A DNA stretch of 63,683 bases, filler included, from Pelomyxa schiedti (GCA_020536535.1; 14 parts of 14 records of this genome joined end to end with filler, not necessarily neighbours in it); one strand, 5' to 3'; numbered from the whole stretch's first letter, positions 1 to 63,683 are shown. Translations and numbers: made by a program. Notes: generated by a model not told the origin, from the sequence alone.

Positions 1-504
1 CGCAGCAACCACCTTGCCACTGCTGTCGATCACGCTGGGGCACTGTTGGGTGTCAGTGACCAGGAACCTGTCATCACCCACAGTGGCCTCGACCATCCAC
101 AAGCTGCTGCTGCTGCTGCTGCTGGTGGTGGTGGATGCATCCACACTCTCCTGCCAGTTTTCTTCTGCCGCCTGTGATGATTGTTGCACTGTGCCATCAC
201 CACCTCCTCCACTTTTGCCCCAGCACTTGCACCACACGACCCCGAGAGTGGAACTCAGCCCCGCAAACACATGCACCCTCGATGGCAGCAATTGTCCCAC
301 AATTGCGCCGTCGTGGTGGAAAAACAGCGTGGCGCCAAGTTGTCTGACGCAGCCGACGACCCACTGCCGGCCGAAATCCTCGAGCAGCCGATGAAATAGC
401 AGACGCGGGGGGCTGAGGCGGCCGCACCTGTCGATGACGGAGCCACAACCAAACGCCACGAACTGTGCCCGCGCGTCAACTACCGCTTCGATCTTCGTCG
501 TCAT
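1..504 (-). CDS. Lineage-expanded 'AxxQFxAL..RCG' family protein, 3' end outside the window
   Basis: ATG at 504 opens MTTKIEAVVDARAQFVAFGCGSVIDRCGRLSPPRLLFHRLLEDFGRQWVV..., with no stop before the window edge (hence absent from the ORF track). Confidence 0.7.
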   Translation of the reverse strand, partial: MTTKIEAVVDARAQFVAFGCGSVIDRCGRLSPPRLLFHRLLEDFGRQWVVGCVRQLGATLFFHHDGAIVGQLLPSRVHVFAGLSSTLGVVWCKCWGKSGGGGDGTVQQSSQAAEENWQESVDASTTTSSSSSSSLWMVEATVGDDRFLVTDTQQCPSVIDSSGKVVAA

Positions 505-558
505 CAACAGAAAAAAGTCCGTTCTTTCCCTCTGTTGATGGTTTGCTGGGGAATCTAA

Positions 559-2211
559 CTAGGTGGAACTGTGTATCCTTAGTGCAGTCAGTAGGTCCGT
601 GCCGGTTCGCACCCGCTTCATCACAGTGACGGAAGTGGTTTGGTTCTGGTCAGCAGCGAGCCTGAACCACCTGAGGGCCTCCCTCACATCCCTTGTTGTT
701 CCTGCCCCCTCCTTCATCACGTAGCACAGTGCCACGTTGAACTGTGCTGTGCGGTCACCAGATGTTGCTGAAAGTGTGTACAGCCTGAATGCCTCTCTCA
801 GGTCCACAGGAACGCCATAACCTCGGTTGTAACACAGTGCCAGGTTGTTTTGTGCCATGAGGCTCCCTGCGTTTGCAGCCTGCCTGAAGTATTTCACAGC
901 CAGGTGGTGCTGCTCTGGCACCTCCTCACCAGCACCCTCGAAGTACATCAGCCCAAGATGTTCCTGAGCAGTCCGGTCACCCTTGTCAGCAGCCAACTTG
1001 TAGAACTTCACAGCAAGTGTTGGGTTGGGCAAGTGTGAGGTTGTTCCTTGTCCTGTCAGAAGGGCCTTGGCGAGTTCCCTCTGTGCCAGTGTGTCACCTT
1101 GTGCAGCAGCAAGGCGGAACAGCCTCAGTGATTCTGTGGGGCCCACTGATGCCTGAAGCCCCAATTTTCGTTGTGACCACGGGTCTCCTTGTTCCACAGC
1201 CAACTTCAGCAACCGTGTTGCCTCTGCCTCATCTTGGTTCACACCACGGCCAAATTTGAAGCACAAAGCGAGGTTGCTGTATCCATAGACACTCTCCTGC
1301 TCACAGTTCTTTTGAAACAACCGAACAGCCTCCTCCAAGTTCTTTCCTGCACCGCGTCCTTCCTTGCACATGAGCGCAAGGCTCACTTGTGAGCCTGCGT
1401 GTCCCTTCTCAGCAGCAGATAAATGGAACTGGCGGGCCTTTGCAAAGTCCCTCTCAACACCACCTTTCCCTTCCTCATAGCACCATCCGATGTTAAAAAG
1501 GGATGGTCCGAACCCATAGGGCTCACACTCCAAATCCAGGAGTAATGCCCCACTCTTGTCCTCAGGTGTTCCGATGCCGTGGAACAAACACACCCCTCTC
1601 AGGTAGGTTCCAGCACACCACATGGCCTTTGCCTCTTCGTACTTCCGCTTTTCTTCTTGTGTCATTCCGGCAGTGTCCACATCAAGCCTGGGTTTGTTCA
1701 AACAAGCCGTATCCAGCACTCCTTTTAGAATCCGCAGTGATTCCGTGGAGGAATTCTTCACAGCAATCCTCAAACCCTCAGAGGGGAAAACGAGGTGTGG
1801 CCTGTACTCCTTGAACAGTGATGGTTTCCAGTTGTACAGACTCCTCAGCACCAGCAGTGCCAGTGCCCTCCACTTCCCTCCTCCTCCTCCTCCACAACAT
1901 GTACATTCGCATCGAAATTCACTCTCATCGTTATCAGCATCAACATATGTGTTGATGGGGTCAATCGTAGAGGCCAGGAGGCGATTCAAATCGAACCACT
2001 TGTGCCCCATCCCAGATGCACTTGTGGGAGGAGGAGCCCCGCATTGCGACTGGGAGGGCGACGGTGACGATGACGAGGCGAGGAGATCCAAGCAGGAGTG
2101 GTAGGTGCTGTCGAAGTCCCCGAGACCCAGTGACGTCACAATCGCCAGGCATGCACCCTCACCACCCTCGTTGTAATCGTCGGCCATGTGTACTTGAGCT
2201 CCTCCTGACAT
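559..2211 (-). CDS. Sel1-like repeat (SLR) protein, 550 aa, intronless
   Basis: Multiple Sel1 repeats, e.g. AQNNLALCYNRGYGVPVDLREAFRLYTLSA and AQEHLGLMYFEGAG. Confidence 0.92.
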   Translation of the reverse strand: MSGGAQVHMADDYNEGGEGACLAIVTSLGLGDFDSTYHSCLDLLASSSSPSPSQSQCGAPPPTSASGMGHKWFDLNRLLASTIDPINTYVDADNDESEFRCECTCCGGGGGGKWRALALLVLRSLYNWKPSLFKEYRPHLVFPSEGLRIAVKNSSTESLRILKGVLDTACLNKPRLDVDTAGMTQEEKRKYEEAKAMWCAGTYLRGVCLFHGIGTPEDKSGALLLDLECEPYGFGPSLFNIGWCYEEGKGGVERDFAKARQFHLSAAEKGHAGSQVSLALMCKEGRGAGKNLEEAVRLFQKNCEQESVYGYSNLALCFKFGRGVNQDEAEATRLLKLAVEQGDPWSQRKLGLQASVGPTESLRLFRLAAAQGDTLAQRELAKALLTGQGTTSHLPNPTLAVKFYKLAADKGDRTAQEHLGLMYFEGAGEEVPEQHHLAVKYFRQAANAGSLMAQNNLALCYNRGYGVPVDLREAFRLYTLSATSGDRTAQFNVALCYVMKEGAGTTRDVREALRWFRLAADQNQTTSVTVMKRVRTGTDLLTALRIHSST

Positions 2212-2266
2212 TTTTTGATCACAGATTCGTGTAGCTTTTCCGGAAAGATCTCAAGGGAAAAAAAAA

Positions 2267-3801
2267 TGATAAGCGACGGCAGTCCTCCGCCCTGTTTTTA
2301 CCGTGACAAAACCACAATTGCAACGAGGGACCAAATGGCCGCACTTGCCCTCGCGCTCCACCCAAGGTGCGGCATCCACGGCCCCCTTCTCCGCATTATG
2401 GGACGCAGCCACGCCCATAATTTCGTCCGCGAGCTTCTGTGGTGCGACCTGGTCCTCCCCACCCTCAGGGTGTTCATCATGGAGCTCACCGGGGCGTCAC
2501 TCTCTCCCTCGACCACAAACTTCCTCATGTTCGTCGTGTCGCCGTTGCTCCTCAGTGTGGAACTTGTGGCCCATCCCAGATGCACTTGTGGGAGGAGGAG
2601 CCCCACATTGCGACTGCGACGGCGACGATGACGAGGTGAGGAGATCCAAGCAGGAGTGGTAGGTGCTGTCGTAGTCCCCGAGACCCAGTGACGTCAAAAT
2701 CGCCAGACACGCATCATCGGACCCCTGCGTCTTCCTTATGGGTGGCACGCTGAAGGCCGTTGGGTCGACCTGAGGCACACTGTTCGGCTCCAATTCTCCG
2801 GGAACCTTTCTATCCGCGACATGGTCGTTGGCAGGGGTGATGGTGACGTGGAGGCTCCAATTGCAACTGGGGAGCTCTGCTTTGCCGATGAGTGGGACGC
2901 AAAGGGAAAATGGGCAGTCACTGTGACATACAACAGGAACGCGGGCCCAGGGCGTGGTGCTGTGGGGGGCGATGGATGTGGCGGGAATGTGAATGCACAA
3001 CCCCTTGTTGCGAATGTGACGGTTGTGTCCTTGAAGGATGCACTTGGTGTGAGGGGCTGTGTGTCACCCACGGGTGCCAGAAGCTGCTGCTTTGTCTGTG
3101 TCACCATGCCAATTGTGGTTGCGGCACCAGTGGCAATGCGTGCGTTCATAGACCCAGCTGCAGATGGTGAGGCAATCATCACCCAAGACACAACAAAGAG
3201 CGTTGTGGTGTTTGTTGTTGACTTGGAGCAGACGTACAAGAGCAGAAGCCTGGTTGTTTTGAGCAAAACAACGTGGGATATGCCAATTGGCCACCTATTT
3301 CTGGAACTGATCGTGCTGAGGGGCAGCACCAAATTGGCCCACCATTCTTCTCTCTCATCCCACAGACAACAACAACCAGATCGTATTTTCATTGTGACCA
3401 CTCTTCGGAATCAGAGCACATACAGGCTATTCCAAGTGGAGGAACTCACATGTTCCTCTGAACCCCTACTTCCTCCTCCAGGTCTTTCTGAGCACACTGT
3501 GGACAAAGTGCATCACTTGACAGGCTCATTGTTCTGTTTGACCTCGCACACCAGCGACCACAAGGAGACACAGTATGCTGTGTATCACTGCGACGATGTG
3601 ACACACCCCATTATGATACAGGGTGGGCTGCAGGGCAGCATTGAACCAGTGAATGGGCTCATCATCACCATTCACAATGACAGGATTGAAGCAACAGAGC
3701 CAACAACAAGGAGGACTGTGCTCACCATCCATTTCCCTAGTTCCAAGTGGCTTCACCTTGTGACAAAACCATTCTCCTGTTTCCTCTCTTCATCATTGTA
3801 A
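2267..3801 (+). pseudogene. 'ARDQxxAL..HPRCG' family gene interrupted by a 147-bp insert (2564-2710) copied from a Sel1 gene 5' region
   Basis: ORFs 2215-2631 and 2821-3801 are in the same frame. Removing 2564-2710 restores ...LLSVE-R-IIGPLRLPYGWHAEGRW.... The insert matches about 2000-2155. Confidence 0.7.
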
Positions 3802-4377
3802 GAAAACAACAAAAAGGAAGTTCCACCACAATTTTTAAAAATCCGTGCTTAAGTAACTTGGGTCAAATGTCCGACAGAAACTGAGCTAAAAAAAGCTACG
3901 GTTTTTCGGACTTTCCGCACTTTTAAAACTCCGCCAAACGCTCCCCAAAAGAACAAAAAAAAAATAAGAAACAAACAGGTAGGTCCTGCCGCGCACAATC
4001 GTACACACCACAACAAACAAAAATATGCTATGGGTGACCCACACACGAACCGTCTAACCCACACCCCAGGCAGCCACCACTACGACGATGTCGGCAACAA
4101 CAAGTCGCACTCGGGGTGGAAAACGGGGGGTTTGCTATAACGAACGGACGTTCGTCGGGTCACAACCAAATCAAACCAAAAGGCAACGCGGCAGCCCCGT
4201 TGTACAGATTGATGCGTATGATTGCGTCTCTGTTTGTGTGTGTGTGTTTTGAAGCGATTATTATTATAATTATATATAAATAGTGTGATAACGATGACAA
4301 TATTAAAGCGTGTGTTCGTTCGTTTTGGTTGGTTTTAAGTTTGCTTTTAACATTGTTGCAGGGAAAAGAACCGGACA

Positions 4378-5467
4378 ATGAGCGACCAACTGGTCAGGAT
4401 CATGGTGAGGCGATCGCGCAAGCACATCCGCGTTGTTGCACCGCGTGACGGGAACGAGATGAACCTCGTGCTGCACTGTGAGGCCTTCAACTCCTTCAAC
4501 GAGGACTCTGATTCCGCCAAGAAGGTGCTGTTCAAGGATGACCTTTACATTGCTTCCTGGGTGTTTGAAAAACCAGGATACGTTCTGTGCTACTTGCCGC
4601 ACTACGACGGAAGAACTCCAAACTGCCTGCCTCTGAAGGACGGCTGTCTCATCGCTTGTGAGGAGACTGCTTTGGTAACACTCCCCCCTTCCGCAACCGT
4701 TCTGTGCTTCAGTGACGGAATTTACCTCACCGCTGGGAACTTCTTGTTTGTCAACGAGACCCAGAAGTCCGGCAGCTCCAAAAACAACAACAATGCCGGC
4801 TGCTTCGAAGGGCCGTTGACACTCAGGCTGATTGTGTTGTGGAATGGAACTTGGATCAAGACGCCTCACTGCATTGGTTCGTTTTTTCTTTCTTCTTTTA
4901 TTTTGGTGAACAACTGCCAACTGACCCGCCAAAACAGTTACAAGACCCTGTTTGATAAAAACCACCGGAAAACAATATGCTGAAAACCTTGGCCCCACCA
5001 GCACCTCCACTCTGCCTCAGGTTCCTCTCACAACAAACAACAACAGCCCGGCATATATCCCCGATCCCCCTCTCAACACCCAAACATTCCCAGAAATCCA
5101 ATATATGTGCAGCAGCAACACCTCCTGTTATTGGGCTCATCAACAATGCTCCAATATTCCGATGCCGGTTGATAATACCAACATCGAACCACTTCCCCTT
5201 TATGACACAACCACAAGTTCACCATCGTCACCACCATTTTCACCAGCACCGTCGCAACAGGACTCAGCAGCAACCACCAGTGTTACCACCACACCACCAC
5301 AAACTGTGATTGTAACACCCTCTCTGTACACCTACAGCAATAGCTTCAACAACTTCACAACAGAAGAAGAAGCACATCAAACAGCAATTGCAGCATCACC
5401 AGAACAACTCTTCGTGGAACCACTCATGTGGGATTTCTGTTGTGATTTGTTCCCTGGACTTTTGTAG
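4378..5467 (+). CDS. Hypothetical protein, two exons (4378-4876, 4938-5467); globular N-terminus and S/T/P-rich acidic tail
   Basis: Intron GTTCGT...CTGAC...ACAG (4877-4937) joins the two ORFs in frame (PHCI-V-TRPCLIKTTGK). Confidence 0.7.
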
Positions 5468-5849
5468 TGCTATGTGTTTGTCTTCTTACAAAAAAGCATA
5501 ATTTATTCAGTGGCTTGTTATTATTATTGTCGTGATGATTCTTTCGCTTCCAGTAACAGGATGTAGTCATGGACGATCACACCCCACCGTCAACTCCTTC
5601 AAAAAAACACAAACAACTCACACTGTGCTTGTTTTTGAATGTGAAGCAGCAGAAATAGTGGGAGCGAGTGACGAGCCACTTGGCGATGGTGTCGTTCACT
5701 TGGTCCTGTGGTAATCCCGTTGATGGTGACGAAGAGAGTGCAACTGCGGCTGAAGTGCAACAACAAAGAAGAGTCTGCACAATAACAGTGAACGGAAGCC
5801 GGTTGCTCTCTGTGTGATTGAGCCAAGGGTTTGGTTTGGTTTGATTGGT

Positions 5850-6800
5850 TTCTGGGAGGTGGCGGAACACATACCGCAAATTGAGAGGCATGTCTGAACA
5901 ACAAGGAACAGGAAGTCCGGTGCTGTATAGAGGGTACCAGAAATAGCCGGCGGGGCGAACAAGGGAGAGTCGGGTGAGTGAAGGAGGGTATTCACTGTGC
6001 GGAGGCATGCCTCCCTCGTGGCAAGGCATTCAATAATAGCCAGTTCAGCTTCCAGACAAAGCCGGTTCAGCTCTGTGTGATGATTAATTGAGGAGGATGG
6101 GGATAAAGTCAAACCTTCAACATCAGGCGGTGGAAGTGATCTCTTTTGTTCCCCCAGGAACGATTTTTGCTGTGCAAGAGGCAGAGCTGCGAAAGCAGAA
6201 TCAAGGATTTCATCATGAGTCATCTCAGTGATCAGAATCCCAAAACTCCACACATCTCCTGAACAGGTGAAATTTTCAGTACTGGTTTGTATGGTGTGCT
6301 GCGTGTTTGTTGTGTGAAGGAACAGAGAAGAAACCTTTTGAAGTGTAACTGCCGGTCCGCATCTGAGGCGACATGTAAACCGGTGTGCCTTGTCCTTTGG
6401 TAACTGATTCTTCCCCACCTCTAGCATTCATTTCACGTGACACACCTTCCCCTTCTTCAGTGTGAGGGTGAACAGTGAAATACACACCTAAATCACATAT
6501 TTTTGGAGTACCACATGAATCCAAAAGGACATTGTTGCTGGTAAGATTTCGGTGCATGTAATTTTGTCTGTGTGAACAAGTAAGGATTGTTTTGATGTGT
6601 GGTGGTATCACTTTGAGATGATACCGGTGAAGGTTGTCCATTCCCCTGGAAATGCTGAGTGCAATTGCAGCAATTTCTTTCTGAGTTGTTTCTGTTTTGG
6701 ATTGGTCAGGTTGTCTGTCCTTGACAGAGAGGTGAACAAGAACCATGGATATATTTTGAGGCTTCACAGCAGAACTTCGCCTCTGAGACCATTAAACCAA
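5850..6800 (-). pseudogene. Degenerate TKL-type protein kinase fragment
   Basis: Motifs HRNLTSNNVLLD, KICDLG, GTPVYMSPQM and GDVWSFGILITEM spread over several frames; HRD and DFG are altered; boundaries approximate. Confidence 0.65.
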
Positions 6801-9115
6801 GTTCTGCATCATCAGGAATGTTGTCTCGTTTGTTCATTCAGGTTTCTGGGCCTAAATGCAAAGTCATAGTTGCCCCAATTCCGGAAATCGTGTCAATTGT
6901 CATTGTGTTTCAAAAAAAAAAACACAACATACATCAAATGCCGGCAAAAGACACAAAATGCCAGCTTACTTTTCTCAAAGGGTTATAATGAAAATTAGTG
7001 AATGAATTAGCTACTTCCGGCTCTCAAATGAATATATAAATCTCCGCACCTTATCATTGGGAAATCACCAGATAAAATCAAAATGGAAGCTGTGCATGAG
7101 TGAGATTCATTTAATAAATTCATTTAATAAATTCATTTAAATTTACAAATAGTTTATTCATTTTGTAAAGCACGTGGATTGGCAACTCCATGTATGGAAC
7201 CTAATGGAGGCATCAGAGGAGCTCAGGTGGATAAATCTCAAGAACCGTGCAGTTGTTGATTTGGAATGAGCATCCTATTTCATAAAAATCTGGGCAACAC
7301 CAAAAACCCACGACGCGAAGGCAGCAGAGCCAAGGCGCCAACAACAACATTGACATCCCAAGTACCAACAAACACGCCGTCTGCGACGCAAGGTGCTACG
7401 CTGCCATCTACGGCTGTAACCAGCTTACGGACCGCAAAATACGCACGCTGAAGATGTGCTTCTTCTCTGAAAAAAAGGAGGCAAAACAAACAACAAAAAG
7501 TCCCACCACCGCCCGACTATGACCTCCCTTGTCCCTTGTCCTCGAAGTGGTACGTGCCCGCGGGATATTTTGACACAACCGCAATGCCCGTACCATGGAG
7601 GTCGTCGACGCACCTGCTCTGGAAGCACCGTCAGCGGGTCCATGGACAAGCTGACGGCGTGGTTGAGGAGAAGGATGTCCTGTCGCACGGAGGATGTAGT
7701 ACCATCGCCACCACAGAGCGAGGCGAGTGGTGGTGGAATGGGATGAAGGGGGAAATGCGGAGCGGATTCCACCACCAACGACCTCAAGCTGGCGGGGCAG
7801 ACTCACGTGAGGGAACCAGATATCCAAGCATTGACTGCAGTTGAGAACGGTTTGTTTCGCCAGTCAACCTTATCTTACTGCTCTTCCTTAGCCGCATCGA
7901 ACAGTAGATGTGGCAAGTGGCACTGGCGCCCTGAGGCAATGCATTATTTATGCTAGATCTGAAATTCACTATGATAAAAACGATCTTCTTGGAGCCGTGT
8001 ATAGAGGCAAGTCCGGGGTTATAACTAGAACTAATACTTTCCAAAAGGACTACGGTCTTCCGACTATCTGAACAGAGATATTTATTTCTTTCAGAAATCA
8101 CAAGGCTTCCTGTTATCTTTTCCACATTTGTGGAACGCTTATGATGAATGCTGCAGCAGGTTCTCCAATTTCATAATGGGCTTTTCTCATGAGCGACAGA
8201 AAAAAATTGATGTCGAGCTTTCTGATACAAGCTTCGAGTCAATGAAGGGATTGTGTGAGAAGTATGCCAATGACATAAAACAGAAACTTCAAGTGGGAAA
8301 TTCTTGCGTACAGTGATAGGCTAAGCCGCTAATAGCTGGGGCGAACTAGAACATTGGGCCAAAGAAATTCATAGGGTACCAGTTGTCCTTATCGAAATAC
8401 AATTGCACCTATTACAGCAAACAGTGTATATAAGTTGTATTGTTCAAATTGACAATAAACTTGCAGACTATCCTACAATTGGTGTGAAACTAAACACCGC
8501 AATTAGATTGCCATTGTGCGGTGAGAGCTCAAAGCTGAAAAAAAGGACTGAAATGTGAGAAATGCAAACCGAAGTTGTTGTGAAAATAACAAAGAATACA
8601 TGAACGAAATTGATACAATAGGGAAACGGGGAATGGGTACCAGTCGTTTTTCCTTTGGCATGGCTATGCTTGCTGAGGGTGTACACCTGCCTGATGCATG
8701 AGCCGACAACGTAGTGCCTCAACATGGGCACCCATGAAAGAGGAAGGCAGAGTATGCAAGAGGTGTTTCCGCGTTGCGGTTGTGTGTTCAAATTGAAGGT
8801 GGGAAATAAAATATCCCCTCCCACAAGTATGACCCACATAAAAAACCATTGTTCTTTACCTTGCCACATCTACCCGTTTTTGGGAACAAAAACCCCCAAT
8901 GAAGGCTTCAATGTACATTGCATTGAAATGATCTAAGACCACATCTATGGCATTCTCTCAGTGACTCAATGACTCTTGGCCTTTATTTGGCTTAAAAATG
9001 GAAGAAAAATGTAAACAGCTTTTTGAACAAAACCACAGCAAATATTAATAGTATTTTTATTATATGTGTAAAACAGCTGCAGTGGGTGCTGGTGTGGGGA
9101 TGCGACAAAGCAGGG

Positions 9116-9476
9116 TGTTAGCTTCTGTGGGAAGAGAATAAAGCCCCACAGAGGGAAAAGAATGAAAGAGAGTGTGAGTGTAAAGGTTCTCTTGCTTGTT
9201 CTTGTGCTTGGGCTGCATGTGTGAAAAGGATAATTAATTTGGTGTGGTTAGGTGTGGTTAGCTTCGAAGCTACACTGTTGTCCAATTCTCAGTCAAGATT
9301 GCCTCAGAATCAATCACTTCTGCAGTCCACATTAGTGTGTTCTGTGTCTCATAAGATTGTCACTGCCTTATTCCAGTAATTCCATCAAGCCTGCATTAGA
9401 TCTCGAGAGTTGAGATTCGTACAGAGTCTGCATAGTGTCCATAGAGCTAAAGCTCGGGTACTTGCTAAAGTACACA
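9116..9476 (-). mobile_element. Solo LTR, family A (361 bp), TSD AGGG
   Basis: TGTGTA...CTAACA termini on the - strand; AGGG at 9112-9115 and 9477-9480; homologous to 34631-34991; an empty-site copy of the target (gacaaagcagggcaagcgc) lies at about 9653-9671. Confidence 0.88.
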
Positions 9477-9958
9477 AGGGCAAGCGCACCTGAGGCAACC
9501 GCGCGGCCGCGGGCACATTCTGGCCTCACTGTGAGCCTCAACACAAGGGACGGCGAAGGCCGCCGCCGTGACAGCTTGTGACCAGGAGGTGTGCAACTTT
9601 TTTCGGGTCCCGCTCGGTGGGCACAGCTGCAGCGGGCGCCGGTGCGGGGATGCGACAAAGCAGGGCAAGCGCACCTGAGGCAACCGCGCGGCCACGGGCT
9701 TTGGTGTTTTTGGCAACGTGATTGATGTGATTGATCCCACAACTGGGATTGTGTGCCTCACCATGAAGTTCCTTGCATTGGACACATTTAGTCTTTCCAT
9801 TGCCTTCTCTTGTTTCTCAGCATCTTGATCACACACTAGCACCAAACTCCTTGAAAAATGCATTTTTTTTTCTGTGAAACAACCAACTCTTTGTTGGCCT
9901 GAAAACTGTGGAACATGTGTCCTACCATACAACAGAACCAACTAGTAGTTTCTACTAT

Positions 9959-11592
9959 CTAAGTGTGGGAAATTTGTGTCCTCAGTGCAATCAGTACATC
10001 AGTGCCTGTTTCCACCAGCTTCACCACAGTGAAAGAAGCAGCATGGCATTGTTGAGCAGCGAGCCTGAACCACCTGAGTGCCTCCCTCACATCCCTTGTT
10101 GTTCCTGCCCCCTCTTTCATCACGTAGCACACCCCCACGTTGAACTGTGCTGTGCGGTCACCAGATGTTGCTGAAAGTGTGTACAGCCTGAATGCCTCAC
10201 CAAGGTCCACAGGAATGCCATACCCATGGTGGTAACACAGTGCCAGGTTGTTCTGTGCGAGGAGGCTTCCACTGTTTGCAGCCTGCCTGAAGTATCGCAC
10301 AGCCACGTGGCGCTGCTGAGGCACCTCCTCACCAGCACCCTGCAGATACATCATCCCAAGACGTTCCAGAGCAGTGAGGTCACCCTTGTCAGCAGCCAAC
10401 TTGAAGAATTTCACAGCAAGTGTTGGGTTGGGCAAGCGTGAGGTTGTTCCTTTTCCAGTTTGAAGTGCCTCAGCAAGTTCCCTCTGTGCCAGTGTGTCAC
10501 CTTGTGCAGCAGAAAGGCGGAGCAGGCTCAGTGATTCTGTGGGGTCTACAGATGGCTGAAGGGCCAACTTTTGCTGCGCCCATGGGTCTCCTTGCTCCAC
10601 ACACAGCCTCAGAAGCCGAGTTGCCTCTGCTTCATCTTTCTTCACACCTTTGCCAAATTTGAAGCACAAAGCGAGTTTGCTGTATCCATAGATACTCTCC
10701 TGCTCACAACTCTTTTGTAACCAACGAAAAGCCTCCTCCAAGTTCTGTTCTGCACCACGACCATTCATGTACATGAGCCCAAGGTATGCTTGTGAGCTGG
10801 CATATCCACTCTCTGCGGCTGCTAAATAGTACCTGAAGGCCTTGGCGAAATCCTTCTCAACACCACCCTGCCCTTCATCATATTCCCAGCCAAGTGAAGC
10901 AAGGGTGGGCACAAATCCATAAGGCTCACACTTCAGATCCAGGAGGACTGCGCCGCTCTTGTTCTTAGGTGTCCCAATGCCGTAGAACATGCATGATGCT
11001 CTCAGGAACATTCCAGCACACCACAGTGCCCTTGCCTCTTCGTGACTGCGGATTTCCTCAGCTGCCATTGCTGCTGTGTTCATATCAAGTTTGGGTGCGT
11101 TCAAACAAGCTGCATCCAGCACGTCTTTGGCAAACCGCAGTGATTCAGTGGAAGAATTCTTTGCAGTGATTATCAGCCCATCTGCAGGAAATACGAGGTG
11201 TGGCCTGTAATCCCTGAACAGTGACGGCTTCCCAAAGTAGACATACCTCAGCACCAACAGTGCCAGTGCCCTCCACTTCCCCCCTCCTCCCCCACATTGA
11301 AATTCACTCTCCTCATTAGAAGCATCATTGTCACCATCAACATATGTGTTGATTGGGTCAATTGTAGAGGCCAGGAGGCCATTAAAATCGAACGACCGGC
11401 GGTGGTGCCCCGTCCCAACTGCAATTGTGGGAAGAGCCTGCGACCGCGACCGCGACGAGGCGAGGAGATCCAAGCAGGAGTGGTAGGCGCTGTCGTAGTC
11501 CCCGAGACCCAGCGACGTCACAATCGCCAGGCCTGCTCCAATACCCCCACCTTTGTTGTTGGTGTCATCAGGATTCCCCAGCGGTTCGCCAT
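9959..11592 (-). CDS. Sel1-like repeat protein, paralog of 559-2211; start uncertain
   Basis: 520-aa ORF colinear with the first Sel1 gene. The ATG in a paralog-like context (gatcaaaATG, 11592) is out of frame, so the 5' end is frameshifted or spliced. Confidence 0.85.
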
Positions 11593-11941
11593 TTTGATCA
11601 CCACCTTTCTCCGAATGACCGGATGAGACTGATCACGGGGTTGGTGGAAGGGGCGCTGCCGCCTCCTTGAGAGCGCGAAATACTATATACCAGACACCCT
11701 CGGGGTCCGAGGCTTCGATTGGGAGAGGCTCTGAAGACGGTAATTTGGCTGCTGCAACAAAGGTGCACCCCGAAAAAAAAGAACCTCTCGAGGTTGTTGG
11801 GAGGTACAATCCCGCCGCCTCCTCCCATAATGTCACTGTCATCTCCATCACCTTCTTCGTACCAGTATGTTGTCGGTGTCGATGTTGCTGAGCAGACCGT
11901 ATCCGAGGTCAGGTTCCTGGCCTCCCTACCCACTCCCTCGC

Positions 11942-12041
11942 NNNNNNNNNNNNNNNNNNNNNNNNNNNNNNNNNNNNNNNNNNNNTTAATTAATTAANNN
12001 NNNNNNNNNNNNNNNNNNNNNNNNNNNNNNNNNNNNNNNNN
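11942..12041. other. Artificial contig linker (N44-TTAATTAATTAA-N44). The same linker occurs at 13844, 21339, 32042, 39139, 41440, 42631, 48581, 53159, 54282, 56352, 59014 and 62329 (100 bp each)
   Basis: Identical six-frame-stop spacer flanked by N runs, repeated 13 times. Confidence 0.98.
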
Positions 12042-14403
12042 GGAGGAGGGAGGGGAGCCGCAGCATCGAAGACGGGACCAACCAATCGGGAGTTTCGGGA
12101 GAGGAAGGGCGAAATGGACGAGATCCACACGCGCAACGACGCAGCCGTCGTCCGGTGCCTCTGTGGGACGAGGTGGTGGTGGTGGAGGAGGGGGTGTTGG
12201 TGATGAGGCCACCCAAAGATTGCTGTTGAAGGTGGCTGAGGAAGACAAGGTGGATTTGTTGATGGGGTTTCCCACCTGTTGAACGTTCACCCAGTGTGTA
12301 CAAAATGCTCCCTGGTGTTGTGGGTCAAAAGAAGAGATTCCTACGTGTTTTCCAACATTGTCATCATCCCCTTGATATCTCCCGACGCAAACCCTTTTAC
12401 GAGATGATGAAGCTTTGAAAGTTCGAAAAAATTTCTGGGAATCACTTGTCTGGGCTCTAGAAAAAAAGCAGGACGGAGATCTCCCATGCTTATGATGTAT
12501 TTCAAACACCAGGTTATACAGTTCTGTCTCAAAGATTGTAAAAAGTAGTTCTTCATATATCCTCATATCTCCAGTTCATTGATCACATTGATGTCCAATC
12601 TACACAAGCGTTGCAATTGACAAACACCTTACAAAACACAAAGTCCTTCTCCCGGTCTCCAGTGCACTTTACTGTGCAGCCATCACTGTTATTTACATCA
12701 TTTTTGGTTCGAAAAACTGGTTCCGGTTGTATGTAACTGACATTAGTTAGTTTGCTCCATGCTCATCATGTTTTAGGCACCAAGGAAATTTCTTGCTGCT
12801 GTTACCAAATTACTCGGCCATGCTTTCTTGTTGCAACTGGCTTGCTCTGCTCAATATTTACTTATTCTGTTCTGGAAGCAAAGACCAACAGGACAGTAGG
12901 CTGCTCGTACCACATAAGTGAGTGCAGAGAGCAATGCGCATTGTAAACCAAGAAGTCCTCAACTTTATGGCAGCCTTTATATAACTCAGGTATCCACAGG
13001 TTCTACCACTCATTTCCTGCTTACAATCAAGTTTGCCTTCTAACTCATTGAATAGCTTTTTGTGTATGCCCAATTTCGTGTGCTGCTCCAACTTCTCAAA
13101 GCAGTGTGCCTGATGCACGGGATCCTCAAGTGCGGTGTACCTCATGGTTGTCAGTAGATCCCCTTTTGCTCCCGGGTATCTTTCTATTCATTTTCCACCA
13201 CATTGTTTAACTAGCATTCAGACCCCACCGCCGCCACTGCCCCTGAACCCACCAAGGAGACTGAGAGAGTAACAGAAGTTGTATTAACAGACTCCGCGGC
13301 TCTGGCAGGAGAAGAACGACTTCTGAAGGCCTTCAGAAGTACCACTCCCAACACCATGGTAACAAGAACTTCCTTCCCAGACAACCAATCACACACAAAC
13401 AGAGGTTGCGGACCTCTGGATGCAAATTCATTTGGACCTCCCACACAAAATCAAACGCTCAAAATTCTTCTCCTGGTCACCAGGGCACTGTGGTCTCTTG
13501 GTTTTGTTTGCTTCCCATTAGATGGACTGGCCGGATCTAATATCTTCTGATCGTAATTGTGCTTAAATGACGGACGAGAAGAAAGCGATACCGATTGGGA
13601 GCCTGTCGGTGGATGACCTACAATCCATCAAACAACGCGTGGAAGCAGTACATGTCCCCTCCTTTTTTCCCCCTGTTTAACTGCGGAGCGGATTGTGGGA
13701 TGGGACGGTGGACCGGGTTGGCTGGTTGGACTCACACACCCGTGGTTGGGGAGTAACAGGAAATTGAACAATTGTCAACGTCACTCGACACACTCGGTGT
13801 TGCCGTGGAAAAATTTCTCGACTCAAAGGAAGCACTTGCTGCGNNNNNNNNNNNNNNNNNNNNNNNNNNNNNNNNNNNNNNNNNNNNTTAATTAATTAAN
13901 NNNNNNNNNNNNNNNNNNNNNNNNNNNNNNNNNNNNNNNNNNNTACATCGACGACGACGACCACCACCACGGAACCTAACAGCAGCGACCCCACCACCAC
14001 CCTCACCCTCACCCTGCTGCTGCGTCGCCCACATTGTGCTCCTGATGCTGCTGACACTGCCAGTAGTAGCCGCGACTATAATGATGATGGCAGCAGTAAC
14101 CCGACTATGAATCCCAGTCCGCCCGCCACCACAGCCACAACCACAACACCCCCCTCATCGTCGGGTGTTGAGGACCCGGCGCTACCCACATCCCCCTCCT
14201 TACCAGACACATCCACATCCACATCCACAGCCCAGCAACAACACTCATCTGATGATGCCCCTGTCCCGTCGACCACCACCATCGCTGACCCCACCGACAA
14301 CCACCCAACGCCACCCGAACAAGCCCACACAACCACCACCCAACACCTCCCCATACACGACGATGGTGGTAGTGTCTGAGAGTGATCTTTTACAGTCAGT
14401 TTA

Positions 14404-14559
14404 TTGGGAAAAAAATCAAGGTTTTTTTATCGAATGGCCAATGCCCCACAACCTCAGCGGCGAATCCAATCGACACTCCACGGTTCAGCCGACGCGGTGC
14501 CTGTTGGCGAGACAGCACAACAACGAAAACCAAAAAACAACAAAGATGCTGCGGTGGGC

Positions 14560-14591
<32 letters not shown>

Positions 14592-15954
14592 GTGGTGGCG
14601 TGGCACCAACCACCTCGGAATTACTCGCCACAGCAACAACTCGAAACGAAAACGGCACAACCCTGCGTTGGCACTTCGGTGGGAGAAGGCGTCTATTGTG
14701 GAAGTTCCATTGGGTCACCCTCTCAGGCCTGACGGAGGCCGAGACAGCAGTAGGAACGCTGACGGTATCACTGGGTGTGTGTTTTTGAGGGCATCTGACC
14801 AGTTCCTGGCATTGTGTTTCATTGCATCGAGAAGGCGTCCTAGTTCATCTTCATCCGGTGTGATTGTTGATAGTGGTTCCTTGGCTTTTGTCGTGAGGTT
14901 GGTGTGGGAATATGCCTGTGTTGGAATGACGAGGAAGTACTGCTTGACGGGTTTCCTCACTGCAAACCCAGTTTTGATCACTTTTGGGGTGTCCCTCCTT
15001 GTGATGGGGGTGACTGAGGGACTGAGGTGGTGGTGTGCCAGCGACTGGGTACACAGGATGAAGGCACTCGACAGGGATAGAGTGGCTGAGGTGTGGTATC
15101 AAAATGGTGCTTATTACAGGGTGAGAAGCAATGACGGTTGTACCACTGACGACACACCTGAGAGTTTCCGGCTCGGTCTCGGTTCTGATGCTGAAAGTAG
15201 AAAGTGGAATATATTTCCGGCAAAGAGCGGCAGAGCAATTACACTTGTGCGCCTTGTGGGCTCCTCTCACCATAATGTATCTGTTGATATTCCTACGTCT
15301 GTCCTTCCAAGCGGAAAGCACTACGGCAGAATCTTTATCAGCAAAATGGAGCCAGATGAAGGAGTCCTTATCGTCGACCATTTCGAGAATTTCGTTGACA
15401 ATACTGGCTGTGAGTTTGTGGTGTTTGATCTTGAGCGAACCTTTTCACAAAGAAAATTCACCGTGATAGCAACATCTGGGGTGTGTTCTTGTGGTAGCTA
15501 CTACTCTTGTGATATCACTCTGGTGAAAGCAAATGGAGAACTCTGCTTCATTTACCAGGGTGAGGATGGACACCCAGGAGTCACACAAGTCATTGAGGAA
15601 CCCTTTAAGGGCGGTGACCCTTCAGTAGGCCTGAAGGTGCCTTGGATAACTTGGTGTCCACTTGTAACAGGACTGGGCAGATCAACCTTCTGCATCTCCC
15701 AATGGGGTGGGTCATACACAATCTGGGATTGCAATGACGTCACCAGTGGACCACTGTTCTCCAAGGTCGCCGAGCGGTTTAACGTCGATGAGCTTGTGAT
15801 TGCAGAGAGTGGCTTGCTGTTCCACTTCCGTGGCGGGCACATCACTGTGACATCCCCTCTACCAGACCCAAGCCAGCAGATTCCCATCCTCTCTCTGATG
15901 GTACCTGAACTCGGACTTGAGAGGCCTCATTGGTCCCAATGTTTCTCGTTCTAG
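14404..15954 (+). CDS. 'ASDQFLAL' family protein with beta-rich C-terminal region; start uncertain
   Basis: 516-aa ORF with family motifs (ITFGVSLLVMGV, FVVFDLERTF, IWDCND, AESGLLF). Confidence 0.7.
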
Positions 15955-16001
15955 CAGTGACGAACAAAGAACAAACAAAACTTTTTTTCACCAGAACCGA
16001 G

Positions 16002-17666
16002 ATGCAGGTGGCAGCAACAACGCCTGTCCATTCCGCGGCGCAACAAGAGCCCCCCCCGCCACCGCCACAGCTGCCCCCGCCCATCCCCATCCAGCCGCCC
16101 CAGGCCCAGGCCCCACCCCCACCCCCACCACCAGCAACAACGGCCGCGTTGCCGGGCGAGGGGGCGCCCGTGAGGCCGGAGATGGTGGCCAACGCGGTGT
16201 CGTTCCTGCGGCACCCCTCCGTGGCCGGCACGCCCCTGGCCAGGCGCGTCGCCTTCATGAAGCGCAAGGGCCTCACTGACGCGGAGGTCAACGAGGCACT
16301 GGCGAGGGTCGGTGGCGGCGGCGGCGGCGGCGTAGGAGGAACCCAGCAGCCCCAGCTCCAACAACAACAGCAGCAGCAGAACTTGGCGGTGTGTAATTAT
16401 GGGCGAGGAAGGGTTGGGTGATGCTAACAATGTAAATGAGTAGTAATGCACATGCATACATGTGTGATATTAGTTTGTGGTATAATATGAGGCTAAAGGA
16501 TTTGCTGTTTGTTGTTGTTGTGTAGGCGCCGCTTCCTTATGGGGTATCAGCACCGCCGCAACCACCACCATCATTGGGTTGGGGTTCTATTGCTTTTACT
16601 GCTCTTATGGCTGCTGGAATAGGTGCTGCTGCTACTTATGTTACAAAGGTGTGGCTTTACTTTGTAACCCCCTTATCTGAAACTGACTGACTCACAGAAT
16701 TACGTGATTCCTTGGTGGAATGGGCGCCCAACTCCGCCGGTGATTATGGCTGATGTATATGCCTGCACTAACTTGTGGCACAGGTTCTTCCAGCTGAAGT
16801 GCTGTCTAGTGATAGCACGGCTGCTGCACACCCCAAGCCCTCCACCAATGAGAAGGTTGACCAACTCCTTCAGGCGTTCACTGCTCACCAAGTTTGTTTT
16901 ACCAACGAAGCTTCTTTCCTCATATAATAAAACAGGAAGAAACTAAAAAAGCTATTGGAGATATTCAGTCCATGCTGGAACAAAGTAGCTCATCTCCCTC
17001 AACGTCACTGACAACAGAGATTTCTGCTCTACGGAGTGAGATACAAACGCTGAAGTCGCTTATGCCCCAAACACCTGCCGTCTCAGCCTCAAGTAAGACT
17101 TCAGCTCAACCTGCCAAGCCCTTCTCCCCTCCCGGCAAATTCATGCAAAGCATAAGCACTACTACAATTCCTCCCTGGCAACAAAAAGCTGGCCAGCACC
17201 AAGCCGAGCCTGGCGCCAACACAACACCGGCAGATGGGAAAGAAACTCCCGGTAGGTGAAGACCGCATGCTTTCATTGAACTAACCGGAACATACAAACC
17301 AGAGGAAAAGACATACCCGGTAACCAAAACTGGGGGGATGTACGAGGGCACCAAAATGCCATCCACTTTTGCCAAGATACTCAGCGACCCCGCTTCGCTC
17401 ACTGACATTCAGTATGACCATTTTCCAAGCTTCTCTTCTCCCACTTAACGCACATTCAGACAAATTGACGACTCTCCCCTTCCCAATGCGGAGCTTCCGG
17501 CCAGTTCCACGCCAACTGCCCCAAAGGTATGTTAACATAACAAACAATTACTCCCTCGTACTTACCACATTCACATAAACAGCCGTGGGAAAGAAACAAA
17601 CAACCGCCGTCGTCACTCTCAGTAGCGCCATCCCAACAACCACAACCAACTACTTCCTCATCCTAA
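16002..17666 (+). CDS. PEX14: Peroxin 14 (multi-exon) with C-terminal KPWE motif
   Basis: Pex14_N signature RPEMVANAVSFLRHPSVAGTPLARRVAFMKRKGLTDAEVNEAL, then a hydrophobic segment, a coiled coil (EISALRSEIQTLKSL) and IDDSP...PK|PWE across intron 17527-17582. Confidence 0.9.
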
Positions 17667-17852
17667 TGGAATCCCTATCACATCCCTATCAAATTTCCAC
17701 TCTTTGATCAAACCAAACAAACCCAACCAAACCAAATCAAGCAAGTCTCAGAAACCCAAGCAAGCCAACCAACAGATCCCCGCATCAACGCTTTTTTTTT
17801 TGTTTTTCGATTTTCATTCCCCCGTTCAGTTTAATTGCGGCTGCGTGATACG

Positions 17853-20800
17853 ATGACAATGAAGACGCGGCGGAGCCCGCCCTCGGCGTCGTTCCCCCCG
17901 CTGCCCACGACGACGACGGGGCGGGGCGCCACGACCACGACGGTGACGACGGGGACGACGGCCGAGTGGTGCGAGGGCGCGGGGCTGGCCACGAAGATGA
18001 TCGTGACTCCCGACATGTACGTGCTATCCAACAGAGGAAACGGAATAAACAACGCCAGCGCCAACCCCGGCGGCAACGGCAACGGCAGCGGCAGCGGCAG
18101 CGGCGGCAACAATAGGGGCGCGGTCGCGGTTATGGGAGGGGCAACGCCGGCCACAGCGGCGTCTGGCAATAGCGGCTTATGGGGCAATGAGAGCAACGTG
18201 AACGGGGGTTATGGTGGCTCTGAAAATGTAAATAAAATGGGCTCCTATTATCAGCAGAGGCACCAGAAATCAAATCACATAGGAGGAGGAGGAGGAGGAA
18301 GTGGAGGCAAAAAAATGGAATATGGACTATCACCTTTTGGGAATCCCGGGGGTGTTTCTCAGGCTCCAGTGCAGCCGGCTGCACTGAATGGATTTGGATC
18401 ATACAAAGAAAAAAGAGCTACCCCCGTTGTGGTGCCACCGCCAAGCAGTGTCAGTACATATGAGTGTAGCAGGGGCGGTGGCCCAATCACCGCTCCATCT
18501 GTCATGATCACTCCCTGTGCTCAAAGGTCCCCGGCACAGTTCCCGCAGTCGGGTCCTCCAACACAGCCGCCAACGGCACGCATTGGTGCTGGGAACCCAC
18601 AGTCTGTACTAGGTCCTTCGACGGGTGGACCAGGATTCGGTGCAAGTCCGCCGCAGGTCAGCCCCGCTGTTTCCTTTGCGAGTGGTGCTTCCACAAGCCC
18701 GGCGGACTCCCAAAACACGAACCTCGGCAGAGGAAGAGGGAAGGTAGGGGTAGTCCCTGGTATATCACACTCGAGAGATACTTACTCCAAACAGGTGTCC
18801 TTTGCCCCGCCACAGATCCCTGATTCCACCTTCACGGTTGAAGAAGGAAGATCCATACCCTATCGGGAAATAGAAATCAAAACCAAGATTGGAGAAGGAC
18901 AATTTGGTACCCATTTTTTGGCCCCCATTGTCGTTTTACTCATTGGTCACAAAGGACTTGTATATTCCGCCTTATGTCGTCAAAAACTGGTGGCAGTGAA
19001 AATCTTGGCAGTCAACAACTGTGATGAAGAACTAATTGAAAATTGCAAGAAAGAAGTGGAAATTATGTCGTATGTCTTCCAGTTTGATGCAACGACTAAG
19101 CCCCTCTAAGGAAAGTCTCTCACCCTAACTTGTGCCTTTATATGGGTGTCTGCACTGAATGTGAAGGTCGATTGTTGATAATTACTGAACTATACAAGGA
19201 GAGCTTAGACCACATTTTGTTTTCTACACAGTACCTTTCCTTCCCGCTGCGCATGAGAATGGCGTCTGATGTTGCTTTGGGGATGAATTGGTATAAGCAC
19301 AATAAGTTTCTTACCTCTCTCACTCAACATTTCAGGTTACACTGCAGTAACCCGAAGCTCGTGCACTCAGATTTAAAGGTTATCTAATACAATCTCGTGG
19401 CGGTGCTCAACTCTTATAGGTGAACAATATTCTAGTGGCCGAAAACTACAGATGTGTTGTAAGTGATTTCGGCCAAACCGAGATTTTACGGGGTATTACA
19501 AAAGATATAAACTCCTGGGGAGGGTGCGCATTGCAAATTATCATTACTCTACTTACCATTCACTTCTACAGCACTCCGTTATACATGGCACCCGAAAAAT
19601 TACAGGTTATTTTTCCATTTTGGGTCTTCCAAGGAAAACCAACTTCATGTAGGGGTACCCTCATAACGACAAAATTGACGTATACAGCTTTGGATTAGTA
19701 CTATGGGAGATGTGTACGAGAAAAAGGGCATTTGAGACATATGTCAAACGAATGTCATTGCCCGCCCTGATTGCTGCTGTATGCGAACGGCAAGAGCGCC
19801 CCATCATCCCTGAGGAGTACCCTGACAGTCTCAAGGTTTTTCATATTATTCAATCGCGTTTCCTCAATTATGCAGAAATTAATTTCTTCATGCTGGGCCC
19901 CTGATCCGGAAAAACGACCAACGTATGGCTAAGTCTTTCATACGATATCTTGTAACGACTTTTAGATTCGCCAAGATAGTGGAGATGATGCCGGAAATCG
20001 TTGTTGATACCTCCTTCACCGATCCAAATGCTCGAGCCTTCTGGAAGACTCACTTTGGCACCGCTGTACTCTCGTCCGTTTTTACAATTCTTTTCACCAC
20101 TTTAAGACCTCTGTGGATTGGAAATCATTCAGCAAGAGGTTATGTGCCTACACTGGGAGAGCCTCAACCTTTTGGCTCAAAGCTTTACTGTGTATGTAGA
20201 AGTTCTTATTCATCCCTTTCTAATGACCTTTCTTGTTAGCTGAAAAACAGCCCAGTTCCTCTTACAGTAGCACTCCTACGAAGCAGGAGGCCACATGTGA
20301 ACTGTTTGGTAACATGGTTGCCTACTTTGGTCCTTTAATCCCTGAACCGAGCGAGAAAGCGAAGATATTCTCTGTACCACCAATCAAATCAACAAACTTC
20401 CTCGATAAGGTTGGTCTACACTTATAGTAACTCTAAATCAACCCGAGACCGCAGGTGCAAAATACTCTCATGGCACCGTGGTTCCATGGTGACCTTGACA
20501 GCGCCGAGGCGGCTCGGCTTCTGCGTGCATCCACTCATTCCTCTTCATTCCTGGTTAGGTTTAGTGCCCGGGAGCCGGGCACTTTCACACTCTCCAGAAT
20601 GTTTACACCCGGCGTTATTTTATCATCCACAAATACCACCACATCCAGCCCTTCAGCCTCTACAACCAGCACAAGTTCCGCATCATCATCATCTGCGGCG
20701 CCAACAAAGGTTACTGCAGATAGGGAAATACAACACCACAGGATACCCAACACACCCCGCGGGCTTATGTTTGGTGCATCATCATTCCCAACACTCTCCG

Positions 20801-21063
20801 CATTTGTGAAGAAGGCATCCTCTGTGCTTATACTAACACACCCGGTACACCCTTCACCATTCCACCAGCTTTTCTACATATGGACTGCCAAACTACAGAA
20901 GAAGGACACTTCACAAGGCAGCGGTGTGTACATGATAGTATCGCCTCATGATCACCCTTCACAACAAAATCAACCAACACAAACCACACCAACACAACAA
21001 CCCTCAGAAAAATCCGCAACTGCAACACCACTACCAACTACAAGAGCACTTAAAAGATCATAA
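17853..21063 (+). CDS. TKL protein kinase with C-terminal SH2 domain (Shk-like), many short introns
   Basis: KIGEGQFG, VAVK, HPNLCLYMG, HSDLK.NNIL, SDFG, TPLYMAPE and DVYSFG motifs, followed by SH2 WFHGDLDSAEAARLL...FLVRFS. Confidence 0.88.
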
Positions 21064-21549
21064 CATGAGAGAGTTACAGATTTTTTTAAAAAAACGAACG
21101 AAACGAAGCCACCCGCCGGAATTAAATTTACTTAACGCAACAGCTACCGCAACACCCAATTCTCTTCCTTAATTAAATTTTTTTAACGCAACAGCTACCG
21201 CAACACCCAATTCTCTTGGCTAGGCTCCGACTGTTATGACGATTGCGACTGCGACTACGAGTACAAACACAGGCGCAACCGCGATCGCAATCGCAAACGC
21301 AACCGCAATCACAACCGAATAGCGGTCGCGAAGACCGCNNNNNNNNNNNNNNNNNNNNNNNNNNNNNNNNNNNNNNNNNNNNTTAATTAATTAANNNNNN
21401 NNNNNNNNNNNNNNNNNNNNNNNNNNNNNNNNNNNNNNCAAAACCAATGAAACAAGCTCTATTTACAACACACACCACCCACATGCGTTGATGTGACAGA
21501 ACACATCAAAAACATCAAACAGTACATTTTCAACAAACTTCACACACAA

Positions 21550-22506
21550 ATGGACGATCACAACCACACAACCACGACGATGCGGGGAGTGGTGTCGTTC
21601 TTGTGTGGGTGGAAGGAGAGGACTGGCGCCGGTACCGTGATGGCCCGATTGGGCGTGCCTACTAACGTCGCCAGGATCATTGTTGAGTTGCTGATCGGTT
21701 AGTTCGTTCGTTCTTCATTGCGGGATTTGGCAACTCCTTAACTACTTGCATACTAATGAATTATCTGCCAGGATTTGTGCAAGTGTATGAGGGTGGAACG
21801 TGGAAGACAATTGGGCGGGGTGTGGAAATGAATGGTGATGTGGTCACATGGGTTGAGGTCAAGGAAGTGGCAAGAGGGAAATGTGGAAGCTCTGTTGGTG
21901 GGAGGATTGCGTGGCTTGAACCTTCACTTCAACAAGTGGCAGGGCCTTGTGGGAGAGTGTATTGGGCATTCGACCTTTTGAAGCACACAAGGGGTGCCTG
22001 CCAGGTCCTCTCTCTGTTGCAACTCTTCCTTTGTGCATTCACTTCATTTTTATTAATAATGTGAATGCTCCCTTCTTTTGCTCATTCCTTTGCAGGAAGG
22101 AGTTGGTGCATGCTCGTCACTCCCAGAACTCGACTTGAAGAGGTGCTTTGATAACTGTCGGAAGAGTGGTGTATTCTATCCAGTTACAAGCGAGGCCCTC
22201 CATCAAGTCGCCAAAGTCATTTCATTTGGTGTCTCAGTGTCGCGGGTTTCAACTTTGGTCAATGGAGCCATCAAGGGAGACATACTCAGCAAGTTCTCAG
22301 AGTCAGAGCAGGTCTCCTTCCTGCTCGAATTCACACCAGACAAGAAGCGAGGCAGGGTGACAATGTTCAGGAACCTCATGCACATTGCCACCTTTGACAA
22401 CGTGGACACATCCCTCCCCATCTTCCCCACTGTGAACATGTGCTGTCGCGATGCACAATACTTGTTTGTGAGGAACCCTCGCCTTCCCAGTCTTCTTTCC
22501 CCTTGA
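21550..22506 (+). CDS. Hypothetical multi-exon protein with possible SPRY-like C-terminal domain
   Basis: Exon-like ORFs separated by short introns; C-terminus VSFLLEF...VTMFRN...LPIFPTVNM resembles the end of a SPRY domain. Confidence 0.45.
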
Positions 22507-22586
22507 TGCTGCCGTTCTGTTCTTGAGCAAGAATTTCTTTGATGTGATTTAAAACCGTGGGGATTGTTTCGGTGCTGTGCCATAAA

Positions 22587-23758
22587 ATGACGACAATGAT
22601 GGATTCAACGACCTACTTGTGGGACAACAAGCCGAGTCTGATGAGGCCAACACTAACAGCAGCCGTCGGACCCATAATAACCGGGGAGCAATTGCCATTC
22701 CGTGTGCTCCTGGACAACTGCGCCGTGGCCCAGTTCATCGCCCTTGGCCTCGGTGCGTCGGCGAGGCGGTGCGGGCAGCGCAGCCCCGCGCGCACCCTCG
22801 CACCCTCGCTGCTCGCCCACATCGGCCGCCGCTGGGTCCTCCCGCCCCTCGCCCGCTTCGTCGTGGAGCTGCGGGACGCACCGCACCACGGCCTCCATGT
22901 GCTCTTCGTCACGTCGCCCACGCTTGGGCTCGTGGGCGCCCCCTGCGCCCTCGACTTCCCGCCCCTCCGCCGCAGGTTCCACGAGTGGCTGGGGCCGGTC
23001 TCGGCGTGGAGTGCAAGGAGGACTACTCGCTGCGCGTAACAGACACAATCATGGGGGGCGATGGCGGCGGCGAGGTGGTCGCCAGGACTGACTTATGGGG
23101 GAATTTCACGTTGGCTCGTAACAGCAGGTGGGTGGTGAAAGTGGTGGGGCCGGCACTGTTTGGGAGCGACGGCGTGCACAGGCTGACAATTTGGAACTTC
23201 GACAAGATTGAGAGTGGTGTGCTGGGAACTGTGTGGGGGATTCCTTGCACAGGTGCATCTGTGGGGGTTGTGTTTCCATTGAATTCTGTTGACTCCCTGC
23301 TGATTGCTGACGGCGAGAACAAGATAAGGCTTGTTGATGTGGAGGCAACCTGCTACCAGAAGAAGCTGGTGACTGTCACAGAGTTCGGTACCGGCTTTGA
23401 CTGTTTGGAGGATCACATGATATGGAATGGGAATGTGTACACTGTTGGAAGTGATCGCTCCGTTGTTTGCATGAACACTGGTGAGACCACTCACGTTTCA
23501 GAAGGAAGTGGCAGCCCAAAGTTCATTGGTGGGCCATTCTTTGTGATTGACAACACTCTCAGAGTATTCAGTGTTGCGGAGCCATCACTGGTGCGCACCA
23601 TTTGCACCACTTGTGCACCCCTCACAATGGAGTTTGGGCACGGGTTGGTTGCTGTCGAAGGAGAAAACAACAGAATTGAGGTGATTGATGTTGAAACTGG
23701 CTTTCTCATCTTCAAAATTGAGACTCCCCACAAGTACACTGTGCAGAGTATTTCATAG
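22587..23758 (+). CDS. 'AVAQFIAL..RRCG' family gene with a frameshift near 23000 (pseudogene or sequence error)
   Basis: N-terminal motif in ORF 22557-23039; beta-rich C-terminus in ORF 22619-23758. Confidence 0.65.
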
Positions 23759-23901
23759 AACGCAAGCATGTTGCTAAACATGTTATTTACATTCTGAATA
23801 AAATAACAATCTTATCACCTCTGTAAGAAGGGGCAAAAAGGCAAAAAAAGAGACGCAGTCACGAGATCTTGCTCAAATACTAACAACTCAGGAAGGAACA
23901 T

Positions 23902-24243
23902 GTTGCATCTGGGAGCAGAAGTTGGAAATCGTAGATACGATTTTTTTTTGTTTTTCAAAAACGGTCACCAAGCAAAGGAATATTTGCCCGAGACCGCACC
24001 ACGCTTTGCGGGTGAAAACAGTNNNNNNNNNNNNNNNNNNNNNNNNNNNNNNNNNNNNNNNNNNNNNNNNNNNNNNNNNNNNNNNNNNNNNNNNNNNNNN
24101 NNNNNNNNNNNNNNNNNNNNNNGTTGCATCTGGGAGCAGAAGTTGGAAATCGTAGATACGATTTTTTTTTGTTTTTCAAAAACGGTCACCAAGCAAAGGA
24201 ATATTTGCCCGAGACCGCACCACGCTTTGCGGGTGAAAACAGT
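23902..24243. repeat. About 120-bp direct duplication on either side of a 100-N scaffold gap (likely assembly artefact)
   Basis: gttgcatctggg...gaaaacagt is identical on both sides of the gap. Confidence 0.75.
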
Positions 24244-24375
24244 GTATTGAAACTGTCTTGCGACACAAATGATGTCCACTTGTTAAAAATGTTAGGTTTT
24301 CTCTTTTAGGCGTGGTCGAATATAAACAAGGCTATCCCAGGTGAATTGTGGGCCTTACATATTACAAATAGAGTA

Positions 24376-24494
24376 CATCAACCCCGTAGCCACTCATTCT
24401 TCGAAGAGTAAAGGCCTGTACTCTTCGAAGTAAAATAATCATCATAGAGTACAGGCCTTTACTCTTCGAAGAATGAGTGGCTACGGGGTTGATG
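24376..24494. repeat. Perfect 49-bp inverted repeat with 21-nt loop
   Basis: 24376-24424 is the exact reverse complement of 24446-24494. Confidence 0.95.
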
Positions 24495-25038
24495 GCAGTG
24501 GTACCAATAGCAACGGCGGAGGATGTCCATGTACCGTGCACAACAAACTGAATTGCCACGTGTCAAACGACACCGAGGTAAAAAAAAAGTAGAACGAATT
24601 AAAGTTGGATTCCAAAAGCCTAACAGGAATTGCAAAGACTGCATGAGGTTGTTGGATGGACACCTGGTACAAAAATACTTGAATTGTTATTTTAATGCCC
24701 GATGCGTTTGTTGTGTGCATAATGTATAAAACATATTAGGAAGGGAGCATGTGAGGCCATTACCAGAGAATAAGCAACGTAAGGCTGAGTACATGGCAAA
24801 TGTACTTTCACAGTATGCATCCCCCGGTGACTATGTATTGAGCACTGTATTTGGATTTGCCCCGGTTGAAGTCCCTGTTGAGAGGTTGTTACGACTTGCT
24901 CTCTGGTATTCCCAGCTAAATCTCCTTCAGAATAGGGTTCCTCTTCTTTCACCATTGTAAAACTGCATACAATAACTACCAAAATATTGAAGGACGACTA
25001 ACACCTAAATAAGACCTACAGGAGAGCAAATATTCCCT

Positions 25039-25407
25039 ATGATGCTGCATGTCCCCAATGAACACCTTCCGCGTAAGAAAATCTTTGACAGAAACATGTG
25101 GTCATACCAATTACCAGAGGGAACGCGGTACATCAATCAAAAAAAAAATACATATCCTTTAATGAGCACAAGGCACTTCCTGATGTGGTACACGTGGGGC
25201 CCAGCAGACGGGCTAACCCAGGAAGAGATAACGCGGGACATTCACCAAGCGCTCTCCATAAGAGTAAGACATGGTGACTTTGAGTTCATTTGGTATGAGA
25301 ATCCTAAAATGACAATACCAAATGTGCGTCATCCTTTCAATGTCTTTGTGCCTCCAACATTTTGTTTAGGTGTACCACGTACAAGTCTTCTGGCACATGA
25401 TCCCTAA
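25039..25407 (+). CDS. DUF3605/HIT-like protein, C-terminal part; upstream exons or frames unresolved
   Basis: YQLPEGT...HFLMWY...FEFIWYENPKMTIPNVRH resembles my recollection of the DUF3605 pattern; not searched. Confidence 0.4.
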   Translation: MMLHVPNEHLPRKKIFDRNMWSYQLPEGTRYINQKKNTYPLMSTRHFLMWYTWGPADGLTQEEITRDIHQALSIRVRHGDFEFIWYENPKMTIPNVRHPFNVFVPPTFCLGVPRTSLLAHDP

Positions 25408-25591
25408 GTTCTAATACCAAGGTTATGCCAGGATTTTTCATACAGTTTACCGCACTCACCTACACCTCTTTGTAGGTAGTAAATAAAAGTATGTTGTGTA
25501 ATGTTTCTTTTGTTTTCTATTTAGTGGGATTCAAGGAGAACTTGGTTCTAGTCCCGCATTCCTCCATTCCTCAACAATCACTGCAGTACTA

Positions 25592-26156
25592 TTACTCCTT
25601 GGATGGGTTCAACTTGGCCGCTTGCTCCTTTGCCTTGTGCGTTGCATACTTCCCGGTGGCCTTAGCCCTTTCAGTCAGTGGGGCACTAGGATCCTTCATT
25701 TTCACCAGAGCTTGTTGGGCCCTGTTGTCAGGTAACTTGTGAATATATATAAAGGATTTAGACACTTATTTAAAACGTAATTAAATGTACTATAACTCCA
25801 GATTCCCTCCCATTCACATACTTTGTAGCATGTTCTGAAGCCTTTGCCGCCTTTTTTGCAGCCTTTGAAGCGGACATAGGCCTAGCCCCATGGAATTTTG
25901 CCGATCCGGTTCCAGTTCCAGGACCCGTTACTGTCCCCGGCCCCATTCCCATTGCCTCACTACCAGTCCCAGTCCCCGTCCCAACACTAGACTCAGAACC
26001 AGAGTACGAGGAACCATGCGGATACACACCCTCACCAACTCCCTGTGATCCTCCTACATCCACATTCGAACCAGGGATATCAGAAGCAACAGGGCTGTAT
26101 CCTGTTGATGGTTGTTGCATTGACTTGCCTTGCTGTTGTGTGTAGTATCCCTCCAT
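25592..26156 (-). CDS. Small hydrophilic G/S/T- and A/K-rich protein (LEA/hydrophilin-like), two exons
   Basis: Exon 1 ...KAAKKAAKASEHATKY splices in frame to LPDNRAQQALVKMKDP...KAKEQAAKLNPSKE*. Confidence 0.55.
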
Positions 26157-26330
26157 CTTTTCTGTTACCTTTACGCTTCAATCTTTTGTCAACTGTGCTT
26201 CTCGCTCGTTCGTCACCCTATGAGTAATGTCCAAGTACTAACTTAACAAAAAAAAAAGACAAACAATTTGGTTTGAAGGGATTTTATTGAAAATTGTTTG
26301 AAAGTACCCACAGGAAAGTGAGGGATTTTC

Positions 26331-27746
26331 TTAATCATTGAGGACCAAGGATACACCAAATTTGTGGTTGCCACTGGGCTTGAGGTCACCCATATTAGCA
26401 AGGGCAGAGAGGGTAATCTTGGAGTACTATGTGTGGTTAGTAAAGGGAGGAAGGAGTGGTGTGGTTTGTTTGAGGAAGATTGCGGGTGTTTGAGATACCT
26501 TGCTTGTTTGCTGGATGAAAGAAAGGCCAAGAACGTGGTCGGTGCTCATCTTTACTTTAATGGTTGTGTTGGGGTCGGGGGTAAAGGCAGCTCCAACAGA
26601 TATATTGGTGGTGCTCACCTTCCTGAACAGGGTTTAGAAAAGAAACGTGACAGCCAGTGAAAATACTTGGTGCGGTTGAAGTTTCCATCAACTCCCAATG
26701 TGAGTTTCTTGGCTGGAAGCTCATGGTAGTAACTGGCACCAATAACCTTCCCCTTCTTGTGGCTACAAGGAATATTAGAAAGCGGATTTTAAGAGTGGGG
26801 TGCTTACATGTAAGCGGTAGCTTCCCACAAGCCAATTCCATAACCAAATTGGAACTCAGCATCTCGAACATGCTACGGAAAGAAGTTATTGTTTTAATGG
26901 TGATTTTGAGAGACTACCTTAGCAGGTACGGGCTCATGAGAAGCTTCACTAGGTTCCTTTGGGAGTGCAAATTCGACCTTACCACCAGCAACAAACCCTG
27001 TTCACCACTGTAAGTAAAAGGATAGAATGCCAATGGGCAAAGGTACCCTTGTAGCCACTGGTTGCTGAAAAGCCGATAGCAGTTGCCGTCGGTTCCATCT
27101 TGAGTGTGTGGCCCAACGTGAAGAGTCTGTGCCTGGGAAAATGTTAGTCAGGAGGTTACAGTACAACTGATCATACAAGAACTCAAGGCCCAAACTTAAG
27201 GGAGTGGCGGCATCATGGTCCAAAATCAACTTGGTTCCTGGAAGCCTGGTAGAAGTACCTTTGAATGAAGCCTGAAGATATTATTAAAACACAAGAAGAG
27301 AAAGATGTGGAAACCTTAATTCTTTGGTTTGGATCAGTGCTAAGGTCTGCAGAGACATCCGCAGTAAGCCCTCTCCATCCATAAACAATTTTTGGTGATA
27401 CAACTCCTACAATAGCCCCATCGCCTTGGTGTGTTGCACTAAGTCCAAGGGTCTTATTATAACACAATTAAAACACAGAAAACAAAACCAGGGTTAAAAA
27501 AAAATTTCGTAAGACATACCACCGGCTTTGCTGGGTGTAATTTCGCTTCTCCCTTTGTCTTATCAGCATAGTCCTTGGAAAAGAAGTCTAAAATTATTTA
27601 CAAATAAAACAAGAAGTTAGATGGCATCCCAAGCAATTTTCACCCCAAATTAAATGCCCCCTCAGTCCCCAAACGACGTTGTTGTAGGTACCTTTGACTT
27701 TGACGTTGAAGTCTCCGTAAATAACTGGTGTCCTCATTCCCTTCAT
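26331..27746 (-). CDS. VDAC: Voltage-dependent anion channel (eukaryotic porin), multi-exon
   Basis: Spliced N-terminus MKGMRTPVIYGDFNVKVK|DFFSKDY matches the VDAC N-helix pattern; amphipathic strands (ISVGAAF, TTIKVKM, LGLSFIQQ); C-terminus KITLSAL...NHKFGVSLVLND* carries a beta-signal. Confidence 0.82.
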
Positions 27747-28047
27747 TTTTCAATTCCAAAGAGAAAAAAGCCCGGTGAAGGTGTCGCCTTGTGGTTGTTG
27801 TTTATTATTCGATTTGTTTGGTTTTCTGTTATAAAAGAGAAAGAAATCACAGTTCAAAGTTGTTTCGCGTCCAGTCTCCAAAAATACACCCGATTCAGTC
27901 TCACTCTGACACCTCCCAATGGAGTTGGGCACTCGATCACCCAATCGCAGCACACGAGGGTCATCAACTTCCCTCTCGTTGTGAGAAAACCGTTTGAAAA
28001 GCCGAATCAACAGCCTTCCTATAAACAACCAACAAACATAATCCTCC

Positions 28048-29122
28048 ATGAGCGCCTCAACACCAACTGGTAGTGGTAGTGGTACAAGTAGTAGTACCGC
28101 TACTAATAACACCATGGACGACGTGCACCGTAACTACAAGTTCATTGGCAAGGTTATGGGAGCAGCCAGGAACATGCAGCTGCGAGGGCACCCAGTGGAC
28201 GTGAGCTCCAGCCTGTATGGCACGGGACACCTCAGGCTCGACATGTCGCTAACGTGGATGCGCTCCCCCACACAGCCTCAGTACCGAAACATGGAATTAC
28301 TCGCTTACAGCTCCTCGGAAAAGAACAGGCTGAATGGAATTCCTTGTGGTATGTAGCTTTTATCAGGTTATTGTATTGTATAACCTTCTTATAATTAATT
28401 AGAATTAATTCTTTGTCACTGTCACAATGCAAACACTCACCGTTAGTTTAATTTAATAACACAATTTTTTATTAAATTAGACTACTACTTAAATTCACAC
28501 CCGCTACCCAGGTTCTATGACATCAGAACAAATAGCTGACATGCTCATGAGGGGTGCTGGTATTGACCCCATCAGCGACGCATACAAAGAAACCCCGAAT
28601 GCAATGAAACACCTCGAAATGTGGTGGTTTGACAAGGTTCTCACCGCCATTGCCCCCAACGGCTGCTACATTGAGCCGGAATACTATGACACCCTGTGCC
28701 TCTTTGGTGAGCCTGCCAACCTCAAGGAACCCATTCCAACACCCTCATGCGTCCAACACTACGCCGATTCCCACCCCAACAGACTCCACCCGTTCCTTCT
28801 GGGACCACCTCCAGCCTCTGAATCCTTGGCCCAGACTCTGTTGCAGATTGACCAGGCCGGCTCAGCCGCAAACTGGCCGGTTCTCCTTGACTTGGTCAAA
28901 TCCAACCCGGAATCTTTTATCACGAGGTTGCACCCAGACTCAACCACTGGATTCGCACCGTTGCACCATGCTGCACGCGGGAATGCACCTGCCGATGTGA
29001 TCACAACACTCAAGTCACTGGGTGGTGACACAAACCAGCGGTCTGTTGAAGGCACCCCATTTGAGATTGCAAGGGCAAGGGGCCACACTGGGATCCTCAA
29101 CCTGTTGCATCATAGGTTGTAA
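28048..29122 (+). CDS. Unknown N-terminal domain plus C-terminal ankyrin repeat protein, paralog A
   Basis: GFAPLHHAARGN...TPFEIARARGH ankyrin motif; intron begins at 28349; acceptor unresolved. Confidence 0.7.
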
Positions 29123-29231
29123 AATTAATACCCCCAACAAAAAGCAAAAAAAAAAAAAAAAAAGGAGATTCCCTTTCTCCCATCCATCGAATGAATCCCA
29201 ACGCGTTTGAACGAAACAAAAAAAAAACAAC

Positions 29232-30367
29232 AAAGAGGGGGAATGAGTGGTGGCACGGAAGCTACGCGGGGCTACCACGATGGTGACTACGACGAAGAAG
29301 AGCGCTGTGCGTACAGGTTCGTGGGCGGGGTGATGGCGGCCGCGAGGTGCATGCAGCTCCGCGGGCACCCCGTCGACGTGGCGTCCGAGATGCACGGCAC
29401 GGGGCACATCAGGCTGGGCATATCCCTCGCGTCGCGGCGGGGGCCCGGCGGCGGGGGCGGGGGCGGCCGGCCCCGCACCCTGCAACTGCTGGCCTACAGC
29501 TCATCGTCAAAGAGCAAGATCAAAGGGGTGCCCTGCGGTGCGTCGTCGGTTGACGCTGTAGTGCAAATCGCTCTCCCAATGATTTGACACATTGACACAT
29601 TAACATACCTGCCAAAAAGCTGTTATTATTAATAGTATAATAACTTATACTTAGTACTTTACCGCCAAACTAATGCCACAAAAAATGTACTTTACTGCCT
29701 CCGTGCCTATTTCACTCTATTTATCAAACTAAAAATGACCAAGTTTCCCCCAGAATCCATGACACCGGATGAAATTGCGGATATGTTACTGAGGGGCGCC
29801 GGGATTGATCCACTCAACGACGCATACAAAGAAACTCCGGACTCGGCAAAGCTCCTCGAAATGTGGTGGTTTGACAAGGTTCTCACTGCCATCTCCCCTG
29901 CTGGATGTTACATTGACCCGGACTTCGGAACTCGCCTTAGTCTGCTGGGGGTTTCTGACCTCAAGGAGCCCATTCCAACACAATCGCACACCCAACACTA
30001 CGCCGATTCCCACCCCAACAGACTCCACCCGTTCCTTCTGGGACCACCTCCAGCCTCTGAATCCTTGGCCCAGACTCTGTTGCAGATTGATCAAGCCGGC
30101 TCAGCAGCAAACTGGCCGGTTCTCCTTGACTTGGTCAAATCCAACCCAGAGGCACTGATCACGAGGTTGCACCCAGAATCAACAACGGGATTCACACCAC
30201 TGCACCATGCTGCTCGGGGAAATGCACCTGCCGATGTGATCACAACACTCAAGTCACTGGGTGGTGACACAAACCAGCGGTCTGTTGAAGGCACTCCATT
30301 TGAGATTGCAAGGGCAAGGGGTCACTCTGGAATCCTCGACCTGTTGCATCATAAACTATCATACTAA
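29232..30367 (+). CDS. Tandem paralog B of the ankyrin gene
   Basis: Same motifs as A (MQLRGHPVDV, LEMWWFDKVLTAI, GFTPLHHAARGN). Confidence 0.72.
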
Positions 30368-30708
30368 CTTCTTAAAAAAACAGAAAACAAAAAAGGAAAA
30401 AAACTGTGTGGGATTATAAGCTACCTGCCAAAAGTTTCGAGGTGATAGCGGAACAACCCACCAACATTCACTGTTGGCCATCACAATGTATTTGAGTTGT
30501 GATTGAGAGGTTATCAGTCACAACACCGCAGTGTAGCCACAGAGTATCGCCGTCGTTTCACTCATCAGCAATTTTTTCTAACTGAAACCGAACTTGTGGG
30601 ATACAGGTGGTGCAAGGCAGAAATTTGGGATTTTCTTTTTTTACATTATTTTGACAAAGTGGTTGTTAAGGTTTCACTTAACATTCCATGGAATTGTTTC
30701 TTCTCAGC

Positions 30709-31411
<703 letters not shown>

Positions 31412-32199
31412 TTAAATCCTCACCGCAATTGTCTACGTTTTCATCGTATTCGTGTTGTCTACGTGTTCAGAAAAAAATTGTTGTTATCGGAACACGTGAG
31501 TGATGAGTGAGGAATACGGGTAGAAACACCTTTGCTTTTTAACTTGAGGAAATACCAGCAGTTTGCAGGAGGGATTTCAGGTTGAACTCACATCACACTT
31601 TACTCACAGCACATGTTACAGAGGAAAAATAAGTACTAGATCAAAAGGGGGAAGATTCTTCTTTTCTCGATTTATCACGGAACGCTGAGCTTGACAACTG
31701 AGCCAGTGAAGGTGAACACGCGCTTGGTGTCACCAATGTACACAACAGCAAGGCCATTGCCCCCGGACATCACGGCCTCAGACGGCCTCAGCTTGCTGTA
31801 CTCGTGGGCCTCCCCAACCCCCCTCACATAGTCCCTGTCCTCGCTCCGCGGCGGCACCTTCCCCTTGGGCCCCGCGTCCGGCCCGGCCACAGTCTCCCCC
31901 CTCACGAACCACTTGTGCCCGCTGTTCACGTACCCGCTGCCCCCTCCCCCGGCCGAGGACCTCCCCCCGCCCCCGCCCCCGCCGTACCACCCACCCCCGC
32001 CCCCAACAACGGCGGGTCCGGCGGCGGCGCCAGCGGGAAGCNNNNNNNNNNNNNNNNNNNNNNNNNNNNNNNNNNNNNNNNNNNNTTAATTAATTAANNN
32101 NNNNNNNNNNNNNNNNNNNNNNNNNNNNNNNNNNNNNNNNNTTCCCCCCCCCCCCCCCAAGACCCCCCAATCAGAAAAGGGGAAAAAAAAGACACACAC

Positions 32200-32670
32200 A
32201 CCTTGATCTCCTTTGTCAGTTGCTCGATACGCAGCTGCAACTGTTTTTTGGCTGCATTTTGTGTCTTGTTTGATTTTGATCAGAAAATGGAAAAAAAATG
32301 GTGGTGCTGTTAACACACACACACACACCTCGATCTCCTTGGTAAGTTCGTCGATACGCAGCTGCAACTGTTTTATGTGTGCCTTCAGTTTCTTGTTTGA
32401 TCAGAAAAGAAAAAAATGGATGGAAAATGGCACTTTGTTAACACACACACCTCGATCTCCTTTGTCAGTTCGTCGATACGCAGCTGCAATTGTTTTATGT
32501 GTGCCTTCAGTTCCTTGTTTGATCAGAAAAGAAAAAAAATGACGTTGTAAACACACACCTCGGTCTCCTTTATCAGTTGCTCAATACGCAGCTGCAACTG
32601 TTTCTTGTCTGCATTCAGTGCCTTGTTTGATCAGAAAAGAAAAAAATGGTGACGCTGTTAACTCAACACA
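32200..32670 (-). repeat. Four tandem exon+intron units of about 110-130 bp
   Basis: Unit acacacacctcgatctcctt...gatacgcagctgcaactg...tgatcagaaaa repeated; GTGTGT donors on the - strand. Confidence 0.85.
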
Positions 32671-33667
32671 CCTCAATAATCTCAAACGGTGGTGACCCCA
32701 TCTTGTGTTGCTGGAACATGTTGTTGCTGTTGAGGATGCCTCTCAACTGCACCATGTTGCACCCCTCAGAAGAGGGAAGTGTCGCAACACCCTCCCCTCG
32801 CAGCTCCAAACCACCACAACCACCTCCGCTCGTGAAGGTGCCTTCAAACATGTCACCGTTTGGCCACCTCCTCGTTCCCTTCTTTGCCACACCCATCTCC
32901 CACAACCCTGTGAATGATGAACCGTCACATGCCAACATCTTTGTTCCTTTGCCGTTCTCCTTGCCGCACACCCACTGGCCCTCGTACCTGTCACCATTTG
33001 CCCACAGCCTCACACCCCAACCATGGAACTTGTCATCCTTCCACTCCCCAACGTAGCTCCCTCCCCCAGCATGGCTGTCACCAAACAGCATCCTCCCATT
33101 CCCGCTCTTCTTGCCATGGTCAAACTGACCATAGTAGATGTCACCCGAGCCATCATGTGACACCCACGTGCCACACCCGTGCCACTGGTTCCTGTCCCAC
33201 TCACCCTCATACACCGTCTCCAGTGCGACGGAACCCCCGATGTGCCTCCTCTGCACTCCCCATCCTTGCAGGTCAGAACAGTGTTTTGTGTCACTCCACA
33301 CCCACTCGCCCTCATAGACATCGCCCGTGTTACATGTATGCTTGCCCCTCTTCCACCTGTCGTTGCTCCACTGGCCACAGTAATATGACGGCTCGGTCTT
33401 GTACGACTCCCCTGGATAGCGTATTATGCCCCAGCCGTCCTTATTGCCGTTGTGCCACTCACCGCTGTACACACCCCCGTTGCGCCACTGTTGTAGCCCT
33501 CGGCCGTGCTTCTTGTCGTCACGCCACTCGCCATCGTACCAACCGTCTGGCCAAGTGCATCTGCCTGTGCCGTCACGTTTGTTGTTTACGAGGCGCCCAG
33601 TGTACGAGCCATTGGGTGTCACCGTTTTGTTCACCACCTCCTCCACACCCGATGTTGTTGCGGCCAT
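32200..33667 (-). CDS. MORN-repeat protein with coiled-coil tail built from tandem mini-exons; 3' end truncated by the contig end
   Basis: Many YxGxWxxxxxHGxG MORN repeats; a splice donor after PFEIIE leads into repeated KQLQLRIDELTKEIE-type exons. Confidence 0.82.
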
Positions 33668-33936
33668 GTGGCAAAACGCGTAGGGATTGGATAGGTTTAG
33701 GATAGAATTTGCTAAACTTAGGGGATAGAATGGAAAATCGATGAGAGACGATGAACAACGGGCTAAACCTCGGTCTAAGCTAAAAATCACACCTCCACAA
33801 GGAAGTGCGGCAGGAGGGTTTGGAAAGATGACTTGTGTTTACAACAATGAGGTGGTTGGCGTGGTTGCTGGGTTTTTGATGTGGCATGTGATTTTTTTTG
33901 TGGTACATGCCACTCGGAGTACTTTTTGCAATGGGG

Positions 33937-34339
33937 TGTGTACTTCCACAAAGTACACGAACTCGGCCTTGCTCGCCAGGCTCTGAAGTCTGGCGCGCTT
34001 TAGCGGGATTGGAGAGACTGAGGACTGAGCCGAATCTGGACTATTACCAGAATGAGACAGCGAAGGTAATGATCAGCGCACAGCGCAGCTGGGCGCACAA
34101 ATACAGCAATAAGAACGCGGCAGGCGGTTTTGATCACATGCACACTTGTCCGAGAATCCATTTGAACATCGCAGCCTTTTAACCCAATCGCACAACCGCT
34201 CTGCGAGATTTTACACACTCCCTTTTTACCCCCTTACAACAACAACGACCAAACAAACAAGAGAACCCTCTTTATTCTCTTCACTCTCACTCGTTTTCTT
34301 CCTCTGTGGGACTTATTCTCGAGCCCACAGAAGCTAACA
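33937..34339 (+). mobile_element. Solo LTR, diverged relative of family A (403 bp), TSD GGGG
   Basis: TGTGTACTT start and CCCACAGAAGCTAACA end shared with family A; GGGG on both sides. Confidence 0.8.
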
Positions 34340-34630
34340 GGGGACAAAAGTCTACTAACTATTTTATTTGGAAAAAACTTGCCACCAAACTCCAAAACAA
34401 TCACCACACACTCGTGCACCAAGGGTTGGAAAACCACAAAGCACAGTGCCTCATTGGTAAAATGACCACCCCCAAATCCACTGACACCCCATCAAAACCC
34501 CAGTTTTCAGAAATTACGATCAGGACTTGGATGCAGGGCGAATAACAGACATAGAGGAAGACATTTGGAAGTTCAGATGGCAGAGTGATTCTGAAATATG
34601 GGTCAAGTTGCGTGCGGGCAGTGCTTGTCT

Positions 34631-34991
34631 TGTGTACTTGAGCAAGTACATGAGCTTGTGCTCTATGGACACTCTGCAGACTCTGTATGAATCTCGACTC
34701 TCAAGATCCAATGCAGGCTTGATGGAATTACTGGAATAAGGCAGCGACGATCTTATGAGGCACAGAACGCACTAATGTGGACTGCAGTGGTGATTGATTC
34801 TGAGGCAATCTTGACTGAGAATTGGACAACAGTGTGGCTTTGAAGCTAACCACACCTAACCGCACCAAATTAATTATCCTTTTCACACATGCAACCCAAG
34901 CACGAGAACAAGCAAGAGAACCTTTACACTCTCACTCTCTTTCATTCTTTTCCCTCTGTGGGGCTTTATTCTCTTCCCACAGAAGCTAACA
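34631..34991 (+). mobile_element. Solo LTR, family A (361 bp), TSD GTCT
   Basis: TG...CA termini; GTCT at 34627-34630 and 34992-34995; close homolog of 9116-9476. Confidence 0.88.
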
Positions 34992-35699
34992 GTCTCCAGG
35001 GGCTGGTGTTGGAGAGGTGGAAGGCGACAGTTCATGGAACAGATCCAATCACTCTCAGAGCACAAGACATCGATGGAGTCTCTGACAGTGTATGGCAGTG
35101 CCATGCAGGAGGTGTGAAAGTGATGACTTCCCAAAAAAGGGAATCGCGGTGTCGGCACAGAGCAACCCACAGAAGTCGGACAACTTCCAGGAATTCCATG
35201 GCACCTGACGCTGTGCATCGCGTCCACAGAATACTCAGAATTCATGGGACTCTGGGCTTATAAGCAACACCACTTTCACTCACCTCAGAACAAGTAAAAT
35301 AATAAATACATTCTTCTTCCCTTTAAGACTTTAAATGACCACTACAACAACAAGTGCAGCAGTCACTCCCTGTGAGGACGTGCCACTCACATCTGGAGGT
35401 GCGGTTTCTGACAGACCTGAATCACGGTCTGGTGACACAGCTGAAGAACATCAGTGAAGAACACCACCACCAACCCCATTGGCAAATAACCAATCTGGGT
35501 ATTGGCTCTTTCCAGCCTGTCACACTCCACTCCCAAGCCCGCTTGCAAGAGACAATATGGCACTACAGAGAGGGGCACATCAACAAGCACAACACAACAA
35601 GACAAGCTGGCAGAGCCACTGGCTGGGAATAAAACAGCAAGCACACAAGGAGGAGCTGAGGAACTGGGTCTACTGCAGCTGGTGAACCACCAGATAGAT

Positions 35700-38350
35700 G
35701 AAAGAATAGCTGCGATGGAGAAGACTCTGACGCAAACATCACTGGGAAGCTGAGTGGAAGCCGCGTGTTTCTTGCAGCCGTAACACAGAGCAGGGAGATG
35801 CCAGAAGAGGAAGAAGAAGAAGCGGAAGAAACCATGTTCTCTATTACACTTCCTAACACACACACAACAATGGAGTTCCGATTAGCATCCAAGGATAACA
35901 AGAATAAGCTCAAACTACCTGCGTTGGGACCAGAGAACATCAATGTACACCAGTGGCTGATACACTGTCAGAAGCTCATGGAAGGATTCTCTGAGAACCA
36001 AGTTTTGCTGGCACTGTATCATACACTTAAAGGGGAACCAGCAAGTGTGGCTACAAGCACTTTCAAGAGTACACAATGTCTCGGACAGCTGATAATAATG
36101 AAAGCACTGTTGTTGGAGCAACAGCCAGGACTGGTAACAAGTCAGTCACCTGGGCCACTCCCGACAAGCTGGCAGTGGTTTGTGACGCTGGTAACAATGG
36201 CAGCGAAGACTGGTAACAGGACAGTCAAAAGCAAGCCTATGATAGCAGTCCACCACGCAGCTGGTAACAAGGCAGCTGCAGGAAAGATGAACTTCATTAG
36301 CTCTCATGAGAAATTTACCCAACCTACTACGAATTAACATCCTTGGACAAGAAAGAGAAGCCTGCCTAGACTCAGGATCAGGGAATTCTCTCTAAGAGAA
36401 ATGGACAAGAAGAACATTGCATTCATTAACATACAAGAAGAGGCCAGACATGTAAAAGGAAGCACGGCAACAGCTGCATTCTGTAACTTCAACTGGACCG
36501 GTGCTCTCAAGCACTTGCCGGAAACAGAACAACATATATTATTCCAGATCCTGTCTAAGTTCGCTGAGTTGTTTGTAGATAAGCTGGAGGGAACACATAC
36601 CTCAGTCAAAGGCCTAACAAAACATACAATAGACACCACAGATGCGAGGCCAATAACAGCTTGGGGCCAGAAACTCACGGAAACAGAGCATGTGTACATC
36701 AAGGAGGAAGTTGACAAGTACCTCCAACAAGGTGTCATTCGACCCAGTTTCAGTAATTGGTCAAGCCCAGTGGTCACCCAAGAAGGATGGCACCCTTTGA
36801 TTTTGTATCAACTACAGGAGGTTAAATAATATCACCAAAAGGGATGTGTACCCTCTTCCAAGGATTGAGGAATGCCTTTCCGCCTTGCATGGACAGAAAT
36901 ACTTTACATTTTAGACTTGGCAAGTGGATATTGGCAGATACCGATAGAGGAGAAGGACAAAGAGAAAACAGCCTTCATCACTAGGAGCGGGTTGTTTGAG
37001 TTCAATGTGCTGCACTGAAAGCTGCACTAGTGCAAGCTCCCATCCTGGGGTACCCGGACCAAGGTCAGCCCTTCTGGATAGAATCTGATGCGTCAGGCAC
37101 AGGCATTGGGGCTGTTCTGTTTCAGGTTAGTGAGGGTGCTAGAAGAGAAGTGATTGCATACTACAGTAGAGTTCTGAACAGCACAGAAAGGAATTATGAT
37201 ACAAGAGAGAGAGAGTGCCTGGCTGCCATAGAAGCTAAGACCTGTTGGCATCGGGTATCGGCGATAAGGGATAAGATAATAGATGCGATTTTATTATTTT
37301 TGATCGTGGTAAAGAATGAATGTTGTGTGTGTTGCTCGCGCTTATAAGCCTGCACATGGAAGGTGTAATTCAGTGTGGAAGGTTCAAGTCACGCTTCTCC
37401 AGGTGCGTGTGTATGCAAATCGGCTGAGGTGCAATCGGTGGATGTCTGGTGAACTTCTCAATGTGGGAGGGAGTAGGCTTTCCTACTTAGGGGTTAGTCC
37501 GACTGTGGGCAGTGCCCACAGACCAGGAAGATTAGCGAGGTGGTCTCTAACTTTGATTGAGCATAACCCGGAGATCATCCACAAGCCAGGAAAATCGCTG
37601 GTGGTGCCCCACACACTGTCACACTTCCCACAGAAAGAAGTCCAACCCCTACTGATGGTGGAGGCTGATACAAGTGCCTTAGCAAGACAGCAAAAGTTGG
37701 ACAGGAGGATACAAGTTATATTGCAGATTCTGCAGGGACAAGAGGATGTCACCGGCGTGGATTCCAGGTGGATCAGGGAAATCTGGAAGACCAAGGGTGA
37801 GTTTGTAGTTGGGGATGAGGGAATACTCTACCGATGGGTGTACACAAACCCAAGAAGGCCGCCATGCTTTTGCCTGGTCTTACCAGAGTCCAGGAAGGAG
37901 GAAGTATTGAACCAGTGCCATGACTCAATGTTCTATGGGGGGCACCTCTCGTTTGACAAAAACCTACCACAAGATTAAGCTGCACAGAGGTGTGCCTAAG
38001 AGTCTGCCATGCCCGCTGTATCCCAACCACATTGTGGGAAAGTTAACAAGGACGAATCAGGGAAATGAATACATACTTGTCATGGTGGATCACTTCACTG
38101 GCTGGCCAATGGCGTATGCAACACCAACAGCAGATGCTGGCACCACAGCCAGGGTGTTTGTGGATCACTGGATCTGCAATATGGGCCCGCCAGACATACT
38201 AGTATCTGATAGGGGCAGTCATTTCCTCAATGAGCTGGTTGAAGAAGTTAACATACTGTTTCAGATTGAGCACAGGAAGAGCTCTGCTTACCATCCCCAA
38301 ACCAACGGTAAAACTGAAAGGTTCAACAAGACACTCATTGGTATGCTCCG
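35700..38350 (+). mobile_element. Decayed Ty3/gypsy LTR retrotransposon (gag-like, RT, RNase H, integrase)
   Basis: RT: [43 protein letters not shown]. RNase H: SDASGTGIGAVL, YDTRERECLA, GRLARW. Integrase: VDHFTGW, SDRGSHF, AYHPQTNGKTERFN. Contains frameshifts and deletions. Confidence 0.93.
37243..37520. mobile_element. Solo LTR, family B (278 bp), nested in the gypsy RNase H; TSD GACC
   Basis: TGTTGGCA...TGCCCACA termini; GACC at 37239-37242 and 37521-37524; interrupts the pol reading frame. Confidence 0.83.
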
Positions 38351-38905
38351 CATATCTCTTTGCGTCCCCATGCATAATCCTCTCCTTGCCGTTGCCCCTA
38401 ACGGCAACGAAAAGTGGACATTTTTTGGCTACCAGGGATGATTTTTGTTGCCGTTACCCCAGCCACCGAGATAATACTGGCCTGTTTCTTTTTTAACTCT
38501 TTTTTTTTGTTTGGTTTTGTACTTGTGGATTTCTTGGTTGTTATTCCTCTGCAGCACCTGGTGATTGGTAGAATAGCCAATGAGTTCTGTCATGCCATCT
38601 TTTGAAGTAATAACTGTCACCACACCGATGCCACCTCAGGCACCACCGAGTCCCACACCACACCTGAGACCGCCACAGCGCGCAACATGGCCATCTCTCT
38701 AGTCGTTGTTGTGGGGTGTCTCCTAGACTGGGACAAAGTTAGAAAGAATATTTGAATCCATGAGTACATACAGTCCTCACACAGTCCTTCTTCATTCCAA
38801 TTTCACAGTGAATTGTACAACAGTCGGGCTTGATTTGTTCCCCAAACCAAAAAGGCCCAGGAACACTTAATTGTCCACTTGTGGTGGCAACATATCTGGG
38901 TCAAT

Positions 38906-39010
38906 GGGCGGAAGTTTTTTACCTATCAAAAAGTACATACTTCCACCCTGACAAAAACTTCCGCCCGGGCGGAGGTATGCACTTTTTGATAGGGAAAAAA
39001 ACCTCCGCCC
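38906..39010. repeat. Imperfect ~44-bp inverted repeat (foldback/MITE-like)
   Basis: 38906-38948 versus the reverse complement of 38967-39010; further gggcgga/gggtgga modules nearby. Confidence 0.7.
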
Positions 39011-39665
39011 TGGGGGTGGAGGTATGGACTTTTTGGTCTGAGAAAAAGTTTTTAAGTTTTAAGCCAACTCAATATTTAACAGTGCTGACAAGGTTGTCAA
39101 AGCAACAATTTGTTGTAACAAACACTCCCAAGTGTTGTNNNNNNNNNNNNNNNNNNNNNNNNNNNNNNNNNNNNNNNNNNNNTTAATTAATTAANNNNNN
39201 NNNNNNNNNNNNNNNNNNNNNNNNNNNNNNNNNNNNNNCAACCATCATCATCGGCCGGTGCATCTAGTATGTCATTGGCTGTGAGGCTGGTGTGGGAGTG
39301 GGTGACGTGTGATGAGGCACCCCGTGAGGCTCTTTTGTGTCAACGTGGCATGTCAAGAGCGTTCATCGTTGCGTGATGCTAAGGAATTCATCACTTTTGG
39401 GGTTTCGATGATGACCCATGGAGGGTTCAGAACGAAAGTGTGGTGCTTGCTATCAACGGTGGGGCGGCGTTGAGGACACCAACTGGGAGTGTGTGATGCC
39501 AAGGTGACTTTTTCCTCGGTGAATCACAAGTGGCGGGTCAGTTATGGTTTTTAAAAAAATAACTTCGTGTCGTGTGTATATACATTTGATAATAACAAAC
39601 AAGTACACTTTTCGTCCCCGGGGAGCCTTAATGGCAACGGGGGATTATGCATGGGATGAATTCAA

Positions 39666-41072
39666 TCAACAACAGGAAAAAAACCTGTGGAATCTGACTT
39701 GGCAACCACCAACAACGGAGACAGAGAAGAGGATGGATGATGTTTCAGGATCAACAAGAGTGGCTGTGTTGCTGTTGTCGTTGAACAGGCAGATCACACC
39801 ACCACCTCCAAACAGGTTGCTTGGGTAAACATCGCCCAATGTGGTTGTGTTGACTGGGACTGATGTGTCATTGAACAGGCACATAACACCAGCACCTCCA
39901 ATACTGTTGCTCAGGTAAACATCGCCCAATGTGGTGATTATGTTGACAGGCACTGATGTGTCCACTCTGTTTCCGTCAAACACACTCAGTTTGTTTTTTG
40001 TTGTGTGAACACCAAAGAGGCAATTTCCAATGTCAAAAACAGCGGAATTGGTGAAATGAAAGGCACAGGGAATCTCAGAAACCACACTGCCAGATTTGAC
40101 ACTGAACAGGGAGACAGTGTACCGCTGCAGGTCGATTGGAATGAGGTAATCATCTAGCCCTGGGATTGGTACTTCTTGGGATGGATAGTTATGGGGCTGC
40201 AGCTGCGGAACTCGCCAGGATTTGATTACAACTGCCATCATTGGACCAAAGCAGGTTGGCGTGGTGCACGCATTCCAGCTTTCCTCCAAATCGGCCACCA
40301 CAAGTGCCCTCTCGCCAGAATTATACGAAAACACCAGCGCCACCACCTCGTTTCCATGAGCAACACCACCAACACCCGGCACAACATCAGTCATCAGCTT
40401 CATCCACCGGCACTGAACCTCCTGCCCAGCGTCCATCCCAGGAACCACCTGGGCAGAGAAGCACAGCCTCATGCCCAAGTCTACCTCGCGGCCGTCGAGC
40501 CTCCACACCACCAGGTCCCTTCTGCCCGCCCACCCGGCGCCCACGTCGCCGACCAGCCACCTCCCGTTCACGTGCACGAGCTGCCCCGCGGGCGTGCCGC
40601 CGTCCATCGCCCCGCGGTGCCTCACCTCGTGCCTCACCAGGCCCGTCGCGGCGTCCCGCACCTGCGCGAGCTGGCGCCGCTCGTACACCATGGCGGCCGG
40701 GGGCCCGGCGCACCAGCCCAGGAGGCGCCAGCCGTCGCTCGGGGCCGACACCACGCTGTGGGTGACGCCGAGGGTGTGGGAGACGCCCACCACCGCCGTT
40801 ATGTTGCGGCCGTAGTCTCCGCCGTCGCCGTCTCTGGACGTCGACGTGTCGGCGGTTGTGACGTGGCCAAAGTGGATGGCGACGCGGGCGGCGGGGGAAG
40901 CAGGGAGGACGTGGCGGGTGCAGACGAGGTGGAGCAGCGGGGGCGTGAGGAGCCTGGCCCAGCTGGCGGCCCCGCAGCGGCCCGAGAACGAGGCGGTGGC
41001 GAGGGCGACGCACTGCCCCTGGGCACTTGTCAGTATCGTTGTATGTACCGGCAACCTATTGTTGATGATCAT
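39666..41072 (-). CDS. 'AQGQCVAL..GRCG' family protein, 468 aa, with duplicated C-terminal segment
   Basis: Family N-terminal motif, GVSHTLGV and VNGRWLV; TSVPVN..TTLGDVY...CLFND occurs twice. Confidence 0.75.
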   Translation of the reverse strand: MIINNRLPVHTTILTSAQGQCVALATASFSGRCGAASWARLLTPPLLHLVCTRHVLPASPAARVAIHFGHVTTADTSTSRDGDGGDYGRNITAVVGVSHTLGVTHSVVSAPSDGWRLLGWCAGPPAAMVYERRQLAQVRDAATGLVRHEVRHRGAMDGGTPAGQLVHVNGRWLVGDVGAGWAGRRDLVVWRLDGREVDLGMRLCFSAQVVPGMDAGQEVQCRWMKLMTDVVPGVGGVAHGNEVVALVFSYNSGERALVVADLEESWNACTTPTCFGPMMAVVIKSWRVPQLQPHNYPSQEVPIPGLDDYLIPIDLQRYTVSLFSVKSGSVVSEIPCAFHFTNSAVFDIGNCLFGVHTTKNKLSVFDGNRVDTSVPVNIITTLGDVYLSNSIGGAGVMCLFNDTSVPVNTTTLGDVYPSNLFGGGGVICLFNDNSNTATLVDPETSSILFSVSVVGGCQVRFHRFFSCC

Positions 41073-41539
41073 CGATTGACTTTTGGAGGCCTGAGTCAGT
41101 TCTCGGAAAAAAAGAGTGCTGTTGATGATGCTGGTGTAGAGTTTACTGAGATACTGTTACTAAAAAAACTAAGAAAAGAACCTTCATCTCGCTGGCTGAG
41201 ATGCCACAACCGGAGTCCACTTTATGGTGTGCACACTCATCCTGAAACATCATCCATTCTCTTCTCTGTTTCTGGTGGTCACATCAAAAACAAGCTTTGT
41301 TTCTGAACTTGGTAAAACTTTAAGTGTATAAGCTGCTCGCACCAAGGCACATCAATGCCGAAAAAAACTGAAGCGAAGCGGTTTGGTGAGTTCAGTTGTA
41401 GGGGAAGTCCTCAGAGGAGAACCCACACTATCATTGGAGNNNNNNNNNNNNNNNNNNNNNNNNNNNNNNNNNNNNNNNNNNNNTTAATTAATTAANNNNN
41501 NNNNNNNNNNNNNNNNNNNNNNNNNNNNNNNNNNNNNNN

Positions 41540-42630
41540 GCCGCAGTCGTCGCCCCGGCCCGCTGGTTCGTCCTGGCCCCCGTTATTTACTCCGAGGAGC
41601 CGTCCTGGTGCGTGACCTTCGCCGTGTCGCCCACGACCCTCGGCGTGCTCCGCGGCCCACAGGCGGCTCCGTCCAACCCGCTGTCGATGTGGCTGGGGCC
41701 CAGGGCGTGCCTGGCGCTCGAGAGAGGGACCGGCTTCGATGTGAGTTCGATGGCGCTGGTGCCCGCACCCCGCCTGGCTGTCCCGGGAATGCCACAGAGA
41801 TCTGCTGTGCCGGACCCACAAGGGAATTGGGCGCGTTTCCCTCGGAGGGACGACAAGTTCGTGCCACCTGGACGTGGTGTGAGGTACACAATGTTGTTGG
41901 ATGCAAATTACAAGTGGGTGGTGGACTGCTTTGGAGACCTGGGGACTCTTTCAATCACGCAACTACATGCAGCAGGTGGGACCTCAGACGGCGGGGGAGT
42001 TGGTGGTGTGGTGGTGGTGGCTGGAACGACTGTTGCTGTTCAGTTGCCGACTTGGTTTCCAAAACCCTTTGGCAGGGCGGTGCTCAACAAGGTGAACCCG
42101 GATGAGGCATTGTTGCAGAGTCGCTCTGATGATGGAGACGGTACTGCCTGCTTCATCCTCGTGGATGTGCCACTTTCGCACAGCACCCAGATCCTCCAAG
42201 TTCTCAGTGTCACCAAGTCGAACTTTCCCGAGGGACTGAACTTTGTGTGTGCTCCACTGATTCTGAGGAAGAGCAGTGGTGATCCCGTGTTTGCCACTCA
42301 CAGCAAGAGGGATGAAATCAATCTCGTCGAAGCTTCCACGGGAGTGAAATCTCACATTTCCTCAGAATGCACATGGCCAAGCCTCTCACAAGTGAGTGCC
42401 TCTGTGTTCTGCACATGGCACTGCAGAACCAAGTCCTGCAACCTGTGGGACTGCAACAACAGTGCTCAACCTCTGTGGACCGTGAGAAGCACCTCCGAGG
42501 GGGTTTGTCTGAAGCACGTTGTTGGGGGCTCTGGGTTCTTGTTTGCAGTGAGTGACAAGGAGATACAGGTGATGGAGGCGCTCTCTGGTTCCGTTCTCAT
42601 GTCAATCGAACCCTCCTCATTTGGCAGTCC
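41540..42630 (+). CDS. Family member, partial at both ends
   Basis: VTFAVSPTTLGV, ANYKWVV, FILVDV, LWDCNN and GGSGFLF motifs. Confidence 0.7.
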
Positions 42631-42730
42631 NNNNNNNNNNNNNNNNNNNNNNNNNNNNNNNNNNNNNNNNNNNNTTAATTAATTAANNNNNNNNNNNNNN
42701 NNNNNNNNNNNNNNNNNNNNNNNNNNNNNN

Positions 42731-45041
42731 AAAGGGATGGAAGTAGTACTTTAAGATTATTATTTTGCAGTGCAAGTTGATGCATCCAGTCTGTGTGAGG
42801 TTGCCCGCAAATGGCCTCCACTAATTTTTCTTCAGTGGGGTAAAGCGTTGTTGGCATTGGCTTTTTTGGTGGTGGGTTTTTTATAGGTTTGATAATGGGG
42901 GGTTGGGTTGCCGATTCTCTTGGAGTTGTCATTGATGATGAAGTTGGTTGTCGGGGAGTTGGTTGAATGGTGCGCGGAGTGGTAGTCGGTGGAGTATTTT
43001 GCTGTTCTCTTGGTGTTACAGTTGAGTGGGTATGTGAGTTATGGCTGACTGGTTTATCCCTGAGAAACGTGAATTCCGAAGAAGATAGGGTGGAAAGTTA
43101 ACCGTGAGACTGAACTTGACTGTGAAGCACCTAGGAATAGAGATTATCGGAAGTAAACCTCTGGCTAGGGACATACCAGGTGCTCTTGTTGGTTTTTTAA
43201 CTGCTGTGCTGATTACTTGTGACCGGGGTGTTGGGCTAGCTGCAGATGTGGGAGTGGGGCTGAAAATAGGTGTAGGAGATGATGTTATAGATGTCATAGC
43301 TGGAGGTGTGGGTGCAACAGGGTTATTGAAAGGGACGGAATGCCTACGGTAACATTACACTTAACTTAAACAGTATACAATGGCGAATACTTTTCCCATT
43401 CTGAAGAAGTGGGCAGCATAACCAAGCCCTGATTATTATTACTGAACACTGAAGATTCAGTTTCCGCTATATCTTCTCGTTGATCGCTGTTCATATCTTC
43501 ATTTTGTTGCTGTTCAGGTGCGTCAAGAGCATTTTTCAGGCTTGAATGGAGTCTAAATTTCTTTGTAAAAATATAATTGGAAACAAGTTTCAATGAAGAA
43601 GGAGAGGAACGGAAAACAACCGTGGGCCTGCCACTTTCTCCAGGACTTCATTGGTATGTGACATATCTTCTGCAGCTGCCATGTCCATGTCACAAACCTT
43701 GTGAATAGGTGTTGACCACACCGTCACCATAGATCCATTCGCCGTACACGCAATGATGTGCTCTTTAACAATACACAAATCCAAGGGACTGCGATGTGGG
43801 TGTGAGTGAGTCCAATTTGCTTGAATAGTTGCCTTTATTTCCATTGGCTCCCATGAACACACCTTAGGGTAAAAAAATTGAGTAAGTGGGACTAATGAAA
43901 TAGTAACTACCCTCAAAGAGTCATTGAAAGCTACTACAGCGGAATGCCCATCAGGAGCAAATGTGAGTGCTTGGACACATGAAGGACCACTGGTAAACGA
44001 TATTTGTGTATACGTTTCCAAATCCCAAAATCGTGCAGATTTATCGGCTGCACCTGGGAGGGTTGAGCAAAAGTTTGAAGTGGTACGTCTTAGGACTCTT
44101 TACCAGTAGCAAGAAGTACTTCATGAGGGTGAAAGCACATGCACGTGATAGGGGCTGTGTGGTCCGAGAGTGTTTGAAAAAGGCGCCTTTGAGCAATGTC
44201 CCACAGTGCTACAACACCATCCGAACCCCCGGACACCAGGAACCTACAGGAATAAGAAAATTGGAATTGTAAGAAGGACAGACGTACACGCCATCTGGTG
44301 TAAATCGGCATACACCAATAGGGCCGGAATGAGCTTTGAAGGTTTCAATATTTTCGCTAGCTCTGATGTCCCACAATCTGATACATGAATCCTAGAAAAA
44401 AAAGTGTTCAAAAGGAAACACTAAACCGTTATTACGCACATCACCAGTTGTGGCACACATCCATTCATCCATTGGATTGATGTCAGTTGCGGTGCAGCGT
44501 GCCTTATGGGTGAGCACTCGGGAAATCTCTATTGCCAATTTATTATTACAATTTGTATACTGTGGAAAGAGGTTAGTGATACCCTGGGAGCTGATGTCCC
44601 ACAGCAGTACAGTGCCGTTGTTGAGGCCAGCCATCAATACCTCCTCTAGCGGGTCAAAGGAAACACATGTGACATTCCCAGTAGTGGGTTTATTCTTCCC
44701 CGAAAGTGACGTTCCCGGAGTAGACTGGTCCAGCCTCCATACCCCAATGCTGTCATTGCGATTGATTTAACCACAAGTTAAGGTAGATGATTGTTGACGG
44801 AATATATAAATATTGACACAGAGAGGAGACTACGGCGTACTCTGGTTTGGTGTCCACAGATGCAGTGGCGAAAACTTTGCAACTCCCTTTGCCTATGGCT
44901 AGACATTTAACTTCTTGCTCGTGTGCCTGAAATTCTCCTGTTTTCTTGTTTAGTTACCGAACTCGGTCGTCACAACAACAACAACAAGGTGGTGCCATGA
45001 AGCCAACGATGTTGCTCTCGCAACTCACCCGACTTCTTCAT
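42731..45041 (-). CDS. KATNB1: Katanin p80 WD40 subunit, multi-exon, 3' end truncated
   Basis: MKKS|xEFQAHEQEVKCLAIG start; WD40 repeats (LVSGGSDGVVALWDI, HTAPITCMCFHPHEVLLATG, VCSWEP); P/T-rich linker; start of a con80-like helical region. Confidence 0.85.
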
Positions 45042-45117
45042 CGGATCTTTTTTTTATTGAAGTAAGTTTTTGTTCGAAATCGCTGCTACCCAAGCTAAAA
45101 CAGGTAGGGTCAGGCTC

Positions 45118-47474
45118 CTAGCTTAGCAGTAACTCAGCAACCATTTGATCCTTCTCTCTGGGATTTCTGATATCGATTTGTGGGTCGGCAAGCCAATCAT
45201 AATAAATCATCCAGGGTGACAGCTTTCCCTTGCGGAGCTTCCTCATTGTCGTAGCCTGTTGGCCAGCTAAACGGTACAACCTTTCGTTCTCCTTGGGTGT
45301 ATTTATTGTGTTGCCATTTTCAATTGCAAGCACTTGACCTAGTAATACCTGTGCCGGTGGAAAACCCTGATTTGCACTCAACTGCAACCACCTGCGTCCT
45401 TCTGCTGGGTCTCTCTTGAAACCAGATGCCTCCAAGTTTTCCACAATGCTAATCAGATTGGGGAAATATTCAGTACAATGCAAGGTAAACATAAAACTCT
45501 GTCCATAAGCATCACCAGCCTCTGCACCCTTCTTAACCCAGTCCATACCTGCCACAGGTTCTCTCTTGATTTGCTCCTCATTACCTATGAGGAGAAGCAT
45601 CCCAAGAATTGATTGTATTACTGGAATTCCATACTGTGCTGCTGGTTCTAGCCACTCAAGTGCACACTTATCCCCTTTGCTTCCTGAAATCCCACAAAGC
45701 ACATGTATCAGTTCACTTCCATTGTGTTGTGGCTGCTCAACCAGGTTCCCACAAGTATCATAGAATAAACAGCGGGTCTCAGCCTGGGACAGTTCCTTTT
45801 GTTGCTCTGGTGAATCAAAACGTAGGTAGTGGGCAAGTGCCACAAACAAATCATCATCAGTTGCCAGCATTCTTCCACAGTAGGTGCTATCCCGTGATAA
45901 AATGTGTTCAGTAATGTGGGTCATAAACTGTGAGCTCTCCAGTGAGGATTCCTTCAGCTTCTCCTCAAAATAGACAGTAGGATACACATCAAATGGCTCC
46001 ATGTTGCTGAATAACTTTGGCTTCACAGTAAAAATGATTTTCAGAAGAGTGGCACCAAGTTTCTCCAACTTATTTTCAGTGGTAGTGCTTTCTTCATGCT
46101 TTGGGGTTGGTTTGTGAGAACAAATTGCAAACGGTCTCCCATTTGGTGGGGAAACAATGGCCATGCAAACTTTAAAGGCTTGTTCCAAGTTGCCTTGTGC
46201 AAGGTATTTGATGGCACTGAGACCAATCTCATCTTCCCCCGCTTATGGCAGTGTTAGTCAAGTTGACAAAGTTTGGGCTCTTACATTTGGAAATGCCAAA
46301 GTTATCAATGAGATTGAGCATGGGGGCCACACAGCCTTGATCAAGGTGAAGTTGAGAGTCAATAAGAGTCCGCCAGGGGAACAAGAGCTTGTCATAAATT
46401 TGCTGGGCAAAGCTGTAAGCCTGTGGGGTGTGGGAACAAACCATTTTAATTGATTTTTTCCAATTGCAAAGAATTGGCTGGCTAGTCAAAGCAACAAGGG
46501 ATAAGTCAGCACTGACAGTCTTGTCAGTTGTGTCTGTCAGTTTGAACTCAAGGTCTGTGAGTTGTGAAACAGCAAATCGGGTGATTTTAAGTTGCTTCTG
46601 GAGTGACTGTTTCTTTTTTTCAAAAGTTTTGGCTGTTGTGGCCAGCAGAGTTGCCTTCTTCCTTAACAGTTTCTTCATAAGTTTCTCAAATGTATTCTCA
46701 ATTTCTGCTTCAGCTGTCTTTTGATTCTGATGGTTGTTGGTTGTGAAATTCAAAAAAAAAAAAGTGTGCATACACTTGTAATTGCTTCAATGATTTCCTC
46801 GATGCATAGGGCTGACTGTTTCATAAGATCTTTCTCTTTTTGGATGCTCCGACGCAGAGCCGGGACTTTTTTTACAGCAATTTCGGCCTGTTGTTCAATT
46901 CCAATCAACTTATGGTACTGATGGAGTTCGCACTGTTGGCACACCAATACTTTATCATCTTTACAGTAGAGATTCAGTTCTTGTCCAGGGTGCACTATGC
47001 ACCTCCCTGATGTGGTGTTGGGTACTTATTTTTTATTTATTTTTGGCAACCTGAAACAGAGCCCACTGTTGATACATCCCTGCATATGGCATCAACAACA
47101 TCCATCACTGCAATAGCATCAGTAGTCACATGGTGACAGAACCCACACTCGATGTCAATTGGTGGTTCTTGGTTTCCCTCTGGTGTCAGCGATTGTTTCC
47201 CTTTGCAGTGTTGAGATAAGAATGACTGAGTGCAAAGTGACACCGCGCAGCCTTCACACACTTTGTGCCCACATTCCTTGCATGATTTAATTGAAGTCAA
47301 CTGCTTCAAAAAAAAAAGGTCACCAACCATTTGTAGCTCTGTGGAGGCTTGTTTCGTGTCTGAAAATGGACACCTACACACCCAGCACCCACTCACCTTC
47401 CAATTGAACAATATGTGTTGTATATATTTGTTTAACCCTTCGGAAAGGCGGGCATTCGCTTCGGCGTTCCCCAT
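45118..47474 (-). CDS. TRIM-like RING/B-box/coiled-coil protein with C-terminal Sel1-like repeats
   Basis: CKECGHKVCEGC...CGFC; B-box HPGQELNLYCKDDKVLVCQQCELHQYH; coiled coil; SLR-like WVKKGAEAGDAYGQ and WLQLSANQGFPPAQ. The junction near 46200 is unresolved. Confidence 0.62.
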
Positions 47475-48125
47475 GGGGAACAACAACCAAAAAATTTTTA
47501 AATCACTTCAATTATCTGAAAACAGGAGGCTGATTGATGGTGATGTCGCCACCACCAGGGACAAAAAGAAATATTTAAAATTAACGAAACAATTCAAGAA
47601 ATAAATAAAATAATAAATAATTTTTAATTTTACACATTTCTTTTTTCCATTCCTATACCCGCATTATGTACTAGGTCTGAATTTCTGTATTTCTGGCAGT
47701 TTGCCGCTGGTATGTGGCCTCTTCTTTGCTTTCTCTCATAGTAGATAATTTAGGTGCCGGACCTGGTGGCTGTAATGGCTCTGCATTTTCGGAGGGAATT
47801 TACCAGAAATACAGCAAAAGGGCTATTGTGTAAAAAAGCAAACGTCGCAGGCTCTCGTACAGGTTGAATGGCAAAAAATTGGAGGTGAGTATTATTATTA
47901 TTAGCCTCCTTTAAAAAACAAAAAAGGGTGCATAAAACAAATTGTTTATTACTTAACAAAAACAAGTACCATGCGTTCAGTAACTAACTTAAACAAAAGA
48001 ATTTCTTAAAATAATAGTAAATACTGAACGGCCAAAAACGTTAACGTGGTTGTCCGCAAAAAAAACCCAAACAAAAAACGAAAAAACGAAGAACAAGGAG
48101 ACACTTATTAGCTGGAGGGATGCTC

Positions 48126-48580
48126 TCAGAGTTTGTTGGGGATTGACTGTCGAGTGAGGACTGAAATGGCTTCTGTGGCTGAGTGCCTGGCAGCCTTGTC
48201 AGGGTTCATCATCCCGATCATCACCGACTCTAACAGAGCGGTATTATTGACAACAGTGTTGTTGGTCGGATTATCCGCTCTAGATGTTGCTGCTGAAACT
48301 GTTGTTGTTTGCGTTGGCAAAATTGGTGTTGGTGGGGCTGTTTGGGGGGTTGATGACGAAAACAGTGAGAAAGTGAAGGCACGTGCAAGGAATGACCTGG
48401 CCTGTGGCACAACTGCTGCCACTGCTTGTACTTGTGGTTGTACTTGTGTGGGCTTCACAGATGAGAACCAAGGAACAGGAAAGTCACTGAGGAGTTTGTG
48501 GGTGCTGAATGTGCTCATGTCACCATTCATTGAGCTCCCAATGAATTTGTTGGATTGTGGCAGAAGAGCATTCCAGAAAG
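48126..48580 (-). CDS. 3' end of a probable protein kinase (partial)
   Basis: LLESVMIGMMNPDKAARHSATEAI resembles kinase subdomain XI. Confidence 0.4.
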
Positions 48581-50412
48581 NNNNNNNNNNNNNNNNNNNN
48601 NNNNNNNNNNNNNNNNNNNNNNNNTTAATTAATTAANNNNNNNNNNNNNNNNNNNNNNNNNNNNNNNNNNNNNNNNNNNNTATTTGGGGAGAATGTGGGT
48701 TTCTCTTTTGCCACAACAGTGACACACTGGACACACTGGAGCAGGAACACTCACAACAACATGCCTCACAGCACTCACAGACATTAGAGGTGAAACAAAC
48801 ATCACCGTCACCCAATACAGCAACCTCCACCCTTCTCATTGAATTCCTAACACCTCTCTCACACATCGAAAGCCACATCTCTTCCCTACTGTGAAGATTG
48901 TCCCTAGGTAGTGAAGATATCAACCCTCAGGTTTATTTCCTCGTTCTTTTATGTGTATGTCCTGTATCCTCCAGAACTCACCACGAAACAAAAGAAATTT
49001 TTCTTTGTATGTCAGAGACCATTTCACTCCATCCTCAGCGGCCTCATCACCTCAATCATTTCCTCCTGGAGCATATCGATCACCATTTGACCCTTAATCA
49101 CTGTAAACACTCAGCTTCGTCTTAGAACGAACACCAGAATTGTGCCCAGTTGCAGGCTCCGAAACGACTGCACTTCCGAGAAAACGATTTTGTGTTGGCC
49201 ACTATCTATTCAATCATCTATCATGTGTGTGATGTGTGATCGGAAATCAGGCGGCACCATGGTAAGTTGTTGTGTTTGATCCCAAACAATTTTGTTTTGG
49301 TTTGTGTCTCCTTCACACACTGTATCGCGGATTTCCGATCGAGTGATTGTTGTTGAATCAATAAATAATTTTTCACCCCAGTGATGCCAGTGACTGCTTT
49401 CATTGAAACCTCAGTGAAGGTTTGTGCGGTGCCGGCATCATGAGTATTCCCTGCTATGTTGGTGAACACACGGTATGAAGTTGATAGTTATGATGTATTA
49501 AGTTTAATAGAATTACACAGACCTGGTGTCAAAGAAGCTGATGGATAGACCCCTCAATGTATCTGTGTTCTACGGTATAATTACATCCAAATATTCAATT
49601 ATATCTCTGATCGACCGCGGAGGGACGGGTGACCTCACGATTTAAAGCCAAAGTGACTTCTACTACCGAGACACCACTTTCCTACAGATTCCCAAGGTAG
49701 AGCTACTTGTTTTTCTCCATAAACATTGATGGGTCTGGTAGAGGCTCGGGCACTACTTCGTTCATCAGACATAAGAAAGTATGCACACGCCAAAAATCCC
49801 GCGGTCCCGAGATAAAAGGTTATTATTCTCCACACCACAACCACCATCAAGCAATTCCACGAATTCTGGAGCCTCCTCTCCTCCTCTCACCACTTACCAC
49901 CAAACTCCAAAAACAACAACAGCAAACAACACAAGCCACAAAGCACATGCCAACACAATCACCATGGTCACTGCGAAGTTTCGAAGGCTTTTTTGTGCAA
50001 TTGCCGGGAAAACAAAAAATTAATTACTCCGTGACTCAGAACCAATTTCCCCGGACTTAAATACTGCGGAGAACACAAAAACAAACCAAATAAAAAAACC
50101 AAAGGCAAGATCTGCACATTACTGGTATGCTTGGCGTCACCTTACTTTTTTTCTTTGCCGACGCCTTTGTAGTTTGTGTTTTTTGCTTTTCGACCCAACG
50201 TGGACCGGGAGTTAAGGAGCTCGTTGTAAATGAAGGTGATACACTCTCTCAGTTCGACTGTCCGCTGTTGTGGCGCATTCTGGTATGCATTTTCTTGCTT
50301 TGTTTCCTTCACTTAGTTTTACTTGCGCAACAACCTACAGATCTCACATCCGTTTGATTTGATTTGATCGGTGGGCGCGTTGTCTCGGAGCGTGCGTCTG
50401 CAAACAAGAACC

Positions 50413-50591
50413 GCCAATCCCCGTGGGAGTCTTGCCATGGGTTGGAGCCTTCCGGTTGGCGCGTCTGGACGGCGCGTTTAAGCCCGGGGGACCTCATCTT
50501 GTGACAGACCCTTGCGAGGGGACGTGTCGACGGGAGGCCTTGTCACGGGGGAAAGCTCCGCGATGGGACCTCTGCCGACGCCTCTCTGGCC
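50413..50591 (+). ncRNA. Unidentified structured RNA element, copy 1 (179 nt)
   Basis: Identical to copy 2; extensive stems with G-U pairs on the + strand; GCGA tetraloop; no conserved long ORF. Confidence 0.65.
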
Positions 50592-51339
50592 CTACCTCGT
50601 GTCTGTCGTCATCATGTACTGTCTGCTGCTGCTGATGCATGCTGCTTTTATTATGATGATGATCATCGTCAACAGACAACATCCCCGAGATTGGGTTGAA
50701 GGGGTTTCCCTTGCTTGAGTTCACAACTCAAAGCTAACGTTCCGCGATGCGGAAGGCCCAATCTTCTCTGGAAGACATCAATATTTCTTGGCTGGAAAGC
50801 AAACACCAATTTTGTATGCACCATCTTGCCTGCTCCCTCTAACTGGTTAACAGAAATAAAGCACACACACTCTGCACACTGGCGGCGGTGTTCAAGGAAC
50901 TCCTTGAGTTGAGGGCTTCAACATCACTTTTGACTGTGCCCAGATATGAAGAAGAAGAAGGCTTCTTTCTTTGCCGTTGTCAGGTAAACATGATTCCTTC
51001 TTGTCCCTCCCCACTTTGACCAATTCCGCAGCAAAACAGAGGAATTGTGTTGTTTTATTATCCGGCCGGATAATATATTCTTGTATGCAGTGGATTGAAT
51101 ATATTCTTGTATTCAGTGTGGCTTACAGCAAGTGCGAATCCTTGGTTTTTTCTGCAAGAACGCCGCAACCTCTGTAAGTCCTCCCCAAAATTCACAAAAT
51201 ACTAACCGTTGTCACAGTGAGAAAACTGTCAATGACTGCTCTGCACACTGCACTCTCCATCCTGGCAGGCGAACCTCAGTCTTCTTACCGAATACCGTCA
51301 TCAGAGCGTGCGTCATTTGTTGCAGAACAACAAGCACCG

Positions 51340-51518
51340 GCCAATCCCCGTGGGAGTCTTGCCATGGGTTGGAGCCTTCCGGTTGGCGCGTCTGGACGGC
51401 GCGTTTAAGCCCGGGGGACCTCATCTTGTGACAGACCCTTGCGAGGGGACGTGTCGACGGGAGGCCTTGTCACGGGGGAAAGCTCCGCGATGGGACCTCT
51501 GCCGACGCCTCTCTGGCC
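51340..51518 (+). ncRNA. Unidentified structured RNA element, copy 2 (179 nt)
   Basis: Identical to copy 1 while the flanks are diverged. Confidence 0.65.
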
Positions 51519-52020
51519 TCTCTTCGACTTCTCATCATCGGGCTGCTGATGCACTAATGCTGATGCTTATTGAGTTGGCAACTGCAATCCAGCTGCTGTT
51601 GTGGCCGCATTATATTATATTACCATCCTCGTCACCAGACAACTCCATTGCACATCCTATACTTCCCTTACTACTTCTACTTCTTGGAAGTTGGTGTTTC
51701 TGTCTTGGAGGCAGGTTTGAGACACCCTTTTCCCTTTTCCCTGCTCTCTAACTGGTTGACACAGAAATTTCACACTCACACACTGGTTTGCCGGAGAACG
51801 GATAATGTTCTTCTTGCATGCGGGACTGAATATATACACTCCTGCATACTGTAGTTTTCTGCATGACCGTGACAACCCCTGTAAGTGCTCTCCAAAATAC
51901 AATCCAATAAAATACTAACCATTGTCACAGTGAGAAAAACTATGACGGTGCACTCTCTCCTCTCCATCAATCAGTCAGGCGAACATCATTCTTTCGGCTT
52001 CTGAAGAGCACAGCCGCGCG

Positions 52021-52196
52021 GCCAATCCCCGTGGGAGTCTCGCCATGGGTTGGAGCCTTCCGGTTGGCGCGTCTGGACGGCGCGTTTAAGCCCGGGGGAC
52101 CTCATCTTGTGACAGACCCTTGCGAGGGGACGTGTCGACGGAGCCTTGTCACGGGGGAAAGCTCCGCGATGGGACTCTGCCGACGCCTCTCTGGCC
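52021..52196 (+). ncRNA. Unidentified structured RNA element, copy 3 (176 nt)
   Basis: One substitution and three 1-nt deletions relative to copies 1 and 2. Confidence 0.62.
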
Positions 52197-52559
52197 CTGT
52201 CTCACTTCCTCCTCGTCGACTTCACATCATCGGGCTGCTGATGTACTTGATGCTGCTTATTGAGATCATCAACAGACATGAGAGATTCATTTGAGAACAG
52301 CACTCCTAACAGTAAGGCAACTTTCCCCGCTGCCCAAACTAACCGTGTTGTTTGTATACAGTATACCGGCCAGCCAGTCTCTGTGACCTTGCACCCCAAG
52401 TAACCATAAAGCAAGAAAATTTTTTCTCAAACAAATTTGCCGTTTGTTCTTCCTCCTCCTTATTACCTCTTCTGTGAACCGTTTGGTTGGTGTCGAATCA
52501 GTCGTTGCAGCAGTTCATTGTGCCACTGGTACTCTGACAACATCGTCGGTGTGGGTGTG

Positions 52560-52760
52560 ACCGTTCGTGACCAGTTTGTCGGCCTGTTGATGTCGACGCA
52601 CCCTCGCTGTGGCCGTCAACATCGAAATCAAAAAGTGAATAGACACTATCCTCAACAACACCAGGAATTTCCATTCGCTGCACGTGGGTTGCGTGACTGC
52701 AATTTGTGCTGGAATCAAGGTTCTGTGGGATTGGTGCGTTTGTTGGACCGGTGAATCCTC
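52560..52760 (+). pseudogene. Relic of the 'VRDQFVGL..THPRCG' family
   Basis: Motif present but the ORF terminates early. Confidence 0.45.
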
Positions 52761-54381
52761 TTTCCAGGTGTCTGTACGGGTAGTTTTTTATAATTCCTCA
52801 AAATGGTGCCTAATTTGCACTACTGGTAACTTCTGCTTTATCCGCAACACTGCTAACCACACAAAGCTTCCCTTGCTAAGTATCTGTCCCCACCATGCTC
52901 CCTTAAGCTGCTTCTCGTAGACTTTGTGTGTCCTTTCTCCCTTCCATAACTGCTGTGTCTTAGCTCTCTCCAACTTAGAGGTATTGTGTTCCTTGTGTTC
53001 ACGCCACTCAAACACTGCTTAGAATTGATTTTGGAAACGGAAAGCCAGAAGGCTGCCAATTCCTTGTTGCTGTCTATGCCACCAACTGGATTTACAGAAG
53101 TAAACTGTTCTTCACATTTATCATTCTCATTGTCAACGTAGGGATCATCATCAGAAGCNNNNNNNNNNNNNNNNNNNNNNNNNNNNNNNNNNNNNNNNNN
53201 NNTTAATTAATTAANNNNNNNNNNNNNNNNNNNNNNNNNNNNNNNNNNNNNNNNNNNNTGTTCTTCTTCTTTCCTGAATGACAACACATCAGTGCCTGTG
53301 CTCCCACATGATACTCTCACAGAGCTACAAGTAAACACATCAGGCCCATGTGCCATGTCCACAACAAATGACTTTTTGGACTGTTGTACAACAGTGTCAC
53401 AACCACCAAGAACCAAGTCGAAAGTTGAAGGTTGTGTGGGAACAAAACTTTCCCTTACATTTTTTAGGTTGCATGGATGTAATCAACCATTCTTTTGCAT
53501 TTGAACAATTGTGCCCCAGAGGAAAAATTGCTGCTCTCCAAGTGGAAGGACCTCAACAGTGAGGAACTGAATTCAATTCTTGAATTTTGTGAAGGACATC
53601 CAGCTTAATGTCATCACATCTCAAGCTTCTCAGGCAAGAAATTGAGGAGAGAAAGAAAGAAGTCTCAGAGACAATCACAAGAAGTCATGTGGAAGGAGTG
53701 GCAAGAGAAAAGCAAGTGAACAGAGCAAGGAGAGGGTATGGAGGGAAAGGCTCAATGTGACAGTGGCACCCATGGAGTTGTTGAAAGTTAAGCGACAAGA
53801 AGTAAGTAATGGCAAAAACCTTGGGGTGCATCCTGATTGGTTGGTCTCTGTACTAATTGACAACATTCAATCCATCTCACCAACCAACCCAGAAGATGTA
53901 CAAGTTTGTCTAGATGTACTGTGGGTCTTTGTGAGGCCAGCAGTGCCCACATCCACAAGGAGAGGTCTGTTTCAGGGGTGACTCAACCTTCTTAATAAAA
54001 AAACTTAAGTTTGATTTGTAGGCTCTTCCAATGTTTCTTAATGCACATCATTGTCACCATCAAAGCAAGTAAAAGTGCTTCCAAGTACTTGGGAAGACTA
54101 CTGTGGGAGATCTGCAAGGGAGAAGGAGGAGAGGACTCATTTATTGGAACATTGCACTTATGTCTCACTCTGAGTGGCATCTGCTGTGCTCATTGCTGCA
54201 CATTCCTGAAAGAAAAAAGGCCATTTTACAATGCATGAAACAACACTGCTCTTGGGCACAAGTTTCCCCAATGAGGAATGGNNNNNNNNNNNNNNNNNNN
54301 NNNNNNNNNNNNNNNNNNNNNNNNNTTAATTAATTAANNNNNNNNNNNNNNNNNNNNNNNNNNNNNNNNNNNNNNNNNNNN

Positions 54382-55180
54382 AGTAATCTGAGTGTGAGGG
54401 TAAGGTATCCATCCCATTACAAGGAAATATGTTGAATGCTTCATGAGTCCATCAGAGGTGAGAAACAGGGCGCACATGGGCAACAGCTTGGCAACCTGCA
54501 TTGGGCAAAGAAACAGGTATTGGAGAATGTCATACCAGTGCTACTTCATCATTATTTGTATACATTTTCGCCCAGAATTCATGGCATGCCAACAGCAAGG
54601 ATGTTTGAATAACCTCAGTAAATTTTGTAATAGACAACGTCATAATGGAGACCATTCTGAGTTTTGGTTACAAGAAGGAGACCACTGGATAGTGCTATGC
54701 ACCTTGCTTGGGTAGGAAAGTTGGCTCCAAGAGCATTTCCAACCCTTGTTGCAGATACTACAGACATAAGTGGAATCCGACAACCAGCAGTTAATGAAAT
54801 TGCACCGGAGAAAAGAAGAACACACCATGAAAAAGATGCCATAGGTGTTCATGATTACAACGTTTGATGCCAGAGAGACAGTGCCAAGAAGACCTTTTTA
54901 TCTTAGAACAGAGTCCAAAAATTAATTAGGCCTACCGGAAAGAATCGTCATGATTTCAAAAACCCACCACTCAGCACAGGTCATGAAGGCACCAGGCAGG
55001 CCCAAAAACAAAAATTCCTTCCAATTTTTGAAACATTCGCGAGAAAATCCTCCCCACATCCTAGTACAGTGTTATATGTTTCTATGGAATTTGGATCTAA
55101 ACTGGCGATGCAATTTTCTGATGAGAATGTAGGGTATGAGAACAGAAGGCATGAAGAAATAAACAATTGTCATTGACATG
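54382..55180 (-). CDS. MATE-family transporter, fragment or pseudogene
   Basis: WKEFLFLGLPG, EWWVFEIMTILSG and SATRVGNALGAN are typical eukaryotic MATE motifs. Confidence 0.7.
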
Positions 55181-56785
55181 GCGGATCCTTAAAACCATTT
55201 GGCCTATCTGCCTCGGCTACGCTCTGTGGATGCAAATCGGCGTGGTGAACTTGATATTCATGGGTCACGTTGGCCCTAATGAGATGGGTATGCACGGAGG
55301 GCTGCTTTGTCCTCTCTGTCTATAGTGAACGTTAGAACGAGAATGACGAGAAAATATTGGTGTTTGGTTCTGTTCGGAATACATTCTGGTGTTTCTGAGA
55401 CAGGTCACTTCTCTTTCTTGCTTTAAGATGCCAAAAGTCTCTTAGGATCCAGAGATCTCTGCTGCAGCTGCAAGATTCATGAAGATAATCAGTCCGTCAT
55501 TGTTTCCCTTTTTCTTGTACGAATCCACCAAGAGAACTCTTCAGTGGCAAGGGATAGTTTTCCCAGCCATGGTACCATCTCTTTCTTGGTCGCTCTTCTC
55601 CAACACACCTTGCAGATCGTTTGTGCAGCCTCTGTTGTACTTCTGGTGATTCTGCTCTGTTTTTTTGTTTTATATCTTGGGCTTGGCCTCACAGGTAAAG
55701 AGGCATACCAATTTTGCATTTAATGGTTTTAAGGATCCGCCATGTCAATGACAATTGTTTATTTCTTCATGCCTTCCATTCTTCTGTCCCTGTCGTAGAT
55801 CCGCCACCAACAAGCCCCACACATAGCGAAAACGAAAAGCCTACACAAGCGAAAAGAGAAATACTTTCCAGATTGGATATAGGGTGCACCCAAACAACAA
55901 TCTCCTAATACCTGCAAGAGCAGAAAGATGTGGTCCACACAGCCCTCAAGTCTGAATTTGGGAGTGTGTCCCCAGTACAATGAAATCAATAAGTTTTGGT
56001 ATTACTGTCTCTTTGGTGTGGTGCAGGGGAAACAGGTCACACCTCGCCACAGGGTGTGGCTGTTGTTGTTTTGTGGGTGATTGTGGGATTCGAAGAGTAA
56101 AACGAAAATGCCGGGTGGAAAAGGCCGTTTGGAACTGTTGTGATTCACCGGCGATGCAATTGCCTCTGCATCCACATCATAGTTACAGTTGTATCGCAGC
56201 ACTGGCTCAACTTAAATTTTAAGTTCGCCTGGTTGATGATGATTTCTGGTAAGAGTTTAGTCTAGTAGCGCAGTGATTGAAGAGTTACCTGCCGGAACAA
56301 TTGGGGGCTCCGTGCAGAGGCATGATTCTTTCCACGATGCGGAGGTTGTTCNNNNNNNNNNNNNNNNNNNNNNNNNNNNNNNNNNNNNNNNNNNNTTAAT
56401 TAATTAANNNNNNNNNNNNNNNNNNNNNNNNNNNNNNNNNNNNNNNNNNNNAGGGTATTGCTGGCCAGCAGAGCTTCCCCACTTTGTACAATTTTGTAAC
56501 GTGTCTGGCCATTGTTGTCCCCTCACAATGCATGTGCTCTGTGTGTTATTGGTTGTACCAATAAAACGAAAAAGAAATTTCACCAACCTGGGCATTTCCA
56601 CGAAAATGCATCATCGGGGCTGAGAGAACCACTCGGTGCAAGATACTTCCCTGGGGCGCCGATGTACTTACATACCTGGGGAACTGTGAGGTAATTACAC
56701 TGGAGGAGGGTAACCACCACTGCTGAGATTCGCCGCACTCTTTCGTCACAGTTGAAACACGAGCTGGAAAGAGGAGTGAGCCGGA

Positions 56786-57820
56786 ATGATACGAATGTCT
56801 TCACACAGCCCACAACAACAGAAATATCAAAATAATAGTGGCTGTAGTCTTCGCAATGGCCTGCGTAGTCATCTAAAATCGGGCAAGGTGGTATACTTAG
56901 GGCTCGCGTCGCGGTCGTCGTCGTCGAAGACAGTCACTTTGAGTACGACGACCACTGCTAGCAGTGAAACATCCACCACAACTGTGATAACTACACTAAG
57001 GACCACAACCACAAAGATAGCAAGGCACTTCACAATGAGGGAACAACTGATGGCAATGGCAACTGGCACTCACCCCAGGTGTGGTGGAAAATGCCCATTG
57101 TCACATTTGAATTCGGAATCGGAAGCGATGTCTGGAATCGGTGGTGATGGATCAGGCCAGTTGGTGGTGAGGGTGTTCTTTGGGTGGCTGATTTCACACG
57201 CAAACAGGTTCTTTTGCCTGTTTGTGGCTTGTGGTAACTGCTGGGGGGACCTGGGGAAGCTTAGATACGTGGTGATGATTACATTTGGCATTTCAATGCT
57301 TACGTTGGCACTGACACATCGCATGAGGTGGTGGGTGGAGAGGCGGCGTTTTGAGTGGCTTGTGTGCGCTAATCCCCACCACTTGGTTGTTGTGACACAG
57401 GAAGAAGGGTGTTGCTATCTGTATAACACCATGACTGGACTGAGAGAACCACTGCGCGTGTGCCATGAGCTCCCGCAGAACGACGAGGCATCACGTTTGT
57501 ATGTAGCCTTGGATGCCCCTGGAATCCCATGCGAGGATAACTGTAATGTGATTGCACTGGAGGAGGGTACTGGTGATATTCGCCGCACATCGATGTCACA
57601 GCTGAAATACTGCCAGCATCAGTCAATCCACAGAGAGTTTTTTTATGACGGCACTCAGAGGGATCCTTTTGTTGAAGGTGGCCTGTTTTTTCGGCTGAGT
57701 ATATCTGGAAAGAGAATACTTGTCAGTGGACTGGACACTGCTAGACGCGTACTCACCCTCAAATTATTCAGGCCAGTCACCCACATCCACGGGCACTACT
57801 CACTCCACCTTTCATTTTGA
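56786..57820 (+). CDS. 'REQLMAM..THPRCG' family protein
   Basis: Family motif, ITFGISMLTL and VEGGLFF. Confidence 0.65.
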   Translation: MIRMSSHSPQQQKYQNNSGCSLRNGLRSHLKSGKVVYLGLASRSSSSKTVTLSTTTTASSETSTTTVITTLRTTTTKIARHFTMREQLMAMATGTHPRCGGKCPLSHLNSESEAMSGIGGDGSGQLVVRVFFGWLISHANRFFCLFVACGNCWGDLGKLRYVVMITFGISMLTLALTHRMRWWVERRRFEWLVCANPHHLVVVTQEEGCCYLYNTMTGLREPLRVCHELPQNDEASRLYVALDAPGIPCEDNCNVIALEEGTGDIRRTSMSQLKYCQHQSIHREFFYDGTQRDPFVEGGLFFRLSISGKRILVSGLDTARRVLTLKLFRPVTHIHGHYSLHLSF

Positions 57821-58029
57821 ACCTGCAATGCGTTGATAGTAATTATAGCTACAATCTACATCCCACAATAAGTTGTGTACTGCACTGTGATAATGAGAGA
57901 GCGAGAGCAAGGGGCTTACGAACAGAGTGCAATGTCAGGCTTTACTTCCACCTCCACCCAGTTAGTGCCAAGGTGAGGTGGTGGAGGTGGAAGTTAAAGC
58001 CTGACATTGCACTCTGTTTGTCATCAAGA

Positions 58030-59013
58030 TAGAATCTCAGTGAGACATAACAAAAACTCCCTCTCTTTTTATCAACAGCCCCAGTCACAACGTTGTCCCA
58101 CAATAGGACTCCAAGCCAAGCCAATCGAGGATGCTTGATGGCCTCTTCCATGGCTTCTGTTCTGACCAATAATCGGCAATGTCACGTGTTGTGATGTCAG
58201 GGAACACCCTCATTGTGAACTGTGCAATGACTGGTGTGTTGGTAACAAGGCACATCCAGTGCTGTTTCACGGTTTCTGATGTGATCCCTGGGAACACCCT
58301 CAACATCATCTGAAACGTGAACACGTCAAATGCTGCGAAGGGAAATGGCTCCCAGCACAATTCCAGCACCTGTTCACAAAGTGTAAAATGAATCTTTGGA
58401 AAAGGGAAATTCTCACACCTCATCCAAGGCAATGTGTAACCTGTTGATGAGCCACTCCGCACAGCTTGCTTGTTTATTTGCCAACAGGTTTTGAAGCAAA
58501 ATGTTGCTGTACACTGTGATGTGCTCACGTTTGAGTTGGAACTGTGTGATTAACCACTTCACTGCCCTCGTTGATGCAAACATAATCGACCCAGAGCGTG
58601 CAAGGCACTGTGCCACAGCCTCTTGTGTGAATTCACCCATGGAAATCACTTTCTTGACTTGGGAGAGGTTACCACCTTGAACACTTTCCTTCAGGAGACC
58701 AACGAGGAGCTCAGTGCGTGTTGGTTCACTGATGATGGGGAACTTCTCAATGATGAGAAGTGGTGTTGCTAACAAACACTTGATGAACACAAGATGCCTC
58801 ACAGCTTTCACAATTAGCCCCTCTTCAACTCCTGTCATCTCAAGATGATTCAGGAGCCATTTTACACCCTCTCTTCTTTCCTGTCTAAATGTGATGTGTT
58901 CGCACACCCTCTCAAGGATGGAGGTTGATCTGTGGTGAAAATTGGTAGCAAGTTTCATGATTCTGAAAGATTTATCCAACCACGATGCAGTGGTGATGTT
59001 GTTGGTTGCAAGT
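58030..59013 (-). pseudogene. Helical-repeat protein pseudogene (frameshifted)
   Basis: Overlapping ORFs 58413-58979 and 58085-58528 with repeated KWL/EWL helical units. Confidence 0.4.
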
Positions 59014-60594
59014 NNNNNNNNNNNNNNNNNNNNNNNNNNNNNNNNNNNNNNNNNNNNTTAATTAATTAANNNNNNNNNNNNNNNNNNNNNNNNNNNNNNN
59101 NNNNNNNNNNNNNATATCCTTTACACAAAGCTGGTTTTTTTTTTGTCACACAGCATCTGACCCTCAGTTCAGGGCAGAATTTTCGACATTTTTCCATTTC
59201 CTGCTTTTCTTTTTTTCCTGCTTTTTTTTCTGCATTCCAGCAGTGCTGCAAACTGCGTGCTGCGTTTTTTGGGCAGCTGGTCTGGCAGCTTTGTTGCCAT
59301 CTCCCACAGACACTGCGAACAAGAAAACGATCTGCTAGCATCTGCTGGCGCAGCTAGCATAAATGCCAGCTGCGCCAGAACGCGCTACAAGCGCGGGAAC
59401 ATGCTAAAAGCGTTTTTTGGGGTAAGTCTATTTGGGAGCCTGTATGCGCCACCACGCATGCCTGTACGCCAGGCCGTCCGCACCAACATCCGCACAACAA
59501 CAACGTGCGTGTGTCGTTGCGAGTGGTCGTACTTATGGGTGTGTTGCTGGCGACGGTGCCTGCCTGCCCTCACGTCCCCCTGCCTGCCCGGCCGATCCCG
59601 TGCTGCTTACGGGCGTCCAGTGGCCGGGCCGCCGGTCCGTCCCCCCGCGTGTCCGTCCCGCCTCGTGCTGCTCTTGCCCGAGGTGGTGCGTGCCTGCGAG
59701 GGTGCGTGCCGGGGCTCGGCTCGGTGGCCGCCGGCACGCCGCGGGGGCTCGGCCGTGGGATGGGTCCTGGAGCTCCTACAGGGCTACGCTGAGTGGGGTG
59801 GTTTCGCCCAGTAATTCCAGAGGAGATTATGGGTAGCTGCCATCATCCCTTTTGAGGGTGGAGCAAAAAGGAGCCTCGACTGAGTCTTTTCGTTGTTGTT
59901 GGTTTGGAGAGAGCGCCTGGTCTATTATTATTACTCTCGTTTTCTTGAGATATTTTCACCTGCAGTTCATTACGATTTCATTCCAGTGCTCAGGTATTAG
60001 TGCTCACTTATATTCCAAGCCGCTAACTCACCGCTAGTATTCACTTGTATTACGTACTCGGTCACCAACAAGAACGACTTTATTCCTTGATTCCTATATT
60101 ACCCTTGTGTGTATTACTTAAGTTTCAGCATTCGTTTCGCACTGACATGATGCAGACACAAAAAAAAACCCGGACGAATATCTCCGCATCACCAAACCCG
60201 CCAAAAAAAGAACAAACATTCAGGTTTCATTCCAATGAACACAGGTTTTAGTGCTCACTTTATTCCAAGTCGCTAACTCTACACTAGTATTCACTTACAA
60301 TTCCTTGGTTTTCTACACATACTCGCCATAATACTCTCTTTTACCCTTGTGTGTATTACTTACTTTTCACTCCGCCCTAACATGATGCCCAGAGTACAAA
60401 ACGAACAAACCCGACGAATATCTCCTCGTAAAACCAAACTCGTTTCTTCCTTTTCAACTTGAAAAGGAAGTGACCATTGGTACACAATCACTTGCTGCTT
60501 GTTATCCAACTATCTTGCCATCCTTTTTTTTCACCAACCAACCAAAGAAAACACTAAGAGAAACAAATCTTTGTTTTCAAACGTATCGTACGCT

Positions 60595-62188
60595 ATGACG
60601 GACCCGGTCTCTGGTTCCTCTGTGGACTTGGACTTGGGCACGGGCATCAGGCCAGGGGCGGACGTGATGTGGTGGGTTGTAGTCGTGGCGTGTGACGTGG
60701 TGGTTGGGAGGTCGGCGCGAGGCGTGGTGTCGGCCCCCGTGCTCGCGGGCTGCCTGCACTCGCCCCGCTTCAGCGGCGCAGGTGGCCGCCGAGCGACGAG
60801 GCTCGACGCGCAGGCGGCACTCGACCACCTCGCGTCGCGCCGGATGCTGGCGCCGGCGCCCACGCACCCGGGAGTTATGGGAGAGAACACCGGAGCAACA
60901 GCGGGAGGTGCAGAGGAGTTTGTGGTTCGCGGTGACAACGCAGGCAAGTGGGCACAATTGTGTGAGGACGCCAAGGCCCTGGCAAAGAGTCGCAGACAGG
61001 AGAACAAGAAGCTTGCAAGGGCGGCCAAGCTGGAGCACAGGCAGGACACTACCCACTGTTTTGACGAAGTTTCACAACTGAGCATTCCCACTGAAAAGCA
61101 AGGTTGTATTATTATTTAATAATTTAAATATAATAATAATAATAAAATCTTCTTGTTAGTTCCGTGGACTATCCTTGTGCTGGACCTAATTAAGGAGAGC
61201 TGGGGGACAGAACTGCGCACCTTTTTTTCCCAACTGCCCAAGGTTTCGGTGTTTCCTCTGCCAGTATCGTCATCAGAGGCCTTGTAAGTTGTTCTTTTCC
61301 TTTTTGCCTGATCACAAATGTGGATTATCACATAAACCCACAATTGTCAGGGAATACTTGGAGGAAGAGTGCAATGAGAGCAGCATCCCAGTTGATTCAG
61401 TCAATGTAGTTATTGTGAATGCACATGGCAAGGACCTGTACTACGGTGAAGCAAGGAAACGGAGAGAAAAGAAGTGGGTCAACAGAGATCCTGTTGGGAT
61501 GGATGGCTCAACCAGTTTCGATGGGCATTCAGAGATACAACCGGACTTTGCGGACTACCCAGAAGGAATAGCACTGACAGTGAAGAACATATACCTGGAC
61601 CACCTTGTTCCACTCTGTGGCAATGCCTCCCTGTTCATATTTGATGCCTGCTCAGTCCTCTTTGGTAGCAACCGCCCACTTGCAATTGGGTCATATATAA
61701 AGAAAGGGCACACCATAATGGGATGGGATGGAGCACACTCCTGGGCCTTGACAGCATCCATTGAAAAGGCCTTCCTTCAGGCAGAGTACTCCAAGCTGTG
61801 CAACTGTGTCACTGGTGAACTTGTTACAACTTGGCCTCTTTTGAAGTCAGTGAATACACCTGTGGAACCAAGCCAGTTTGTTGAACCACCCAATCTCCCA
61901 GCACCACCAAAGCGCTTCCCCGCCCCTCCAAGGTCTGAGAAGGCTGCACAGCGTTACAAGATCAGGAGAATTAGGTCAGAAACAGTACCACCATGGCCAC
62001 CTCGTCCAACAGTGACACTCCACAACAAAGCACCACGAACTTTGTCACAAGCCTCAGCCACAACAATGTTTGGGCAAAGGAAATCAACAAGTCAGTCAAC
62101 CAATGGTCTTTTGGCACTGCAAATGAGAGACAACTCAATTGATCGGCCGAATTCTGACAAACCTAAAAATAGACCACTGAGGGGATAG
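60595..62188 (+). CDS. Hypothetical multi-exon protein
   Basis: Coding-like ORFs 60499-61119 and 61289-62188 linked by short GT-AG introns. Confidence 0.5.
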
Positions 62189-62428
62189 AGCGAACTGGGA
62201 CGGACCACGAAAAGGAGGGATATCGTCACTAGACAGTGTAGTACAGTGCAGAGTGAGAGTAATCCACCCTGTGGTGACTGTGGATTATGTGTTATTTGGG
62301 TGGTATTAAAGTTACAAAACACCTGTACNNNNNNNNNNNNNNNNNNNNNNNNNNNNNNNNNNNNNNNNNNNNTTAATTAATTAANNNNNNNNNNNNNNNN
62401 NNNNNNNNNNNNNNNNNNNNNNNNNNNN

Positions 62429-63683
62429 AGTTCAAGGAGTTTGAAGAGGTAATGACTACCGCCAAGCGTCTGGAGAAAATCTATGCAAGGAATAAGGAAG
62501 GTCAGGAGAAGCGAAAAAATGCCAGAGAAGAAAGTGGCCACACTTCATGCTGCTCATTTACGGGATGTGATAAACCCGCCGCTATGAGTCGTGATGGAAA
62601 GGTGTACAGGCATTGCAGTGCTCAACATAGTGACGCTCACTGGGCACAAATTGATGCTACAGCTGCAAATAAAGCTTCTAGTACTCCAATAGTCCTGCCG
62701 CAGTTAAACTTGCAGGCCCCACCAGGCCAAGGTTCCCCTGGCGGAGGCCATTAAGAAGGGAGGCTTGTTCCTTTGTGATTCAAGAAAGTGTTTCCATAGA
62801 CCACAAAGCCTTTAACTTAGGAACCTACGATTCGCAACGTTAGAACGGAAGAAGAAAGGAAGACCTTACCCTCTTCCAACACAACGGAAATATGGCAATT
62901 TTGAGAAGTATCGGAGCTCAAGCTAATCTCCGAGTAAGATTGTCTGATACCGGAGCGGATGTCTCCGCAATCAGTTCGGAATACTACCATGTTTTGAAGC
63001 CGGGACGGGAGCCAAAGCCTTCATTGGTACAGCTAACTCTCACACAAGCCAAACAAGAGGTGATGGTTATCGGTGAAGATTACATCACAATTGAAATTGG
63101 GGCCTGATCAACCTCAATCAGAGTTTTCATCGTCGATGAGTTGTCCTTCCCTATGGTTCTAGGGTTGGATTGGCTTACAACTGTCGGCGCTATCATAGAC
63201 GGTGGACGAAAGCATATCATTTTGCCTTCTCTTGCAAAGGTGAAATGTTGCCAAACCAGCTCATGCAGAGTGGGAATTACCAGCATCCCAGTCCGAAATA
63301 TCAGAATAGGACCACGCAAGCATATTTGTATGGTAGTAAGAATTGATTGTGGAAATCCAGGAGATGAGGTTTGCATTGAACAAGTAGTACCTCATCCCCA
63401 AATCTTGGCAGCATCAGTACTTGCTAGAGTGGATAAACATGGGTTTGTCCCTATTTTAGTCACAAATCCATCTAGAAGGAAGGTTGTTGTGCCTAGCAAT
63501 ACTCTTCAACTGCAATACTGCAAGATCAATCAAGAAAGCTATCAGAGAGGCTTGATGGAGCTTAAAAAGCCTGAGACCAAGCCAGGTGTGAATCCATCGG
63601 TATCAGAAATCAATCGACCAATCAAGAATCAAGAGGTAGAATCTTCTCTACCGCAAGTGAAATCAGAGAAGGTAGAAGAGAAG
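62429..63683 (+). mobile_element. Ty3/gypsy-like gag end plus aspartic protease (partial, with nonsense mutations)
   Basis: DTGADVSAIS and VLGLDWL retropepsin motifs; Cys/His motif at the gag end; stops at 62841 and 63105 in the pol frame. Confidence 0.8.

Follow-up and report, generated by a model that had tools for sequence, protein, structure and literature searches.

A structured non-coding RNA family with two subfamilies in the amoeba Pelomyxa schiedti

Introduction

Why would a tract of fewer than 180 nt be kept almost unchanged in three consecutive units whose remaining sequence has diverged, and what kind of RNA, if any, does it specify? The question arises in a stretch of DNA of 63,683 nucleotides from Pelomyxa schiedti, a giant amoeba with an anaerobic way of life (GCA_020536535.1), analysed as a whole and referred to below as the window, in which the array lies on the 4478-bp contig JAHLWZ010001591.1. 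An initial annotation had read the tract as an ultraconserved, multicopy, functional ncRNA of a possibly new class. New structured RNA classes are rare in eukaryotes, and the ncRNAs of free-living Archamoebae appear unexplored; a literature search found no description of them. The published P. schiedti genome has 46.5% GC and 7.4 introns per gene, with Smart-seq2 libraries (PMC8887013). We describe the conserved tracts, or cores, as a previously undescribed structured ncRNA family with two subfamilies, type A (176–179 nt) and type B (206–209 nt), and with a known host arrangement. That the cores are a functional structured RNA of some kind is very probable; of which kind is weighed below.

Results

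Three type A cores with sharp limits

The array contains the three copies originally annotated, at the same positions (Table 1). Copies 1 and 2 are identical across 179 nt, with zero further matching bases on either side; copy 3 carries U21C and is 3 nt shorter. Sequencing error is excluded as the source of its deletions, as RNA contigs from two runs (X3 and X4) carry the 176-nt form. This form also accounts for six of the eight copies in the assembly, which makes copies 1 and 2 the odd ones.

The annotation's picture of heavily diverged spacers and sharp boundaries stands for the limits and for most of the spacer sequence: flanks of different units align at 42–66% identity, against a background of 50 +/- 3.5%. 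It does not extend to every part, since the introns before cores 2 and 3 are 78% identical, and nhmmer together with a repeat finder describes the units as old duplicates with homologous introns and short recurring 3' motifs. Likewise, the 17 CpG dinucleotides per core were counted correctly, but the depletion around them is mild (observed/expected 0.56–0.72 outside the cores versus 0.87). Core GC is 66.5% versus 44–46%. No degenerate fourth copy was found on this contig.

Table 1. Features of the array, its host transcript and the type B loci. Positions refer to the window unless a contig handle (L110, L111, L138) precedes them.
Feature	Position	Strand	Remarks
Type A core copy 1	50413..50591	+	179 nt; RNA contigs from 50434 on
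Type A core copy 2	51340..51518	+	179 nt; same sequence as copy 1
Type A core copy 3	52021..52196	+	176 nt; majority form in assembly
Closing stem, copy 2 (predicted)	51340-51343 with 51514-51517	+	GCCA/UGGC; GGCA/UGCC in type B
Left arm, copy 2 (predicted)	51346..51447	+	core 7-108; 41 predicted pairs
Right arm, copy 2 (predicted)	51451..51508	+	core 112-169; three A.C mismatches between G-C pairs
Span jointly covered by several spliced RNA contigs (host transcript)	50413..52404	+	
Spliced intron	50814..50853	+	40 nt; RNA contigs
Spliced intron	50984..51031	+	48 nt; RNA contigs
Short exon	51149..51173	+	template-switch adapter at 5' end; run X4, one contig only
Spliced intron	51174..51217	+	44 nt; 123 nt upstream of core 2
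Spliced intron	51715..51764	+	50 nt; RNA contigs
Spliced intron	51881..51930	+	50 nt; 91 nt upstream of core 3
Spliced intron	52312..52361	+	50 nt; RNA contigs stop near 52404
Public gene model Pelo_18015	50563..52004	+	357 aa; singleton, no Pfam
Block common to window, L110 and L111 (units 2, 3)	51273..52736	+	
Type B copy	L110:9367-9575		209 nt; covariance model and alignment
Type B copy	L138:10025-10230		second full copy
Type B remnant	L111:1050-1115		most of middle deleted
Lone right-arm remnant of type B	L138:10984-11027		after last intron

Several smaller features accompany the cores. The motif GCTGCTGATG follows all three of them (window 50628, 51542 and 52234), as does a second, CAGACA-containing word (50665, 51628 and 52265), and a hairpin of -26 kcal/mol is predicted in the flank of copy 1; possibly, these mark a putative processing signal. 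Three 70-nt windows outside the cores are predicted to be more stable than shuffles (49381-49450, z -3.8; 50956-51025, z -2.5; 51796-51865, z -3.9). Upstream, the word GAGCGTGCGTC occurs at both 50388 and 51304 and is complementary to the left-arm tip. A leader-mediated switch through this word was rejected, its complementarity being no better than that of shuffles. A DNA contig joins 50387 to 51304 with its breakpoint at GAGCGTGCGTC, bypassing copy 1, and tentatively suggests an allele without copy 1; one side of the joint is only 30 nt long.

Core sequences are exonic within a spliced non-coding transcript

Is the array transcribed, and from which strand? A word search in SRA returned four runs, all from a single study on single cells and none of them a small-RNA run. 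Three of them (X1, X3 and X4) yield spliced contigs over the array and represent RNA, as contigs of poly(A)-primed single-cell libraries; X2 is taken as DNA, because its contigs are unspliced and alleles are visible. The RNA contigs define six introns of 40–50 nt, all within spacers, and since these read GT-AG on the plus strand they establish the orientation that the annotation had proposed. Contigs connect the end of core 1, by way of spacer 1, with core 2, and others extend from core 2 through core 3 to about 52404; upstream of core 1 none was found in the three RNA runs. Transcription may start at 51149, at the adapter-bearing short exon. No splice joint bypasses a core, so the cores are exonic. 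Every RNA contig with a core continues into its flanks, in poly(A)-primed libraries that trimmed forms may escape. Intron function is maintained in the host while exon sequence drifts.

Does the host encode a protein? The longest ATG-initiated ORF in the spliced sequence has 115 codons, compared to a mean of 80 and a 95th percentile of 129 in shuffles. The spliced models, searched exon by exon or as public protein ids, gave no Pfam match. When one reading frame that spans the core was used as a protein query, three gene models came up, each a P. schiedti hypothetical protein, and no homologues of the overlapping models were found beyond these loci by protein search. With no ORF above chance, no Pfam domain and gene models that lack outside homologues, we read the host as non-coding: a conserved unit is embedded in a spliced transcript without a credible ORF. 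We judge Pelo_18015, which overlies the array, to be a spurious model, and the same probably applies to all five annotated hypothetical proteins over these ncRNA loci (Pelo_18015, 16090, 18496, 16089 and 6083). The exonic position of the cores in a spliced non-coding host is new beyond the initial annotation, as is the second subfamily described below.

Further copies, gene conversion and conservation

Three further contigs add five type A copies, giving eight of 176–179 nt on four contigs; this count is a minimum, because copies were found only where gene models overlap them. L110 and L111 carry two cores each and are probably alleles of a second locus; L138 is a third locus with a single core, so that loci hold one to three. 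The eight copies differ at just six spots. Part of this identity is explained by gene conversion among cores, which follows from the independence of core type and flank ancestry: copy 2 resembles the first L110 copy, L110a, in its flanks, with 58 of 60 bases matching upstream, yet its core is that of copy 1 and differs from the core of L110a, and the U21/C21 state is shuffled among core positions. "Ultraconserved" therefore describes copies of one species, whose identity owes something to conversion, and for which no homologue elsewhere was found in the collections searched.

Between separate loci the cores are nonetheless far better conserved than what surrounds them. Type A of L110 and L138 differ by 4 changes in 176 nt (97.7% identical; P 1e-5) and type B by 4 in 207 nt (97.6% identical; P 7e-7), with flanks at 71–82%; both P values were computed under the flank rate of 0.115 per nt for L110 versus L138. 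For L110 and L111, which are close alleles, the cores show no clear excess of conservation over their flanks. Run X2 shows zero allelic differences in cores, which is weak evidence because core contigs are collapsed there. The limit of conservation coincides exactly with the closing stem.

A dispersed repeat, one of the outcomes that the annotation had named as fatal to its reading, did not appear: the eight copies sit on four contigs in homologous flanks, with neither a target-site duplication (TSD) nor a terminal inverted repeat (TIR) at the cores, no loose ends with unlike flanks are listed at core limits in the DNA-type run X2, and the genes called on L110 and L138 are listed without any Pfam family of transposase type. 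Outside P. schiedti, searches by exact patterns, in collections almost without eukaryotic genomes, found no homologue; scans of two metagenome, one prokaryote genome and five viral collections gave chance matches only. The best of them, 27 of 29 positions in one phage family, sits in a protein gene and was rejected as chance. BLAST against phages and plasmids found no match.

A second subfamily, type B

With a covariance model built on the right arm, the best non-self match on the plus strand was L110:9501-9566 (19.1 bits, E 0.004 over 26 kb), and a second one adjoins it at L110:9409-9461. Both are arm tips of a 209-nt type B copy. Type B exists as two full copies of 206–209 nt at separate loci, L110 and L138, and at both it lies upstream of type A on the same strand. 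The score of the model is modest by itself, because GC-rich phage DNA used as a control (219 kb, chosen beforehand for its motif words) gave up to 16.4 bits, and the full-length model scores B weakly (10.4 bits). The assignment rests instead on position, ends and homology over the whole length. At the 5' end B starts with GGCAAUCCC and A with GCCAAUCCC, at the 3' end B has UGCC and A has UGGC, and the end-to-end alignment has 118 of 176 positions identical (z 5.1; 0 of 3000 shuffles). In the left arm each strand is significant by itself. We had also considered L110:9366-9428 as a one-arm relative; it was rejected, being the 5' part of the full-length type B. No third subfamily was found in the 47 kb examined.

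Predicted fold and covariation

The predicted fold of type A is a three-way junction in the shape of a Y, in which a 4-bp closing stem bears two long imperfect arms. Its energy ranges from -81.4 to -83.4 kcal/mol across all A variants. These keep every pair of the Y fold, with three one-sided changes, which is not significant by itself; a 2-nt and a 1-nt indel face each other in one helix, with a chance probability of 3–6%. Does the sequence fold better than expected? For the whole core this is not the case, the z of -1.1 on both strands being no better than chance. The right arm alone reaches z -3.1 and is the best survivor when flanks are added to the prediction, and the closing stem is unstable in predictions with long flanks.

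Natural variation is in favour of the Y fold. Between A and B, 12 of the 23 right-arm pairs are the same, 6 have both partners replaced, 3 have one partner replaced and 2 are broken (P 0.002), a count that comprises only two subfamilies and leans towards the fold because the alignment was fitted to the structure. Covariation, which the annotation had proposed to look for, is thus present relative to the type B paralogue. The left arm of A is homologous in sequence to the longer left arm of B. By itself B folds into two arms, and joining its ends costs 0.7–3.3 kcal/mol. The right-arm A.C mismatches of A recur in B. GCC opposite GAC (G-C, C.A, C-G) occurs four times in A, and CAC opposite GCG (C-G/A.C/C-G) lies three to four pairs below the loop; such mismatch motifs are kept between A and B. 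The right-arm stems around them covary, and neither the length nor the sequence of the apical loops is preserved. G-U pairs make up 19 of the 69 arm pairs. Comparison of A and B supports a predicted three-way junction for each subfamily, with the pairing less well tested in the left arm than in the right.

Of the helices drawn by hand in the annotation, the closing stem and the GGCGCG hairpin (p 0.95) reappear in this fold; the long rod and the others cost +6 to +10 kcal/mol (p ~0). The switch or pseudoknot suggested from mutually exclusive helices loses its footing as well. That alternative fold is 6–12 kcal/mol worse than the Y fold and varies between copies. C103U and G120A in one copy would be compensatory in it, but each is a CpG transition and L138 has G120A without C103U, so that the compensation fails.

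Comparison with known RNA families

Could the cores belong to a family that is already known? Rfam scans of the contig piece, the type A core and type B gave best E values above 0.7, with no family at its gathering threshold; the same scan recovers U2 nearby at 141 bits. The absence of recognisable boxes and motifs, noted by eye in the initial annotation, was borne out feature by feature. ARAGORN found no tRNA or tmRNA, and the core has no cloverleaf, T-loop, loop E, polymerase III boxes or T-run, as tRNA, tmRNA or 5S RNA would. For SRP RNA we listed pairs outward from every GNRA, taking the defining helix 8 feature from PMC4605306: an A-C pair with an adjacent 5'-strand G is absent (A133 is followed by C), as are the conserved apical loops of helices 6 and 8, the loops differing between A and B. 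For P4 of RNase P/MRP there is one CR-I-like word near the 3' end, not kept in B, and no CR-V. Neither a U-rich single-stranded Sm site, nor U1, U2 or U6 signature words, nor a complement to the 5' splice site points to an snRNA or SL RNA. Boxes C/D are missing beside the terminal stem, where C/D snoRNA and U3 would carry them; there is no H box on the plus strand, and the core ends in UGGC(C), so that no ACA lies 3 nt from its end. A TTAGGG-type telomerase template is absent, in an organism whose telomere repeat may differ from that type, and short periodic words occur in paired regions only, at chance level.

Ribozyme signatures were sought on the same footing. A relaxed descriptor of the HDV-like nested double pseudoknot, P1-P4 with CNRA in J4/2, gave 0 hits on either strand, and neither the hammerhead core (CUGANGA with GAAA) nor a group I or lariat-capping arrangement (P7 with room for P3 and P8) was found. 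Human SRP/Alu words, the lariat-capping ribozyme, bridge RNA and omega RNA were considered as relatives and found no support. The left arm contains 21-nt stretches with 3 unpaired bases, no asymmetry and 5–6 G-U pairs each. The dictyostelid Class I format (42–65 nt, an 11-nt motif and a variable body) does not describe RNAs of 176–209 nt with a conserved body. What emerges is in keeping with the annotation's reading of a multicopy, plus-strand, functional-looking structured ncRNA without Rfam match.

Discussion

What does the RNA do? Our best reading, a tentative one that falls somewhat short of probable, is a protein-bound structured RNA trimmed from the host transcript. Two observations lead there. 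Mismatches that are conserved while loops are free to vary argue for proteins that recognise helix shape, and conservation that stops exactly at a covarying terminal stem argues for a discrete molecule protected from trimming. RNA polymerase II would make the host transcript; proteins would recognise the shape of the mismatch-studded arms and not the loops; and nucleases would trim the host down to the protein-protected, stem-closed core, leaving a discrete RNP comparable to that of exonic snoRNAs. Such an RNP might serve as a scaffold or decoy for double-stranded-RNA-binding proteins, which is a guess. It is possible, if rather doubtful, that A and B found an undescribed class of eukaryotic RNP RNA, with a stem-closed junction, spaced A.C protein sites, box-independent maturation from spliced polymerase II hosts and a function of its own in Archamoebae.

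Two rivals come close to the trimmed RNP. The arms could be substrates of RNase III/Dicer, with the host as a pri-miRNA-like cluster that releases guide RNAs of 21–27 nt. We regard this as somewhat unlikely. The placement of hairpins in exons of a spliced, polycistronic transcript, loops that vary above mismatches conserved at a fixed distance from them, the symmetric 21-nt stretches of the left arm with their 3 unpaired bases, and the presence of miRNAs across Amoebozoa (PMC11014262) all fit; yet conservation covers the whole 176 nt, ends and junction included, beyond any 21-nt duplex, A and B keep one architecture with bases changed throughout both strands, and the arms are rich in G-U pairs.

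The other close rival, which we consider unlikely, is that the core is never released but acts as a cis module of a long spliced RNA, in stability, export, localisation or as a protein sponge. All RNA contigs link core and flanks, loci hold between one and three copies, and functional introns persist while host exons drift, as this would have it. Limits as sharp as these, together with a terminal stem that covaries, are seen more typically in a discrete molecule, however, and poly(A)-primed contigs are compatible with an additional trimmed form.

Is A or B simply a diverged housekeeping RNA, such as SRP RNA, RNase P/MRP RNA, telomerase RNA or a U snRNA? Size, multicopy genes and concerted evolution would suit one, a U2 gene lies 2 kb upstream at one locus, an A.C pair sits five pairs below the right-arm loop of A, and SRP RNAs have evaded models before (PMC4605306). 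We still find it improbable: Rfam scores are nowhere near significance, the SRP-type G beside the A.C and the GNRA loops are absent and the loops of A and B differ, there is no CR-V, Sm site, 5' splice-site complement or canonical template, and the U2 of P. schiedti is canonical.

Quite improbable, too, is a functionless GC-rich tract or mobile-element relic, kept uniform by (GC-biased) conversion and segmental duplication and transcribed incidentally. Conversion is established, the z of the whole core is unremarkable, and B has suffered a deletion in L111 and, at a second site in L138, a truncation. But conversion leaves the both-sided A/B changes, the facing indels and the limits at the terminal stem unexplained, B is 97.6% identical at separate loci amid flanks of 71–82%, and the copies are few and without TSD or TIR.

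A self-cleaving ribozyme or ligand-controlled two-state switch, the role the annotation had entertained, is very improbable. It is possible to draw alternative helices, the RNA contigs over copy 1 start within its core region, and two changes in one copy look compensatory; against this, the HDV-like, hammerhead and group I tests all fail, the alternative fold is disfavoured and inconsistent between copies, L138 undoes the compensation, and RNA contigs run uncut into copies 2 and 3. That the region codes for the five annotated hypothetical proteins is hardly credible at all: gene models exist and one frame is open through the core in all window copies, but 59% of shuffled cores have at least one open frame, the models read the same core in different frames and lack homologues and Pfam domains, and the core has frameshifting indels and no synonymous variation.

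How does the family compare with named systems? Non-coding RNAs cut from spliced, polyadenylated precursors have precedents (bioRxiv 10.1101/2025.01.08.631648; PMC9564094). Like the exonic snoRNAs of S. pombe snoU14/mamRNA (bioRxiv 10.1101/2025.01.08.631648), the cores are several structured RNAs on one spliced non-coding precursor whose remaining exon sequence drifts, and they have a short terminal stem; unlike them, they lack C/D or H/ACA boxes, a K-turn and guide pockets, and are seen only joined to flanks in contigs. In mode, the cores appear to resemble hosted snoRNA-type RNAs, without being members of any such family. Ustilago telomerase RNA (PMC9564094) offers the precedent of a functional ncRNA from a spliced, polyadenylated, mRNA-like transcript, but the Pelomyxa cores are multicopy and have no template repeat or pseudoknot.

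Dictyostelid Class I RNAs are amoebozoan, lineage-restricted and multicopy like the cores, and a short stem joins their ends; they measure 42–65 nt and have an 11-nt motif, a variable body, a DUSE promoter and often a T-run (PMC7919456), whereas the Pelomyxa RNAs, at 176–209 nt, are conserved throughout, reside in spliced hosts and have no T-run. With the miRNA precursors found across Amoebozoa, mostly of 75–125 nt (PMC11014262), they share long imperfect hairpins and variable loops, but they differ in having two arms in a conserved three-way junction and conservation beyond a 21-nt duplex. The SRP S domain, non-canonical basidiomycete forms included (PMC4605306), is likewise Y-shaped with an A.C mismatch near one arm tip; the cores have no G beside the A.C, no asymmetric loop, no conserved GNRA/GNAR loops and no Alu domain, and are too short for an SRP RNA and placed in a spliced host.

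The covariation-supported fold, the two subfamilies and the host-gene architecture make the family directly testable in cultured Pelomyxa, and searchable in the genomes of Mastigamoeba and Entamoeba. Should it prove to be one of the housekeeping RNAs still missing, or the precursor of small RNAs, it fills a gap for the lineage to which Entamoeba belongs; otherwise it is a new class.

Neighbouring features

A canonical U2 snRNA gene (Rfam 141 bits) occupies L138:7847-8061 on the plus strand of JAHLWZ010000486.1; the type B and A copies follow on that strand about 2 kb further downstream. The interval that separates them from U2 contains an element of about 1.35 kb (L138:8103-9457), which has long inverted ends, repeats the words of these ends internally, includes simple-repeat tracts and has the look of a non-autonomous transposon.

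In the window, all four runs contain contigs that match the 40-nt stretch at 52569-52609 and differ in their flanks. It is a motif of a multicopy gene family, within an unexpressed ORF (52437-52754) for which no homologues were found; in L110 the corresponding sequence begins a gene model of 261 aa, and the copy in the window ends abruptly near 52736. Run X2 shows an allelic skip of 778 nt and dense allelic differences, with 12 substitutions over 206 nt (window 49063-49842 and 49850-50260), which reflect high heterozygosity in the P. schiedti genome. Upstream of copy 1, intron-like GT..AG stretches and an A-rich tract (50125-50172 and 50283-50316), without RNA coverage in these runs, resemble stretches upstream of B in L110 and L138.
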